DNA from: Andalucia godoyi And28
Lineage: Eukaryota > Protista > Jakobida
Length of the DNA: 64,000 nucleotides
Assembly (NCBI GenBank): GCA_009859145.1
Contig: VRVR01000038.1
Location: 124,001-188,000 of the forward strand
Direction: 5' to 3'
Shown here: in pieces, positions 1 to 64,000 of the stretch
How positions within the stretch are numbered: position 1 is the first letter of the stretch
How the letters are laid out: every line of letters begins with the position of its first letter
The notes under the pieces: generated by a model
Databases searched by the model: none
Seen by the model: only the letters and a program-made list of their open reading frames with translations
Told to the model about the DNA's origin: nothing
Made by a program: the position numbers and the translations under genes

Positions 1-348
1 TCGTGTCCTCAGTTGCAGCGCGATTGATGCAACTGGAGATACGAGAGGAAGAGGCGGTAGGAAGACGGTGGGGCATTGCGACTGCGCCTGCGCCTGGTGC
101 ATCGTAGCAGAAAACCAAGAGTTCTGCAAGAGACGGTCCCTGGGGCTTCTGCTTGGGGTTGGCTACCGTGAGTGCTGGAGATTGGAGATCATCGGGTCTT
201 GGAAGTTCGCCTCTTGGCAGTGCGCTGAACGAATGATAGATGGCTACGGATGTTGCCTTGAAGAGCGTCGAAAATGCGGAGCCTGTGTCACAGGTCGCGT
301 CTGTTTATGCATACTTCCGTATGCATGACAATGACGTGTCATTATTCA
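1..348 (-). mobile_element. Left (5') part of a Fanzor/TnpB-derived element, cut by the window edge
   Basis: Reverse complement closely matches 27848-28203 apart from a divergent block near 250-300. Homology ends at TGAATAATGACACGTCAT (position 348). The matching copy continues into a TnpB/Fanzor N-terminal motif. Confidence 0.8.
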
Positions 349-430
349 GCTGTCGAATTGATGCGATAACCCTCCGCTATTTTGTTCTTGTTGTTTTTTC
401 TCTTTTTTTGTTTATTTAATTTTAATCGCA

Positions 431-1542
431 CTACAAACCACGGTTCACAATCACACGCTCATTTTGGTTATGAACCTTCGAGGCAAAGTGGGGCTCCAGA
501 TTCTTGGTATCAATTTCCATGGTTTGCGGGAAAACCGCCAACGTTAAAGGAAGGAAGACAAACATGCCCAAGCCAACGAGCGATGCGTTCACGAGAACGT
601 TTCCAACTTTGGATTTGATACGATCTTGTAAACGGAATGCCATGTACGTCGCCGGAGGGAGAACCATTACAGGAAAGGCAGTCAAGACTCGAGTGATGGC
701 AGTCTGGATGATTGCCAACTTGCCGGCTTCCGGAGACTTTCCAAGGTACGTTCCCTTCTTGTCATAGATGCTCACTCCTTCAACAGTTTCATTGCGTCTC
801 ATCAAGTAGACGTTTGCAGCAGATGCAACAGCGACGGCAATGAAAGGAGAAAACTTGCGAAACTTCGAAGCAACCGGTACAGCTTTGTCCATTAGGAACG
901 ACGTTGCCATCGCGGCACCGGTTGCGCCTCCGTAGGCTTGCAGCAATTGCTGATTCGACAATTGCTGGAGCGTGACGTTTTAATTAAATTAAAAAACAGC
1001 GCGTGAGAAGAAGAAAATGAAAACAAACACGACAATCAATCAAGCGTCGAAAGGAAGCTGCAAAGAACATACATTGCTGGCATTTCGGTTTGCATAATTG
1101 ACGCACGTGTTGTAACTCTGGTTCACAAACTGAAAGAACAAATTCGCTGAAGTACAAACAATAGAGGATTGTAAATACACGTTTCTGTTGACGAGTAATC
1201 GCAAGTTGTGTGTCTGTTAACAAGAAACATACCGGACAGTGATTGAGCTGTCAACATCCCTGCAACAATAACAATGTTCATTGGGACAGCCGCAGACATT
1301 CGAAACGGAAGCGGAATCACATCCTTCGTGTCCGGATGGATCATCGAATCTCGCACCTTCATTGCATACTCGACTTCCTCGGGCGTGTAGTCTTTCGCAT
1401 TTTCCAGGACGTGCATGTAATGATTCAGATCCGCCTTTGTCACGAACAGCGTCCGCATGTCCGTGATCTCAAAACACTTCCGCACACGTGCGACATATCC
1501 CTGGAACCAGTTGGGACCGAAGAAACTCGTAAACGGCACCAT
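431..1542 (-). CDS. SFXN: Sideroflexin (mitochondrial tricarboxylate/serine carrier); 3 exons 1542-1233, 1146-1073, 964-431; 305 aa
   Basis: Motifs HPDT..IPLPFRMSA.VPMN, FVNQSYNTCVNYANRNAS (only after splicing), R.NE..EG, TRV..AFP and LAVFPQ. Removing two GTATGT...AG introns gives one continuous 918-nt frame. Confidence 0.9.
965..1072 (-). other. Spliceosomal intron 2 of sideroflexin (108 nt)
   Basis: GTATGT donor, CCAG acceptor, T-rich interior; removal joins NRNASN to QLSNQQLLQAY. Confidence 0.85.
1147..1232 (-). other. Spliceosomal intron 1 of sideroflexin (86 nt)
   Basis: GTATGT donor and TTCAG acceptor; removal restores the conserved sideroflexin frame. Confidence 0.85.
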
Positions 1543-1622
1543 GTTGGGCTGCTTTAAAAACGGTGGTGGAACACGAAAACCAATCCGAAACCCGGAAAAG
1601 AAACTCCGTGAAAGTATGAAGC

Positions 1623-2301
1623 TGACGGTTGAAGGCTTTGTATATCAACGTTGAACATCAAACGAACAACATCATACTGGAAGCTTTCACACCAACTTAA
1701 CCCTATGGGGGGGGACGTGATTTCCTGACCGTAGTCAAAATCCAGAATTTCTCTCACTCACTATTTTTCTTTCTTTCCACCATTTTTCTGTTTGTTTCTT
1801 ATATTTATAATCGAACCCTCAAGCAGCACCTTTCATCAGAGACAAAGACAAAACACATCGCATGCCTCCAAAGAGGGGTCTTCCCAACAAACTCAGTCCG
1901 GCCATGCCCGAAGACACCGAGAACCACGAAACCCGTTGATTCCCCTCTCGTCGCAACTTGCTGAGCAGGCGGATGATCATCAGATCACGAAGAAGTGATC
2001 GATTGCGTTTGGAATGCGCTTTCAGGTCAGAGAACAAGAAGGAGCAAAGGCAAAAGCGTCGTCCGGCGCGGCGGCGTTCGCCGACTACATTCTGTTTCCT
2101 CCAACGTTTATTTTATGAATGTTGAATCGATTGGGGAATAGGTTTGGTTGCGATGATCCTTTGACTGCATGGAAGAGGTGGTGCTCGCCCCAAATAAAAT
2201 AGCCCAAAAACAAAAACAAAAAACAAAAAACGCGAGGCTTGGATCTGTCTTTGGTGACCGCTAAGCCGATGATCAGTAGTGATTCATGTTTTGGTGATCG
2301 G
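1623..2301 (+). mobile_element. Interspersed ~680-bp repeat, family 2, copy A (putative non-autonomous element)
   Basis: Near-identical to the reverse complement of 13535-14214; the ORF track shows duplicated spurious ORFs in both. Partial copy at ~50225-50582. Confidence 0.8.
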
Positions 2302-2965
2302 CTTGGTGAGCTGGAACTCGAGAGTCCTTGGGCCTTTGGGAGCTGGAGTTGCTGTAGTTTCCTGTTAGTCTTTCTTTTCATTTTTCGTTATTTAATTATT
2401 ATTTTTCCTCCGTTTTTTTTCCCCTTTAAAATTTTGTTGCTTGCTGCCTCTGTTCTTGTTTTTCGTGGCCTGATAGCACAGGTGGTGAAAGCAGCCATTC
2501 GACAGCAGCAGCGCCGTCCCGGTGTGCATAATACCATTATGAATTGGGTTGACGTGACGCAGCGCACTTCTGTTGAATCCACTGTCTTTTGTGCGTGTTC
2601 GAGAATCGCCTGTCTTTAAGAACTCTTTCTTGCAGAATGCATTCAACATTTTCAGATGGACGCACTGTACCGAGCTCTTCAGCGTTTGCCGTGGCGTTGC
2701 ACGCTTTTGCTGAGGCACACAGGAACGACTGTCCACACCAGGTACAGACCAAATACTGCGGTCAGCGGTACCATCATAGCCAAGTGCAGTGGCAGGCAGT
2801 ACTCAACTGTGGCGACGCGTCCCCCCGCTGTCTTTGTGATCGGCGAGATGGGAGATGCTGTGAAGATCAGGGAGTGACAAACCCCGACATTCAAAGCCAG
2901 CATGACAGTCTGCTAGTGCTGCTTGCGTAAAGAAGACTATGAATCCACCCGAAACAAGGTTTTAT

Positions 2966-3787
2966 TCATACAAGCATTGATCGGAATTTCAGCGATATTA
3001 CGTTTCTGAAAGCGTCGCGTAAGCTCGGAACTTTTTTCGATCCAACCTCAAGAATGGACGAGAGTTCTTTAGGGGTGTAACTACCAGCCACCCAGCTTGA
3101 TATCAGGGAGCTGCTCGCGACATTAAAAGCAGAAAAGACGTGCTCACTCTCGCTGCTGGTTTCCTCAGACAAAGTGGGATCCACTAACAATGCATCCGCC
3201 ACGCCAGATGTCGATCTGGAAAAGCAAATATCCAGACCGCATGCGACAAAGTGGCACGGCAATCCGGCGTCCAGAAGAGCAAGCATGACAGTGTTGAAGG
3301 CGCAACTCGTGACGGAGCCGTCAATGTGTACCAGATCAACACTGATGTCGATCCCCGAATGAGGAAATCGGGAAAGCATGATAATTGAACTGAAGGCACT
3401 TTGAAGAAGTCGACATAGCACTGGATTTTCAGGGACAACAGACACTTCTAAGGATGCCTTGTCTGGAAGATCTCTTCTTGATCGCACTTCAATGGGACCG
3501 ACGACGCACGCCAGAACGAGAGATCCCCCTAAGCGTAACAGGATGCATTCCCAAGCAAGCAATAAAACGAAACATAAATAAGACTCGTTGTTACGTCTAA
3601 AAACGAGAGAAGGAAAACGAGGGAAAGGAAAAAAGATGAAGAAAAATACAATAAACCCAAAACAAAACAAAACAAAACAATGCATACCCATTCTCAACGA
3701 GCATGAGCCGTTTGCTGAATGCACTTTGCTTAATTCAGCATGCAAATCTCTTATCTCGTAGGCTGATCTTCCGTCTTTTCTCATCAT
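2966..3787 (-). CDS. RRP46: Exosome core subunit RRP46/EXOSC5-like (RNase PH fold); exons 3787-3688 and 3528-2966; 220 aa
   Basis: Motifs RKDGRSAYEIR.L..ELS.V.SANGS, VLACVVGPIEV...DKASLEV, DGSVTSCAFN..MLALLDAG. An in-frame F-rich insert is bounded by GTATGC...TTAG. Confidence 0.85.
   Translation of the reverse strand: MMRKDGRSAYEIRDLHAELSKVHSANGSCSLRMGMHCFVLFCFGFIVFFFIFFPFPRFPSLVFRRNNESYLCFVLLLAWECILLRLGGSLVLACVVGPIEVRSRRDLPDKASLEVSVVPENPVLCRLLQSAFSSIIMLSRFPHSGIDISVDLVHIDGSVTSCAFNTVMLALLDAGLPCHFVACGLDICFSRSTSGVADALLVDPTLSEETSSESEHVFSAFNVASSSLISSWVAGSYTPKELSSILEVGSKKVPSLRDAFRNVISLKFRSMLV
3529..3687 (-). other. In-frame 159-nt spliceosomal intron in RRP46
   Basis: GTATGC donor, TTAG acceptor, T-rich; length divisible by 3 and no stop codon. 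Confidence 0.8.
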
Positions 3788-4114
3788 AATTGCAGGTGAC
3801 ACCGAGTTCCTGCGCCTCCCACGAAAAAGAAAAGACGTGCATAAGGCGTTTGCGGAAAGTCCGCGGAAAAAGCTCGCGAGGCGCAACGTCGATGGCGGTC
3901 GACTCGGCAATTCTCACTTTTTTTCTGACTGCAATGCCGAACTTCTGCCTCCTAAAGCAGAAGCCCAATAGATTTTTTTTGTCAATTCATGTTTTGAACT
4001 GGCTGCTTTGTCTTGTTTTGTTTTGTTTTGCTTTGTTTTTCTGTCTGTTTCTTTTCTGATTGTTTGTTTTGCTTGTTTTCTTGTGTCGTTTCGACGCTGC
4101 ACCTTGATGTTCGC

Positions 4115-7100
4115 ATGACGGATTCTATCGAGGAGATTCTACAGTCCCAGTCGAACCACGAATTCTTTCGAAATGCTTCGGCATCTCTCCCGTCGTTGGC
4201 TCCAAATCCGGTTCAATACAGTGTGCGTCAGTGGAGGCTGAAAGAAAAGCTGAAGACTTTGCAAGGCATTTTGGTGGTTTGCCTGAATATTGGAGTGGAT
4301 CCACCTGATGTCGTCAAAGTCCATCCTTGCGCAAAGCTTCAATGCTGGGTGGATCCGAGCACGGCAGCCAATGGACCAGCAAACAACGGCACCAAGGCTC
4401 TCGAGATCATCGGAAACAATCTCAAAGCACAGTACGAACGTTGGCAGCCCCGTGCACGTCATTCTCTTTGTTTGGACCCGACGATTGAAGACATTAAGAA
4501 AACAGTATTGAGTGTGCGAAAAAATTCGAAAGGGGATCGCATTTTGTTTCACTACAATGGCCACGGTGTTCCTCGTCCAACACAAAGTGGAGAACTTTGG
4601 TTTTTCAACAAAAACTTCACTCAGTACCTTCCTCTTTCTATTTGGGATGTGTTTACATGGATTGGTGAGCCGAATGTGTTTGTCTTCGACTGCAGTGCCG
4701 CAGCCAACATTGGAATCGCATTGGCCAACTTGCGAATGCAGAAAACGGTTCCGTTGAGAGACACACTTATTCTTGCTGCATGCGGGCCTGGGGAACTTTT
4801 GCCAATGAATCCACGTCTCCCGGCAGATATTTTCTCATCTTGTCTCACCACTCCCATCAAGGTTGCGCTCAAGCTGTACACGTATAACAACCATCTTTTG
4901 AAGAACATTGATGACGATATTCTGGACAAGATTCCAGGGAAAATCATCGATCGCAAGACGCCAATTGGTGAATTGAATTGGATATTTACAGCAATCACGG
5001 ACACAATTGCTTGGAATGTGTTGCCTAGGAAGATGTTTCAAAGATTGTTTCGGCAAGATCTTCTAGTTGCGTCGTTGTTTCGGAACTTCCTGTTTGCTGA
5101 TCGTGTAATGAGACAATTTTCCTGCACTCCAGTCTCATTTCCCCGGATGCCCCCCACTCACAATCATTCTTTGTGGCAGTCGTGGGATCTGGCGTTGGAT
5201 ATTTGCTTATCGCAAATGCCCTTGCTAAATCCGGCTGCGTACACTAATTCTTCTTTTTTTGCCGACCAACTTACTGCATTCGAAGTCTGGTTGGACAATG
5301 CTGAAAAAGGCTGCATGTTCCGAACGTCCGAAGCTCCTGCGCGAGAGTTCGAGCCAGAACAATTGCCCATTGTCTTGCAAGTTTTGCTGAGCCAGACTCA
5401 TCGTTTTAGAGCACTAAAATTGCTGGCGCGGTTTCTAGATTTAGGGCCATGGGCCGTCAATTTGTCTTTGGCGGTCGGAATATTTCCATATGTCCTGAAG
5501 CTTTTGCAAAGCCAAGCGGCAGAATTGCGCGGCGTTCTTGTTTCTATTTGGGCCAGAATTTTGGCGTTGGATGAAAGTTGCCAGGCTGATCTTACAAAAG
5601 ATGGTGGATGGAACTATTTCATCACCTGTTTGAGCGTCAAAACACTGTCTGCTGAACTTAAAGCGAAGGCATGCTTTGTTCTTTGTCGCCTGCTCTCAAA
5701 CCGAATGTCCAAGACGCTGTGTCTTTCATCGCAATTTGTGCCCTCGCTGATCGCCATTTTGTCGGACCCAGAAGCTGCGTCTTGTAACTTGCTGAAGAAG
5801 TGGGTTTGTCTCTGTATCGCCCGTTTTATTGACGATTTTGAAGAAGGACGCCACCACGCTTGGAGAGAATGCATCGACGACTGTTTGGTTTCATTGTTTC
5901 GCGACGACAATCCATCCGTTCGTGCGGCAGCTGTGTATTGCGCTGGAGTCCTTATTCGGGGCTCGACGTCTGCAGCTGGTAGCGATGACACAAACCGGCT
6001 TGGAGAATTGGAGGCGACTAACATCCGTCTTGGTTGGCTAATACTTCCCACTTTGGAGGACGGCTCTGCAATCGTCAGATTGGAAAGTGCTTGTGCTTGT
6101 GGCTATCTCACCGCTAATGCCGCAGATCATATTCGGTCCATTGTTGGACAGGCGGTGAAGGAGGACAAGAACCGGACAGGACATTTTATGCCGAAGTCCA
6201 CCAGTTCAAGAACTGTGGATGATGAAGGAAGCGAGACCAGCGCATCGTCAGTGTCAGAAGACTTTTACCGGTTGTTGTGGTTGAAGCTTCAATTTCTTTC
6301 CATTGACCCCGCTCCTTGGGTCTCCGAAACAGCTTCGAAGATTATACAATTTGTAGTGCGTGGACTCATTGCTCAACAGCAGCAAGAAATGGGTCGTCGT
6401 CCCATTGAAAACGCTGTTGCTCCCCATTTGTCTCCGTCTGTGGCTTCGTCCTATGCAACGTCGTCGCCGACGTCGACTCCAATGTCGAAAAAGAAAAAGG
6501 CTTCGTTCAGCATGTTGAGTCGGTCTTCTAAGGCAGAATTACCTGAAGAACCGATACCGGTTCTTGAAAATGAGCCAGAATTTCTTTCTTCTGCTTTGTC
6601 ACAGTCCGATCTTCCCTCGTCTAATTATTATGACCGTTCGATTGGTGACTTCGCTTGGAATAACCGATCACTGAACGATTTGAATGTACAGAACGTTGAC
6701 GGCTCTGCTCTGCATAAGGCAGCGATAACTCGAAAATTGAAATCTGCATTCGATTTGTCCCACACTGATTTTGTCGATGAAAAGAAGAAACTCGATGATC
6801 CTGTTGCAGTGTTGGATAACATGAGCGAATCCGTGACGTGCCTCCGATTTCATGCCTTTGATCCTGTTCTGGTGATGTCAGATGAGGGTCATAAAATATC
6901 TGTTTGGATGTGGGAGAAGGCGGCGAGGATTCGCACGTTCTCGAATGGCAATCTTGGGGCTTCAAGAATTACTGCTTTAGAATTCATTAACGAATCTCAA
7001 TATGGAGCCTCTGTCTTGGCTGCTGGCTCTGATGACGGGCATGTTCGTGTATGGAAGGGCGCAACCTCTGTCTCGGATTCTGTGGAATTGCTAGCAGGTT

Positions 7101-7765
7101 TTGCTGCAATTTCGGAAATGCCGTCAAAACCTCAAGGTCCAGGTTTGCTAATGACGTGGCAGCAGCAATTCGGCAGATTGACAGTGGGTGGACCGTTGCC
7201 TTTCCTTCGAATCTGGGATCTTGAACGGTTGAAGTGTTTAATGCAGTTGCAAACGGACAATTCTCTCGTTACTTGCATGAATGAGGATCAGGCACTCGGT
7301 AATACTTTGATTGCGGGCTGTGAAGACGGCTCCGTACGCGTCTTCGACACAAGACTCCCGTCAGATCGATCAAATGTTGCGATCTGGAAAGAACATGCTG
7401 GATCGGTGGTGAACGTTCACCGTCAAATGACGACTCCCTCCACGGTTATTTCGGCTTCTATTGCCGGAGACATTAAGTTCTGGGATTTACGAAGATCTGA
7501 AGCTGTTAGAACTGTCGAAGCGCACCGAACTGGTATGACCAGCTTTGCAGTCCACAACTACGCTCCTGTGATGGCTTCAGGCTCGAATAACTCTTTCATC
7601 AAAGTGTACGACATCTATGGTGGAGTGCTGAATATGATTTACTACCATGATGGTTTCCTGGACCAGTGGATGGGGCCTTTGTCTTGTTTGATGTTCCATC
7701 CAACCGAACTATTCCTTGCCGCCGCAGCTGTTGACTCGTCAGTGAGTATTTATGGAAGGAGATAA
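4115..7765 (+). CDS. RPTOR: Raptor/KOG1 (TORC1 subunit), ~1216 aa
   Basis: RNC domain (WRLKEKLKT..ILVVCLNIGVDPPDVVK.HPCAKLQCWVDP, RILFHYNGHGVPRPT, LFRQDLLVASLFRNFL), HEAT repeats and C-terminal WD40 repeats. ATG chosen at 4115 because the upstream ORF is T-rich UTR. Confidence 0.97.
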   Translation: MTDSIEEILQSQSNHEFFRNASASLPSLAPNPVQYSVRQWRLKEKLKTLQGILVVCLNIGVDPPDVVKVHPCAKLQCWVDPSTAANGPANNGTKALEIIGNNLKAQYERWQPRARHSLCLDPTIEDIKKTVLSVRKNSKGDRILFHYNGHGVPRPTQSGELWFFNKNFTQYLPLSIWDVFTWIGEPNVFVFDCSAAANIGIALANLRMQKTVPLRDTLILAACGPGELLPMNPRLPADIFSSCLTTPIKVALKLYTYNNHLLKNIDDDILDKIPGKIIDRKTPIGELNWIFTAITDTIAWNVLPRKMFQRLFRQDLLVASLFRNFLFADRVMRQFSCTPVSFPRMPPTHNHSLWQSWDLALDICLSQMPLLNPAAYTNSSFFADQLTAFEVWLDNAEKGCMFRTSEAPAREFEPEQLPIVLQVLLSQTHRFRALKLLARFLDLGPWAVNLSLAVGIFPYVLKLLQSQAAELRGVLVSIWARILALDESCQADLTKDGGWNYFITCLSVKTLSAELKAKACFVLCRLLSNRMSKTLCLSSQFVPSLIAILSDPEAASCNLLKKWVCLCIARFIDDFEEGRHHAWRECIDDCLVSLFRDDNPSVRAAAVYCAGVLIRGSTSAAGSDDTNRLGELEATNIRLGWLILPTLEDGSAIVRLESACACGYLTANAADHIRSIVGQAVKEDKNRTGHFMPKSTSSRTVDDEGSETSASSVSEDFYRLLWLKLQFLSIDPAPWVSETASKIIQFVVRGLIAQQQQEMGRRPIENAVAPHLSPSVASSYATSSPTSTPMSKKKKASFSMLSRSSKAELPEEPIPVLENEPEFLSSALSQSDLPSSNYYDRSIGDFAWNNRSLNDLNVQNVDGSALHKAAITRKLKSAFDLSHTDFVDEKKKLDDPVAVLDNMSESVTCLRFHAFDPVLVMSDEGHKISVWMWEKAARIRTFSNGNLGASRITALEFINESQYGASVLAAGSDDGHVRVWKGATSVSDSVELLAGFAAISEMPSKPQGPGLLMTWQQQFGRLTVGGPLPFLRIWDLERLKCLMQLQTDNSLVTCMNEDQALGNTLIAGCEDGSVRVFDTRLPSDRSNVAIWKEHAGSVVNVHRQMTTPSTVISASIAGDIKFWDLRRSEAVRTVEAHRTGMTSFAVHNYAPVMASGSNNSFIKVYDIYGGVLNMIYYHDGFLDQWMGPLSCLMFHPTELFLAAAAVDSSVSIYGRR

Positions 7766-10148
7766 CGGACTTTTATGTTCCATCCATGTTTTTTTGGTTT
7801 TCTTTTTGTACTTAAAATGCTTTGTTTGTCAGTACTTTTTGTATTTTGAATGCGTTTGTTCATAGAAAGGAGCAAACATCATCGGAGATGACTGAATGAC
7901 AATACACCAATCAGATGCTGTCGGACGTAGCGGGATCAGCAAGGAAGGACGTTTCACTTCAACAGAGCGAACCCTGGGGTCCTGAAGACAAATGGAAAAA
8001 AATAGAGCGCAAGACAGGAAATGGACAGGCAGATACACAGTAAATAAAGAATGAACCTTGTGACGAAGGACCGCTTAAAGAAAGGAAAAAAGAAAAACAG
8101 AGACGGACACGATGAAAACAGCTACTCCGCCAACATAATTTGCCAATTGCCCACGGAAAGCCGCAAGAGCCGTCACTTTTGAGAGGAGTATGCACAACGA
8201 GCATCCTGAGAGAGTCGTGGAATAATCAAAGGCGGTGCTACGGCAATACGTTCATCTCAGCAATCAGCAAGCAGAAAGACTGGGTAATATATCATAATAC
8301 AGAGCAAGGAACAGACAACAGAACAGCCAGTTGCGCGAGCAAAAAAGATCATGATACAGCGGAGACACCAGAAAGATGTCTCGGAAGAGCTTTGAAAGTC
8401 CGCTGCACAATGACTGCGAATAGAGATTACCAAGACTACCTGGTCTCGAGTGAAATTGTAAAGGCAAACTAAAAATGAAGCACCACAGAAACTACCGGCA
8501 AATCCTTGAATCGAAACCAATACTGGCGAACAAAACATATCGATCGTTTAGCGCGAAGCATTGTCGGTCTGCAGACGTACACGTCGGCACGAATTGGAAG
8601 GAGATCAATTTGGGGGTGTGTGGTTTCCAAGATTTCCAAAAGTATGAACGACTCGAAGTCGTCGTAAAATAAATATGTGAACTGACCAGCAGGGATATCG
8701 CGAAACTCTGCAGGCGACATTATGATTTTCGTCGTAAATGGAAACTGAACAATTCGAATTTTGCTGGCAACTCGTCGAAATATCTGTTGTTGAACGAAGG
8801 GGCATAATGCACGGCTACAGATCTTATGTTTCTCCAGCGTCTACAGAACACAGCGTATCCACGTCGAAAACAGTAGTTGCTCCACATTTACAGGCAAACC
8901 TGCCTGCCTAAATGTGACTTTTTCGTCTGACGATTCGAAAGGTTGCGTCATTTGCGAAAGATGTCTTAGAAGAAAACTGAGTCTGTCTTGATGTCCCTCC
9001 TTGATATCTCGTTGAAAAGAACTGACTGGGCGGGGGCGATATGGTGGGCAGGTTGGGCTTGCTTCTGCAAATTATGGATTGCGCTGATTTGTGAGTCACT
9101 GGAATGTGAAGATCACTCGTCAGCACGATGATCCGGCTAAAACTCGAACATCCAAAATCAAGTGTCCGGTCTACGTTACTGATCAATCCTCCATTGTTAA
9201 AATTAGAAAATAATGTCCCACTGTCCGATGATAATGTGATTGCTTTCGTTGATTTTCAGTTTTTCAGCTGGCGTTTGCTAACAAAAGAGTTCATGATTCG
9301 TAGATTCTGTCGTTCCTGAGACCGATGAGCTTGCTCACGAGAAGCGCCTTTCACACCAGTGAACGCGTTCGCATTCACCATGACTGTTTAAGTGTCCACG
9401 AGAGAGACTTGCGATAACTTCTGCAATTTGATCGACTCGCGTTAGAATGCCGCTGTTCTTGATTCCACTTCATGTAATAATGGATCCGCTTTTCGAAAAC
9501 CAAGTTTGCCGCTTTTTTGCTATGTTTATCTTCTTCTTCTTCCTTCCTTTTTTTTTTTTTGCTGCACTGGCTTCTTAGAATTTTGAGCACTTCGAAAAGT
9601 TTGCCTTGCAACTATTGCAGTCCATCCAGCGTTTTTCCTTTGCTGCCGGTCAGGGACATCGAAGTGCCTCTTGGATGGTTTGTTTCCTTTTCTTGTGTAT
9701 CGTGGTCTTCCATTTTCAACACTGTCTTCGTCTACGTTCCTCAAGTCGTTCTGTTGTCGTATTTGAGAAGATTTCGGTCATTCGCTGTCTCATGCGAACT
9801 TCCTGCTTTTTTGATGAAGACTCACATCCCGCATTGAAAAGGTTGACATCCGACGATGCTCTTGTATGGTGGCGCTTTCTCTTTAACCTCTCTGACATCA
9901 GAATTCGTTTTGTGTATCCTTCTTCTTGGATTGTTGTAACACCGGAGTGTCAAAAGATATGGGACGACAAGCTTCTGAATGCTGCTGATTGCTGCAGGAG
10001 GATTTCTGTTGTAAAAGCGTTTTGGTTTAACTCCTTTCCTGTCGTACAGGTCCTGCACAAAATCTTTTTCTCTGACTTTCGCGCATGTTGCTTTTCATTT
10101 TCGTTTTTTTGTCTTCCTCTTTTTCTGTATCGCACAACCACGTTCTAC

Positions 10149-11819
10149 ATGTCGAACCAACAGGAGGTGTTTAATAAGCTGTCGTCTGCCTCTGTGAAGG
10201 GTCACCAGGGATTAGGATTTGGCAAAGCGCGTACTGGAGGCCCCGTAAAGTCTGCGACTCCTTTTGCCGGAACCAAGATGTCATTTGACGTAGATGCACC
10301 TGCTAGCAAGGCTGTGCTGTCTCCGGAATCTGCATACCTTCCTCTAGTTGCCCGTTTTCTTGAGAACAGCGGCCTTTCAGAGGCCGCTCGTGTCATTCGT
10401 GCTGATTCGCGATTTCCTTTGACGGATGCATTTTCGAATCTCTCTGCGACATCTGTGTTTTCATCATTACCGATTATCAAAAGAACCGATGATATACCGA
10501 TGTCTGTTTCAGATTCCTCATCTTCGTCCGAGTCCGAGTCCTCATCTTCGTCCGAGTCCGAGTCCGAGTCCGAGTCCGAGTCCGAGTCCGAGTCTGAGTC
10601 CGAGTCCGAGTCCGAGTCCGAGTCCGAGTCCGAGTCCGAGTCCGAGTCCGAGTCCGAGTCCGAGTCTGAGGCAGCGTCTGCGGTCTCGTCCGATTCGTCA
10701 TCCGAGTCCGAGTCGGAAACCTCGAATAATGCTGAGATCCTGATGAAGGAGGTAGTCTCCAGCGTGTCCAGGAAAAGATCTCTTGAAGATGCCGTGGTTC
10801 CTGTTGCGAAAGTCGCTAAACTAGCCGCATCAGAAGATCTTAGCGCATCAGATTTGGAGAGCAGTGATTCATCGTCGTCCGGGTCTTCTTCGTCGTCGGC
10901 TTCTGAATCTGAATCTGAATCTGAGTCTGAGTCCGAGTCCGAGTCCGAGTCTGAATCCGAGGCAGCATCTGCGGTCTCGTCCGAGTCTGATTCGTCGTCG
11001 TCATCCGAGTCGTCGTCCGAGTCGTCGTCCGAGTCGTCGTCCGAGTCCGAGTCTGAGTCCGAGTCTGAATCCGAGGCAGCATCTGCGGTCTCGTCCGAGT
11101 CCGATTCGTCATCCGAGTCTGATTCGTCGTCTGATTCGTCATCTGAGTCCGAGTCCGAGTCCGAGTCCGAGTCCGAGTCCGAGTCCGAGTCCGAGTCCGA
11201 GTCCGAGTCCGAGTCCGAGTCCGAGTCCGAGTCCGAGTCCGAGTCCGAGTCCGAGTCCGAGTCCGAGTCCGAGTCCGAGTCCGAGGCAGAGGCAGAGGCA
11301 GAGGCAGCATCTGCGGTCTCGTCCGAGTCCGAGTCGTCGTCGTCGTCCGAGTCGTCGTCCGAGTCGTCGTCCGAGTCGTCGTCCGAGTCCGAGTCTGAGT
11401 CCGAGTCTGAATCCGAGGCAGCATCTGCGGTCTCGTCCGAGTCTGATTCGTCGTCCGAGTCCGATTCGTCGTCTGGTTCGTCTTCTCAAAAGTCTTCTGA
11501 ATCAGAGTTGTCAACTGCGTTCAAAACGAACGTTCACAAGGTTGCAACCCCTCCTGCTTCTCAAGCGAAGACCACCACTCCTGGAACAGCAGAAAGATTT
11601 CGTCGTGTCAAAGTGGAAGAGGTAGAGTTTGTTGATGACCGGATGAAGGATAATACTTATGCAGGAACTTTTGGAGAAGATGGATATGGCTTTAGGGCCA
11701 ATGAAGTTTTGAAGAATACTCGAGGAAAGAGCTTCCGACATGAAAAAACGAAGAAGAAGCGCGGAACGTACAGAGGAGGAGAGATTACAATGGAGTCCAG
11801 ATCCATCAAGTTTGATTAA
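10149..11819 (+). CDS. SRP40: SRP40/Nopp140 (NOLC1)-like nucleolar phosphoprotein, ~556 aa
   Basis: C-terminal SRP40_C motif (RFRRVK...DNTY...[32 protein letters not shown]...SIKFD), long Ser/Glu tract and LisH-like [11 protein letters not shown]. Confidence 0.9.
10515..11490 (+). repeat. Coding tandem repeat (TCCGAG)n with a higher-order GAGGCAGCATCTGCGGTCTCGTCC unit
   Basis: Seen directly; encodes (SE)n runs punctuated by EAASAVSS. Confidence 0.95.
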
Positions 11820-12044
11820 GTTTACCTATTCAACATTCATTTTGTGTCCGTTAAAAAAAGAATAAAAATCACTGAAAAAAATACTCAACAAGTTTTGGGT
11901 TTTTCAGATGTCATTGAAACCAAGGCTTGAAAGTAAAAATCAAACCAAAACCAGAGAACATCAACAGTCAAGAAGCGAAAACAGTAAAGAAACAAAAAAA
12001 AGAAAGAAAAAACGAGAAGAATCAATTCTTCACGGAACGGCTCG

Positions 12045-13277
12045 TTATGCTGCAAGCTGCTTAATGGTCGATTCAACGCTATCATAGTGCACATTTCCGT
12101 TCCCATCCGTCACGAAATTAAGCAAATCTTCCATCACAGTGTCATCGAACGCCAAGCCACTCTTGCGAAGGCACATGCGGAACATATGTCTGGGAACAAA
12201 TCCTTCTCCCGATTTATCGGCCTTTCGAGATTGTTGTCTCACAAACCCAAGTTGACCAGTCAAGTCTCGCGCCGCCTGTGCAACGCCTCCAGAAACATTT
12301 CCGGCCGAAGACTTTGGGGTCGACGGAACTGAGCGAGAAGGCTGCAGAACGGATGGAGATCCTGGAGCACCAGGGACAATCTGTTTTCCATGTCTTTTCT
12401 TGTGCTGAAGACCTTCTTCAATAATGCGGAGTACGTCATCGATAGGGACGCTTTGTTCAACCCGTCCATACAACTCTGCCATCATATCCTGCAACGGAAA
12501 ATCGTCTGCATACCGACCTAAAGCTCGTCGAATGTTTGCAGAAGAAATGATACCAGGCTGGTACTGATCTCCGAATTGCTCAAGAGACTTTCGCACCTCA
12601 TCCAGAGAAACGCCATCAAAACGACGCACAATCTTTGAATAAAAGGCATTTCGGTCAGTAGCCGACAGCGGATCGAGACCAGCAGGATCAACGGAACCGA
12701 CGGGTCCAGCAGATTGACCATTTGCAGAGGAAGACCAAGCAGCAGAATCGGATCCAGAACGCTGATTACTTCCATATGACGTTGTCAGAGAAGAATGCGA
12801 CGGCGTATTCGACTGCGATGGTCCCGAAGAAGAGGAAAATGCAGCAGGAGAAAATTCTCGCAGAAACGCCTGACGAGTAATCTGATACCTCCGCTCAGGA
12901 TCAAGAACGGTGACAAGATCCTGGAACATATTTCCTCGGCAGCGCATCTTCAACACGTGCTCAAGCCCTTCTTGCAACTCCACATACGACAAAACACCAT
13001 GGTTGTGAGTGTCGAACTGCGAAAACATGTCCTCCGCAGAGACATGCTTCTGACGCTCAGCACGCTCCAGGATATCCCGACGTAAAACTTCAAACCGGGC
13101 CTGACGGTCGTCGAGCTGTTGGGCAGGGAATGCTGATCCGGCAGCAGCAGCAGGCGTCGCTCCTACGGGAATTGTCGGGGCAGAAGACTGCTGACGACGG
13201 GGCTGCGGAGCGTCATTTTGACCGCCATAGATAATAGAAGAAGCCGCCTGGCCTTCATTGTACGATTTACGAGACAT
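12045..13277 (-). CDS. Multi-EF-hand calcium-binding protein
   Basis: EF-hand-like loops FDTHNHGVLSYVEL, LDPERRYQITRQAF, ADKSGEGFVPRHMF and VTDGNGNVHYD. First ATG at 13277. Confidence 0.75.
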   Translation of the reverse strand: MSRKSYNEGQAASSIIYGGQNDAPQPRRQQSSAPTIPVGATPAAAAGSAFPAQQLDDRQARFEVLRRDILERAERQKHVSAEDMFSQFDTHNHGVLSYVELQEGLEHVLKMRCRGNMFQDLVTVLDPERRYQITRQAFLREFSPAAFSSSSGPSQSNTPSHSSLTTSYGSNQRSGSDSAAWSSSANGQSAGPVGSVDPAGLDPLSATDRNAFYSKIVRRFDGVSLDEVRKSLEQFGDQYQPGIISSANIRRALGRYADDFPLQDMMAELYGRVEQSVPIDDVLRIIEEGLQHKKRHGKQIVPGAPGSPSVLQPSRSVPSTPKSSAGNVSGGVAQAARDLTGQLGFVRQQSRKADKSGEGFVPRHMFRMCLRKSGLAFDDTVMEDLLNFVTDGNGNVHYDSVESTIKQLAA

Positions 13278-13534
13278 TTGATCCAAAAATAAAAGCGTCT
13301 AAAATCACGATCAAGATTGAAGAAGAGAGAGAGGGAGAGAGAGAGAGAAATAAAAAGAAGATCATAAAAGGGGGGGCAGCAACCGACGAACAGACAAGAC
13401 GAAGAGAACCATAAGAGCGCGTTGACGGCCAATGTCGATTTCCGGGATTTTTCCTCAAACAGACTTGAACAGGAGACCGTTGCGTTAAAAAAAGTCGAGT
13501 CCGGCATAATGTTGACATTTGACGACAGTCCTTT

Positions 13535-14214
13535 CCGCTCGCCAAAAACATGAATCACTACTGATCATCGGCTTAGCGGTCACCAAAGACAGATCCAAGC
13601 CTCGCGTTTTTTGTTTTTTGTTTTTGTTTTTGGGCTATTTTATTTGGGGCGAGCACCACCTCTTCCATGCAGTCAAAGGATCATCGCAACCAAACCTATT
13701 CCCCAATCGATTCAACATTCATAAAATAAACGTTGGAGGAAACAGAATGTAGTCGGCGAACGCCGCCGCGCCGGACGACGCTTTTGCCTTTGCTCCTTCT
13801 TGTTCTCTGACCTGAAAGCGCATTCCAAACGCAATCGATCACTTCTTCGTGATCTGATGATCATCCGCCTGCTCAGCAAGTTGCGACGAGAGGGGAATCA
13901 ACGGGTTTCGTGGTTCTCGGTGTCTTCGGGCATGGCCGGACTGAGTTTGTTGGGAAGACCCCTCTTTGGAGGCATGCGATGTGTTTTGTCTTTGTCTCTG
14001 GTGAAAGGTGCTGCTTGAGGGTTCGATTATAAATATAAGAAACAAACAGAAAAATGGTGGAAAGAAAGAAAAATAGTGAGTGAGAGAAATTCTGGATTTT
14101 GACTACGGTCAGGAAATCACGTCCCCCCCCATAGGGTTAAGTTGGTGTGAAAGCTTCCAGTATGATGTTGTTCGTTTGATGTTCAACGTTGATATACAAA
14201 GCCTTCAACCGTCA
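13535..14214 (-). mobile_element. Interspersed ~680-bp repeat, family 2, copy B
   Basis: Inverted near-identical copy of 1623-2301. Ends TGACGGTTGAAGG... and ...ATGTTTTTGGCGAGCGG. Confidence 0.8.
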
Positions 14215-14293
14215 CCCCTGTGCTGGCGAACGACGTTGATGGTGGGTGCGGCTTTTGCGAGTGCAGGCGACCGTGTTTTTGTGAGCGCAAAAG

Positions 14294-14857
14294 ATGGAAG
14301 AGCAGTTTGACAGCCTTCCAAAGGCCGATTTTTTTGCTCGATGGCGAGGTATCCGTAGTGCTATTCGAGCAGTCCTTCACAAGCAACGATTGTCGCTTGG
14401 GCGCTTTTGCGAGTCAGTTTTGCAGATTCCGTTTTCCCATGTGTATTACCAATTTCTCAATGAAGCTGTTCAGCATCCCCCGTCTCGCCACAAGAATTCT
14501 TTTGGTCGTACTTTTGCTCTTGCATGCTGGAATTTCGCATCGTCTGTTTCTTGCGTTGCCAATTCGGCGGTATTCGACATTTCTTCACAACAACTCTTGT
14601 CGTATGCTGTTTCCTGTCTAATGATCGACAAAGTTGCTCGTCTCGAGGAGTTCCATATCGTTCGCATTGAGTTTCTGACTCCTTCGGAAGACATTGTTGT
14701 TTATGCATCCCATGAGCTGGAGGCAGAAACATGCATCCGTGTCATCGATGACATGTTCTCAGAGGTTCTCGGTTCGTTGGAGCAACAGCAGATCAGCGGA
14801 TGGGATCAGCGGGTTAGAATAAGAAAGCACGAGAAACACGTCAAAGAAACCGGGTAG
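14294..14857 (+). CDS. Hypothetical protein, 187 aa (uncertain)
   Basis: ATG-initiated ORF with protein-like composition filling the gap between repeat B and the citrate synthase 3' end; no motif recognised. Confidence 0.3.
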   Translation: MEEQFDSLPKADFFARWRGIRSAIRAVLHKQRLSLGRFCESVLQIPFSHVYYQFLNEAVQHPPSRHKNSFGRTFALACWNFASSVSCVANSAVFDISSQQLLSYAVSCLMIDKVARLEEFHIVRIEFLTPSEDIVVYASHELEAETCIRVIDDMFSEVLGSLEQQQISGWDQRVRIRKHEKHVKETG

Positions 14858-14982
14858 TTTATTAATTTTCCCAAAGGATTCGAATGTCGACGGGATTGAA
14901 AGTGAGGAAGGAAACAACAACAACAACGACGACGACAAGAACAACAGTACTGAAGCCACATCACCATCGGATCCATGTTCAG

Positions 14983-16383
14983 TTACTTCGCAGTGCCGTA
15001 GTGATGATCAGCGCCTCGATTTCTGCGTATTGAAGCTTCGGAAACGGAAGTACCCAGATCTGGAGATACGGATTTGACTCGATTCTCCATTGGGATGAAT
15101 TTGCGATCGCGGGCGCCTTCGTAAACTTGGCGAGGACGATAGATACGAAGCTCAGGATCTGACAAAGATTCAATCCAATGGGCAAGCCAGCCCGCCACAC
15201 GGGGAATACAGAAAAGGACGGGGAAGTAGTCCGAGGGAAATCCAAGAGTATGGTAAATCATTCCTGTGAAGAAATCGACGTTTGGATACAGTTTTCGCGA
15301 CACAAAATAGTCGTCAGCTAAGGCGGCCTTCTCCAGCGCAAGAGCAATCTCCATGAGAGGCGAGGTACCGAGAGTATCAAACACATCCATGGCAACTTTC
15401 TTCAAAATTTTCGCACGAGGGTCGTAGTTCTTGTACACACGGTGTCCGAACCCCATCAGCTTGCGTTTCTTGTTCTTCACATCATCCAAGAACTGGTTAA
15501 CATTTTCCGGTTTTCCAATCTCCTTGAGCTGTTCCAACACAGCTTCGTTGGCACCACCGTGCAACGGGCCGTAGAGAGCACCTGCCGCACCTGCAACTGC
15601 AGTGTACGGGTCGACAGCAGAAGACGCTAGATGGCGCATTGCAGCAGTTGAGCAATTTAATTCATGTTCTGCATGCAGGATAAACAATATCTCCATTGCA
15701 CGGGTAATGCGCGGGTCTGGGCGATATTCAACTTCCGACAACCTGTCAAGCATGTAGAGGAAATTTTCTGCGTAGCCCAGCGTGTTCACCGGGGTGTTGT
15801 ACGGACGTCCAATGCGATGGCGATAGGCACAGGCAGCAATTGTTGGAACTTTGCCCAATATACGGAAGAGTTGTTTGTTTCGAAGACTGGATCTTGCATC
15901 ATTTTTTGAATCATACAAACACGGTCCTTGCAACGCTGGATTCGCATTCGGGTAAAATGTCGAGAGCGCTGCAACCGACGAGATAACCATGCCCATTGGA
16001 TGTGCGTCATATCGGAAAGTTTTCATCAGATCTTCCAAGTTCACATGCAGATACGTGTGGTGCATGATGCGTTCTTCCCACTCTGCCAACTGTTCCTTTG
16101 TCGGCAAGTCTCCATGAATCAAAAGGAATGCAACCTCTAAGAACGTACAGTGGTCAACCAGATCTTCAATATTGTAGCCACGATACTCGAGAATTCCCTT
16201 GTCACCGTCAATGTAACAGATCTTGGATTTCGCAATGGAGGTGTTCATAAAACCCGGATCGTACGACATGATTCCGAGATCCTTGAGATCAGTGGCCCGA
16301 ACAAACTCGCCATTGAACACCGGGCACTCAATGGATTTTCCAGTCCGATTGTCAGTCACAGTAAGAGAATCGCGGACAGTCAT
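14983..16383 (-). CDS. CS: Citrate synthase, bacterial/peroxisomal type, 466 aa
   Basis: Motifs YDPGFMNT....SKICYIDGDKGILEYRGY, HAEHELNCST, GPLHGGANEAV, LMGFGHRVYKNYDPRAK and LYPNVDF. Start set at MTVRDSL because the upstream ORF is repetitive T-rich sequence. Confidence 0.96.
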   Translation of the reverse strand: MTVRDSLTVTDNRTGKSIECPVFNGEFVRATDLKDLGIMSYDPGFMNTSIAKSKICYIDGDKGILEYRGYNIEDLVDHCTFLEVAFLLIHGDLPTKEQLAEWEERIMHHTYLHVNLEDLMKTFRYDAHPMGMVISSVAALSTFYPNANPALQGPCLYDSKNDARSSLRNKQLFRILGKVPTIAACAYRHRIGRPYNTPVNTLGYAENFLYMLDRLSEVEYRPDPRITRAMEILFILHAEHELNCSTAAMRHLASSAVDPYTAVAGAAGALYGPLHGGANEAVLEQLKEIGKPENVNQFLDDVKNKKRKLMGFGHRVYKNYDPRAKILKKVAMDVFDTLGTSPLMEIALALEKAALADDYFVSRKLYPNVDFFTGMIYHTLGFPSDYFPVLFCIPRVAGWLAHWIESLSDPELRIYRPRQVYEGARDRKFIPMENRVKSVSPDLGTSVSEASIRRNRGADHHYGTAK

Positions 16384-17129
16384 CGAGAAAGCCTCCTTCG
16401 TGCACAAAATGCAATACTGAGAAGAGTGAAGCAACAGCAACCACAACAGCAACAAAAAGAAACAAGAAACAAGAAACAAGAAAAAAGTAAAAAGTAAAAA
16501 GTAAAAAGTAAAAAGTAAAAAGAAAAGAACGTCTCGACGATGGTAAACTCCAAGCAGTGCCCAATTTTTTCCGTCGAAAATCGAGAGACTAGGCTGGAGA
16601 AAGTGGAGAGCACGCACACAGGAACTCGAATCGACAATAGTCAAAAGGGGATCCTTCTGCGGTTGCCACTTACTGCGATATGATGGAGCAATCCAAAGCG
16701 CACGTAAAGCACAAAAACACTGCAACGCGCCATGCGCATACGTCTGTTATCTTCACAGCTCCGTCACACGATGCCCCCGATTTGTTTCGCCCCATTCTGA
16801 TCATGAAATCCCTATACATACGCCGCCGTGTTGCATTCTCGCACAGCGACGCTCATTTCTTATTTTTATTTTTATTTTTATTGTCCATGCAACGCACCAT
16901 GTACGTCACACCCGCAACGCTGCGCAACACCGATGGCGTCTCCACCGCCGCCGGAAAGATCCGCAGCATCCACGCCGGCTCCAATCGCATGCACTGCCTC
17001 TGTGGTTGACACAATAAAAGAACACAAAAGTGCTAATTTATTCTACACTAAACGAAAGAGAAAAGAATCGTAAGCAAAAACACAAACACAAACACAAACG
17101 GCGAAAGTGACTACAGCAGGCGCAAGCTA

Positions 17130-17678
17130 CAACGGACAGCGCAGCGCCGAAAGCAGACGCAAACAGAGCCCGCGGCGAAAGCAGTGAAGGTGAAGATGGC
17201 TCAGCGCAGTGCGCATTTCCTCTGCATCCCACAGCCGCTTGTCAAGCGCGTGATTGCGCTGGATCTCGGTCTTCGAAGATCGCCAAGGCGATAACTGCGC
17301 GGCAGATACTGACATGGGGCCGTCATCAATTCCAACAGCGGCTGCTCTGCAAAAACCGTGCTAATTCGCGGGGGCGGCAGGTGTCGATTGTGACTTGTGA
17401 CGGAGGAGTTCACGTTTAAAGCGTGCGGCCGTTGCGCGGAAATCCATCGCAGGTTGTATGGAAACAAGGTGTGTTTTGTTGCCCATCGTGCAAATGCACG
17501 GTCGACCACGACTGGAACGGCGCGCGCAACATCTACATCTATCTTAGGAACGTCTCTCATGCCGAGGGGCGTGTTGGGGCCTACCCCCCTTCCCAATTAT
17601 GCTATGCATTTTGTTGGGTCGCAACATTGATTATGGGTGATCAGCGATGATTATCCGTGGTTAGTATGCAATGTAGGC
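17130..17678 (+). mobile_element. Multiply deleted, frameshifted Fanzor2/TnpB relic with its right end (putative omegaRNA)
   Basis: My translation gives PAAKAVKVKM, HFLCIP, VIALDLGLR (RuvC-I), TARQILTWGRHQFQQRLL, VTEEFTFKACGRC, CPSC and VDHDWNGARNIY (RuvC-III), in the correct order. The 3' tail is homologous to 28336-28408. Confidence 0.88.
17564..17678 (+). ncRNA. Putative Fanzor omegaRNA scaffold (5' boundary uncertain)
   Basis: Stem GTTGGG/CCCAAT with GCCTAC inside, an 18-bp wobble-rich hairpin at 17626-17665 capped by GCGA, and terminal GTAGGC complementary to GCCTAC. Confidence 0.65.
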
Positions 17679-17911
17679 AGTGTTGTGTTTTGTTTCAACT
17701 TTCAAAACGTACAACAGCTGCAGTTGAGTTCACTTGAGTGGCCGGGTTCATGCCTTTCGGAAAAATTGGAGAATCAACGACCCATCAAAACCGTGGACAA
17801 TCGTGCATTTCCCGTCGCCAGTTTCTCCCCGAACGTATTTTATTTATAGCGAAACGGCAAATATCTGTGTTTTATCCATCACAAATTTCACAGAGTACAG
17901 CGAATTGAGCC

Positions 17912-19828
17912 ATGAGTCCTTATCCCAAATCGGATGTTGAAAGGCCTTCGACGGTTGGCACTCAGGAGCTGTCTCACAGCACTATTGCTTCTGATGACAA
18001 CGCACGCACGATGGCAGCCAAGCTGGATCGCATGTTTCGACCAGGCGTTTGGAAGGGCCTTCGATCTCCTCGTAGCATAGTTTTGTATCTTTTCATGTTT
18101 TCCATCGGATTGAATATTGCTGTGGCTGTCTGCCCCTGGAATTATGTTCAGTTCGAAACACCCCGCGTTCATGATCCTCGAGCAACGTTCTATTTTGAAT
18201 ATTGGACCCTGGAGAATTTTGGAGGAAATTGTACCACCGCCAACGGAAGGTTTTCGTATGATGAAGTTCCATGCATGCCTGTTTCCTCCTTTCAAAAGCG
18301 GTTTCAAGGATGTGCTGGATTGATCAACGACGAGAAAGAACGCATTCAAAATGCTGTACGCGTGTCGCTTGCCGCTACATGCACCATGTTTCTGACTTTC
18401 GGATTTATCTTGTTTTGGATATCCAGACCCTACATGAAATCGTTGTTGTATAGGTTGATTGGTCTAAATGTGCTCTGTATTGTTCTTTCGATACCGGTTC
18501 CTGCAATATTCAGTTCCGAGAATGAGTATTTTCCCATCCGATGTTTTCGTGATTTTCTGGAGCAGAATGCCGAATTCGATCTTGAAGATTCCGATGCATT
18601 TACGACCCAGTTGCTTGCAAGCTTTTACCTAAGCATTCTGACTTGTGTCATCCTTACTTTCTCTGTAATTTATCTGGTCATGGAGATCAAAACAACGCAG
18701 TCGAAGGTGTCTCTATTGTCTTTGCTGCAAGGATTTGAAGATAAGATGTTTCGTTTGCAACAGGTTACCAAAGCTTCATCTGTCCAATTAGACTCCCTTA
18801 TATATGAATTTCAAATGCTGGAAAGCATGCAGGATGCGCTGAGTGCAAAGATTGGGCATGTCACAAGTGAAGAGGATCGTGCCAGGCTCGAGAGCGAACT
18901 CGCAGAAGTTCGTCAGTCCTTGCTGGAATCTCGCAAACGGTTTGAGGCCCAGTCGGCAATGCAGGATTACTTGGCAACCGACCAGGCCAAAATGCTAGCC
19001 GATTTATCTAACCGCATCGATTCCTTTGGAGATTGTACAACGAAATATGCTGCATTGTTGCAGGAAAAACTCACTGTTGTCGACGTTGAAATCGAAAGGA
19101 ATTATCGAACACAACAGTTGAACAAGATGCAGTACATGGAGAAGAAGATGGTTCGATTGCATGCCGCAAATGACAGCAACCAAATTGAGATTCTTATCCA
19201 AAAGCAACAACAGTTTACGAAAGAGGCTGAAGAGCGAGAGAGAATACTTGATGGAACCGTGAATCCCCATTTGCGTAGATTTTACCTTCTATTCCAATCC
19301 AAGCTCAATGCAATCTTCGAAGCTTCTCGAGTCCTCTCTTCAGGTTTGGTTCAGCGTCGTATGAACTCGAAAACGGACAAAGCTGCGTCCACAATAGAAT
19401 TGGCTGGTCTTTGGATTCCTATTCCTGGATTTCATTTTTTCGCAGCTGCCTCAGGGGTAGCGTTCCGTGCATACGCCGATCGTCGGGAATACAACCAGAC
19501 CACTCAGCAAGGAGAGCTGTTTGTCTCCACGTCTCAGATGAATGAGCTTGTCGAGGAAGTGTCGTTTCTTTTGGTCCAAAAGTGGGAACAGGAATTGTAT
19601 GATTTATTCATTTCATCACCATACTGGCCAGACGACATAGTTGTCTTTGTAGAACAGTCCATTTACGCGATTCTGAAGTGGATCCGGACTCAAGAAGAAG
19701 CATCCGAGGCGTTTTTGGACAACGCACCGTCTTTAACCACTGCTTTTGTCAAGGCTGCCTCTGCGCATGTGCGGATCAACGCTGATCAAGCCGAGTTGAC
19801 AAGGAAATCGAAGAAGCGGAAAGGGTGA
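17912..19828 (+). CDS. Hypothetical multi-pass membrane protein with a long coiled-coil region, 638 aa
   Basis: Long ATG ORF with about four hydrophobic segments in the N-terminal third, then a heptad-rich Q/E/L/K region. Confidence 0.8.
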   Translation: MSPYPKSDVERPSTVGTQELSHSTIASDDNARTMAAKLDRMFRPGVWKGLRSPRSIVLYLFMFSIGLNIAVAVCPWNYVQFETPRVHDPRATFYFEYWTLENFGGNCTTANGRFSYDEVPCMPVSSFQKRFQGCAGLINDEKERIQNAVRVSLAATCTMFLTFGFILFWISRPYMKSLLYRLIGLNVLCIVLSIPVPAIFSSENEYFPIRCFRDFLEQNAEFDLEDSDAFTTQLLASFYLSILTCVILTFSVIYLVMEIKTTQSKVSLLSLLQGFEDKMFRLQQVTKASSVQLDSLIYEFQMLESMQDALSAKIGHVTSEEDRARLESELAEVRQSLLESRKRFEAQSAMQDYLATDQAKMLADLSNRIDSFGDCTTKYAALLQEKLTVVDVEIERNYRTQQLNKMQYMEKKMVRLHAANDSNQIEILIQKQQQFTKEAEERERILDGTVNPHLRRFYLLFQSKLNAIFEASRVLSSGLVQRRMNSKTDKAASTIELAGLWIPIPGFHFFAAASGVAFRAYADRREYNQTTQQGELFVSTSQMNELVEEVSFLLVQKWEQELYDLFISSPYWPDDIVVFVEQSIYAILKWIRTQEEASEAFLDNAPSLTTAFVKAASAHVRINADQAELTRKSKKRKG

Positions 19829-19877
19829 GCACATTTCAGTTTTAGCGATTCAAAAGGAACGAGAAATCAAAACCCTG

Positions 19878-22639
<2,762 letters not shown>

Positions 22640-23371
22640 GTCCACTATCACGCAATCAACATTTCTATGCTTTGCCCACGCAAAAGAATCCAATACAGTA
22701 AAACAAACAAAATAAGGCCAATAAGAAATCTAAATGCGAAGCCGTCAACGAAGACAAAATACAGACAAACCGACTAGCAAAACCAAAACAAAAATCAAAA
22801 TCAAAAGAAGAAAAATAATAGTAAAAATTATCGAAACAAACGTGCGGAGCTTGGAAAACGCTCGTTGTTTTTTTGTTTTTGTTTTGGTTGAATCTTTTGT
22901 CCGCCGGAATCTGTGGGTTTTGTGGCTAATTGTGGCCTTTCGCTGCGCGCCGTTGTGTGGGGCGGCTCCTTATCGCTATTCCCGAGGGACGACTTTCGAC
23001 TCCCGAGTCTTGTAACATGCGGTAGATATTGGTGTTGTCGGAACTCTGAAGCATAGTACGTGTGAAGAAGAAGTGTTCTCTGGAACTTAAGAAGATGAGG
23101 AGGTATTCATTTTTTTTCTACTAAAGTACATGGAAGACGAACACCAAGAAGCAAAAAACAAAACAACAAAAACAAACAAACAGAAAACCAGAAAAGAGTT
23201 GAAACACGCAGAGCATCATTTTGCAGATTGTCTCACGGAAACAAACCTCGTATACTTCGTAATAAAGCACTCAAGGAGCGCGACTCCTGGGCAAGGCTAG
23301 AAAATCAAAATGAGAGCTGCAGCACAACAACAACAACAACAACAACAACAGCAACAACAACAATGAGAAGG

Positions 23372-23968
23372 TTAGGAAGCGGTGGCGGTTGCTTCGATGG
23401 CAGCCTTGATCTTGAGTCTAATCTGAACGTCAATACGCGTGTTCTGGAAAACCAGATCTCTAATCTTTGGATTGGTTTGAACCAACTCCAGAAGCGCCTT
23501 TCCACCGCCAAGAGAGATTTGGTTGCCAGACACATCCAGAGACACAAGAGTTGGATGAGTTCTGCAAGCCGCCGCAAGGGCCAACGTTCCATTGTTGCGA
23601 ATTCCGTTCTCGGACAGCACCAGTTTCTTAAGCGACTTGAGGCCCGACAGGAGGTCGGCAACCGGAAGAACACCGCGATCTCCCAAGTAGTTGTTGTGCA
23701 AGTCAAGAATTTCCAGAGTATCTGCAGACGCATTCGCAAGGAACTTCGTGACTGCCGAGTTGGGCGTGACTCCGTGCTTCACGCACAGATCCTGATACAA
23801 CGTTGCGAGAGACGATGACGCAGACACAGCAGCAGCAGCAGCAGCAGAAGAAGAAGAAGAAGAAGAAGAAGAAGAAGAAGAAGCCGGGGCTTTCGGTTGC
23901 GCAGGCGGATGAGGAGTAAGAGCAGGGCTTGCACTTGCGTTTGCACGAGATTCTTCAGATTCAGACAT
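23372..23968 (-). CDS. Small leucine-rich-repeat (RNI-like) protein, 198 aa
   Basis: LEILDLHNNYLGDRG, LKKLVLSENGIRNNG, LVSLDVSGNQISLGG. Confidence 0.88.
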   Translation of the reverse strand: MSESEESRANASASPALTPHPPAQPKAPASSSSSSSSSSSSAAAAAAVSASSSLATLYQDLCVKHGVTPNSAVTKFLANASADTLEILDLHNNYLGDRGVLPVADLLSGLKSLKKLVLSENGIRNNGTLALAAACRTHPTLVSLDVSGNQISLGGGKALLELVQTNPKIRDLVFQNTRIDVQIRLKIKAAIEATATAS

Positions 23969-24341
23969 CTTTTTGTTTTTTACCTCCTTTTTTTCTTTTT
24001 ATGTTCTCTTTCTTTTTTTTGTTGTTTTAAGAGAAAAAAGAAAGCAAAGAGAAGAGAAGAGGACGGGAAGGAGCCGCTTTTGATGGACAGCAATGAAGAG
24101 CAGATTCTAGAAACAGAAGCAAAGAGTTATCCGGAAAAGAAGCAGAGGCAACCCAAGGAAAGAAACACACCAGAAAACAAAAACAGAAAACAAATTGCAT
24201 CTTTGGCGACGTCAGGCGCAAACCGCCACTCCTCTACATTACTCTACTCTACTTTACTGCACTCATCCAGAAATTTTAGGCAGTGTTATTCTGCTCGCCT
24301 TTTTTCATTCATGCTAGTCCATTGCTGTTCCTCCCCTTTAT

Positions 24342-24448
<107 letters not shown>

Positions 24449-25008
24449 GTCTTGCCTCTCCTGCCCGGCAAGTCCTGGATCCGAGGAGGTTGGAATGGTG
24501 CGCGCAACGACTATCGGAAGAAGAACGCTTCGGCGTACTGGGGGCTACCCCTTCTGAGCGGAATTCGATTCGCATTCGGTTCCGATGCAGGACTGCATAT
24601 GCATGGTCAGCAATGATTCGCCATTCTTCGTATACAATGGAGGACGTGCAGCATTGTATTCATATTAATAAAAGAAAGAGCTTCGGGCCAGAATTCATCC
24701 GCAGTCGTTTGCTTATTTGCGCACGCGCCATTCCCTGCCTCCGTACTGCACCACTTTTTAAAAATTATCAACGGTATTTTTTCTCTTTTCTCCCTTTTCT
24801 CAAGACGCTTCAAACAACGACTGCACGCTGCATGTCGTTCGTTGTTTGGATTTTACAGAATCGAGCGCATTGCACTGATGGCGGCTGACCCCCTCTTGGA
24901 AAGGATGATCTGGGGGGAAACCGGCAAAGAGTCAATGGCCGTGAACGTGACGCAGTCAGTTTGCACAGAAAACACAAGAGGGTCGTTAACCTCACGGATG
25001 CTGACCGG

Positions 25009-25448
25009 CTAGGGTCCCTGAGTGTTCCACAAGTCAGTCTGAGGAAACGAGGCATTCGTCCATGACCAGTGGTCGCAGGTCTTTCCAGACAGATCACGAG
25101 TCCAGCATTCAAACAACCTCACAATGTACTCCACACCAGTATCGTACCGCTGGATGATGGTAAGGCCTTTCTCGGGGTGGCGAACCAGCAAGCGCTGGTT
25201 GGTGTAGTCGTTAACAGTCTCAAACGCATGGAATTCCCCAGAAACGGTGTTCTTTCAAGTTAGGGTTGCGTTGTAAACGGGTGCGAACACGGAGGGCGAG
25301 GGAGCTGCATAGCATGTGCAGAGGCGGCGGCAAGACCCTGGATGGAGTTAGTTAGTGGGATGTTTACGGTGACATATCCAAGAACAAATTTGGAGGAGTG
25401 GATTGTGAGAAAAGCAAACGCCTGTACTGGACCGACCAGCTTTTTCAA
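25009..25448 (-). pseudogene. Possible disrupted secreted-protein gene (weakly ependymin-like)
   Basis: Fragment GEFHAFETVNDYTNQRLLVRHPEKGLTIIQRYDTGVEYIVRLFECWTRDL lies downstream of a signal-peptide-like fragment (GLAAASAHA-MQLPRPPC) in another frame. No ATG or clear splice sites. Confidence 0.2.
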
Positions 25449-26259
25449 AAGAGCAGCAGGTGTTCTATTCTTGCCGGTTTTTTGTTTTTAAAAATCGGTG
25501 ACACCGTTCTCTGGCGCGCTTTCTTCTTTCTTTCTTTTGTTTTCAACAACACACCAGTGAGGTTGGTCGGAAAACACGATCCTCTACCGGAAAAAAAGCA
25601 AATTCGGATGCGCAACTCACGAAAGATTAACGGTGTAGAATACAAAAGATCTACAACTTCCTGAACGAACCGTGCGCAACATACGTGGGTATCTATTACG
25701 ACGTTGTCATCGATGCGCTGAATGACTGTGCACTCAGAGCGGAAAGTGCTCTTGAAGAAGAATCCGGGATTTGAAAATCTGTCGAAGCGAGAAGGAATGG
25801 ATGGATAGACTCCACTCTCTTTGTGAATATCTTTGTAGGAAACGCAAATCCCAGCTGCCCGCTGAGCGTCGCGACGCAAAAGTCGTACTGATTGTGGACG
25901 CACGCAGCAGCCATACAACGATCGAAGCTGCAGAAATGATGTTTGCACACATTTTTTATAATCGAGCTGCATCTCATCAGCTACAGTCGATCAGCTGGGA
26001 CTCACACAAGGACGACTGGAGTCTGAAGGAGAGGCGGACATCAAACTTGACGTGTCGAATTGAAATGGTAGTCGGAGAAGTGGACATATAAAGTTGGATG
26101 TTTCTTTAGTATATCTTTGATTTGTTGTTTTTGGTTTATCATTAAGCATCACTGTTATTATTTATTGTTATTATTATTTGCAGTTCTCATTTGGGCACTT
26201 TGAATGGCAAAAGAATAGTTGTCGTCATTTAAAAAGAAAGGAAGAGAGAAATCAGGGAA

Positions 26260-27792
26260 ATGGTTGATGCAGGCCTTGCGATAGGCTGGTCTGTTTTTGC
26301 AGTGATTCTAGTGTTTGTGTCCATTGGTTCGTACTTTTTCGTTCGGTACATGAGCGACAAGTACGAATCACAGAGGCTGACGACAGCGGTTTCAACGTTA
26401 ACTCTCATATGCGAATTTCTTGCACTGTGCATTATTCCAGTGGATATTTACAACGTTTCGTCGGGAGACTGGTCGGAGAGTTCTGCTTCGGCTGTGAAGA
26501 ACATGTATTATGCAGCATACATCACGTTGTTCGTCTTTGAATTCTTCTTGATTCCATTTGCTTATTTCTATTTCGAGGAGGAATCAGAAGGAATGACAAC
26601 GTCGGAAAAGATCTGCTCGGCGATGAAGTATACGGTCGTGTTTGTCATTGTTGCGATTGTGCTGCTGGTACTGGCACTGACATTGCAGTTTGGCTCCTCG
26701 TCATCGTCGTCGGATGGTTACGCGAGCCATGTGCTGGACACGCAGCACAGAGGGGACGCTGCAATTACGTTTCTTGTCGCCTGCATGGCCACAGCAGGAA
26801 CTCTTGCGTACGTTGCATACGGTGGCTTTGGAATGGCCGCCATGCCAATAGGCATGGTTACAGGAAAGTCGTCTTACAAAGACTTGACCAAAACCGTGGA
26901 TGAGCGCATCGGGATCTTAAGGGCAAAGCTATCCCAGATTGAAGCAAGATATCCGGCAACCAAAGCTGCAATTTCTTCGATGAAGGGCCGGGATCGGAAA
27001 GATTACGAGGCAATGAGAAGAGAAATGACCACGCTGTCCTCTCGGCAGAAGCGTCTCCAAGAAGAACGCAGCTCATTTGTTTACAAAATCAGCATGCTGT
27101 GCGCGCCGTTCAAAAAGATATTTGGTGTCATCATCTTCATCATTTCTTTGTTTGTGATCATCAGTCTAGGAATTGCAACCGGGGATCGAGCAAAGAACTC
27201 TTCTTGCGGCGCGGAATGCGGCTACATGACTACGAAGCCGAGCTTTACGAATCCTCTGGACGCGATGTTCCTGGAGTTTTCCAAGGCTTTCCCGTTGGAC
27301 TACATTCTGTTGTTCGGACTTCTGTTATTGTTCTTTGCTTCGACGCTAGCTGGACTTGTCCGAATTGGTCTTCGGTTCTTTTGCATTAAATTGCACAAGG
27401 TCCGTCCTCGCAACACCCCCCCTCAAGGTATTCTTCTTGGCTGCATGATAATGACGTTTGTTATCATTACGACGACCATCCAACTTGTGTCCTTTGCGCC
27501 AATGTACATGAATTTTGGATCTCAGAAGAATTCTCATGGCGATCAATGCACTCTATCTGACATTTTGAAGGACGTGTCTGAATCCGATCAACCATGCCAT
27601 ATGTCGGAAATTGGAAAGTTTGCTTCCCGGATTGTTCTGAACTCTCCAGGCGTCTTTGGAAATATCTTTTTCTACACGTGCTGGGCATACATCGCAATAT
27701 TCCTGATCTCGTGCGTTTACGTCATGCTCAAGGGGACAGAGAACAGCATGCTGCGTGTTGATTCATCCGATGAGGATGAAGAGTGGGTGTAG
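26260..27792 (+). CDS. LMBRD1: LMBR1-family membrane protein (LMBRD1-like lysosomal cobalamin transporter), 510 aa
   Basis: Motifs IIPVDIY, LIPFAYFYFEE, YGGFGMAAMP and FPLDYIL; about nine TM segments. Confidence 0.88.
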   Translation: MVDAGLAIGWSVFAVILVFVSIGSYFFVRYMSDKYESQRLTTAVSTLTLICEFLALCIIPVDIYNVSSGDWSESSASAVKNMYYAAYITLFVFEFFLIPFAYFYFEEESEGMTTSEKICSAMKYTVVFVIVAIVLLVLALTLQFGSSSSSSDGYASHVLDTQHRGDAAITFLVACMATAGTLAYVAYGGFGMAAMPIGMVTGKSSYKDLTKTVDERIGILRAKLSQIEARYPATKAAISSMKGRDRKDYEAMRREMTTLSSRQKRLQEERSSFVYKISMLCAPFKKIFGVIIFIISLFVIISLGIATGDRAKNSSCGAECGYMTTKPSFTNPLDAMFLEFSKAFPLDYILLFGLLLLFFASTLAGLVRIGLRFFCIKLHKVRPRNTPPQGILLGCMIMTFVIITTTIQLVSFAPMYMNFGSQKNSHGDQCTLSDILKDVSESDQPCHMSEIGKFASRIVLNSPGVFGNIFFYTCWAYIAIFLISCVYVMLKGTENSMLRVDSSDEDEEWV

Positions 27793-27847
27793 AAAATTGA
27801 CTGCACAGCACAACAAAAAAGCAAAAGCAAAAGCAAACAAACAACCG

Positions 27848-28408
27848 TGAATAATGACACGTCATTGTCATGCATACGGAAAGTATACATAAACAGACAC
27901 GGTCAACACTGGCCGACACTAGCACGTTTGTTTCACAGGAATTCGTGCTTATGCGTAGCCATCTATCATTCGTTCAGCGCACTGCCAAGAGGCGAACTTC
28001 CAAGACACGATCTCGTATCTCCAGCACTCACGGTAGCCAACCGCAAGCAGAAGCCTCAGGACTGTCTCTTGCAGAACTCTTGGTTTTCTGCTACGATGCA
28101 CCAGGCGCAGGCGCAGGCGCAGTCGCAAAACCCCACCATCTTCCTACCGCCTCTTCCTCTCGTATCTCCAGTTGCATCAATCGCTCTGCAACTGAGGACA
28201 CGAAAGCGCCTGCTGCTAGGGCCGTCAGAATCAAAATGCACCCTTCTCAGGAACAACGTGTCACACTGAGAAAGTGGCTCACCGATTGATCGAGATTGGG
28301 AACGGAGCGCGGAACATCTATCTGAAGAACGCCGTGAGGCGTGTTGGGGGCCTATCCCCTTCCCGGCAACGGGACGCAAGACTGACATGTTCAGTGTATA
28401 ATGTAGGC
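27848..28408 (+). mobile_element. 561-bp internally deleted, non-autonomous Fanzor/TnpB element with both ends
   Basis: Left end shared with 1-348. PAARAVRIKMHPSQEQRVTLRKW (TnpB/Fanzor N-terminal helix motif) is joined at ~28279 to IDRDW/NGARNIYLKN (RuvC-III, +1 frameshift). The 3' tail is shared with 17564-17678. Confidence 0.9.
28336..28408 (+). ncRNA. Putative Fanzor omegaRNA scaffold (compact version)
   Basis: GTTGGG/CCCGGC stem enclosing GCCTAT, ACTGA-catgt-TCAGT hairpin and terminal ATGTAGGC, as in the 17.6-kb copy. Confidence 0.6.
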
Positions 28409-28481
28409 GCAACATCGATCTGGAGAAGGAAACAATAAACGGAGGAGGGAGTGCTAACGAATCATCAAAGAGAAAAGTTCT

Positions 28482-29558
28482 TTAATATGTATATCCCTTG
28501 ACATACAAGCTTTCTGCGTCGGCAGAATCCTCGGCAGGGTTGTACTTTCCGAGCGTCGCCTTTGAGTTCATGCGGGCACGGTGCAGCAAGATCTGCTGCG
28601 CCTTGGGGACGTTTTCTGCCTTTCCAGCCCAGGCTTTCATTGCCGAGTTCTGAAGAGCCCTGGCGTACGAGAATCCCATGTACCACGGTCTGGGAATGTG
28701 GTGGACGGAGTTGATTGCGTTCAGGTACGCAGATGCCTCTGTTTCTGAGATTCCTCCTGAAAGGAACATGATTCCCGGGACCGTTGCAGGCAGCGTGCGC
28801 GCAAAGGTGCGCACAGTGGCCTCTGCGACCTGCTGCACGCTGTCGTTCTTTCTGCTCGGCGCCTCCACTCCGGCACACACAAAGTTGGGCTTCAGCAGCA
28901 TTCCCTCCAGCAGCACATCATAGTCATGCAGTGCCTTTGTAACGGCAGCCATCACTCTGGTTCCCACGCGCTCGCAAGTCACAATGTCGTGAGTGCCGTC
29001 AATCAGCACCTCGGGTTCCACAATCGGGCAAAGACCAGCCATCTGGGCAAGAGTAGCCTGGCGCGCCAAGACACGTGCATTCTCATCGATCAACGTCTGC
29101 GAAACAGTGCCGTTCTGGATCTTGTACACATTACGCCACTTGCAGAAGCGTGCGCCCTTCTTGTAGTACTCCGCAGCACGTCCAAGAAGCCCGTCGAGAC
29201 CCTGCGTCCACTGCTCTCCTGGAAATCCCGGAAGATCAACAAGCCCCTTATCGGTCTTGATTCCTGGGATGATACCAGCATCGTTCAACAGCGCCACAAA
29301 CGACTTTCCAGAAGAAGTACTCTGATCCAGAGTCTCTTCAAACAAAATCACGCCGGACACAAACTCGTTCAGTCCAGGAGCACTCAAAAGCATCTCGCGG
29401 TACGCACGACGGCTTTCCGCGGAGCTCTCAATTCCAAGAGCTTCAAACCGCTTGCCAATTGTCGCATGCGACTCGTCCGCTGCCAAGAGACCACGGCCGG
29501 GAGTCGTCAGCTTGCGGGCAGTTGCAATAAGCTCGTCACGATACTGAGATGTGGACAT
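28482..29558 (-). CDS. ALDO: Fructose-bisphosphate aldolase, class I, 358 aa
   Basis: Motifs GRGLLAADES, GIKTDKG, KWRNV, PIVEPEV, EGMLLKPN, FLSGG, FSYARALQ and C-terminal Tyr. Confidence 0.98.
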   Translation of the reverse strand: MSTSQYRDELIATARKLTTPGRGLLAADESHATIGKRFEALGIESSAESRRAYREMLLSAPGLNEFVSGVILFEETLDQSTSSGKSFVALLNDAGIIPGIKTDKGLVDLPGFPGEQWTQGLDGLLGRAAEYYKKGARFCKWRNVYKIQNGTVSQTLIDENARVLARQATLAQMAGLCPIVEPEVLIDGTHDIVTCERVGTRVMAAVTKALHDYDVLLEGMLLKPNFVCAGVEAPSRKNDSVQQVAEATVRTFARTLPATVPGIMFLSGGISETEASAYLNAINSVHHIPRPWYMGFSYARALQNSAMKAWAGKAENVPKAQQILLHRARMNSKATLGKYNPAEDSADAESLYVKGYTY

Positions 29559-30364
29559 GTTTTTCCTACGAAAAAGAAATGTTCCTTGGCAAAAAAAATA
29601 TTATTATAATAAAAAAATAAAAGAAAAAAAGGGAACCACGCTACTGGAGAATGAAATTCAACCTGCGAAGCGAGCGAAAGAGAAGAAAAGGAAAAGAAAA
29701 CAAGAAAAGAAAGAGGGACAACGGAAAAGCAAAAAAATAAGAGAGCGATCAGCAACCAGCCTTCAGTCCCGTCAATCCAAAAGAAAAAGGGACGCACTAC
29801 AAATAGAATTTCAGCTTCCAGTGATTCAGGTTCCAGTGCTGCCATTCCCAACTTGCTCCGAGCTACGGTAGCTGTATTGTCGTTCGTTTCTTCATAATAA
29901 TGATGATAATAATGATGATGATAATAATAATACTTTAACGCACGTTGCAGGCAACGTTCTTAAGGTGCATACTGTCCTGCGAGCGCCGCTATTTCCAGCC
30001 TCGGCCCCATTCTTGCCGGAGAGAAGGCGGAAAGCCAGGATCGGATACTGAACACCCTGGAGACCAGAGCGTGGCAGCAACGGGCGTCTGCTGATAATGA
30101 TGAATTGACTTGATGTGGCTCCATTTCCGGTTTCAACGTGGCATCCGACTGTTCGATGCGACCGAGGCACGCAGAAGAAGAAAGAAAAACGAAAAATCAA
30201 CAATAAAAATGACAATCAGATTTCTTTCTCTGCTGTGCCACCAATCTGAAATGGCTTTCATTTGCTGTCAATATCGCTCGAGAAACACACTCTCAACATC
30301 AGCTTTGAGTGACTGTCGACGCGCTGGCGTGCGAAGTGGTTCTGGTTCGCTCAACGGGTCGCTG

Positions 30365-31066
30365 ATGAGTGCACAGAGGACGGTGGAATCCGTTCTGCGA
30401 ATGCTGGCCGAGCATGGGTCTGCAAAGAATGTTTCCGGGAAAGCAAGATTTGCGATTATCTATCCTTCCGGAACAGTGTATGGGGTGTCCGCTCCGGACA
30501 TGCGGCAGATTGCAAAGTCGATCGGAACCGATCATGAATTAGCAGTGGCTTTGTGGGAAGCAAAGGTTTTGGAGGCACGTCATGTGGCGTATATGATAAG
30601 CGATCCGGCGAAGCTCAGTGATCCGCTCGTCAACAAGTGGGTTTCGGAGATCGAGTCGTGGGATCTTGCCGATGGGTTCATGTTTCAGCTCTCCAGGGTC
30701 CTGAAGCCATTTGAAAAAGCCAAAGAGCTGGCTGTTCGAGATGAAGAATTTGTCAAACGCTGTGGATTCGCGTTGATGGCCAGTCTTGCGGTGCATCACA
30801 AAGAAAAGGAAAACGACGCGAGGCTGCGAGAGTTCTTTCCTTTTATCATTAATGCATCAGAGGACGACAGAAATTTTGTGAAGAAAGCAGTGAACTGGGC
30901 ACTCAGGAGCATTGGCAAGCGAAACAGAGTGCTGAATGTGGAAGCAATCAAGGCTGCAGAAATCATTGCAAAAAAGCCATCCACGGCTGCAAAATGGATA
31001 TCAAGCGATGCTTTGCGCGAACTCCGATCCAATGCTGTGCAGTCGCGCTTGAAGAAGGTGAAATAA
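30365..31066 (+). CDS. alkD: DNA alkylation repair protein, AlkD-like HEAT-repeat glycosylase family, 233 aa
   Basis: Motifs YGVSAPDMRQIAK.IG.DHELA..LW, EAR..A, ESWDLAD, EEFVKRCGF and DDRNFVKKAVNWALRSIGKRN. Start set at ATG 30365. Confidence 0.85.
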   Translation: MSAQRTVESVLRMLAEHGSAKNVSGKARFAIIYPSGTVYGVSAPDMRQIAKSIGTDHELAVALWEAKVLEARHVAYMISDPAKLSDPLVNKWVSEIESWDLADGFMFQLSRVLKPFEKAKELAVRDEEFVKRCGFALMASLAVHHKEKENDARLREFFPFIINASEDDRNFVKKAVNWALRSIGKRNRVLNVEAIKAAEIIAKKPSTAAKWISSDALRELRSNAVQSRLKKVK

Positions 31067-31209
31067 TGACAGTCGTGGCAGGGGGCGGTGTTTCACTCTA
31101 AATCGATATACATATATATATAATGTTTTTATTGCTATGTTAAGCATTACAAAACCGAGTTCCGATCGTGATGCAGAAAGGCCAATGTTGTTTGAATCCA
31201 AAGGAACAG

Positions 31210-34200
31210 TCACATGGAGATCCTTCGGATAGGGACAGCAAAGTCTCGCTCGGATACTCGCCGCATCGTGTCAATGCACGCGTAAATCCATTCGTCTGAC
31301 ACAACATGACAGTTCTCACTCCGTAAATACCGTATGCGATGTGCCATCCAAGTACTCAGCTCGTCCGCAGGGCAGACAACAAGGTGCGTCGCATCCGAAG
31401 GTACCGCTTCTAGAGATTCGATGGCAGGGCGCCAGACAGTGACGCCTTGCGCACAAGAAATTTGTGCAACTTTCACTGCAATTCGGACCGCAACCTCTTC
31501 CGCTTCGGAGCTCAAAAAGACAAGTTTGCATTCCGCAAAGGGAGACAGTGTCACCGTATCAATAGCACGCATGATCCGCTCGACTTCCGGATCTGCAGGA
31601 ACAGCCGGCAAAAAGTCCTGCAGAGACAACGAAGCCGAGTCAGCCGACAGCATGGACGCACTACTTCTCGTGCGCTTTCGCACATGTTGCTGCTGTTCCA
31701 ATTCCCTGGTTTTCCTTGCCCTCTCAAGACCGTCAGCGGCAATTTTGTCCCGAGATGTTGGATAGTGGTTCTCCAGCAGATCGAGCAGATCCGGTGCAGA
31801 AATGTCTTCTTCGTAGGCATCGCCAAACGGATCGAATTTCACAGCGATCTTTTGTCTTGTTTCAGCGATACTGTAAATGACATGGTGGATCGGATGCGGG
31901 GGGTCAATTATCCGACCTTCTTCAATGCAGTCACTCACAAACTTGACAGTGAGAATATCTCGAGGCATTGAGGACGGTCGGGCAGAAGCAGATTTGCTCT
32001 TCTTTTTCGCAGGTTCCGTCAAAGCTGCATTGTACGCTTGAATTAGCGCATGCGTGCGGTACTCGTCTGCTGATGTGGACAGCACGAACGACGCGGAATG
32101 ATAATCCTGCGTAATGGTACCGGAATGGCGGATGATAACTTCTTCGAGGCGCCGACGCTCCTCAGCGTTTGTGGGATGCAAAACGCAGAATGAAATACTG
32201 TCAAATAACTCGTCCTCCTTCTGCACTATCCGTGAATCAATGCTCTTCAAGTGCGCTGGAATGGAGCCTGTTGAATTCCACGAAGGACGAGCGGCACCCC
32301 TGCCTCTTCCAAATCTCCTTGCAGTCGCTGTCAGATCCTGGGACAGCCCCAACGACTGACGGGCAACACGGGCCTGCCGAATCGATGTAAACTCTGCAGC
32401 CGACGTGCAGGACCAAAAGTCCTTGTCTTCGCGTACTCGAATCGCACGAGGGAACCGGAGTGCGTACCCGGTCTGAAACATCTTACTTTCGACGATATCG
32501 AAAAATTTAACCTCCAAAACCACAGAATTACGAGGGTCGCACCACACTGCGGGAACATTCGCGTGATCACCAGAGCGCCATGATCCAAAAACGCACGCAC
32601 GGATATTCGCATCCACATCACTGTTCCAGGGCCGCCAATGCGGTTCCAACTTGTTCTGAATGGACATAAGTTCCTCATCCGTGTATCCAGACCCCACTTT
32701 GGAACAAACAATTGTGAGGCTGTTGTTCAACGAACCGATTCCACGGCTCATCGGCACCCGGCTGCTGGACGAGGACAGATCCAAACTCATTGCTGCCTTG
32801 AAGTTCGACAGCACTGACGAGGCGCTGGCCACAGACAACGTTGGTGGATGCGATTGCAGTGCGTCCGAGGAGGATGCCTGCCTGTTACGGGGCTGGATAT
32901 ACTCTACAAATTCTTCACTTGTTGTGCAGACGGCATTGCGCAATCCCATCAAAAAATGAGAGATATGCGCTTTTCCATACTTGGTCCCATAAAAGCCTCC
33001 AATCACGACAAGGTCCAGTGTTTGTCCTGCTCCCCAAAGGAGGTCGGGCTTCAATTTCGACCATGACTTCAGCTCCCGCTTGTTGAATGAGTACGGCGTA
33101 TCCAAGTTTTTCAAAATCAACCCTTCTGCTCGATCCTCAGTGACCGCGCGATCCAACTCCGACAAAATCAGAACACGTGCGGCATCGGCATGCTCAGGAA
33201 CTTCAGTTTGCTGGACAATTTCCAAACGGTGCGAAACGGGGCTTTGGACAATCTTTTTGAGAATATCTCGGCGTTGACGCAAGGGAGCATTCGCAACCTT
33301 GCGATCCTGTTGATCCTTAAACAGATAGACAACGTCAAAACACATAAAGCAAAACTGCAAATGCGCGCTCTCTAGTCCCTTTTCAACCAATTCTTTGTGT
33401 GTCTTTGCCAAATCAGTTCGGTGGAGGATACTGACAGAGCGATTATGGCCAAACTCAAGGAACCCTCCCAGCTCGCTATTCCACACCAGCATCTCCCCAT
33501 CCAGAATGCAGTTGTACGTCATTCCCTGCTCACGTAAAGAAGCACGGACAACGGAGTCAAACGTTGGACCATATACGGGAGTGTAATTCGTCGAATTTCG
33601 AGAAAAGTACGTAATGGACTCGGGAGTCACGTGGATCTGGATCCGATCACCATCGAACTTTGATTCTACGACATATCTTCCGTCTCGCAATGCCCGATCA
33701 AGCTCGTGCAGACTCTGGATGGCAAACGCTAGCATGGGCTTGAACGGAGTTCCAAGCTGAATGCTGTTCACAGCTCCTTCTTCAATACGGAAATCCGGAT
33801 TCCGACACTCAAGGCAGACGCGTTTCAGAGAAACGCACTGGTTATGCAGGGCCTCCGCAAAGGGATGGAAAGAGGCCAAAATGCTTTCTTTTTGCATTCC
33901 AACTCGGAGATCTTGCAAGATAATGCGGACGATCCATTTCTGCTCAAGAGCCCTGGTATTGAAGAAGAACTGCATGAGAATCTTCTTCTTTCCATCTTGC
34001 GAAGACGCCATTGACAGTTCGGTAAGTCTGGCATTGACCCAAGCGACACTAATCGGCTTCTGCGACGGATCAACGCTCCCATATCCCTTGTCCATCAGCA
34101 CGCGATAAAGCGCGTCGGAAAAGTCAATTGCTGTTCTGGACTTTGACATTCCCGGGTCTTTGAAATGAAGCAATCGCTGAGCGTCGGGCGAAGTCTTTTC

Positions 34201-34605
34201 GATCTGCATGATTTCAATGTATGAATTTGCCAGCGAGGCTTCTTTCATATGAAATCTACTCCGATCTTCGTCTAAGGCTGGCACCATGAGTCGCAGAAAC
34301 GGGTAAAAGTCTCCCTTTGCGACTTGTTTCCACAGCCGTTCTGTGAGAATATTCTTTCGACGCTCTGCTACGTTCTTCTTCACGTGCATGCCCGCATTCG
34401 ATACGTCTTCTAAAATCGATGCAAGATGGCTAAATGGAAATTGCATATCAATCCGTGGCAACTTCTCAAGCAACGGTGAGCAGATCTCGGACAGTCCCAC
34501 ATACACACTGCCATTCGACACTGTGTGCGGCGGAGCAAGCGACGCCTCGGACTGACTTTGCTCTTTCCTTTCTACCACTTCTTCTTGGTCATCGTCATTC
34601 TCCAT
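31210..34605 (-). CDS. LIG4: DNA ligase IV (NHEJ), 1131 aa
   Basis: Motifs ESKFDGDRIQIH, ILDGEM, FDV, EGLILK, KLKPD, LDLVVIGGFYG, KVGSG and LRFPR; two BRCT-like regions flank an FDPFGDAY XRCC4-binding-like linker. Confidence 0.95.
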   Translation of the reverse strand: MENDDDQEEVVERKEQSQSEASLAPPHTVSNGSVYVGLSEICSPLLEKLPRIDMQFPFSHLASILEDVSNAGMHVKKNVAERRKNILTERLWKQVAKGDFYPFLRLMVPALDEDRSRFHMKEASLANSYIEIMQIEKTSPDAQRLLHFKDPGMSKSRTAIDFSDALYRVLMDKGYGSVDPSQKPISVAWVNARLTELSMASSQDGKKKILMQFFFNTRALEQKWIVRIILQDLRVGMQKESILASFHPFAEALHNQCVSLKRVCLECRNPDFRIEEGAVNSIQLGTPFKPMLAFAIQSLHELDRALRDGRYVVESKFDGDRIQIHVTPESITYFSRNSTNYTPVYGPTFDSVVRASLREQGMTYNCILDGEMLVWNSELGGFLEFGHNRSVSILHRTDLAKTHKELVEKGLESAHLQFCFMCFDVVYLFKDQQDRKVANAPLRQRRDILKKIVQSPVSHRLEIVQQTEVPEHADAARVLILSELDRAVTEDRAEGLILKNLDTPYSFNKRELKSWSKLKPDLLWGAGQTLDLVVIGGFYGTKYGKAHISHFLMGLRNAVCTTSEEFVEYIQPRNRQASSSDALQSHPPTLSVASASSVLSNFKAAMSLDLSSSSSRVPMSRGIGSLNNSLTIVCSKVGSGYTDEELMSIQNKLEPHWRPWNSDVDANIRACVFGSWRSGDHANVPAVWCDPRNSVVLEVKFFDIVESKMFQTGYALRFPRAIRVREDKDFWSCTSAAEFTSIRQARVARQSLGLSQDLTATARRFGRGRGAARPSWNSTGSIPAHLKSIDSRIVQKEDELFDSISFCVLHPTNAEERRRLEEVIIRHSGTITQDYHSASFVLSTSADEYRTHALIQAYNAALTEPAKKKSKSASARPSSMPRDILTVKFVSDCIEEGRIIDPPHPIHHVIYSIAETRQKIAVKFDPFGDAYEEDISAPDLLDLLENHYPTSRDKIAADGLERARKTRELEQQQHVRKRTRSSASMLSADSASLSLQDFLPAVPADPEVERIMRAIDTVTLSPFAECKLVFLSSEAEEVAVRIAVKVAQISCAQGVTVWRPAIESLEAVPSDATHLVVCPADELSTWMAHRIRYLRSENCHVVSDEWIYACIDTMRRVSERDFAVPIRRISM

Positions 34606-34630
34606 CTCTCAAGCAAACATAAATCATACA

Positions 34631-34667
<37 letters not shown>

Positions 34668-34908
34668 CTTTCCTCTCCTGCTAGCATTCGTAGCATGAAG
34701 CCAAAATGCCCGGCCGTCGGAGATTTTCTCCGATCCCACCCCCGCCCCATGTTCATCAATTGACGCAATGCATGAACTGCAAGCAAGTTTTCATGCGTGT
34801 GTGCGCTCTATTTTGCTTAGTTTTGTTTTGTTGCTCGTTGTTCTTGTTCTCTCGTTTTGGATTTTTTTTGTAAAATATAAACATTAATTTTTAGAATAAT
34901 TCAATTAA

Positions 34909-35688
<780 letters not shown>

Positions 35689-35963
35689 CATAGCTCAAGG
35701 AAAACCGATGCAGTAATTAACGGGGGCGGGGGGGATAGTAATGAAAACAACAGCAACAAACATGCAGTCCAACTTCGTTGCAGTGGCTCTCTTCTTCTTC
35801 TCTTTTAATTATTACGAATCAAATCAGTCACATGCCTCCCCACCCCAGGCGATCTCCGACCATTCATTGAGCGGAGGGGGAAAGTCACAGGGGATCTGTT
35901 TTTATAATAAAAAAAAGAGAGGTTGACGGCAGAGAGCAAAGGGAAACAAAAAGGATGGAATGT

Positions 35964-37220
35964 TTAGCTGCGAGTGACCTCGTGGATGGCCTTCGCAAGG
36001 TACTCGACGTTGCGCGAGTTGATCCCGGCGATCGACATGCGGCCGTCCTTGTTCATGTAGACGGAAAAGTCCGAGCGGAGCTTCATGACCTGCTTCTCGC
36101 CGAGTCCAGAGAAGGCAAACATGCCGATCTGGTTGGTGATGTGCGACCAGTCAAGCTTGGATCCGGCCTTTCCAAGATTCTGGACGAGAGACGATCTCAT
36201 AAGGGCGATACGATCTGCCATCTCCTTGACGTCGACGAACCACTGCTTCTTGAGCGCGGGTTCAGAGAGAACCATGTCCACCAAACGCGCACCAAACAGA
36301 GGCGGTGAGGAATAGTTTGCGCGGATGATGATCTTCAGCTGCGAATCCACGGCGGTAGTCTCCTGCTCGGATCCCGTCATGATGTTGAGTGCTCCGACGC
36401 GCTCTCCGTACATACCCATGTTCTTCGCGAACGACTGGGCAACAATCAGCTGGTGGCCCTGGTTGATGAAGTGGCGGAAGCCTGCAGCATCCTTGTCAGG
36501 GTCTCCCGAGGCGAAGCCCTGGTATGCATTGTCAAAGAAGACAATGTGGTTGCGCTCAAGGCAGGCATCAGAAATCTTCTTCCACTGTTCCATGGTGGGA
36601 TCAATACCAGTCGGGTTGTGTGCACATGCATGCAACAAGATCACGGAGCGCAACGGCGCATTCCTGAGATCCTTGAGGCATCCATCAATGTCTAGGGCAT
36701 TCTTGGCCTTGTCGTACCACTTGTAGGTGCGGACCTCGCATCCAGCGGTCTGGAAAAGCGCACGATGGTTCACCCAAGTAGGGTCCGAGATGAAAACTGG
36801 AGTGGCCTTGGGCAAGAACTTGGCGACAAAATCTGCACCAATGCGGAGGGCTCCCGTACCAGAGAGGGTCTGGACAGTAGCAATGCGGTTCTCCTTGAAG
36901 AGAGAAGAGTCGGCGCCAAAGGCAAACTGCGACGCGGACTTGCAGAACGACGGGATGCCCGAGATTGGGCAGTACTCGTGGTCTGCATTGGCCTTTGCAA
37001 GACGTGCCTCGGCTTCACGGATGCACGGCAACACCGGGCACTTGCCGGTGTCATCCTTGTAGATGCCCTCGCCAAGATTAACCTTGTTGGGGTTCGGATC
37101 AGCCTTCAGCGCAACAGTGGTCGCCTTGTTTGCATCAAGAGGACCTTCCTCGACGTACTTCCAAAACGACGACGACGCAAACCCACGGCGGCGGACACTT
37201 GACGATGCAAATCTCAACAT
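35964..37220 (-). CDS. GOT2: Aspartate aminotransferase, mitochondrial
   Basis: R/S-rich presequence; motifs QTLSGTGALR, HACAHNPTGID, FDNAYQGFASGD, SFAKNMGMYGER and QIGMF. Confidence 0.96.
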   Translation of the reverse strand: MLRFASSSVRRRGFASSSFWKYVEEGPLDANKATTVALKADPNPNKVNLGEGIYKDDTGKCPVLPCIREAEARLAKANADHEYCPISGIPSFCKSASQFAFGADSSLFKENRIATVQTLSGTGALRIGADFVAKFLPKATPVFISDPTWVNHRALFQTAGCEVRTYKWYDKAKNALDIDGCLKDLRNAPLRSVILLHACAHNPTGIDPTMEQWKKISDACLERNHIVFFDNAYQGFASGDPDKDAAGFRHFINQGHQLIVAQSFAKNMGMYGERVGALNIMTGSEQETTAVDSQLKIIIRANYSSPPLFGARLVDMVLSEPALKKQWFVDVKEMADRIALMRSSLVQNLGKAGSKLDWSHITNQIGMFAFSGLGEKQVMKLRSDFSVYMNKDGRMSIAGINSRNVEYLAKAIHEVTRS

Positions 37221-38189
37221 CTTTTTCTCCTTCTTCTTTTTCTAATACGTTTAATTAAAAAAATAATTGCAAATGCTTACACACTCCAAACTCTCGAGAA
37301 ACAAGAGGAAACAAGAGGACAAAAAGAAGGAGAAAGAAAAAAATAGTTGGACAAGGGAAAGAAAGTGTAAAAAAAGACCGGGTTGGGGGAGCCGAGGCCT
37401 TCTGCGCAGTCTGACTTTTGAGCGTCGTTTGCTCGTTACCCGTTTTTTTTTTCCTGTCGCAATGATGAGACACCACCTCCTTTCCTCAACTTTGGGGGGA
37501 GTCATTTCAGAAGAGAGAAAGGGGGGGATGTCATTCCCCACATTGTCAGTCTGTGTGTCCTTGGAGAATTCCTCCGACAGCGATTACCCGACTGAAAAAT
37601 CCCGCTGCGCATCAAGCTGTCAACTGTCACACCCATCAACCGTCTAACTCGTACACCTTGGTGTGACCATATCGGACACTACACTGCTGAATTTGGGTCG
37701 GTTGTGTGCCACTTGTGTCACTCGACAGTCGACACTCAGCAAGGAGGACTTCCTCCAAGCTCACAGAGACTGGTAGTCGACTGGGCCCTATTGCACTACA
37801 CCCTGGGTTTCACATGCGCCTTTCTTGATGGTACGGAATTGCTGGAAATAACACCAAAGTAATCAAATCCCTTTTTATTCTTCCCGCATCTCTCTCTCTC
37901 TCTCTCTCTCTCGCGTATCTTCTTCTTTTGTTTTTTCTTTTTTCTTGTTATTTTTTAATTTTAATTGATTCCCCCTCCTCTCTTCTTTCTCCCTCGCTCC
38001 ACCTCCCTCTCTCTAAGAATCGTAGTTGTTTGGCATACAGATCCACATTTCCCGTTCCCCCGTCTTAAAGGAACATTCTCATTCTCATTTTCATTCTTGT
38101 TCTTCAAGGGTGTCCTCGAACATTATCTTTTTTCATATATCCTTACTTTCTGTCTCTTGGCTACGGAAGAAAAAAGAACTCGAAGAAAA

Positions 38190-38467
38190 ATGAGTCCGTC
38201 GTACTTTGCTCCAAATGGAGCTTCACGCCCCGCTGCTTATGGCGCACCGCCTCGGTATCCGCGCTCTTCGAAGCAACAGTTTTCCTACGGCGCTAGCAAC
38301 GGACGCCCTTCAAGTGGTTCTTCTTCTCCTGAAATGCCTTTGATCGGAGCCCATCCTCATCCTCATCCTCATCCACATCCTCACCCACATCCACATCCAC
38401 ATGCCCACCATCATGCAGTTCCTACTACACATGCGCAACATCACCACAGTACTCATACTCATCATAT

Positions 38468-38498
<31 letters not shown>

Positions 38499-39494
38499 CA
38501 ACAACAACAACAACAACAGCAGCAGCAGCAGCAACACCAACAACAGACAATGAACATGAGCATGATGACGATGCCGTCCATGGACGATCCCGCCCCGTCA
38601 AGCAACAATAATAGCAACTCCAGTTCATCGCATTCTGGAAGCCCAATTGTGGAGTGGCCCGTGTATGTACGCATGCTCGGATCGACCTCCAATTTTGTTG
38701 TGGCATTCGATGCACGAGAGGGACTGGAAGGTCTGAAGCGTGCTGTTGCTGATCGTGTTCCATTGTCACCGGACAAGCAGTGTGTGCGAGTGCATTGTCG
38801 AAACACAACATTTCACGTGTATTCGCAGCGGTTTGATCTCGAACGCTTATTGCGGACGAATGAAGACGATATGAAGGAGGCTGCTGCGTGGATTGAGGTT
38901 GAGCAGGACGACCAGATGCTCAAGGCAACATCTCCTGGTGTTCCCGGAGAGCGCGTGACTCCGATTGCAATGGCCATGCAGAATGGAAAGGAGCGACATG
39001 TAGCGTTCTCGGAGGAGGACGACCACACGGTGTTTGTCAATGACGACGGTGATGCTGTCCCTGAGGATGAGGACGAGGACGAGGACATGCAGGTAGTCTT
39101 GAGTGGTCACAACGAGGATGCCGAGGATGGCCGTCATGGATACGAACATGGCGGGGCGTATGGCAGCAAGAATCAGGATTTTATGTCCGTTCAAAAAACG
39201 GAGAATGGAGAGCAGCAGCGCATGATGGGTGCTCAAAGATTGTCCACGCGGCGTAGATCACAGTCGTATCCTGCTGCTTCCGCGACAACCCCCGTGGAAG
39301 TTGTCAATCGTGCACGGGGTGCGTCACTCAACGATGCCTCTGCTCATGCATACAAGCATCTCGCATTCCTGACGGAAATCTCGGAAATGATGATGCAAAC
39401 ACCGGTCACGTATTTTGAATCAGATCCGTTCGTCAAGAATCCCTTTGCAACGATGATCGTCGACGACCAGTCTATCCGTGCAGATTCGCTCTAG
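38190..39494 (+). CDS. Hypothetical low-complexity protein (HP repeat, polyQ, central globular segment), 434 aa
   Basis: ATG at 38190 after an A-rich leader; (HP)n and Qn tracts, then the globular-looking WPVYVRMLG...WIEVEQ. Confidence 0.75.
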
Positions 39495-39810
39495 GATCAC
39501 GCAGACCTTGGTTCTTTCTGCTTCCTTTCTTTTATCCTTCCTTTGTTTTTGCTTTGTATTCCCCCCGTGTCCCACTATTCCTTATTTCGTTAGCAGTTTA
39601 TTGATTTTTGTGTCACTCTTGTTTCGCGTGCTAGTTCTTCGGATTCGATTTGATTCTCCGATTATAATATTCGTTAATATGTTCGTTGATATTTGTTTTT
39701 GCGTGTCTGTTCGTCCTCGTCTGTTCATTCCCATTCATTTGTCTTGATGCGCTCTTCTTTTTGGTTTTTTCCCGATGATATTGTAGTTTGTGCAAGAAGA
39801 GCAGTAACCT

Positions 39811-39811
<1 letters not shown>

Positions 39812-39856
<45 letters not shown>
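39812..39856. repeat. Compound (CT)n(GT)n microsatellite
   Basis: Seen directly. Confidence 0.9.
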
Positions 39857-40317
39857 AGTGAGTTTTCTTGTGTCTATGTTTTGGGCTATGTATGCTCTTC
39901 ACTCCACCACTTCTTTCTTATTTCTCTTCTTTCTTTGTTTGCGACTTTTGGTGTTCTTCAGTCCCAGTCCCAGTCCCAGTCCCAGTCCCATATGTCCTAG
40001 ATTACGATTTTTTGTTGGGTGTAAACTTTTGATTTGGTTCTACTGCTGTGTTTTCTTATGCCTGCGGGGCTTGGCGTATTCGAGTCGCTGTTTTCCATTT
40101 TTTAAAGAACATAAAAGAAAACGATCTGTGTTCCTTTGGCTGCCAAAGTCCTTCTTTGTCCACTTCTTCTATTTCATTCATTTTTCATTTTTCATTTTTC
40201 ATTTTTCATTTTTCATTTTTCATTTTTCATTATTTTTCATTATTTTTATATTCTCACTGTCATTATTACAAGCAGTTGGTTGAATTACTCGATTACCGCT
40301 CTGCTGTGTTGTCCAAA

Positions 40318-40950
40318 ATGTCCGCGTCGGGTTCTACCTACGATTCGTTATTCAAGGTGCTTCTTGTTGGGGATTCCGGGGTTGGGAAGTCGAGTATTCT
40401 GCTGCGGTACACGGAAGATTCGTTTGAAGACGAGGTGCCTGCGACGATCGGAGTCGATTTCAAAACAAAATTTGTAGATGTTCGCAACAAGAAGATCAAG
40501 CTTACTATCTGGGACACTGCAGGCCAGGAGCGCTTCCGAACGTTGACGTCTTCGTACTATCGAAATGCGCAAGGTGTCATTCTGGTGTATGATGTGGGCA
40601 AGCGAGACACGTTTGAAAATGTCGTGTCGTGGCTTCGAGAAGTCGATACATACAAGAATGTACCGCACATTGTCCTTCTGCTCGTTGCGAACAAGATCGA
40701 TACAGAAAAGGCGAAATGGGAAGTGTCTGCAGACGAAGGAGAGGAGTTTGCACGCGAGCACGGAATGATCTTTCTGCAGTGTTCTGCAAAGACAAGAGCT
40801 GGAATACAAGAGGCGTTCGACGAAGTCGTTTTCAAGATTCTGGATTCGCAGGCTACCGGGGGCAAGGCTGCGATAGATGCTGCTCGGTCTGGTGTTGCCC
40901 TTCACAGTCGCCAGGATGCGCAAGCTGGCGGGAGATCGTATTGCTGCTGA
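40318..40950 (+). CDS. RAB18: Rab18-type small GTPase, 210 aa
   Basis: Motifs GDSGVGKSS, ATIGVDFK, WDTAGQERFRTLTSSYYR, NKID, CSAKT and C-terminal CC. Confidence 0.9.
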   Translation: MSASGSTYDSLFKVLLVGDSGVGKSSILLRYTEDSFEDEVPATIGVDFKTKFVDVRNKKIKLTIWDTAGQERFRTLTSSYYRNAQGVILVYDVGKRDTFENVVSWLREVDTYKNVPHIVLLLVANKIDTEKAKWEVSADEGEEFAREHGMIFLQCSAKTRAGIQEAFDEVVFKILDSQATGGKAAIDAARSGVALHSRQDAQAGGRSYCC

Positions 40951-41147
40951 TTCTGATAATTCGTATACTTTTCGGGTCTGAAATGGTTGCTACCTATTTT
41001 CCACCCTTCTGTACATACCCATTCCTACACGTCTTTTGATAAATCACGCATTCCCATACGCTTGTTCTTCCCTCACAAGTTGGAGCACTCGTAAATCGTG
41101 CTGTTCCCGTTTTTGTTTCCATTCAGTTCAGTTCAGTTCAGTTCAGC

Positions 41148-42560
41148 TCAGTGGCACTTCGGTTGCGGCTGTCTTCTCGAAATATCTCGAGAGATATTGC
41201 GGTGGGCTTCCGACATTGCAAAGCTGCCCAGTGTAAACGGCACGGTCCGGCACGCTTCATCGGCGCCCGAAGTGATCAGCACCCGATTGAACGCAGACCC
41301 GAAAGTGGCGACCATCCACTCTTGCACAGTCGGGTACTGCAGCACAGCTTCTCTGAGAAATCCTGCAATCTCAATCCCTTCCCGCGTTCTCGGCACGTCT
41401 TCCGTGGAGAATCGAAAGCTGGCTGCGAGCACCGCATTTTGGACGCCAGGGAGCAGCTCACTGCGAGCCCCAATTGACGCCGCGTTCGCCGCTAAAGTCT
41501 TGCGCAGCGTGCGGACGAGAAGAATGCACTTTGATACTTTGGACTGCCCCGGCGATCCTTTTTGCTTTGAGCTGTCCGGCGTCTGTGCCGCATGTGCAGT
41601 GTGCGCAGCGACATCATCATCATCATCATCATCATCATCAGTGACGTCGCCGTCGCCGTCGCCATTGCCATTGTCGTTTCCGCTCGCATCGCCTGCAAAG
41701 AACAGCTGCGACAGCTGATCGCTGGCCTCCAGGATTTTGCCTTTGAGCGGGGTAGAGACCGCTGACGTATTTGAATATCGACAGACCCGAGTGAGAAGCT
41801 CCTGAGTTGCGGCGGTGACTTTTCGGTCTTTGGACTCCACACTCACTGCAACGAGCGCGGTAATGTTGTCGTTTTCGGCAAAGGCTCTCGTTAACGATGT
41901 TTTTGCCCGAGGAAATGTCATCGTGTCGAGCACCAACGCGTTTGCAAACTGCGCTGCATGATGAGACGAGATGGGAGTGCAGACGGCCCGAGCAATGATG
42001 TCGTACACCTGTTCCTGGATGGAATCGGGGAGAGAGGACGCAAGAGCGAGTCCGACAAGGATTTCCAGAATCTGTGCAAGGGCTCTCATCTGCTCCTCGT
42101 GTTTCTCCCTGTCTTGTCGTTTCAAGCACAGACAGACGGCAGACCGCAGGCACAGAAAAGGCCGAGAGAGCCAGTCCAAGCTGGAGAACGTGAACAGCAG
42201 TCCTCCTTGTCCGGACGCAGGGTCCATCTTGTACACTCGAGTCAGAACATGCAGAACCAGGGTGTGGGCTTCCGCAGAGAGTGCTTCGGATGACGTAATG
42301 GACTGCAGCACTGCACAGCCGCCGCTTTCGACAAACTGCGCGAGATAGCCTCTCGGATTGTCCAGCAGAATGCGGCACATGCATTTCACTGTGTTACTTA
42401 GCCTGGCTTCCGATTTCATGAATGGGTATTGCAGTCGAGCCCACGAAAGGACTCTTCTAAGAAACGACTCGGAATGCTTTAATAGCCTTCCCGTATCCTC
42501 GTCATCGCTGCCACTCCCTGCAGCATTCACCAACTCAATCATCGCCAAACGTCGCTTCAT
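41148..42560 (-). CDS. Hypothetical alpha-helical (ARM/HEAT-like) protein, 470 aa
   Basis: Long ATG ORF with amphipathic L/A-rich helices and an acidic loop. Confidence 0.75.
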   Translation of the reverse strand: MKRRLAMIELVNAAGSGSDDEDTGRLLKHSESFLRRVLSWARLQYPFMKSEARLSNTVKCMCRILLDNPRGYLAQFVESGGCAVLQSITSSEALSAEAHTLVLHVLTRVYKMDPASGQGGLLFTFSSLDWLSRPFLCLRSAVCLCLKRQDREKHEEQMRALAQILEILVGLALASSLPDSIQEQVYDIIARAVCTPISSHHAAQFANALVLDTMTFPRAKTSLTRAFAENDNITALVAVSVESKDRKVTAATQELLTRVCRYSNTSAVSTPLKGKILEASDQLSQLFFAGDASGNDNGNGDGDGDVTDDDDDDDDDVAAHTAHAAQTPDSSKQKGSPGQSKVSKCILLVRTLRKTLAANAASIGARSELLPGVQNAVLAASFRFSTEDVPRTREGIEIAGFLREAVLQYPTVQEWMVATFGSAFNRVLITSGADEACRTVPFTLGSFAMSEAHRNISRDISRRQPQPKCH

Positions 42561-43555
42561 ATCTCCCTATCACATCCGCAAGCGTTCCGTCTCGGATTTC
42601 ATAAGTATGTTTATGAGAAAAGAGCTTTGAAGAAAGACATGAGGTGCGAAAACATACGGAATCCCATTCTTGCAGTGCCTCTGTTACTCTTCGGTTGTGT
42701 CCAGCTACTATGAGCATTTCTTCTTCTTCTTCCTTTGTTTTGCTGCTGTTTCTTTGCCACGGTTGACAGGATACGTCTGCCAAATCATCAACCTTTAACA
42801 CGATCGACAGACCATCGGCCAAACGGCCGTTCAAAATTGGCCGTTCGTTATTCCCAGTTTGTGGCTGCTGTAGCGCTGCGGAACGGCGATGAAAAAACAG
42901 ATTGTCAGATACGTCGTGTCTTCGCCGTAGATGCGTTCTTTGCAAGCACCCGGAGCCTCGGTTTCTCTCTGTCCCTTCACTCTCATGTGTCGCTCGCCAT
43001 GGTAAGGAGGCTTGCCTGGTGCGATGTTTGAATACTCTCCCTCATGCCTCAGCCGCCAGCGCCAACGCCAGCGCTGCCCGGTGCTCACCACAACGGCGGT
43101 TGATGTTTCGGCGCTGTGCCAGTTGGAAAGTTTCGTCCTTGCAAAAGTGATGGACGAACAGCGGTTTGCTCATACAACTTGCCATCATTTGCCATACAGC
43201 TCCGTTTTGCTGCGATCTCGCAGTTCAAACTTCAAACCATGAAAAACGTCAAAGGTGTCCCAATCCATTCGATTCGTCTGTTCCTTTTCAAGAACTTCCT
43301 ACTCTCGTCGAACGGAATTTTCTCTCTCTCTCTCTTGTTGAAAGAAAAAAAACAGCAACAACACTGATTTTTCGTCTTTTTCTTTTTTTGTTGTTTGGAT
43401 TGTTTTCCTCCCTTCTCTCTGTCTCTCTTGTAATAATATTTGCAACATTGTCGTTGCTCTGTGTGTGTGTGTCTTTTAGTTCCGTTTTCTGTTTTGTACA
43501 AATTTCAAGATTCAGTTCCCTGAAAACATATCCGCAACGCTGAATCCTGTAATTC

Positions 43556-46500
43556 ATGAGGAAGCATCCACACCCCGAAGGTCCTCCTCCGAGGGAAAAC
43601 AGTTCATCAACGTTGTTTCCGAGTCCACAGCGTTCTTCTGTTGCAGATTCGATCCCATTGCTTGACGTTGACGAAGACATCAATTCGTACTCCAGCGAGG
43701 GACTCCAGAGAAGGAGTATTCTCTTTGGAACCCCATACGACTCTGCGATTTCTCCGAGTGCGGCCAACCAACCACAGACTGCAGCTCGATCAGACGAGGA
43801 GCCAGTTGCAATTCCTTCTGTCCGTTCTTCTGCAGACAGCGAGTCTGTTGAATCTGTGCCGCTGATGCATTCCGACGTGACCACTCCAGGAAGACTAAGA
43901 GGTCGCGGCTGGGACGACGACCATTCTGATTACCATTCGTCTGATGTCCCGAGTCCGATTTCCAGAGAGTCGTCCGGAAACTCAGTGACGGAATCGGTCG
44001 TGAGTGTCCCGAGTAGATCTGGTCGGCGCGTTAGGAACGGCGGCGGATTCGCGAATTTGCAAGACTCGGTGACGTTGGCGCATGCGAATGCCGCAATGCA
44101 CAAAGTTTCTTTTCCAGTGGACGAGCCGCTGAAAGTCGTTCCGTTGCGATCGTCTTCCTCGCTCGTCTTTGGACCCGCCCATCGGTACCAAAACATCGAT
44201 TCACCGTCACCGACCGTGGATCGATCTATCTTTTCGACGATCGTGGGATCAAGGGCCGACTCGCCAGTTCCAGGATCCAATTACACTTCGGATTCGAGCC
44301 CAGAGTCCTTGAATAACAGCAATACGTCTCGTCCCCCATCATCTGCAGACAACGAATCCCGAATGCCGAAGTTGCAGCGGTATTCTTCGTTGGCATCCAT
44401 GAACGTTCGACCAATTGTTTTCGAAGGACGCAGCCACTCCAGACCGAATTTATCGATGATTGCTGCTCGACAGGTAGTTCCGTCAAGAAGGAGCATAGAC
44501 AGCAGTGAAGATGTCGATCGCGATCGTTCAGATTCTATTACGTCCAACGTTTCGCTGGCTTCTGCGCTTGGAAGGCGTGTTGAGTCCGAGGGATTAATGT
44601 CTCGTGAAAGCTCCGAAGCATTCTTTTTCGCTCCGATGCAAGATACCTTGCGATCTCACCTCTCTCATCGCCGCATTGTAGGCCTGAACGATAGCTTGGG
44701 CTGCGAACATGCTGCGCTTCTCCGAGCCAATAAGATATTTCAGTCGCCTGGCAGCGGAAACTTGGATTCTCTGTCACATACGAGCAGCACAAGTCGCATG
44801 CATCGCTCCCTGTCGTGGGACTCTGCTGCCGATGCGGGTTCTTCCAGTCAGCTGCACCTTGGCGCAATGATCGAGTCTTTCAAATATCGACCTGTTCACC
44901 ATAATCAGAAAAAGGGGTCTACTGAGCAGGCCTCAGCCGCTGTTGGGCCTGTTATTATTCATACTCGAGTTCCAAAGTCCACTGGCGAGATTGCAGATAT
45001 TCTAGATCGAGTCCAAAATGTTCCACCCGGAAACCGCTCCTCCTTCACTCCACGGACATCACAGTCCCTGCAGGGCACGTCTTCAACGAACACAATGCGG
45101 ACCATGACGTCTCCGCGATATGTGGTCGACATGGACGACATTGATCGCCAGTCGTGCCAATCCGATAGTAGTAAGTCAAACTCTCCCCCAAGCCCCCGAT
45201 CGGCCAACAAGAATTCTCCTCCGAGTCCTCGATCGGACTATTCGTCGGCAAGAAGGAAGTCTGTCGTTATGATGCGACGGTCGTCCAGCAGACCGTTGAA
45301 GTCGGCCCTGCTTGCAAGTTTGTCAAAACCCGATTTGAACAGCAATGGCGTTTCTCGTCAGAATAGTGTCAAAAATGCGGATGCAAAGGCTGTCGTGGCC
45401 GATTCCAAGAAGTCGGAGACTGACAGTCAGGACACGGAATCCAAGAATGCGGTTTCAAAGGATCCTTCCAAAGAGCAGTCTCAGCAGCCGGCGAATTCAG
45501 ATAAGCAAGCCTCTGTGTCGGTTCCTGCATCCGCACCCGCACCCGCATCCAAACCAGGCCCCGCTCCTGCGCTCTCTGCTGCATCTGTGCAAGAAGAATC
45601 CTTCTTCCAGTGGCTCAAATCTGGAACAAGAAAAATGTACAAAGATTGGAAGTTTGCGCAAAGAGTTGCAGAGGACGAGGAAAAAACCCTGCGGATTAAA
45701 GAAAAGTGGATGATGCATCCTCTTTCCCGCCGTCGGCTTCGATGGGATGCGCTGGTGTTTTTCCTTATCATGTATCAGCTGTTTGCTATCAGTTTTCGCA
45801 TTTGTTTTAACGTCCCAGACGATTATGCTTTGCTGGGGATCGATGCACTCTGCGATATCCTGCTCCTGGCGGACATGCCTGTTCAGGTGTTCACTGTTAT
45901 TGAAGTGGGCGTGGATCTGATTGTGGATCGGAAAGAGCTCCGCAAGCGCTATTGCAAGTCCTCTCGATTCTTGATAGACTGCGTAAGCAACATTCCATTT
46001 GATTTTTTGCAGATTATATACGGTATCTCGCCGCTGTTCCGCGTTAATCGCCTGCTTCGAACTCTCCGATACAATGCGTATTTCGACACGTGGGCAAAGT
46101 CTTCTTCGCTTTCTCCTTCCACGATTCGCATTATATCGTACGTTGTGTTCCTGACATTGTTTGTTCACTACTTTGCTTGCTTGTGGTTTTTGGTTGTGAG
46201 GCTTGAGGGCGGGGCGCGAAATGTTGATGGGTACTCGTACTGGGCGGATATTCTGCAGAGGGGAATGTGGAATCAATATGTGTGTTCCATGGTTGTCTCT
46301 ATCAACACACTTTTTGGGTACGGCAACATTTGGCCAAACACGGATTCCCAGCTTCTTGTATCGCTTGGAATGGTGTTGTTTGGAGCAGTTGCTCTGTCCA
46401 TTGTGGTTGGTTCTGCAACGGATCTCATGCGCAACCAGTCGTCTTCCGAAGATGAACTTCGAAAGAAGTTGGAGTCCTTGCGTGAATTTATGCGATTTCG

Positions 46501-47047
46501 TAATATTGATCTGAACATTGAGAAGGACATTGTGGGGTACTACAAATATCTCAGTGACACGCAGCAAGGCTCTTCGGGAACAGATATCTTCTCCGAGTTG
46601 CCATCGTCCCTTTTCAAGGAGATTTCCATGTTTTTGAACAAGGATGTCTTGCAAAAGGTTCCACTCTTCAAGAATTGCCCACCGTCGTTTATCGAAATGA
46701 TCTCAACCAAGTTGCAGCCAATGGTTTTCATGCCTGGCAAATTGCTGATTCGGTTTGGGGAAACTGGAAAGGAGATGTTCTTCTTGTCGAAAGGGCGAGT
46801 GGAAGTTACCAACGCTGACGGTACGATCGTCTTTGCTACCCTGCCGGAGGGTGCTTTCTTCGGCGAGATTGCCCTTCTGTCGTCTGCGAAACGAAATGCC
46901 AATATTCGTGCCGGAAAAGATTGTGTGTGCGAAGTGTATCGCCTGACCAAACAGGACTTTGACGCTGTGCTCATCGATTACCCGGAGACTCGCGAAGAGA
47001 TCCAGAAAATCGCTGCTGCTCGTGCACAAGCTTCTGCCAAGAAATAG
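43556..47047 (+). CDS. Cyclic-nucleotide-gated (CNG/HCN-like) ion channel with a long disordered N-terminus, 1163 aa
   Basis: S1 WDAL, S4 LFRVNRLLRTLR, pore TLFGYG, C-linker and CNBD FFGEIALL...RNANIRA. Confidence 0.93.
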   Translation: MRKHPHPEGPPPRENSSSTLFPSPQRSSVADSIPLLDVDEDINSYSSEGLQRRSILFGTPYDSAISPSAANQPQTAARSDEEPVAIPSVRSSADSESVESVPLMHSDVTTPGRLRGRGWDDDHSDYHSSDVPSPISRESSGNSVTESVVSVPSRSGRRVRNGGGFANLQDSVTLAHANAAMHKVSFPVDEPLKVVPLRSSSSLVFGPAHRYQNIDSPSPTVDRSIFSTIVGSRADSPVPGSNYTSDSSPESLNNSNTSRPPSSADNESRMPKLQRYSSLASMNVRPIVFEGRSHSRPNLSMIAARQVVPSRRSIDSSEDVDRDRSDSITSNVSLASALGRRVESEGLMSRESSEAFFFAPMQDTLRSHLSHRRIVGLNDSLGCEHAALLRANKIFQSPGSGNLDSLSHTSSTSRMHRSLSWDSAADAGSSSQLHLGAMIESFKYRPVHHNQKKGSTEQASAAVGPVIIHTRVPKSTGEIADILDRVQNVPPGNRSSFTPRTSQSLQGTSSTNTMRTMTSPRYVVDMDDIDRQSCQSDSSKSNSPPSPRSANKNSPPSPRSDYSSARRKSVVMMRRSSSRPLKSALLASLSKPDLNSNGVSRQNSVKNADAKAVVADSKKSETDSQDTESKNAVSKDPSKEQSQQPANSDKQASVSVPASAPAPASKPGPAPALSAASVQEESFFQWLKSGTRKMYKDWKFAQRVAEDEEKTLRIKEKWMMHPLSRRRLRWDALVFFLIMYQLFAISFRICFNVPDDYALLGIDALCDILLLADMPVQVFTVIEVGVDLIVDRKELRKRYCKSSRFLIDCVSNIPFDFLQIIYGISPLFRVNRLLRTLRYNAYFDTWAKSSSLSPSTIRIISYVVFLTLFVHYFACLWFLVVRLEGGARNVDGYSYWADILQRGMWNQYVCSMVVSINTLFGYGNIWPNTDSQLLVSLGMVLFGAVALSIVVGSATDLMRNQSSSEDELRKKLESLREFMRFRNIDLNIEKDIVGYYKYLSDTQQGSSGTDIFSELPSSLFKEISMFLNKDVLQKVPLFKNCPPSFIEMISTKLQPMVFMPGKLLIRFGETGKEMFFLSKGRVEVTNADGTIVFATLPEGAFFGEIALLSSAKRNANIRAGKDCVCEVYRLTKQDFDAVLIDYPETREEIQKIAAARAQASAKK

Positions 47048-47154
47048 CAAATTCCCAACAAATAACAGTATAAAATCAAAAAAATGGAAAAGAAGAAAAA
47101 TGGCTAAGAGGGTGAATGACGTTAACAGAACTCGAATAAAAACGAAACATTCTC

Positions 47155-48111
47155 TTATTCAGTCAGACGATGAAGATCTTCTTGTTGATGTTGTCGTTCT
47201 TCTTCTTCTTCCAGATGGAGCAGATCAGAGACGGATGAGCAGATGAAATGAGGTGCTTCAGCCGGACTGCTTGCTGCAGCATCTTCCCGTGTCGCAACCC
47301 CTGTAAGGACCATCAAAGTATGGATCCCTCCATTTCTCCCAAAAGCAATGTCCGTGTCCAAACGATCGCCGACCATCACAATCCGATCTTTGCGCACCTC
47401 CTCGACAAGACCCTTTTCCGAGGCCCACCTGCGAATTCTGTCCATTGCCGCGTTCAGCATTGCCTGATGTGGCTTCCCTAGAATCACGTCTGGTGCCTCT
47501 CTTTCCGCCGCCGCCGCAACAGCAGCCACAAGCGACCCCGCGCCAGGAAGCAGCAGCGGAACTTCCGTGCCCGTTGCACTGTCCACAGAGACGGAGGGGT
47601 ACGTAAGATCGCCGTTGCTGGCAACAAATATGGCACCCAGTCTCAATTCATGTGCAGCTTGCGCCAACTTGGCATACGAAAATGCAGCGTCGTATCCAAC
47701 CGCAACACAGTCGTACGTTCGGCGCCCATGATGTCCCGGCTGCAGAATCGTCGGTTCCGTTTCAACGGTGTATCCAGCCATCCGCAGCTCGTCCGCAATA
47801 CCACCCGCCGTAATTGCGAACACTTTTCCGTCAAAGTCCACGGATTTCAGATACCACGGCACAAGCGCCGCCGAGCAAATCACATCCTCGTCGCTCAAGA
47901 CCGGGAAACCTTGTGACCGTAGTGCAGCTGCTGTAGCCGATCGTGTACGACCGGAATTGTTCGTCACATACAAAACCAGTTTCCCAATCGACAGCAAGTG
48001 AGCCACGGTCTGCGGCGCGCCGTCAATGACGGAATGACCTCTCCAAAGCACACCGTCAAGATCGAACAGAAATACATCATGCGACAATACCAAGTCTTTC
48101 GGAATCGACAT
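47155..48111 (-). CDS. HAD-IIA phosphatase (phosphoglycolate/pyridoxal phosphatase family)
   Basis: Motifs FLFDLDGVLW, VTNNS, SNGD, GKP and MVGDRLDTDIAFG. Confidence 0.93.
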   Translation of the reverse strand: MSIPKDLVLSHDVFLFDLDGVLWRGHSVIDGAPQTVAHLLSIGKLVLYVTNNSGRTRSATAAALRSQGFPVLSDEDVICSAALVPWYLKSVDFDGKVFAITAGGIADELRMAGYTVETEPTILQPGHHGRRTYDCVAVGYDAAFSYAKLAQAAHELRLGAIFVASNGDLTYPSVSVDSATGTEVPLLLPGAGSLVAAVAAAAEREAPDVILGKPHQAMLNAAMDRIRRWASEKGLVEEVRKDRIVMVGDRLDTDIAFGRNGGIHTLMVLTGVATREDAAASSPAEAPHFICSSVSDLLHLEEEEERQHQQEDLHRLTE

Positions 48112-48417
48112 TTTTTTAATTTGAAACACACGTTTTTGTCTCTTCCTGCTCCCTTTTTTCCCTTGGACTTTGAATCTGGATTTTTTGAAGGGTTTTTTTT
48201 TTGGCTTTGCGAAATCATCGAGCTGCTGTCAGCGCTGTCAGAGAGTTTGTTTTTGTTAAATTTTTTTAAGTATTATTATTACGATGCGCAAAAGTCGTGT
48301 CCTCCGTAATCAACACACTTTTATACATATTTTTACAATATCTGTCACGACACGTACAGGTTTTATTTATTTTTGATGATATCTTCTCGAATTTCTTTCT
48401 TCTGTTCTGTTTTTCGA

Positions 48418-48458
48418 TGTGTGTGTGTGTGTGTGTGTGCGTGTGTGTGTGTGTGTGA
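48418..48458. repeat. (GT)n microsatellite just downstream of the FNTB stop codon
   Basis: Seen directly. Confidence 0.9.
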
Positions 48459-48465
48459 GTGACTA

Positions 48466-49977
48466 TTACGCGGGCGGCAACAAGAGCGGAATATCTGACA
48501 AGGAAAGCGGGGGTTGTTGGGACCAGAATGCTCGAGTTTGGTTTAGCCGGTCTGTGCGAATGTTCACAGCCGGGTCTGTCGGATACAGAGAATAAGGAGA
48601 GGAAGCAGTTTCTGAGTCTGCATGCATTTTCGCAGAATCGCTGCCAGCATACTGCAGAACAGAGATCCCAGAAAGTGCGTAGCAAGTATGATACAAATCT
48701 CTACGTTTTCCCGGCTTGTCTCGGAATCCTCCGCCACCATCCAAGTCCTTCCAGACAACTGGTTTTCCGGGAAGTGAAGGCTGGCAGGCGCCCAGCACAT
48801 ATCGAAACAGGGCAGGCCGATCAATGAGGTCGTGGGAATGTGTAAGAACCAGCGATGCGCCTATCCACCAAGCGTAACAAGCATCCACAAGCTTGTTGGT
48901 TCTTCCTGAAAACCCGCCTTCGACGGCATACTGCCGAGAGACAAGCCATCGTTTGCATCTCTCAATTCGTTCACAAGACACAACGTCTGGATTCTCCAAG
49001 ACTCCAAGGAGTGTCAAAGCTGCAAGTGCACAAAATGTGTACCCACCGTGTGCCTCGGCTCCCGGAATCGCGCCAAATCCACCTTCATACGTCTGACATG
49101 ACAGAATCCACTCTGCCGTTCCTTCAAACAGCCGTTGCGCAATGCCGCTTTCCATCGAAACCCCCAGAATTGTCGCAATTGTCACTGCACAGTACGCTGC
49201 CCGCATGTCGGATTCTCCGCCAAAATGCATACGAAACGATCCCGACGACGACGATGCTGTTGATGATGATGCAGATGATGCAGATGACGAATCGAAGCTT
49301 TCCTCCTGCTGCTTGTGACGATGATAGCAAGTCCGAGCCGCAGCAAGAAATCGAAGCAGCGGCAAGCGGATGCGTAACAGCTCATCCAAGCATTCTTTTC
49401 CAGCAGAAGCAAGCGAAAGCACCGCTGCGTACGTCGGCGCAAGATGCCCAAGCTGTGTGTTCCCACCTCCAAAACTTCCGATTGCAGCAGCCTCAGCCTC
49501 AGCCTCAGACTGGGCAGAAACGTAATCGTTGACAAGCTGTACATGCTCCCACTCCAGCCGATCCGAGCCATGTGTATCCACTTCACGGACACACCAAAAA
49601 CACCGCGACAATGTACGAATCAATCGCTTTCTAAGACTGTTCTCCGAGTCGGTAACATTCTCATCTCGACTAAACGCATCTGCCTTGAAGATGTTCAGCG
49701 CGTGCGACGACCAGTAGCACAGCCAGGGCTGCAGAGAGTCAAAGGAATCACCAGGTGGGTCGCGCTCGGACGTCCCATCTTGTTGCGCATACAGGTACGC
49801 TTCGTGTGCCGCATAGTAAAAGTGCTTTCGAACCATTTCATCAAGCGTCTCGGACACTTTATGCTTGTCCGCGTCTACAGTTTGCGGAATCCTCGACAGG
49901 AATGCAGAAATCCGAGACTCGGTCTGAAGCTGTTCGTTGGATGTTTCGGTCGGATACCCATCATCCGACCTCGACAT
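48466..49977 (-). CDS. FNTB: Protein farnesyltransferase beta subunit, 503 aa
   Basis: Motifs QPWLCYW, HLAPTYAAV, ESDMRAAYCA, CQTYEGG, EAHGGYTFC, RTNKLVDACYAWW, DKPGK.RDLYHTCY.LSG. Confidence 0.96.
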   Translation of the reverse strand: MSRSDDGYPTETSNEQLQTESRISAFLSRIPQTVDADKHKVSETLDEMVRKHFYYAAHEAYLYAQQDGTSERDPPGDSFDSLQPWLCYWSSHALNIFKADAFSRDENVTDSENSLRKRLIRTLSRCFWCVREVDTHGSDRLEWEHVQLVNDYVSAQSEAEAEAAAIGSFGGGNTQLGHLAPTYAAVLSLASAGKECLDELLRIRLPLLRFLAAARTCYHRHKQQEESFDSSSASSASSSTASSSSGSFRMHFGGESDMRAAYCAVTIATILGVSMESGIAQRLFEGTAEWILSCQTYEGGFGAIPGAEAHGGYTFCALAALTLLGVLENPDVVSCERIERCKRWLVSRQYAVEGGFSGRTNKLVDACYAWWIGASLVLTHSHDLIDRPALFRYVLGACQPSLPGKPVVWKDLDGGGGFRDKPGKRRDLYHTCYALSGISVLQYAGSDSAKMHADSETASSPYSLYPTDPAVNIRTDRLNQTRAFWSQQPPLSLSDIPLLLPPA

Positions 49978-50224
49978 TCTCCTTCTTTATTCCCTCCCTT
50001 CCTTTTTTTAAATTCTTTTTTCTTCTATCATCAAGAAGCGAGGTAGATGTTGCAGGCGCATGCTAAGCTCAGTTCTCATTCCAATACTAATTTATATATT
50101 TTTCTTTTCTTTTCCTTGCATCTTTTTTGTTTGAAGCAAATACGACTGCAAGTTGCATCCAAGATTGCGATTGCATCACTTGAGGACAGGGAAAAAACAA
50201 AAAAAACAAAAACAAAACGACGAT

Positions 50225-50582
50225 TTTCCTGACCGTAGTCAAAATCCAGAATTTCTCTCACTCACTATTTTTCTTTCTTTCCACCATTTTTCTATTTGTT
50301 TCTTATATTTATAATCGAACCCTCAAGCAGCACCTTTCATCAGAGACAATGACAAAACACATCGCATGCGCGGCGGCGTTCGCCGACTACATTCTGTTTC
50401 CTCCAACGTTTATTTTATGAATGTTGAATCGATTGGGGAATAGGTTTGGTTGCGATGATCCTTTGACTGCATGGAAGAGGTGGTGCTCGTCTTTAATTAA
50501 AAAAAATTAATATAACATGTGGCTTGGATGTGACAGCTCAGCCGATGACCGACTATAATTTTTTCAATGTTTTGGCGAGCGG
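50225..50582 (+). mobile_element. Family 2 repeat, copy C (5'-truncated, ~200-bp internal deletion, diverged 3' end)
   Basis: Matches copy A ~1720-1865, then ~2066-2187, then a diverged block ending ATGTTTTGGCGAGCGG like copy B. Confidence 0.8.
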
Positions 50583-50892
50583 CCTCTCATACTCTTACAC
50601 ATACTGACATTTTTCTGAACACTGACACTGACATATCAACACCGCCCCCAACCCCGCACTTTGCCCTCGTGTACTGATTCAAAAGCCAACCAGCTAATCC
50701 TTTCAGTCCTTTTATTTCTTACCTTTTAAATTTTTTTAAAATATCATTTAAATTAAGCATTTAAACGTTGTTTTGTTTTGAGTATTTTTTCTTTCTCTCT
50801 ATCTCTCCCTCTCTTTCTTTCTTTTTCTTTTCTTTTTTCTCCTCAAAAACGCTCGACGACTGCGGCTTCGTGCATTGTGTAAACCTCCAAGA

Positions 50893-52104
50893 ATGCGCAT
50901 TACGAATTTTATCCGCCGGCTGTCGCTTCATGAGTACCAGGCGCAGAACTTGATGCGCGCAGCTGGGATTTCCGTTCCGTCTGGGGCGGTGGCGTCGAGT
51001 GCGTCGGAAGCGGAGTCGGTTGCGAAAACGCTTCCTTCGCCGCGGTCTGTGGTGAAGGCACAGATTCTTGCTGGTGGCCGCGGGCTTGGGACGTTCAAGT
51101 CTGGATTCAAGGGCGGAGTCCACATTGCATCGAGTCCTGCGTCTGCAGCCCAGTTTGCGGGCTCGATGCTTGGGCAGACACTTGTGACGAAGCAGACGGG
51201 AGCAGCTGGTCAACCGGTGTCGAAAGTATATATTGTTGAGGAAATTCCAGATATCAAGCGCGAAGTGTATTTTGCGATCATGAATGACAGAGCGTCGGGT
51301 GGGCCGGTGGCAATTGCATCTGCGGAGGGCGGTACTTCTATCGAGGAGATTGCCGCGGAGAGACCAGAGGCAATCGTGCGATCGGTGGGACACATGGATT
51401 TGGAAGCCGCGCGTGCAATGGCGTCCAAGCTCGGATTCTCATCACCAAAGATTGTTGATCAGGCTGCACGAGAGTTTTTGAGATTGTTTACGCTGTTTTT
51501 GGACTCAGATGCAACGCTCGTGGAGATTAATCCTTTTGTCGAGACCAAGTCGGGAAGAGTTCTTTGCGCAGATGCAAAAATCACAATCGATGACAACGCA
51601 TCATTCCGCCAAAAGGACATCTTCGCTGCAAGAGACTTCTCGCAGGAAAATCCGCTGGAGGTTCGTGCAGCCAAACACGATCTGAACTTTGTGGCGTTGG
51701 ACGGAAACATCGGGTGCATGGTTAACGGAGCCGGACTTGCCATGGCAACCATGGACATCATCAAACTGTTTGGTGGTGCGCCGGCCAACTTTTTGGATGT
51801 CGGTGGGGGAGCTTCAAAGGAGCAAGTCAAGGCTGCTCTCGAGCTTATCACGGCCGATCCAAAAGTGTCAGCAATTCTCATTAACATTTTCGGAGGAATC
51901 ATGAGATGCGATACAATTGCACACGGGATTGTCGACGCTGCCAAGGAGGTTGATCTTTCGAGAGTACCTCTCGTTGTGAGACTCATGGGAACAAATGTCG
52001 AAGCTGGAAAGAAGATTTTGAAGGATTCTGGGCTCAAGCTTGTTGCTTGCGATGATTTGGAAGATGCGGCAAAGGCAGTGGTGGACCTCTCGAGAAAAAA
52101 CTGA
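50893..52104 (+). CDS. sucC: Succinyl-CoA ligase beta subunit, mitochondrial
   Basis: Motifs [47 protein letters not shown] and [10 protein letters not shown]. Confidence 0.97.
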
Positions 52105-52542
52105 AGAGACTTTCTTAACTTTGCCTTTTCCCCGCTATTCTTTTTTCTTTCTCCGTTTTCTTCTTCTTCCTTTTTTGTTCGTGCTTCATCCAGGTTACTT
52201 TTGAGAATCACTCAAGAAGAAGGAGAAGTACAACAAGAAGAAGAGTTGAATGAAACTATGAAAAGGAAGACGGAAAAAGAGGGGGCTGTGTTGATTTAGA
52301 AGACGACGGCGACGACGAAGACGAAAATAATGATGATGATGATGGTGATGATGATGAAGAATGGCTGTTGTCTTTTTGCATGTTGCTTGTTGCGTGTTGT
52401 TCATGATTTAAGCATAAACATTGAACTGAATTATTTCATTTCCTTCATCATCCGGACCCCGCATGTTCTTCTGTTCAATTGCTTTACAGCAAAATCATCA
52501 ATCAACCCATGCATGAAACTGCTTTATCATCATCCTGCTGTT

Positions 52543-55239
52543 TCAGGATGGTGGATGAGAAATGGATGACCCAAACAATGGGCCATGAACGATGCGTCGT
52601 ATTACAACCAAAGAATCACAAATTGTACGTCGTCCGAAATCTCCATCCGAGTCCAGCGCCAGTAACAAGTCATCTGTACAACGAAGCAAGGACATCGCTT
52701 CGGAATGCTGGCGAATCACAGACGCACAGCGTACCGCTGTTTGCCCCGTCTCATTCGCGTCAATGCCTGCACGAGATGCAGACACCTCGAAAATGCGTTC
52801 CCACGTGACAAATGTTTCTGCGTCGAACTCGAAATGATCCGGAGTGTGTCGAATTCGAAGACCTTGCGATAGGCTGTCTGCGGAATACAACTTGCGAATC
52901 GACAGGATATCCTCGCGCGGAAGGGAGCGTTGTTCTTGCGGTGCGTAATCCTGTCGGAAAAGCACGCTGGCAAATCCAGCGCGTTCGAATTCATTTCTGA
53001 GATAGTCTGCAACACCCTTGGCAATAAACGGCAACCGTCTCTTTGCCTCTGAGAAGGCCCATGCAACATGATCTAGATCAGCGCTCTGCGATGCGCGCTC
53101 AGCAACGATCGACACTGTCATCGCATCCGACTTTCTCGCGAGACTGGATTCGAACCGCTGTCGCGCAAGTCGAATGGAATCTGAAATCTCAGCAACGGCG
53201 AACAAAATGTCAAAATGGTTCTTTTCAATAAGCTCCGAGAAGAGGGAGCGAGCATGCTCATCCGACAGTCTCAGCCGTCGAAACGATGTCTCCGACGGAT
53301 CGGCCCTAAATTCTGACAGCAGAACCGCCTGATACATCTCGGACAGAATGCGAAACTCTCTGGAATCGAATTCCACGGGAACCAAGCTGGGTTTCAGCGA
53401 GGATGACGGAGTAGAAGCTGAAGCAAAGCCTGGTATTGGTGTTGCAGGCGTCATCGGTGTGCATGCGTCCTGAAGTGGCAGCGGGGTGTACCCTTCCGAC
53501 TGATTGGGGCTCGGCGCACCAGACAGTGATGAAGACGACGAAAAGCTAGTAATCGCTATCGGATGAGGACGCCCCAATTCTACCAACTTCTTCGAATCAT
53601 CGGCAATCGTCGCACTCGCATTTGCCTCTGCGAAACTATCCCGTTCTTCTTTAACTTGGGGGATGTCGGCTGGTTCAAGATCCATGGCAGTTGCGCCCGT
53701 CACCACCTCTACTGACTGCTTCAGATCATCTGTTTTGCTTTCAGACGGCTCTTCATTCGCAACGAGCGAAGTTGCAGCATCATTTTCGATGCTACTCTCC
53801 TTCTGTTGATGCAAAAGCTCCTGCTGCTGTTGTTGATGCTGCTGGCGTATTTTTTGCAACTGCAGTTCTTGGAGTTGCTCTATCCTTTGCGCCTCCTGGT
53901 CTTGGTCGGTGAATCTCTCCACTTTCTGGTGTACGTGCGGTACATTGGTCGTTGTCTGGACTGGAGTGGAAAACTGCAAAGACGAAGCGCGCATGTTCGA
54001 CACGAATGGAGAGTCCGGAACCGTGTTGCTTGGAGTAGCAGCCGCGGGAGTCGGAGGAACCGACGACGAAACGATCTGCGGAGTGCTGGGTTGTTGGAAT
54101 AGGGGAGTTGTTGGAGCGGACGAAGGCGGGGCAGGAGCCGCCGATGATGATGAAGAAGAAGAAGACCCTTGCGGTTGTCTCGAAGTTCCAAGAATTTGCT
54201 GCTTTGGAGAAGCAAACATGACTCCATGAACATCGTAATTTGCAATCTGGTGCATCATTTCGTTCAAAAAACCCTCTGGCACGCTCTTTTCCTTAAGCGC
54301 GCTTATGAGAATCCTTCTCCACACGACCAAGATAGGCGCATCCAATGAATTTCGGACAGTTACTCGATCCCCGTCTGCAGTGACAAAGTCAAACGGCGCA
54401 CCAGTCGGATGTTTCCGCACGAATTCGTCAATCGAGGGCCGAGTCTGAATTGCTCGCAACGCAGTCACAGCCTCGGACGCGATCGACAGCACTTGGTGGC
54501 ATCTGAGCACCGAGAGTCCGTGAAAAGCAGAATGTTTTGCAGACGACATGCCACACACCAAATGATAACCAGCCCCTATTCTCGGATGCAAAGTGTTCAT
54601 CAAAAACTCGAGCATAGTTTGCAGCACCGGCTGTGAACCAGGCTTCTTCTGAATGAGCGCAAACAATTCCTCGAGGCCCTTGTTAATGTCTCTTTGAAAC
54701 TCTACGGGATTAGTCAGCGCCACATCGTCCGCTTCTGACGAGATTCCAGAAGCAGGTCCGCTGCCCATTACATTGCTCGTACCCGAAAATGCAGCAATAA
54801 TGCCCTCCACAGACTCCTTCTTCTTCTTCTCTGCGCTTGCTCTGGACCTTCTATTCGCAAACCACGTCAGCACTCGCTGTGCACTATCAATCAACAGCGA
54901 CTGCGCAATCTCCTCGGACCGCTGCCTCGAAGGATACGTCTCTCCAGCAAAAAACAACTTTTCCAATTCTTCGCTGATCTTTGCAGTGATTCGAGGAACC
55001 TTCTTCTTCCGGTCGTCAGCACTCCCCGCGCTGTTCGATGTCGGCGTGGCAAACCCAGAGGACGTCGGCCCAATGTCATTCGATGCACTCCCAGACTCAT
55101 TCGCAAGATCAAATGCAACAGACTTGCGCTTCCGAGTCGAAGACGGAGTCTCTGATAAATTCGCCATCGTCATCGACACATCGTCCACAGAAGCCGTCCT
55201 GGATATCGCGTCTGCACATTGAGGATTTGTCCCAGACAT
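52543..55239 (-). CDS. Homeodomain-containing protein, 898 aa
   Basis: KKKVPRITAKISEELEKLF..ETYPS...EEIAQSL...QRVLTWFANRRSR near the N-terminus. Confidence 0.82.
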   Translation of the reverse strand: MSGTNPQCADAISRTASVDDVSMTMANLSETPSSTRKRKSVAFDLANESGSASNDIGPTSSGFATPTSNSAGSADDRKKKVPRITAKISEELEKLFFAGETYPSRQRSEEIAQSLLIDSAQRVLTWFANRRSRASAEKKKKESVEGIIAAFSGTSNVMGSGPASGISSEADDVALTNPVEFQRDINKGLEELFALIQKKPGSQPVLQTMLEFLMNTLHPRIGAGYHLVCGMSSAKHSAFHGLSVLRCHQVLSIASEAVTALRAIQTRPSIDEFVRKHPTGAPFDFVTADGDRVTVRNSLDAPILVVWRRILISALKEKSVPEGFLNEMMHQIANYDVHGVMFASPKQQILGTSRQPQGSSSSSSSSAAPAPPSSAPTTPLFQQPSTPQIVSSSVPPTPAAATPSNTVPDSPFVSNMRASSLQFSTPVQTTTNVPHVHQKVERFTDQDQEAQRIEQLQELQLQKIRQQHQQQQQELLHQQKESSIENDAATSLVANEEPSESKTDDLKQSVEVVTGATAMDLEPADIPQVKEERDSFAEANASATIADDSKKLVELGRPHPIAITSFSSSSSLSGAPSPNQSEGYTPLPLQDACTPMTPATPIPGFASASTPSSSLKPSLVPVEFDSREFRILSEMYQAVLLSEFRADPSETSFRRLRLSDEHARSLFSELIEKNHFDILFAVAEISDSIRLARQRFESSLARKSDAMTVSIVAERASQSADLDHVAWAFSEAKRRLPFIAKGVADYLRNEFERAGFASVLFRQDYAPQEQRSLPREDILSIRKLYSADSLSQGLRIRHTPDHFEFDAETFVTWERIFEVSASRAGIDANETGQTAVRCASVIRQHSEAMSLLRCTDDLLLALDSDGDFGRRTICDSLVVIRRIVHGPLFGSSISHPPS

Positions 55240-55586
55240 GACTGCTTGCCTGTCTGCCTAGATTATATATAACTCTGAATGCACAAATAAACAAAACTCA
55301 CTGTAAAAAAATGATTAATTAAAAAAGAAATACTAAAAAAGATATGAAAATGTTATTGTTTTATTCATTTCATAAGAGAAAAACGAAGAGGCCCCAATAA
55401 GGCCAATATGAAATGACAGGTCTTTTTTTCGCCTTCTCTTTCCCCCTTCCCTGTGCTTCGTGTTACTTTTTGTCACTACAGCAGGCAGTTTTTTCAACAG
55501 TGATTTCCCTATCTACGACGGGTTTTTTTAAAACTTGGTGCACTGCTGGCACTTCTTTACCGGTTCAGCATTTCCATCTAAACGTA

Positions 55587-56462
55587 CTAATTTTGGAGAA
55601 GACGCATGACAATGTGATAGAACCCAAGCTCGTGGTTGGTGCGGATGCAGTTCACGCGGTACAAGTGATGGGTTCCATGAACCAGATCGTGTGTTCGAAG
55701 CTTGATCTTGAGTGCATAGTCGCGAACCGGCCCGGGCATTCCCTTGTTCGCAGACACTAAGTCATGAAATCCAAGATAGTATATGATACTTTGCACCACA
55801 GGCCCTTTGATCACTACGCGCTTCGTGATTCCCAGCGGAGTCGTAAAGATGACCGACACAGCCCGCGCCGAGTGCTGGTCCCAGTGGACATCCTGGGCAT
55901 TTCGAGCTTCTGCAGCAAGCAGCACGGTCCGTATGATTCCGAATGCTTTAGGGGTCTTTGGGTCGTCTACGCTCACATCGAGATGGACTGGCTGCTGGGC
56001 TCGAGAAGTCGAAACATCGTACAAGATACTCACTCGCTTTCTGCGCCGTTCGCGATTCTCAAGACCAGACTTTGCACTTTCTTCCACAAATGTCGGGACT
56101 ACGAGATACGGGGTGAACATCATCGACAGCCTTGACTGCATCTCACGCATCATCGTTGCCGATTCTCCTCCGTCCACATCAAACGAGTCGTCCGATACCG
56201 GGACGGAAACATTCGAACGCTGCGTCTCCTTCAATCGACGGATTTCCTCAGCGCGCCGAATCAATTCATCCAACTCATCAATCGGATCCACGCCCGACTC
56301 TGCATTCTCCGACGGTGGCTCCCCCGATCGCAAACCATGCTCCGAATCAAGGTCTTTGTGATCGACCGACGGATTCACACGAGAGCTCGAATCCGACGCT
56401 ATTGACGGCTCTCGGAGATGCGAAAAAAGAGCCGAAAGCCTCGTCAACGATTTAAATTCCAT
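55587..56462 (-). CDS. Stand-alone GspE/PilB N2-domain protein with a presequence-like N-terminus (candidate mitochondrial GspEN2), 291 aa
   Basis: C-terminal IIRTVLLAAEARNAQDVHW...YRVNCIRTNHELGFYHIVMRLL resembles the secretion-ATPase N2 pattern (IL..A...ASDIH...LRVST.PT..GE.VVMRLL). The ORF ends where the ATPase domain would begin. Confidence 0.7.
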   Translation of the reverse strand: MEFKSLTRLSALFSHLREPSIASDSSSRVNPSVDHKDLDSEHGLRSGEPPSENAESGVDPIDELDELIRRAEEIRRLKETQRSNVSVPVSDDSFDVDGGESATMMREMQSRLSMMFTPYLVVPTFVEESAKSGLENRERRRKRVSILYDVSTSRAQQPVHLDVSVDDPKTPKAFGIIRTVLLAAEARNAQDVHWDQHSARAVSVIFTTPLGITKRVVIKGPVVQSIIYYLGFHDLVSANKGMPGPVRDYALKIKLRTHDLVHGTHHLYRVNCIRTNHELGFYHIVMRLLQN

Positions 56463-57001
56463 CCATGAGGCCTACAAGCTCCTCACGATATTACAACTAC
56501 TAAATACAATATATTCAAAAACTGAAAAAAAAAAGAATTTAAAAAAGCGTCAGCAAATAATAATAAATAATAATAATAACAGCCATTGAAAACATGAAGT
56601 GGAAAAACAAAATGACGGAACAATGGGAGGGAAGCTATTGTATTGTGGCCAGGGTTTTCATTACCCTTCTTTTTTTCGGGTGGCTCGATCAGACCGTTAC
56701 GCGCTGCATTGATGCCAATTTCAGGCGAAACACTCAAGCTGCACATACCGGGGAAGCTTTGGAGACCACTTTTCCAAGAGATTCATAAGCAAAAGCTTCT
56801 TCATTAAGCTCCATTCCGTCGTTTATTAGCTTAGTCTTTTTATATTTTTATTAAATATTATTTTTTGAAGTTCTCGATTCCTCACTAACCCAACCTTGTC
56901 TTCTCGCTGTCTTTTGTTTTTTGCGATTATTTAAAAACAAAAAAAACAAAAACAAGACACACATTCAGATCAAAAAAGAAAAAAAGAGAGAGAAAAGGAA
57001 A

Positions 57002-60000
57002 ATGTCGCTGATTTCAAAAGTGATTTCGCGATTCCAGGATCTTGAGAATGCAAAAAAGTCAGAGCTCTCAGCAGCATATGAAAAACAAGTTGCCTGGCTC
57101 CGAGAAACAATCTCACAGTCGGCTCCTGTTCAAGCTGCACCTGTCACAGACTTTGCTGGGATTGTGTGCCCTCCAAGCGCCCGCAAGCGCAGAAGAGACG
57201 CCATTTCCGACGAGAACGCCGGCTTGCCTCCTCGACCGACTGCTTCAAAGCGAGATTCAGGCACAAGGAACGCACTTTCAGAAGTGGACCAAAACGCAAG
57301 CACTCGACGAAGCAGCAGACTTGCGCAGAACAAATCAAGACTTTCTGTGTCTGCGGTCTTGGAGTTTTCAGATGAAGTCCTTCAGCAGCAGCAAGAAACT
57401 GAATCATCATCGTCATCGCCATCGGTTGTTGGTGTTGCTGCCACGACTTCGAAATCTGCAGCGAAATTCGAGTCCTTGCAAAGTCGAACTGGGTCCCAAG
57501 AAACACAAGCGGAGTCTGAGACTGCAGAGTTTGAGAGATTGGAGCGGGAGTCTCTCGAGCAGGGAGATCCTTCCATGACTCGTCGCTCATCACGTCTTCG
57601 ATCGACCCGAACCTCAACATCAATAGCGTCGCAGTCGGATAGAGGGTCTCTACTTCCTGTTGCTGTTGTTGTTTCCTCTTCGTCTTGCGCGGAGTATTCC
57701 GATGCGGTGACTGCGACTGCAAGACCGAAGCGTGCGCAGAAAAAGAAGGATGCAACAGACACGTCTGTGCTGGACACATCATCTGTATCAAATGTCGAGC
57801 CGTCAGCGCACCGTGCGGACGAGAGTTCCGATTCAATCGGCAAGCAGGACGCATCCATGGACCCAGAATCAGAGAGCCAAAAGACAAGGTATTCTCTGCG
57901 AAGCTCCAACGCTTCCTTTTCCTCTGCTCTTTCCACAACTTCGTCCGTTACGTCTCGACGAACTCGCAGAACTAGGGCGCAAAAGGCTGCTGACGACGAC
58001 TTTGCGATTGCCGTTGCAAACGGAGCGGTATCGCATCAGGATCCCGCGACCCCAGCTGATCAGACGATTCCCTTAGAACATTCATTCGCCATTGCACAGG
58101 CCTCCATTGTTCCATCAGTCTCAGAAGTCGAAATCTCCAAGCCAAAAACGCGCCGCGGAAAGGCCAGGGCCTCCGTGTCTTCAGTGTCGTCGGCGGGTCT
58201 CTCTGAAGCGGCTACCGTTGCGGCCGATCCAAAGCTGACGGCCACTGATGCTGAAGCTGCTGCACCAGCACCGGCCTCGGTCGACGCCTCAGAGGTTGTT
58301 GTTGTATTGAAAAAGATGGATGTCAATTCGTCCATTGCATCAGAGGACGTTCCAAGACTGACCCGCAGACAGATTGCTCTCCTGCAGAAACAACAGAACA
58401 CAGTCTCTCATGTTATTGATGACGATGTTGCCTCCGTCAGCTCGCAAATCTCTGCAAAAGAGGATCGTGTTTCCGCACGACAGTCCGTCTCCTCGGAGCT
58501 TGCTATTCAAACAAGGGGTCGCAAAACAACGGCCACAACAACCGCTCGCAGGAAAAATGTCTTGGATGACACCACAGACATTGCGTCTTCTGATGCGGAG
58601 CCACTCGTGGAAGCAGAAAGTCCTGCAGTGGTTCCGGTGTCTGCACCGTCGACAGTCGACGTGACCCTCGCTGCTTCCTCCCAAGCTTCTGTGCGAGATT
58701 CTCTGGGGTCCATTCAACTGGATATTCAAACCAAACCAAAGCGAGGAGGTCGTGGAAAGAAGAAAAATGTTCTTGAAGAGTCCATTGCTGTCGAATCTGC
58801 TCAGCCGACAGAGGCTACGGGCACCAGTGTGTTGATGGTCACTATTGATGAACCACAAACAGAAGCCGCCGCCTCTGTGTCTGTTATGGAATCGGAAACT
58901 TCTGTCCAGCTTGATGTCCAGACCAGACCTCGCAGGGGCGGTCGTCGCATCGCAAAGAAGAATGTGTTGGATGATTCTGTTGCCTCCGAGTCCTCTGAAG
59001 CGCCATCGAAAACGACTGAAGAAGTCCCTCTTCCATCGGGCCCAGATCTTGCAGAAGTCCTTTCAGATTCTGGAAGTGTTTCATCCTCTAACTCTACAGC
59101 GGAGAAGCCTTCCGGAAGACCGAAACGTGGAAATGCCAGAGCCAAGAAGCCGCAGCATCCACCAACCTCATCCAGTTCGTCAGCGTCAATCGAAGAAGTA
59201 GACGTCGCAGTGGTGTCTGATGTTTCTCTGCTCACCGAAGCAACCGCTACCAAGCGGCCCTCTTTAGAGATGACTGCAACCGTGTCTGCGGCTGCCGAGG
59301 TAGTTGTTGAAGCTCCTCAGCCAAAGAAGAAGAAGAAGACGACAGGAACGGCAGCAGCAACAGAAAAGGATGTGATCTCTGCAACGGTGGAAATCAGCTT
59401 GATTGCAGAAGGCCCTCGCGACTCTTCCATTGTTGGCTCTGAGAATGAGGAGTTCTTCGATGTTCAGTCGGAAGGCTTTGAAATGGATCCTTCTGTCGTT
59501 CTTTCCCCAGCACCAAAACGTCAACGCCTTTCGGGGCAGCAAGCCGAAACCAGCTTTTTTGCACCAGACGTGTCGGATTCACCTCTTGTGATGCACAATC
59601 AGCGAGCCCCGTCCGGTGCAAGAGTACTGTCAGCGCAAGAAGGCGTGGAGCCAGTGGTCGTGATTTCAAGCTGCGAACCGGAGCGTCAAATTGTCGAAAC
59701 AAAGGATTTCCATGGTGAGGCCATCGAGATATCAGATGACTCAGTACCGGTTGTTGAGGATGCTTCGTTCATGTTGCACAAGACGGAAGCTTCGTTTTTG
59801 GCGCCACCGACGGCAGCTGCTCATCCAACTCCCATGCAGGATTTCACGGTTCACTCGATTGACGTTTTGTCCATTCCAGATCAAGCCGCCACCCAAGGAG
59901 CCGAAACCGTTTCACAGGTTCTCGCTATCGAGCAGGAAGAAGAAGAGGAAGATTACTCAAAGGCCGCATTCGAACAAAATGCTTCCGATGCTTTGCATGT

Positions 60001-61747
60001 CGAAGAGGAAGCAAATCCCGACAGAGATTGTGAGTTGCCTGAAGTTATCTTGGATCACGAGGACGTCGGAACTGTAACTCAAATTATTCCTGCCACAAAC
60101 ATTGTGTCCGGAGTGAAGTCTTTCCTGGATGAAGCCCGTAAGGCACAACAGATGGCAGCAACAGATGGCAAGAAGCCGCTTCAGGTCAAGGCGCTCAAGC
60201 TTGCCGAGGCTGCGAAGAAGGCAGAGGAGCGAAGACAAAAGGAACGCGAGGATAAGAGAGTGAAGCTTGCTCAACATCTCGAGATTGCGAGGCTGGAGAA
60301 GGAGAAGAGACAAGAGGATGAGAAGAGGAAACGAGAAGAGGACAAGATCAAGCGAGAGATGCAACTCAAGGAAGACGAAGACAAGAGAAGACGAGCCGTT
60401 GACGAAAAACTGAAGCGAGCAGAAGAGCGTCGTCAACAAGTCCAGCAGATTCTCCGGAAGAAGGATCCGAAAGATGAAGTGAAGGCTTTCACAGCGACCT
60501 CTGAGCAGCCTTCTGTGATCATGGACCTCGATGTGTCATGCATCAGCCATAACGATAGAGACAAGGCGAGCATGATTTTGAATGCGTCTGCAACAGGGAA
60601 TACATCTGTTTTGGATAGTTCCATCGTGTGCGGTCCCGCAGGAGGGATGAACACGTCGGCCATGTCTTCATCGTCGATTTCCCACCCACCCAAGTCAACT
60701 TTGGACTCCATCAAGAGCGCAATTTCGTCGCTGCTTCAATCCTCGTCGTCTTCCTCGCAGAACAAGCCAGCAGCCCCGTCGACACTGCCGATCTCCTCCA
60801 ACTTGACACACAATTCCACGGCTGCTGCCAGTGGCTCATCTTTCTTGTTGTCAACAAGCGTGCCCACGTCTTCCACTGCAGCGGTGTCGCAACTGTCGAC
60901 ATCTTTGTATGCGGAATCCAGAGCTGGGCTTGATGACTTCCACAATTTTGGCAGCAGTGCCGCCACAAAGGTCGGTGTCATTCCAGGCTTTTCCAACTCG
61001 TTCATGTCTGATTTTTCTGTCAACAACTCTCTTCCATCTTCTTGTGCTTCCTCTCCCGTGCATTCACTGTCGCCATTGAAGCCTGCCAAGGCGCCCCTCC
61101 GAAGCTCCAACACCGCAAACATGCCTCCTCCTCCGCCAACGACAACGGCCACGACTACCATGACTTATGGCGGATCTACCGCTGCAAGCATGCCTTCTTC
61201 TTCGATATCAGTCCCGCCCAACAACGTCTTTTCAGCATCAGCATCTGTTGTCACCGTCATGCCGCAAGTGCAAGCTGTTCTACCGTCGGCGCTGACAAAG
61301 GCGACCTCCATTGCATCCCTTTCCGCAGCCTCTACCCTTTCCATATCCGCATCCGCCGCGTCGCAGCTGGATCTTTCCAAGTCCCAGGCTGCAGGAACTC
61401 GTTTTGTCATTCCAGAGGACAAGGAGCACAGTGACTCGGAGGACGAAGAGGATGACGAAGAGGAAACGGTGCAGAAGAAAAAGTCAAAGGACGAGGATCC
61501 TCGGATTCCGTCGTGGGCACGCGGTGAAATTCTTGATGAAACGGTGAAGAACCAGGCGCGTTCCGGCACGGATCCGGATGAGATCTTCGGCGTTTCTGAA
61601 AAGTCGTGTGATCTCGAGTCCGTTTTTGGAGAGGGAAAGAAGCGCTACAAGAGAAGAACAAGCTCTTCGAACTGGTCCCGCGACCACTTCACAAAGCTGG
61701 AAGAACTCGAGTATAAGAAGGCCATGGGGTTCAAGGGGTTCCGTTAA
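57002..61747 (+). CDS. INCENP: INCENP (chromosomal passenger complex scaffold), ~1581 aa
   Basis: C-terminal IN-box IPSWA...DPDEIFG....CDLESVF.....YKRRTSSSNW, preceded by an E/K/R single-alpha-helix region. Confidence 0.9.
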   Translation: MSLISKVISRFQDLENAKKSELSAAYEKQVAWLRETISQSAPVQAAPVTDFAGIVCPPSARKRRRDAISDENAGLPPRPTASKRDSGTRNALSEVDQNASTRRSSRLAQNKSRLSVSAVLEFSDEVLQQQQETESSSSSPSVVGVAATTSKSAAKFESLQSRTGSQETQAESETAEFERLERESLEQGDPSMTRRSSRLRSTRTSTSIASQSDRGSLLPVAVVVSSSSCAEYSDAVTATARPKRAQKKKDATDTSVLDTSSVSNVEPSAHRADESSDSIGKQDASMDPESESQKTRYSLRSSNASFSSALSTTSSVTSRRTRRTRAQKAADDDFAIAVANGAVSHQDPATPADQTIPLEHSFAIAQASIVPSVSEVEISKPKTRRGKARASVSSVSSAGLSEAATVAADPKLTATDAEAAAPAPASVDASEVVVVLKKMDVNSSIASEDVPRLTRRQIALLQKQQNTVSHVIDDDVASVSSQISAKEDRVSARQSVSSELAIQTRGRKTTATTTARRKNVLDDTTDIASSDAEPLVEAESPAVVPVSAPSTVDVTLAASSQASVRDSLGSIQLDIQTKPKRGGRGKKKNVLEESIAVESAQPTEATGTSVLMVTIDEPQTEAAASVSVMESETSVQLDVQTRPRRGGRRIAKKNVLDDSVASESSEAPSKTTEEVPLPSGPDLAEVLSDSGSVSSSNSTAEKPSGRPKRGNARAKKPQHPPTSSSSSASIEEVDVAVVSDVSLLTEATATKRPSLEMTATVSAAAEVVVEAPQPKKKKKTTGTAAATEKDVISATVEISLIAEGPRDSSIVGSENEEFFDVQSEGFEMDPSVVLSPAPKRQRLSGQQAETSFFAPDVSDSPLVMHNQRAPSGARVLSAQEGVEPVVVISSCEPERQIVETKDFHGEAIEISDDSVPVVEDASFMLHKTEASFLAPPTAAAHPTPMQDFTVHSIDVLSIPDQAATQGAETVSQVLAIEQEEEEEDYSKAAFEQNASDALHVEEEANPDRDCELPEVILDHEDVGTVTQIIPATNIVSGVKSFLDEARKAQQMAATDGKKPLQVKALKLAEAAKKAEERRQKEREDKRVKLAQHLEIARLEKEKRQEDEKRKREEDKIKREMQLKEDEDKRRRAVDEKLKRAEERRQQVQQILRKKDPKDEVKAFTATSEQPSVIMDLDVSCISHNDRDKASMILNASATGNTSVLDSSIVCGPAGGMNTSAMSSSSISHPPKSTLDSIKSAISSLLQSSSSSSQNKPAAPSTLPISSNLTHNSTAAASGSSFLLSTSVPTSSTAAVSQLSTSLYAESRAGLDDFHNFGSSAATKVGVIPGFSNSFMSDFSVNNSLPSSCASSPVHSLSPLKPAKAPLRSSNTANMPPPPPTTTATTTMTYGGSTAASMPSSSISVPPNNVFSASASVVTVMPQVQAVLPSALTKATSIASLSAASTLSISASAASQLDLSKSQAAGTRFVIPEDKEHSDSEDEEDDEEETVQKKKSKDEDPRIPSWARGEILDETVKNQARSGTDPDEIFGVSEKSCDLESVFGEGKKRYKRRTSSSNWSRDHFTKLEELEYKKAMGFKGFR

Positions 61748-62112
61748 GAACCACCCCTCCTCCCCCCAGGGCTCCTTTTTGTGTGTATAAAGGATATTAA
61801 CCAAAAAAATTGCCCCCCTTGATGGGGGTTCAAACACTGTGTGAAGAATGGACAAGTCTGTTTATTGCGGACTCTCGAGCAAATAACCTGAAAACGATTT
61901 ACACAAACATACGCATACGTGCATGCAAACACAAAAAGCATACAGACAAGCAGACACAAACAAGCACACATCCCACGTCTATTGGCAACAGTGGAAACAC
62001 ATCATATACAACAACAAAAAACTGTCAAAAAGCAACCTTGACATTATAACAATTCAGTATCCTTAATTTAGCGACCTAGCGACCTCCCCTTCCTACCATG
62101 ACGCCACCACGA

Positions 62113-63702
62113 TTACTCATATTCTAGAGAATCATCAAGAGCGACTCCCTCAAGCAGCTTCTTGTTGATCTTCTTCTCCGTTTCAGTCATGGTGAACTCC
62201 TTCTTCAGCCGCTTTGCTTCTTCCAGCTGTCGTGCAAATTCATTCTTGTTCTTTTCTTGCTGCAAGCGCTTACGCTCAATGGCCTGTCGTCTGCGCTCTT
62301 CCTCTTCCAGTCCAATTTTCCGGAGCTGTTGGCCAAATCGCTTTTCATCCTGTTTTTCCTGTTCCTTTTGTTGTTCACGAAGCATGACCTGGGACTGCAG
62401 AGACTCTCTGATTCTATCCTTTTCCGCCTGACGACGAGCACGCCGCTCAGCTTCCAAGCGATCCTGCTTTTCGTGCATTTCACGCTGCTGACGCTCGGCT
62501 CGGTCCTCATCTTCCTTTGCCTTGCTGAGCACATTGGCTTGCACCGCTGCATTGAGCTGCATGTTCCGCTGCTGACGCGCAAACGTCTTCTCGAAGGCCG
62601 CAGTTCGCGCCTTTTCCTGCGCCTCCAATCGCGCTGCATATTCGCGTTGTAACCGCAATTCGTACTCGGCTTCCTGCTTTGCAACCTGCTCACGCTCCGC
62701 AAGGACCTTTACATTGAACTCCATGGCCTTGATGAACTCGACTTTCTTTTCCTCCTTTTTGCGCTTATCACGTTCGGCTTCCCTCTTCAGGTCTTCCTTG
62801 ATACGGGCAAGCTCGCTTTCTTCTTCTTTGCGACGTTGCTCGATTTCAGTCAGCCGCTTGTTCTGCACAAGCTCCAGCTGAACATCAAGCATCTTCTTCA
62901 CCTCAAGATCCTTTTGTTTTTGGACAAGCTTCTTCCTCTCTTCCACATTCCGCCAGTCGGAAACCTGTTCCTGCTCGATCACCGCGTACATCGCTTCAAA
63001 CTTTTTCGACACATCCTCCTTGGCAACCTTTTCCTGCAACTGGCGATCCAGTGCCGATCGGATCTGAATTTTCTGTTCATGCTTTTTCTGCGCCGACTTT
63101 GCTTGCTCTTGCTTATAGTGCTCAACATCCTTCTCCAGAATGCACGCCCACGCATCCTTCTGACGACGAAGCACAGACGACGTGACAGACTCAGGCCCAT
63201 TCGAGCCCCCTGTCCCATATCCGCGCAGCGCAGCGTCTGCTTCGACATAATCCGCCATCGTTCGCGAGACCATGCTGCTGCCGCCGTGGTTATTACTACT
63301 TTGATGATGGTTGTTGCCATTGGCATTGGCATTAGCATTGCCGTTGCCGTTGCCGTTGGATTTGTTCTCAGAATTGCTGATCTTGGGCAGCGATGGCGAT
63401 GCCGAGTTTCTAGCAGTAGAGCTCTTTGGCTTCCGTGAAGATGCCTCGACTGGGTGATCCGGAGCATTGAGCTGGCTCATAATGGCGTTCAAATCCTTTT
63501 CAGTCGGAGCAGACGTCTTCGAAAAGACCAAGTCTTCGACAAGATGCTGTGCAAAAGCAACCTCGTTTCCCGAAAGCTGGGTGTTATGGCGATGAAGATA
63601 CTTTTCCTGGATTCGCAAAAGCAACAAATCACGAAGCTTCGATCGGCGATCAATTGCAGACCGATCCGCATTCGACAAGCCCGAAGCTGAGCGCTTAATC
63701 AT
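62113..63702 (-). CDS. Coiled-coil protein, TPH-domain-like (possibly cilium/flagellum-associated), 529 aa
   Basis: Continuous E/K/Q/R-rich helix, aa ~185-515, with periodic LxxQ motifs; family assignment is inference. Confidence 0.75.
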   Translation of the reverse strand: MIKRSASGLSNADRSAIDRRSKLRDLLLLRIQEKYLHRHNTQLSGNEVAFAQHLVEDLVFSKTSAPTEKDLNAIMSQLNAPDHPVEASSRKPKSSTARNSASPSLPKISNSENKSNGNGNGNANANANGNNHHQSSNNHGGSSMVSRTMADYVEADAALRGYGTGGSNGPESVTSSVLRRQKDAWACILEKDVEHYKQEQAKSAQKKHEQKIQIRSALDRQLQEKVAKEDVSKKFEAMYAVIEQEQVSDWRNVEERKKLVQKQKDLEVKKMLDVQLELVQNKRLTEIEQRRKEEESELARIKEDLKREAERDKRKKEEKKVEFIKAMEFNVKVLAEREQVAKQEAEYELRLQREYAARLEAQEKARTAAFEKTFARQQRNMQLNAAVQANVLSKAKEDEDRAERQQREMHEKQDRLEAERRARRQAEKDRIRESLQSQVMLREQQKEQEKQDEKRFGQQLRKIGLEEEERRRQAIERKRLQQEKNKNEFARQLEEAKRLKKEFTMTETEKKINKKLLEGVALDDSLEYE

Positions 63703-64000
63703 TTCTCAAACCAGATGAAAAAAAGGTACCAAAAACAAAAATAAAAACAAGGACGCACACAGCAAAGAGCAGATTCAACAAACTACAAACTACTCGACAG
63801 TAACAATAACGATAACTGAAACATACAAAAGAAAGAGGATAAATACAAGAAATAAAAGAACGTGATTTGGCGGAGGTTTTCATAGCAACGGTTTTGTTGC
63901 GAACGGTTTTTGAGCCTTTCGATAACCATTGGGGGAAATGCTGTAGTGCGTACGATAAGATTTCCTTGTATGAAGTGTCCGCACGAGCGCATCTGTTTCT

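What the first reader, a model, noticed from the sequence alone, without database searches (positions are those of the whole stretch)
55587..56462. Split type II secretion ATPase fragment (GspE N2 domain): candidate mitochondrial T2SS-derived component
Seen: aa ~172-290 follow the GspE/PilB N2 pattern (helix-A…DVH, beta strands, then YRVNCIRT…IVMRLL). The ORF stops exactly where the Walker-A ATPase domain would begin, and the N-terminus (MEFKSLTRLSALFSHLR) looks like a mitochondrial presequence. Known: some jakobids, heteroloboseans, malawimonads and hemimastigotes encode mitochondrion-targeted T2SS homologues in which GspE is split into separate N2 and C-terminal proteins. Inference: this is a GspEN2 gene, which also points to the host lineage. 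The function of that system is unresolved.
Basis: partly seen in the sequence, partly recalled or inferred. Interest (0 to 1): 0.75.

Follow-up and report, generated by a model that had tools for sequence, protein, structure and literature searches.

The report
Known mitochondrial GspEN2A gene of Andalucia
This gene is the already published GspEN2A subunit of the bacterial-type secretion machine that the protist Andalucia godoyi keeps in its mitochondria; the one new point is that its N-terminus carries a peroxisome-type (PTS2-like) tag, not a classical mitochondrial presequence, and that five other subunit families share this tag.

Summary
The ORF at 55587-56462 (-) is real and encodes 291 aa. 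It is 100% identical to Andalucia godoyi KAF0852423.1, which Horváthová et al. 2021 (PMC8134430, Suppl. Data 1) list as "GspEN2A".

I confirmed the N2 fold independently. A domain-only AlphaFold model (pLDDT 87) gives 29 top Foldseek hits that are all PilB/PilF/GspE/DotB/BfpD ATPases (TM 0.51-0.62). Sequence-only searches find nothing.

The protein ends at the last N2 strand, about 36 residues before the Walker A position of E. coli GspE. All 18 homologues stop at the same place.

The "mitochondrial presequence" claim is not supported. Published predictors score this protein as non-mitochondrial. Residues 8-16 (RLSALFSHL) instead fit the canonical PTS2 nonapeptide.

A core version of this motif occurs in 55 of 62 N-termini of GspE, GspF, GspG, GspEL, GspEN2A and GspEN2B. 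It occurs in 0 of 36 control proteins of the same system (0.6 expected by shuffling). The system co-occurs with three Pex7-like proteins (Gcp1-3). I found no mention of this motif in the held literature, so it is a testable lead.

The parts
55587..56462 (-). Complete intron-less CDS of GspEN2A (291 codons plus TAA/TAG-type stop at 55587-55589)
   Evidence: ORF list. 100% identical to KAF0852423.1 as printed in Suppl. Data 1 of PMC8134430. Exact protein found on VRVR01000038.1, assembly GCA_009859145.1.
56415..56441 (-). PTS2-like nonapeptide RLSALFSHL (residues 8-16), inside a predicted N-terminal helix (residues 3-16)
   Evidence: Translation. Fits the canonical PTS2 pattern [RK]-[LVI]-x5-[HQ]-[LAF] with a hydrophobic residue at position 5, within the first 40 aa (PMC7710942). 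Conserved in 18/18 homologues and in 55/62 N-termini of six Gsp families. Helix seen in the AF2 model.
56289..56414 (-). Poorly conserved, Ser/acidic-rich linker predicted to be disordered (residues 17-58)
   Evidence: pLDDT <50 for residues 19-58. Variable in length and sequence in alignment A1.
56217..56282 (-). Conserved 'DELDxLxRRAEExR' helix (residues 61-82); function unknown
   Evidence: D62, E63, L64 and A71 are invariant in 18 sequences. Helix 63-82 has pLDDT ~80-85.
56013..56111 (-). Conserved block PYLVVPTFVEES...RERRRKRVSILYDV (residues 118-150), N-terminal to the N2 domain; function unknown
   Evidence: Translation. P118, V122, P123, R137, R140, I146, L147, D149 and V150 are invariant. 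Low to moderate model confidence.
55590..55985 (-). N2E-like domain (residues 160-291): helix, three strands, helix, then three long strands
   Evidence: Translation. Domain model pLDDT 87.3. Foldseek top 29 hits are all PilB/PilF/GspE/DotB/BfpD, TMq 0.51-0.62. hhalign register on E. coli GspE residues 90-181.
55240..55586 (.). 347-bp spacer between the stop codon and the start of the next gene (homeodomain protein, 52543-55239, minus strand); no room for an ATPase exon
   Evidence: ORF list. Pfam Homeodomain hit for the neighbour. tblastn with A. godoyi GspE finds nothing in the window or in the 9.7 kb beyond its end.

Best explanation
Shown: this is the nuclear, intron-less gene for GspEN2A of the jakobid Andalucia godoyi. 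[quoted passage not shown] It has no ATPase domain of its own. It belongs to the mitochondrial T2SS-derived system (miT2SS) of jakobids, heteroloboseans, malawimonads and hemimastigotes.

Inferred mechanism: the same genome encodes a separate GspE that starts about where N2 ends and carries the Walker A/B ATPase core. GspEN2A most likely docks non-covalently on that core and supplies the missing N-terminal lobe of the two-lobed motor subunit. In bacterial PilB/GspE hexamers the N2 lobe packs mainly against the ATPase lobe of the neighbouring chain (established knowledge of the 5TSG/5IT5/4KSR structures, recalled, not tested here). A break in the N2-CTE linker should therefore be tolerated. The reconstituted hexamer would then drive GspF/GspG pseudopilus assembly at the inner membrane.

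It is a PTS2-type tag shared with GspE, GspEL, GspEN2B, GspF and GspG. My best guess is that a dedicated reader, the Pex7-derived WD40 proteins Gcp1-3, uses it for targeting and/or assembly.
For: Identity:
- 291/291 residues match KAF0852423.1, listed as 'GspEN2A, Andalucia godoyi'.
- The protein is found on VRVR01000038.1 of GCA_009859145.1.

Family:
- 21 homologues with E<=0.01, including N. gruberi XP_002682830.1 (= NgGspEN2A), Acrasis, Pharyngomonas and Spironema.
- NgGspEN2A is mitochondrial by antibody, fractionation and proteome.

Fold:
- Foldseek results as described above and the hhalign register.

No ATPase part:
- No Pfam T2SSE or P-loop hit.
- All 18 homologues end at the same ...IVMRxLQN.
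- Only 347 bp lie before the next gene.

Complementary partner:
- A. godoyi GspE (KAF0852419.1, 348 aa) aligns with E. coli GspE residues 197-438 only (E 1e-26).
- The paper states that eukaryotic GspE is homologous only to CTE, and it proposes a GspE-GspEN2A heterodimer.

Motif:
- The core motif R[LIVM]xx[LIVM]xx[HQ][LIVMF] is in 55/62 N-termini of six families and in 0/36 controls. Shuffles give a mean of 0.64 and a maximum of 5 in 2000.
- It is in 18/18 GspEN2A homologues, most of them not in the paper's table.
- It is in only this ORF among 89 ATG-ORFs of at least 100 aa in the window.
- Gcp1-3 are described as Pex7-related.
Against: - No interaction between GspE and GspEN2A has been measured. 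The heterodimer is a proposal of the 2021 paper.
- The 2023 review prefers a regulatory role.
- BLAST extends the A. godoyi GspE alignment back to E. coli residue 197, so GspE residues 38-55 lie opposite the last N2 hairpin. GspE may thus keep a remnant of N2, and the two proteins may not be clean complementary halves.
- N2 homology is invisible to sequence-only methods. It rests on the predicted structure plus a weak profile alignment (probability 9%, E 0.0037, single-sequence template).
- Localisation of the A. godoyi protein itself is untested, and predictors are negative.
- For the Pex7-like reader idea, my own check was inconclusive. Only A. godoyi Gcp3 hits yeast Pex7 (3w15_A, E 2.7e-16), and not as the top hit. 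Gcp1 and Gcp2 hit generic WD40 proteins first.
- N. gruberi and G. okellyi GspE-GFP go to mitochondria in yeast, which has a working PTS2 pathway.
Confidence: 0.8

Rival explanations
1. GspEN2A is a regulator or adaptor of the motor, not its structural half. It would bind GspE or GspF transiently, for example replacing the missing N1E-GspL anchorage, and would tune the activity of a GspE hexamer that can form without it.
For: - The 2023 review reads the GspE-derived extra proteins as regulators.
- GspEN2A carries about 155 extra N-terminal residues with two strongly conserved blocks that have no bacterial counterpart (DELD helix 61-82; PYLVVPT...RRRKRVSILYDV 118-150). That is more than a bare N2 lobe needs.
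- GspL, GspM and GspC homologues are absent from these eukaryotes.
Against: - The domain is a full, well-conserved N2 fold.
- GspE lacks most or all of N2.
- In bacterial enzymes N2 is part of the nucleotide-dependent clamp (recalled knowledge), so a GspE without any N2 partner would be an unusual motor.
Confidence: 0.25
2. The N-terminal segment is, part of a mitochondrial import signal. It would be a conserved amphipathic helix read by TOM/TIM or by a processing peptidase, and its resemblance to PTS2 would be coincidental.
For: - The six motif-bearing families are the ones whose bacterial counterparts (or parent domains) are cytoplasmic or have a cytoplasmic N-terminus, which corresponds to the matrix side: GspE, GspEL, GspEN2A, GspEN2B, GspF and GspG. 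GspD, GspDL and GspDN1-3, which correspond to the periplasmic / outer-membrane side, lack it.
- N. gruberi and G. okellyi GspE and GspG1 reach mitochondria in yeast, and the first 160 residues of NgGspG1 import a reporter into T. brucei mitochondria.
- Several orthologues from jakobids and malawimonads are predicted to have an MTS.
Against: - Presequences are normally not conserved in sequence. Here R, the H/Q and the hydrophobic positions are kept across four unrelated protein families and four eukaryotic lineages.
- Predictors reject the A. godoyi protein and the heterolobosean ones.
- Acidic residues flank the motif (E2, E18).
- The motif fits a pre-existing, independent consensus (PTS2), in organisms that uniquely have three extra Pex7 paralogues.
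Confidence: 0.25
3. The PTS2 is functional in the ordinary sense, and GspEN2A (with other tagged subunits) is wholly or partly peroxisomal. On this reading the 'mitochondrial' T2SS has a peroxisomal arm or shuttles between the two organelles.
For: - The nonapeptide is a canonical RLx5HL at residues 8-16.
- GspEL and several Gcp proteins fell in the peroxisomal cluster of the N. gruberi proteome. Gcp1, Gcp13 and GspDN2 have PTS1-type C-termini with positive predictor scores.
- The authors themselves suspect a link to peroxisomes.
Against: - NgGspEN2A co-fractionates with mitochondrial markers, co-stains with MitoTracker and is in the mitochondrial proteome cluster.
- GspE-GFP fusions are mitochondrial in yeast.
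Confidence: 0.1
4. The ORF is a broken remnant (pseudogene fragment) of a full-length GspE gene.
For: It lacks the ATPase half. Pfam does not recognise it.
Against: - The stop position is identical in 18 homologues from at least four lineages, with 47-70% identity and 52 invariant columns.
- The ORF is intact from the first possible ATG.
- The orthologous protein is detected in N. gruberi by antibody and mass spectrometry.
- No ATPase-coding sequence lies nearby.
Confidence: 0.01

Closest known systems
GspEN2A of the mitochondrial T2SS (Horváthová et al. 2021, Nat Commun 12:2947; PMC8134430)
   Same: It is this protein. The sequence equals KAF0852423.1, the A. godoyi entry of the family. It is 54% identical to the experimentally localised N. 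gruberi member, and has the same length class, the same C-terminal end and the same N2-only architecture.
   Different: Nothing differs in the protein. I did not find this in the paper, its supplements or the 2023 review.
N2 (N2E) domain of bacterial GspE/EpsE, PilB, PilF, BfpD and DotB (Pfam T2SSE PF00437, N-terminal part; PDB 1P9R, 4KSR, 5TSG/5TSH, 5IT5, 5OIU, 8DZG, 6GEB)
   Same: Same fold and secondary-structure order (TMq 0.51-0.62, rmsd about 3.3 A). The helix motif 'A-x-D-[IV]-H' and the terminal '...RV..[IL]......G....V.RLL' strands are recognisable.
   Different: It is a separate polypeptide with no Walker A/B, Asp-box or His-box domain and no N1E domain. It has 11-22% identity only and is not detected by the Pfam model. 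It is preceded by about 155 eukaryote-specific residues with their own conserved blocks.
GspEN2B (paralogue in the same organisms; A. godoyi KAF0852697.1)
   Same: Also a stand-alone N2-derived protein of the miT2SS. Most members carry the same N-terminal motif.
   Different: It is much more divergent from N2 and shorter. The paper proposes that it pairs with the inactive GspEL rather than with GspE. It is not encoded in this window.
Peroxisomal targeting signal type 2 (PTS2) and its receptor Pex7
   Same: The N-terminal nonapeptide fits [RK]-[LVI]-x5-[HQ]-[LAF], has a hydrophobic residue at position 5, lies within the first 40 residues and is predicted helical. The organisms carry Pex7-related WD40 proteins (Gcp1-3) that co-occur strictly with the system.
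   Different: The tagged proteins are found in mitochondria, not peroxisomes. Position 9 is often I/V/M. The nonapeptide is very often followed by x-P-[RKN] (36/62), which is not part of the PTS2 definition. Binding to Pex7 or Gcp1-3 is untested.

Membership tests
GspEN2A (miT2SS) | Orthology to the founding members (N. gruberi XP_002682830.1; A. godoyi KAF0852423.1) | tested here: met
   Identical to KAF0852423.1. E 2.1e-72 and 54% identity to the N. gruberi protein.
GspEN2A (miT2SS) | Homology restricted to the N2E domain of GspE; no ATPase (CTE) domain | tested here: met
   Foldseek hits cover about 120 columns of PilB/GspE chains. hhalign maps onto E. coli GspE residues 90-181. No P-loop or T2SSE Pfam hit. 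The stop is conserved in 18/18 homologues.
GspEN2A (miT2SS) | Co-occurrence in the genome with separate GspE, GspD, GspF and GspG genes | not testable with these tools
   The whole genome is not available here. None of GspE, GspD or GspEN2B lies in the window, and GspE and GspEN2B are also absent from the 9.7 kb beyond its end. The published table lists A. godoyi GspD KAF0852335.1, GspE KAF0852419.1, GspF KAF0853007.1 and GspG KAF0853042.1.
GspEN2A (miT2SS) | Mitochondrial localisation | not testable with these tools
   Shown for the N. gruberi orthologue only. In-silico predictions for the A. godoyi protein are negative.
T2SSE secretion/pilus ATPases (Pfam PF00437) | [quoted passage not shown] | tested here: not met
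   No Pfam or NCBIfam hit even at E<=10. The protein ends at the N2 boundary, about 36 residues before the Walker A position of E. coli GspE. It is a homologue of one domain, not a member of the enzyme family.
T2SSE secretion/pilus ATPases (Pfam PF00437) | N2 domain fold | tested here: met
   Domain model pLDDT 87.3. The top 29 PDB matches are all from this family, TMq 0.51-0.62.
Classical cleavable mitochondrial presequence | N-terminal, positively charged amphipathic helix without acidic residues, recognised by TargetP/MitoFates/MitoProt | tested here: inconclusive
   No predictor could be run here. Published values for this protein are TargetP 2.0 OTHER 0.994, MitoFates 0.006, MitoProt 0.10 and TargetP 1.1 M 0.49 (RC5). 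The first 18 residues contain E2 and E18 and are followed by an acidic, Ser-rich disordered stretch. N-terminal regions of other subunits (GspE, GspG1) do import into mitochondria in heterologous hosts.
PTS2 signal | [RK]-[LVI]-x5-[HQ]-[LAF] nonapeptide with a hydrophobic residue at position 5, within about the first 40 residues | tested here: met
   RLSALFSHL at residues 8-16. Definition taken from PMC7710942. The pattern occurs in the first 40 aa of 3 of the 88 other ATG-ORFs of the window, so a single match alone is weak. The conservation across families is what carries the weight.
PTS2 signal | Pex7-dependent import into peroxisomes | not testable with these tools
   Existing data point the other way: the orthologue is in mitochondria.

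The most novel reading that the evidence does not exclude
The nonapeptide at the N-terminus of GspEN2A (RLSALFSHL) is one copy of a PTS2-derived recognition tag, R-[LIVM]-x2-[LIVM]-x2-[HQ]-[LIVMF], often followed by x-P. Six subunit families whose bacterial counterparts face the cytoplasm carry it: GspE, GspEL, GspEN2A, GspEN2B, GspF and GspG. The three Pex7-derived WD40 proteins Gcp1-3, which co-occur with the system, would read it. That would be a peroxisomal receptor-signal pair re-used to target, assemble or scaffold a mitochondrial secretion machine. It might stand in for the missing GspL/GspM platform, or couple mitochondria to peroxisomes.
Probability: 0.3. Interest if true: 0.75.

Novelty: already known. 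Interest (0 to 1): 0.3.

Why it matters
The gene itself adds nothing new. It is a published member of the miT2SS, a system that matters because it suggests the last eukaryotic common ancestor's mitochondrion could export folded proteins, and whose substrate and function are still unknown.

What may matter is the shared PTS2-like tag. It gives a concrete, cheap hypothesis for three open points raised in the 2021 paper:
- how subunits without recognisable presequences are targeted;
- what the three Pex7 paralogues Gcp1-3 do;
- why the system shows hints of a peroxisomal connection.

Peptide-binding and point-mutant localisation experiments could settle it.

Tried and rejected
1. Sequence-only annotation. 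Pfam, NCBIfam, phmmer against PDB and a family profile against PDB gave no relevant hit. The exhaustive phmmer over 1.84 billion representatives returned only 15 proteins, all GspEN2A-type sequences or fragments, and no bacterial GspE.

2. Pairwise Smith-Waterman of residues 151-291 against E. coli GspE scored 42, z=2.1, which is not significant. hhalign against a single E. coli sequence gave the right register but only 9% probability.

3. Possible linkage of the two 'halves'.
- The GenBank accession of A. godoyi GspE (KAF0852419.1) is only 4 away from GspEN2A, so I tested for physical proximity.
- tblastn found no GspE, GspD or GspEN2B in the window, and no GspE or GspEN2B in the next 2.4 kb.
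- An ORF read of the following 7 kb shows a cyclase, a P-type ATPase and a prolyl oligopeptidase.
- The idea is rejected. My inference is that the record annotates only a curated subset of genes, since only 3 genes are called in 20 kb. Neighbouring accession numbers therefore do not mean neighbouring genes.

4. An exact look-up of the cyclase ORF to walk further along the contig failed because no gene with that product is on record.

5. An independent check that Gcp1-3 are Pex7-like, by phmmer against PDB, was swamped by generic WD40 hits. Only Gcp3 lists Pex7 (3w15_A). The result is inconclusive.

6. Pseudogene or frameshift explanations for the missing ATPase half are rejected.

7. The literature search for prior mention of the motif used the terms miT2SS, PTS2, GspEN2A, Pex7 and Naegleria, plus the supplements of the 2021 paper. 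Nothing was found. The library is incomplete, so this is not proof of novelty.
Full report
**1. The observation**

The window holds an ATG-initiated ORF of 291 codons at 55587-56462 on the minus strand. An in-frame stop lies four codons upstream of the ATG, so this is the first possible start. The window has 44-53% G+C and carries long intron-less genes with low-complexity regions, so it looks like a compact eukaryotic nuclear genome. Pfam, NCBIfam and phmmer against PDB sequences give no meaningful hit for the protein.

**2. Identity**

A search of 5.8 billion proteins returned 21 homologues. They include proteins of Naegleria gruberi (XP_002682830.1), N. lovaniensis, Acrasis kona, Pharyngomonas and Spironema, plus metagenomic sequences, one of them labelled 'type II secretory ATPase GspE...-like'.

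Supplementary Data 1 of Horváthová et al. 2021 (PMC8134430) lists XP_002682830.1 as N. gruberi GspEN2A. Under the same heading it lists 'Andalucia godoyi KAF0852423.1' with a sequence that equals the window ORF at all 291 positions. The exact protein is recorded on contig VRVR01000038.1 of assembly GCA_009859145.1, and the window corresponds to bases 124001-188000 of that contig.

So the window is A. godoyi nuclear DNA, and the gene is a published member of the GspEN2A family.

**3. Independent test of the N2 claim**

- A full-length AlphaFold2 model built on 18 homologues is confident only for short N-terminal helices and for residues ~160-290. Its 20 best PDB matches are all PilB, EpsE/GspE, BfpD or DotB.
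- A domain-only model (residues 155-291) has pLDDT 87.3 and pTM 0.84.
- Its first 29 Foldseek matches are all secretion or pilus ATPases (PilB, PilF, EpsE/GspE, DotB, BfpD). They have probability 1.00, E down to 1.8e-5, TM 0.51-0.62 normalised to the query, and rmsd 3.2-3.8 A over about 120 columns. The next matches are PAS/LOV/Cache-type domains with E>=0.02 and TM<=0.39.
- hhalign of the family alignment against E. coli K-12 GspE (fetched) places residues 154-244 on GspE residues 90-181, the start of the Pfam T2SSE region. 'TPKAFGIIRTVLLAAEARNAQDVHWD' lies opposite 'APVIRLINAILSEAIKETASDIHIE'. The score is weak (E 0.0037, probability 9%) because the template is a single sequence.
- A plain local alignment is not significant (z=2.1).

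The N2 assignment therefore rests on predicted structure plus register, in agreement with the HHpred result reported by the authors.

**4. Where the protein ends**

By eye, the C-terminus ...YRVNCIRTNHELGFYHIVMRLLQN lines up with ...VRVSTLPSIYGERAVLRLLDK of E. coli GspE (residues ~190-213). Walker A (GPTGSGKS) starts at residue 249. The ORF thus stops at the last strand of N2, about 36 residues before the P-loop. This is right at the domain level but not 'exactly' at Walker A.

All 18 aligned homologues stop at the same position. Only 347 bp separate the stop from the next gene, which encodes a homeodomain protein. The absence of an ATPase half is therefore ancient and real, not a frameshift or a missed exon.

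A. godoyi GspE (KAF0852419.1, 348 aa) aligns with E. coli GspE residues 197-438 (E 1e-26). It is the complementary part. The alignment reaches back over the last N2 hairpin (GspE residues 38-55), so a small overlap between the two proteins cannot be excluded.

**5. Context**

The neighbours are ordinary nuclear genes:
- succinyl-CoA ligase beta (50893-52104, +);
- a homeodomain protein (52543-55239, -);
- an INCENP-like protein (56999-61747, +);
- a TPH-domain protein (62113-63702, -);
- beyond the window, an adenylate/guanylate cyclase.

No GspE, GspD or GspEN2B sequence is in the window. GspE is also absent from the 9.7 kb after the window. The near-consecutive accession numbers of GspE and GspEN2A do not reflect physical linkage. 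Only a curated subset of genes appears to be annotated in the record (3 called genes in 20 kb).

**6. The N-terminus**

The published table gives the following for this very protein: TargetP 2.0 'OTHER' 0.994, MitoProt 0.10, MitoFates 'no' 0.006, WoLF PSORT nuclear, and only a weak TargetP 1.1 call (0.49, class 5).

Residues 8-16, RLSALFSHL (window 56415-56441), fit the canonical PTS2 nonapeptide instead. That pattern is [RK]-[LVI]-x5-[HQ]-[LAF] with a hydrophobic fifth residue, within the first 40 residues (definition from PMC7710942). The segment is predicted to be helical.

A single match means little. The loose pattern occurs in the first 40 residues of 3 of the 88 other ATG-ORFs of the window.

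**7. The motif is shared across subunit families**

I read all but the last part of Supplementary Data 1 (the rest of Gcp16 was not read). A core version of the motif, R-[LIVM]-x2-[LIVM]-x2-[HQ]-[LIVMF], appears near the N-terminus in these families:

| Family | Sequences with the core motif |
|---|---|
| GspE | 8/8 |
| GspF | 8/8 |
| GspG | 14/16 |
| GspEL | 9/10 |
| GspEN2A | 8/10 |
| GspEN2B | 8/10 |
| Total | 55/62 (59/62 if position 2 or 5 is relaxed) |

- The motif is absent from 36/36 control sequences of the same system (GspD, GspDL, GspDN1-3, Gcp1, 2, 3, 5, 7, 10, 11).
- Shuffling the same 62 N-termini gives 0.64 matches on average, with a maximum of 5 in 2000 trials.
- The stringent literature PTS2 pattern matches 34/62, against 3.6 expected.
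- In 36/62 sequences the nonapeptide is followed by x-P, against 0.04 expected.
- All 18 GspEN2A homologues from the database search, most of them not in the paper's table, carry the motif upstream of the conserved DELD box.

The core pattern was defined after seeing the data, so its exact counts are descriptive. The PTS2 pattern and the comparison between families are independent of that choice.

The tagged families are the ones whose bacterial counterparts, or parent domains, are cytoplasmic or have a cytoplasmic N-terminus. The secretin-derived families are untagged.

**8. Why this may matter**

The same organisms uniquely possess three WD40 proteins, Gcp1-3, that the authors place next to Pex7, the PTS2 receptor. 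The authors list this as a hint of a peroxisomal link. I found no mention of a PTS2-like motif on the Gsp proteins in:
- the main text, where 'PTS2' occurs once, in the Pex7 sentence;
- the nine supplementary files;
- the 2023 mBio review;
- any other held paper that mentions miT2SS or GspEN2A.

A natural hypothesis is that Gcp1-3 read this tag.

Evidence against a conventional PTS2 function:
- NgGspEN2A is mitochondrial by antibody, fractionation and proteomics.
- GspE-GFP fusions go to mitochondria in yeast.

My own attempt to confirm the Pex7 affinity of A. godoyi Gcp1-3 against PDB sequences was inconclusive.

The alternative is that the helix is a conserved element of a mitochondrial import signal.

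**9. Mechanism**

- Shown: the identity of the gene, the N2 fold, the lack of an ATPase domain and the conserved end.
- Taken from the paper's data: a separate CTE-type GspE and the other Gsp genes exist in the same genome, and the Naegleria orthologue is mitochondrial.
- Inferred: GspEN2A docks on GspE to rebuild the two-lobed motor subunit of a hexamer that powers GspG pseudopilus assembly on GspF. This is the authors' proposal. It is structurally plausible because in bacterial hexamers N2 contacts mainly the neighbouring chain's ATPase lobe (recalled knowledge).
- Also inferred: the roles of the two further conserved blocks (residues 61-82 and 118-150) and of the PTS2-like tag.

**10. Verdict**

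The finding is already published down to the accession number, so its novelty is nil and its interest low. The shared PTS2-like tag is a side result that I could not find described. It turns the unexplained Pex7 paralogues and the targeting problem of this system into direct experiments.

Noticed in passing
window 56415-56441 (-); N-termini of GspE, GspF, GspG, GspEL, GspEN2A, GspEN2B in Suppl. Data 1 of PMC8134430: A PTS2-like nonapeptide (R-[LIVM]-x2-[LIVM]-x2-[HQ]-[LIVMF], often followed by x-P-[RKN]) is shared by six subunit families of the mitochondrial T2SS (55/62). It is absent from the secretin-derived and Gcp control families (0/36). It is not mentioned in the held literature.
   Followed up: yes
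Suppl. Data 1 of PMC8134430: Gcp9, Gcp12, Gcp13, Naegleria Gcp6, Reclinomonas Gcp16: Related short motifs occur in some co-occurring proteins: 'hhFPRh' near the N-terminus of Gcp9 and about 80-100 residues into Gcp12; 'hH.hh..hLPKPNKGLWEP' in Gcp13; full RLx5HV in Naegleria Gcp6; RAx5QLxP in Reclinomonas Gcp16. They may be degenerate versions of the same tag.
   Followed up: no
Suppl. Data 1 of PMC8134430: GspDN2, Gcp1, Gcp13, some Gcp8 and Gcp2: Several untagged components end in PTS1-type tripeptides (-SRL, -SKL, -PRL, -ARL, -ANL) with positive PTS1-predictor scores, including the secretin N-domain protein GspDN2. The system thus carries both kinds of peroxisome-type signal.
   Followed up: no
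window 56217-56282 (-) and 56013-56111 (-): Two blocks of GspEN2A outside the N2 domain are almost invariant in 18 homologues: the DELDxLxRRAEE helix and PYLVVPT...RERRRKRVSILYDV. They have no bacterial counterpart and no assigned function. They are candidates for partner-binding sites.
   Followed up: partly
A. godoyi GspE residues 38-55 (not in window): BLAST aligns 'TTLTASVFSRALERIYNK' of the separate GspE with the last N2 hairpin of E. coli GspE ('STLPSIYGERAVLRLLDK'). The ATPase protein may therefore keep a remnant of N2, and the two proteins may overlap rather than being a clean split.
   Followed up: partly
A. godoyi KAF0852697.1 and G. okellyi GspEN2B: These two GspEN2B entries lack the N-terminal motif that the other eight species have, and they start close to the conserved 'FRTLHTG' block. 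Their annotated starts may be truncated, or the tag was lost.
   Followed up: no
window 56921-61747 (+), probable start 56999: Divergently transcribed 1582-1608-aa low-complexity protein with a C-terminal INCENP ARK-binding (IN-box) domain (Pfam E 1.7e-10). It is not among the genes called in the public record for this stretch.
   Followed up: partly
window 52543-55239 (-): 898-aa protein with a single homeodomain (residues 83-133, Pfam E 4e-8), immediately downstream of GspEN2A on the same strand.
   Followed up: partly
window 50893-52104 (+): Succinyl-CoA ligase beta subunit (ATP-grasp_2 plus Ligase_CoA). Its N-terminus (RLSLHEYQA, residues 9-17) matches the loose PTS2 pattern but has no hydrophobic residue at position 5. 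This shows how easily the loose pattern arises by chance.
   Followed up: partly
P0002 (JGI metagenome, 250 aa): An environmental GspEN2A that is 70% identical to the Andalucia protein, clearly closer than any cultured organism's sequence (next is 61%). It points to an unsampled Andalucia-like jakobid in metagenomes.
   Followed up: no
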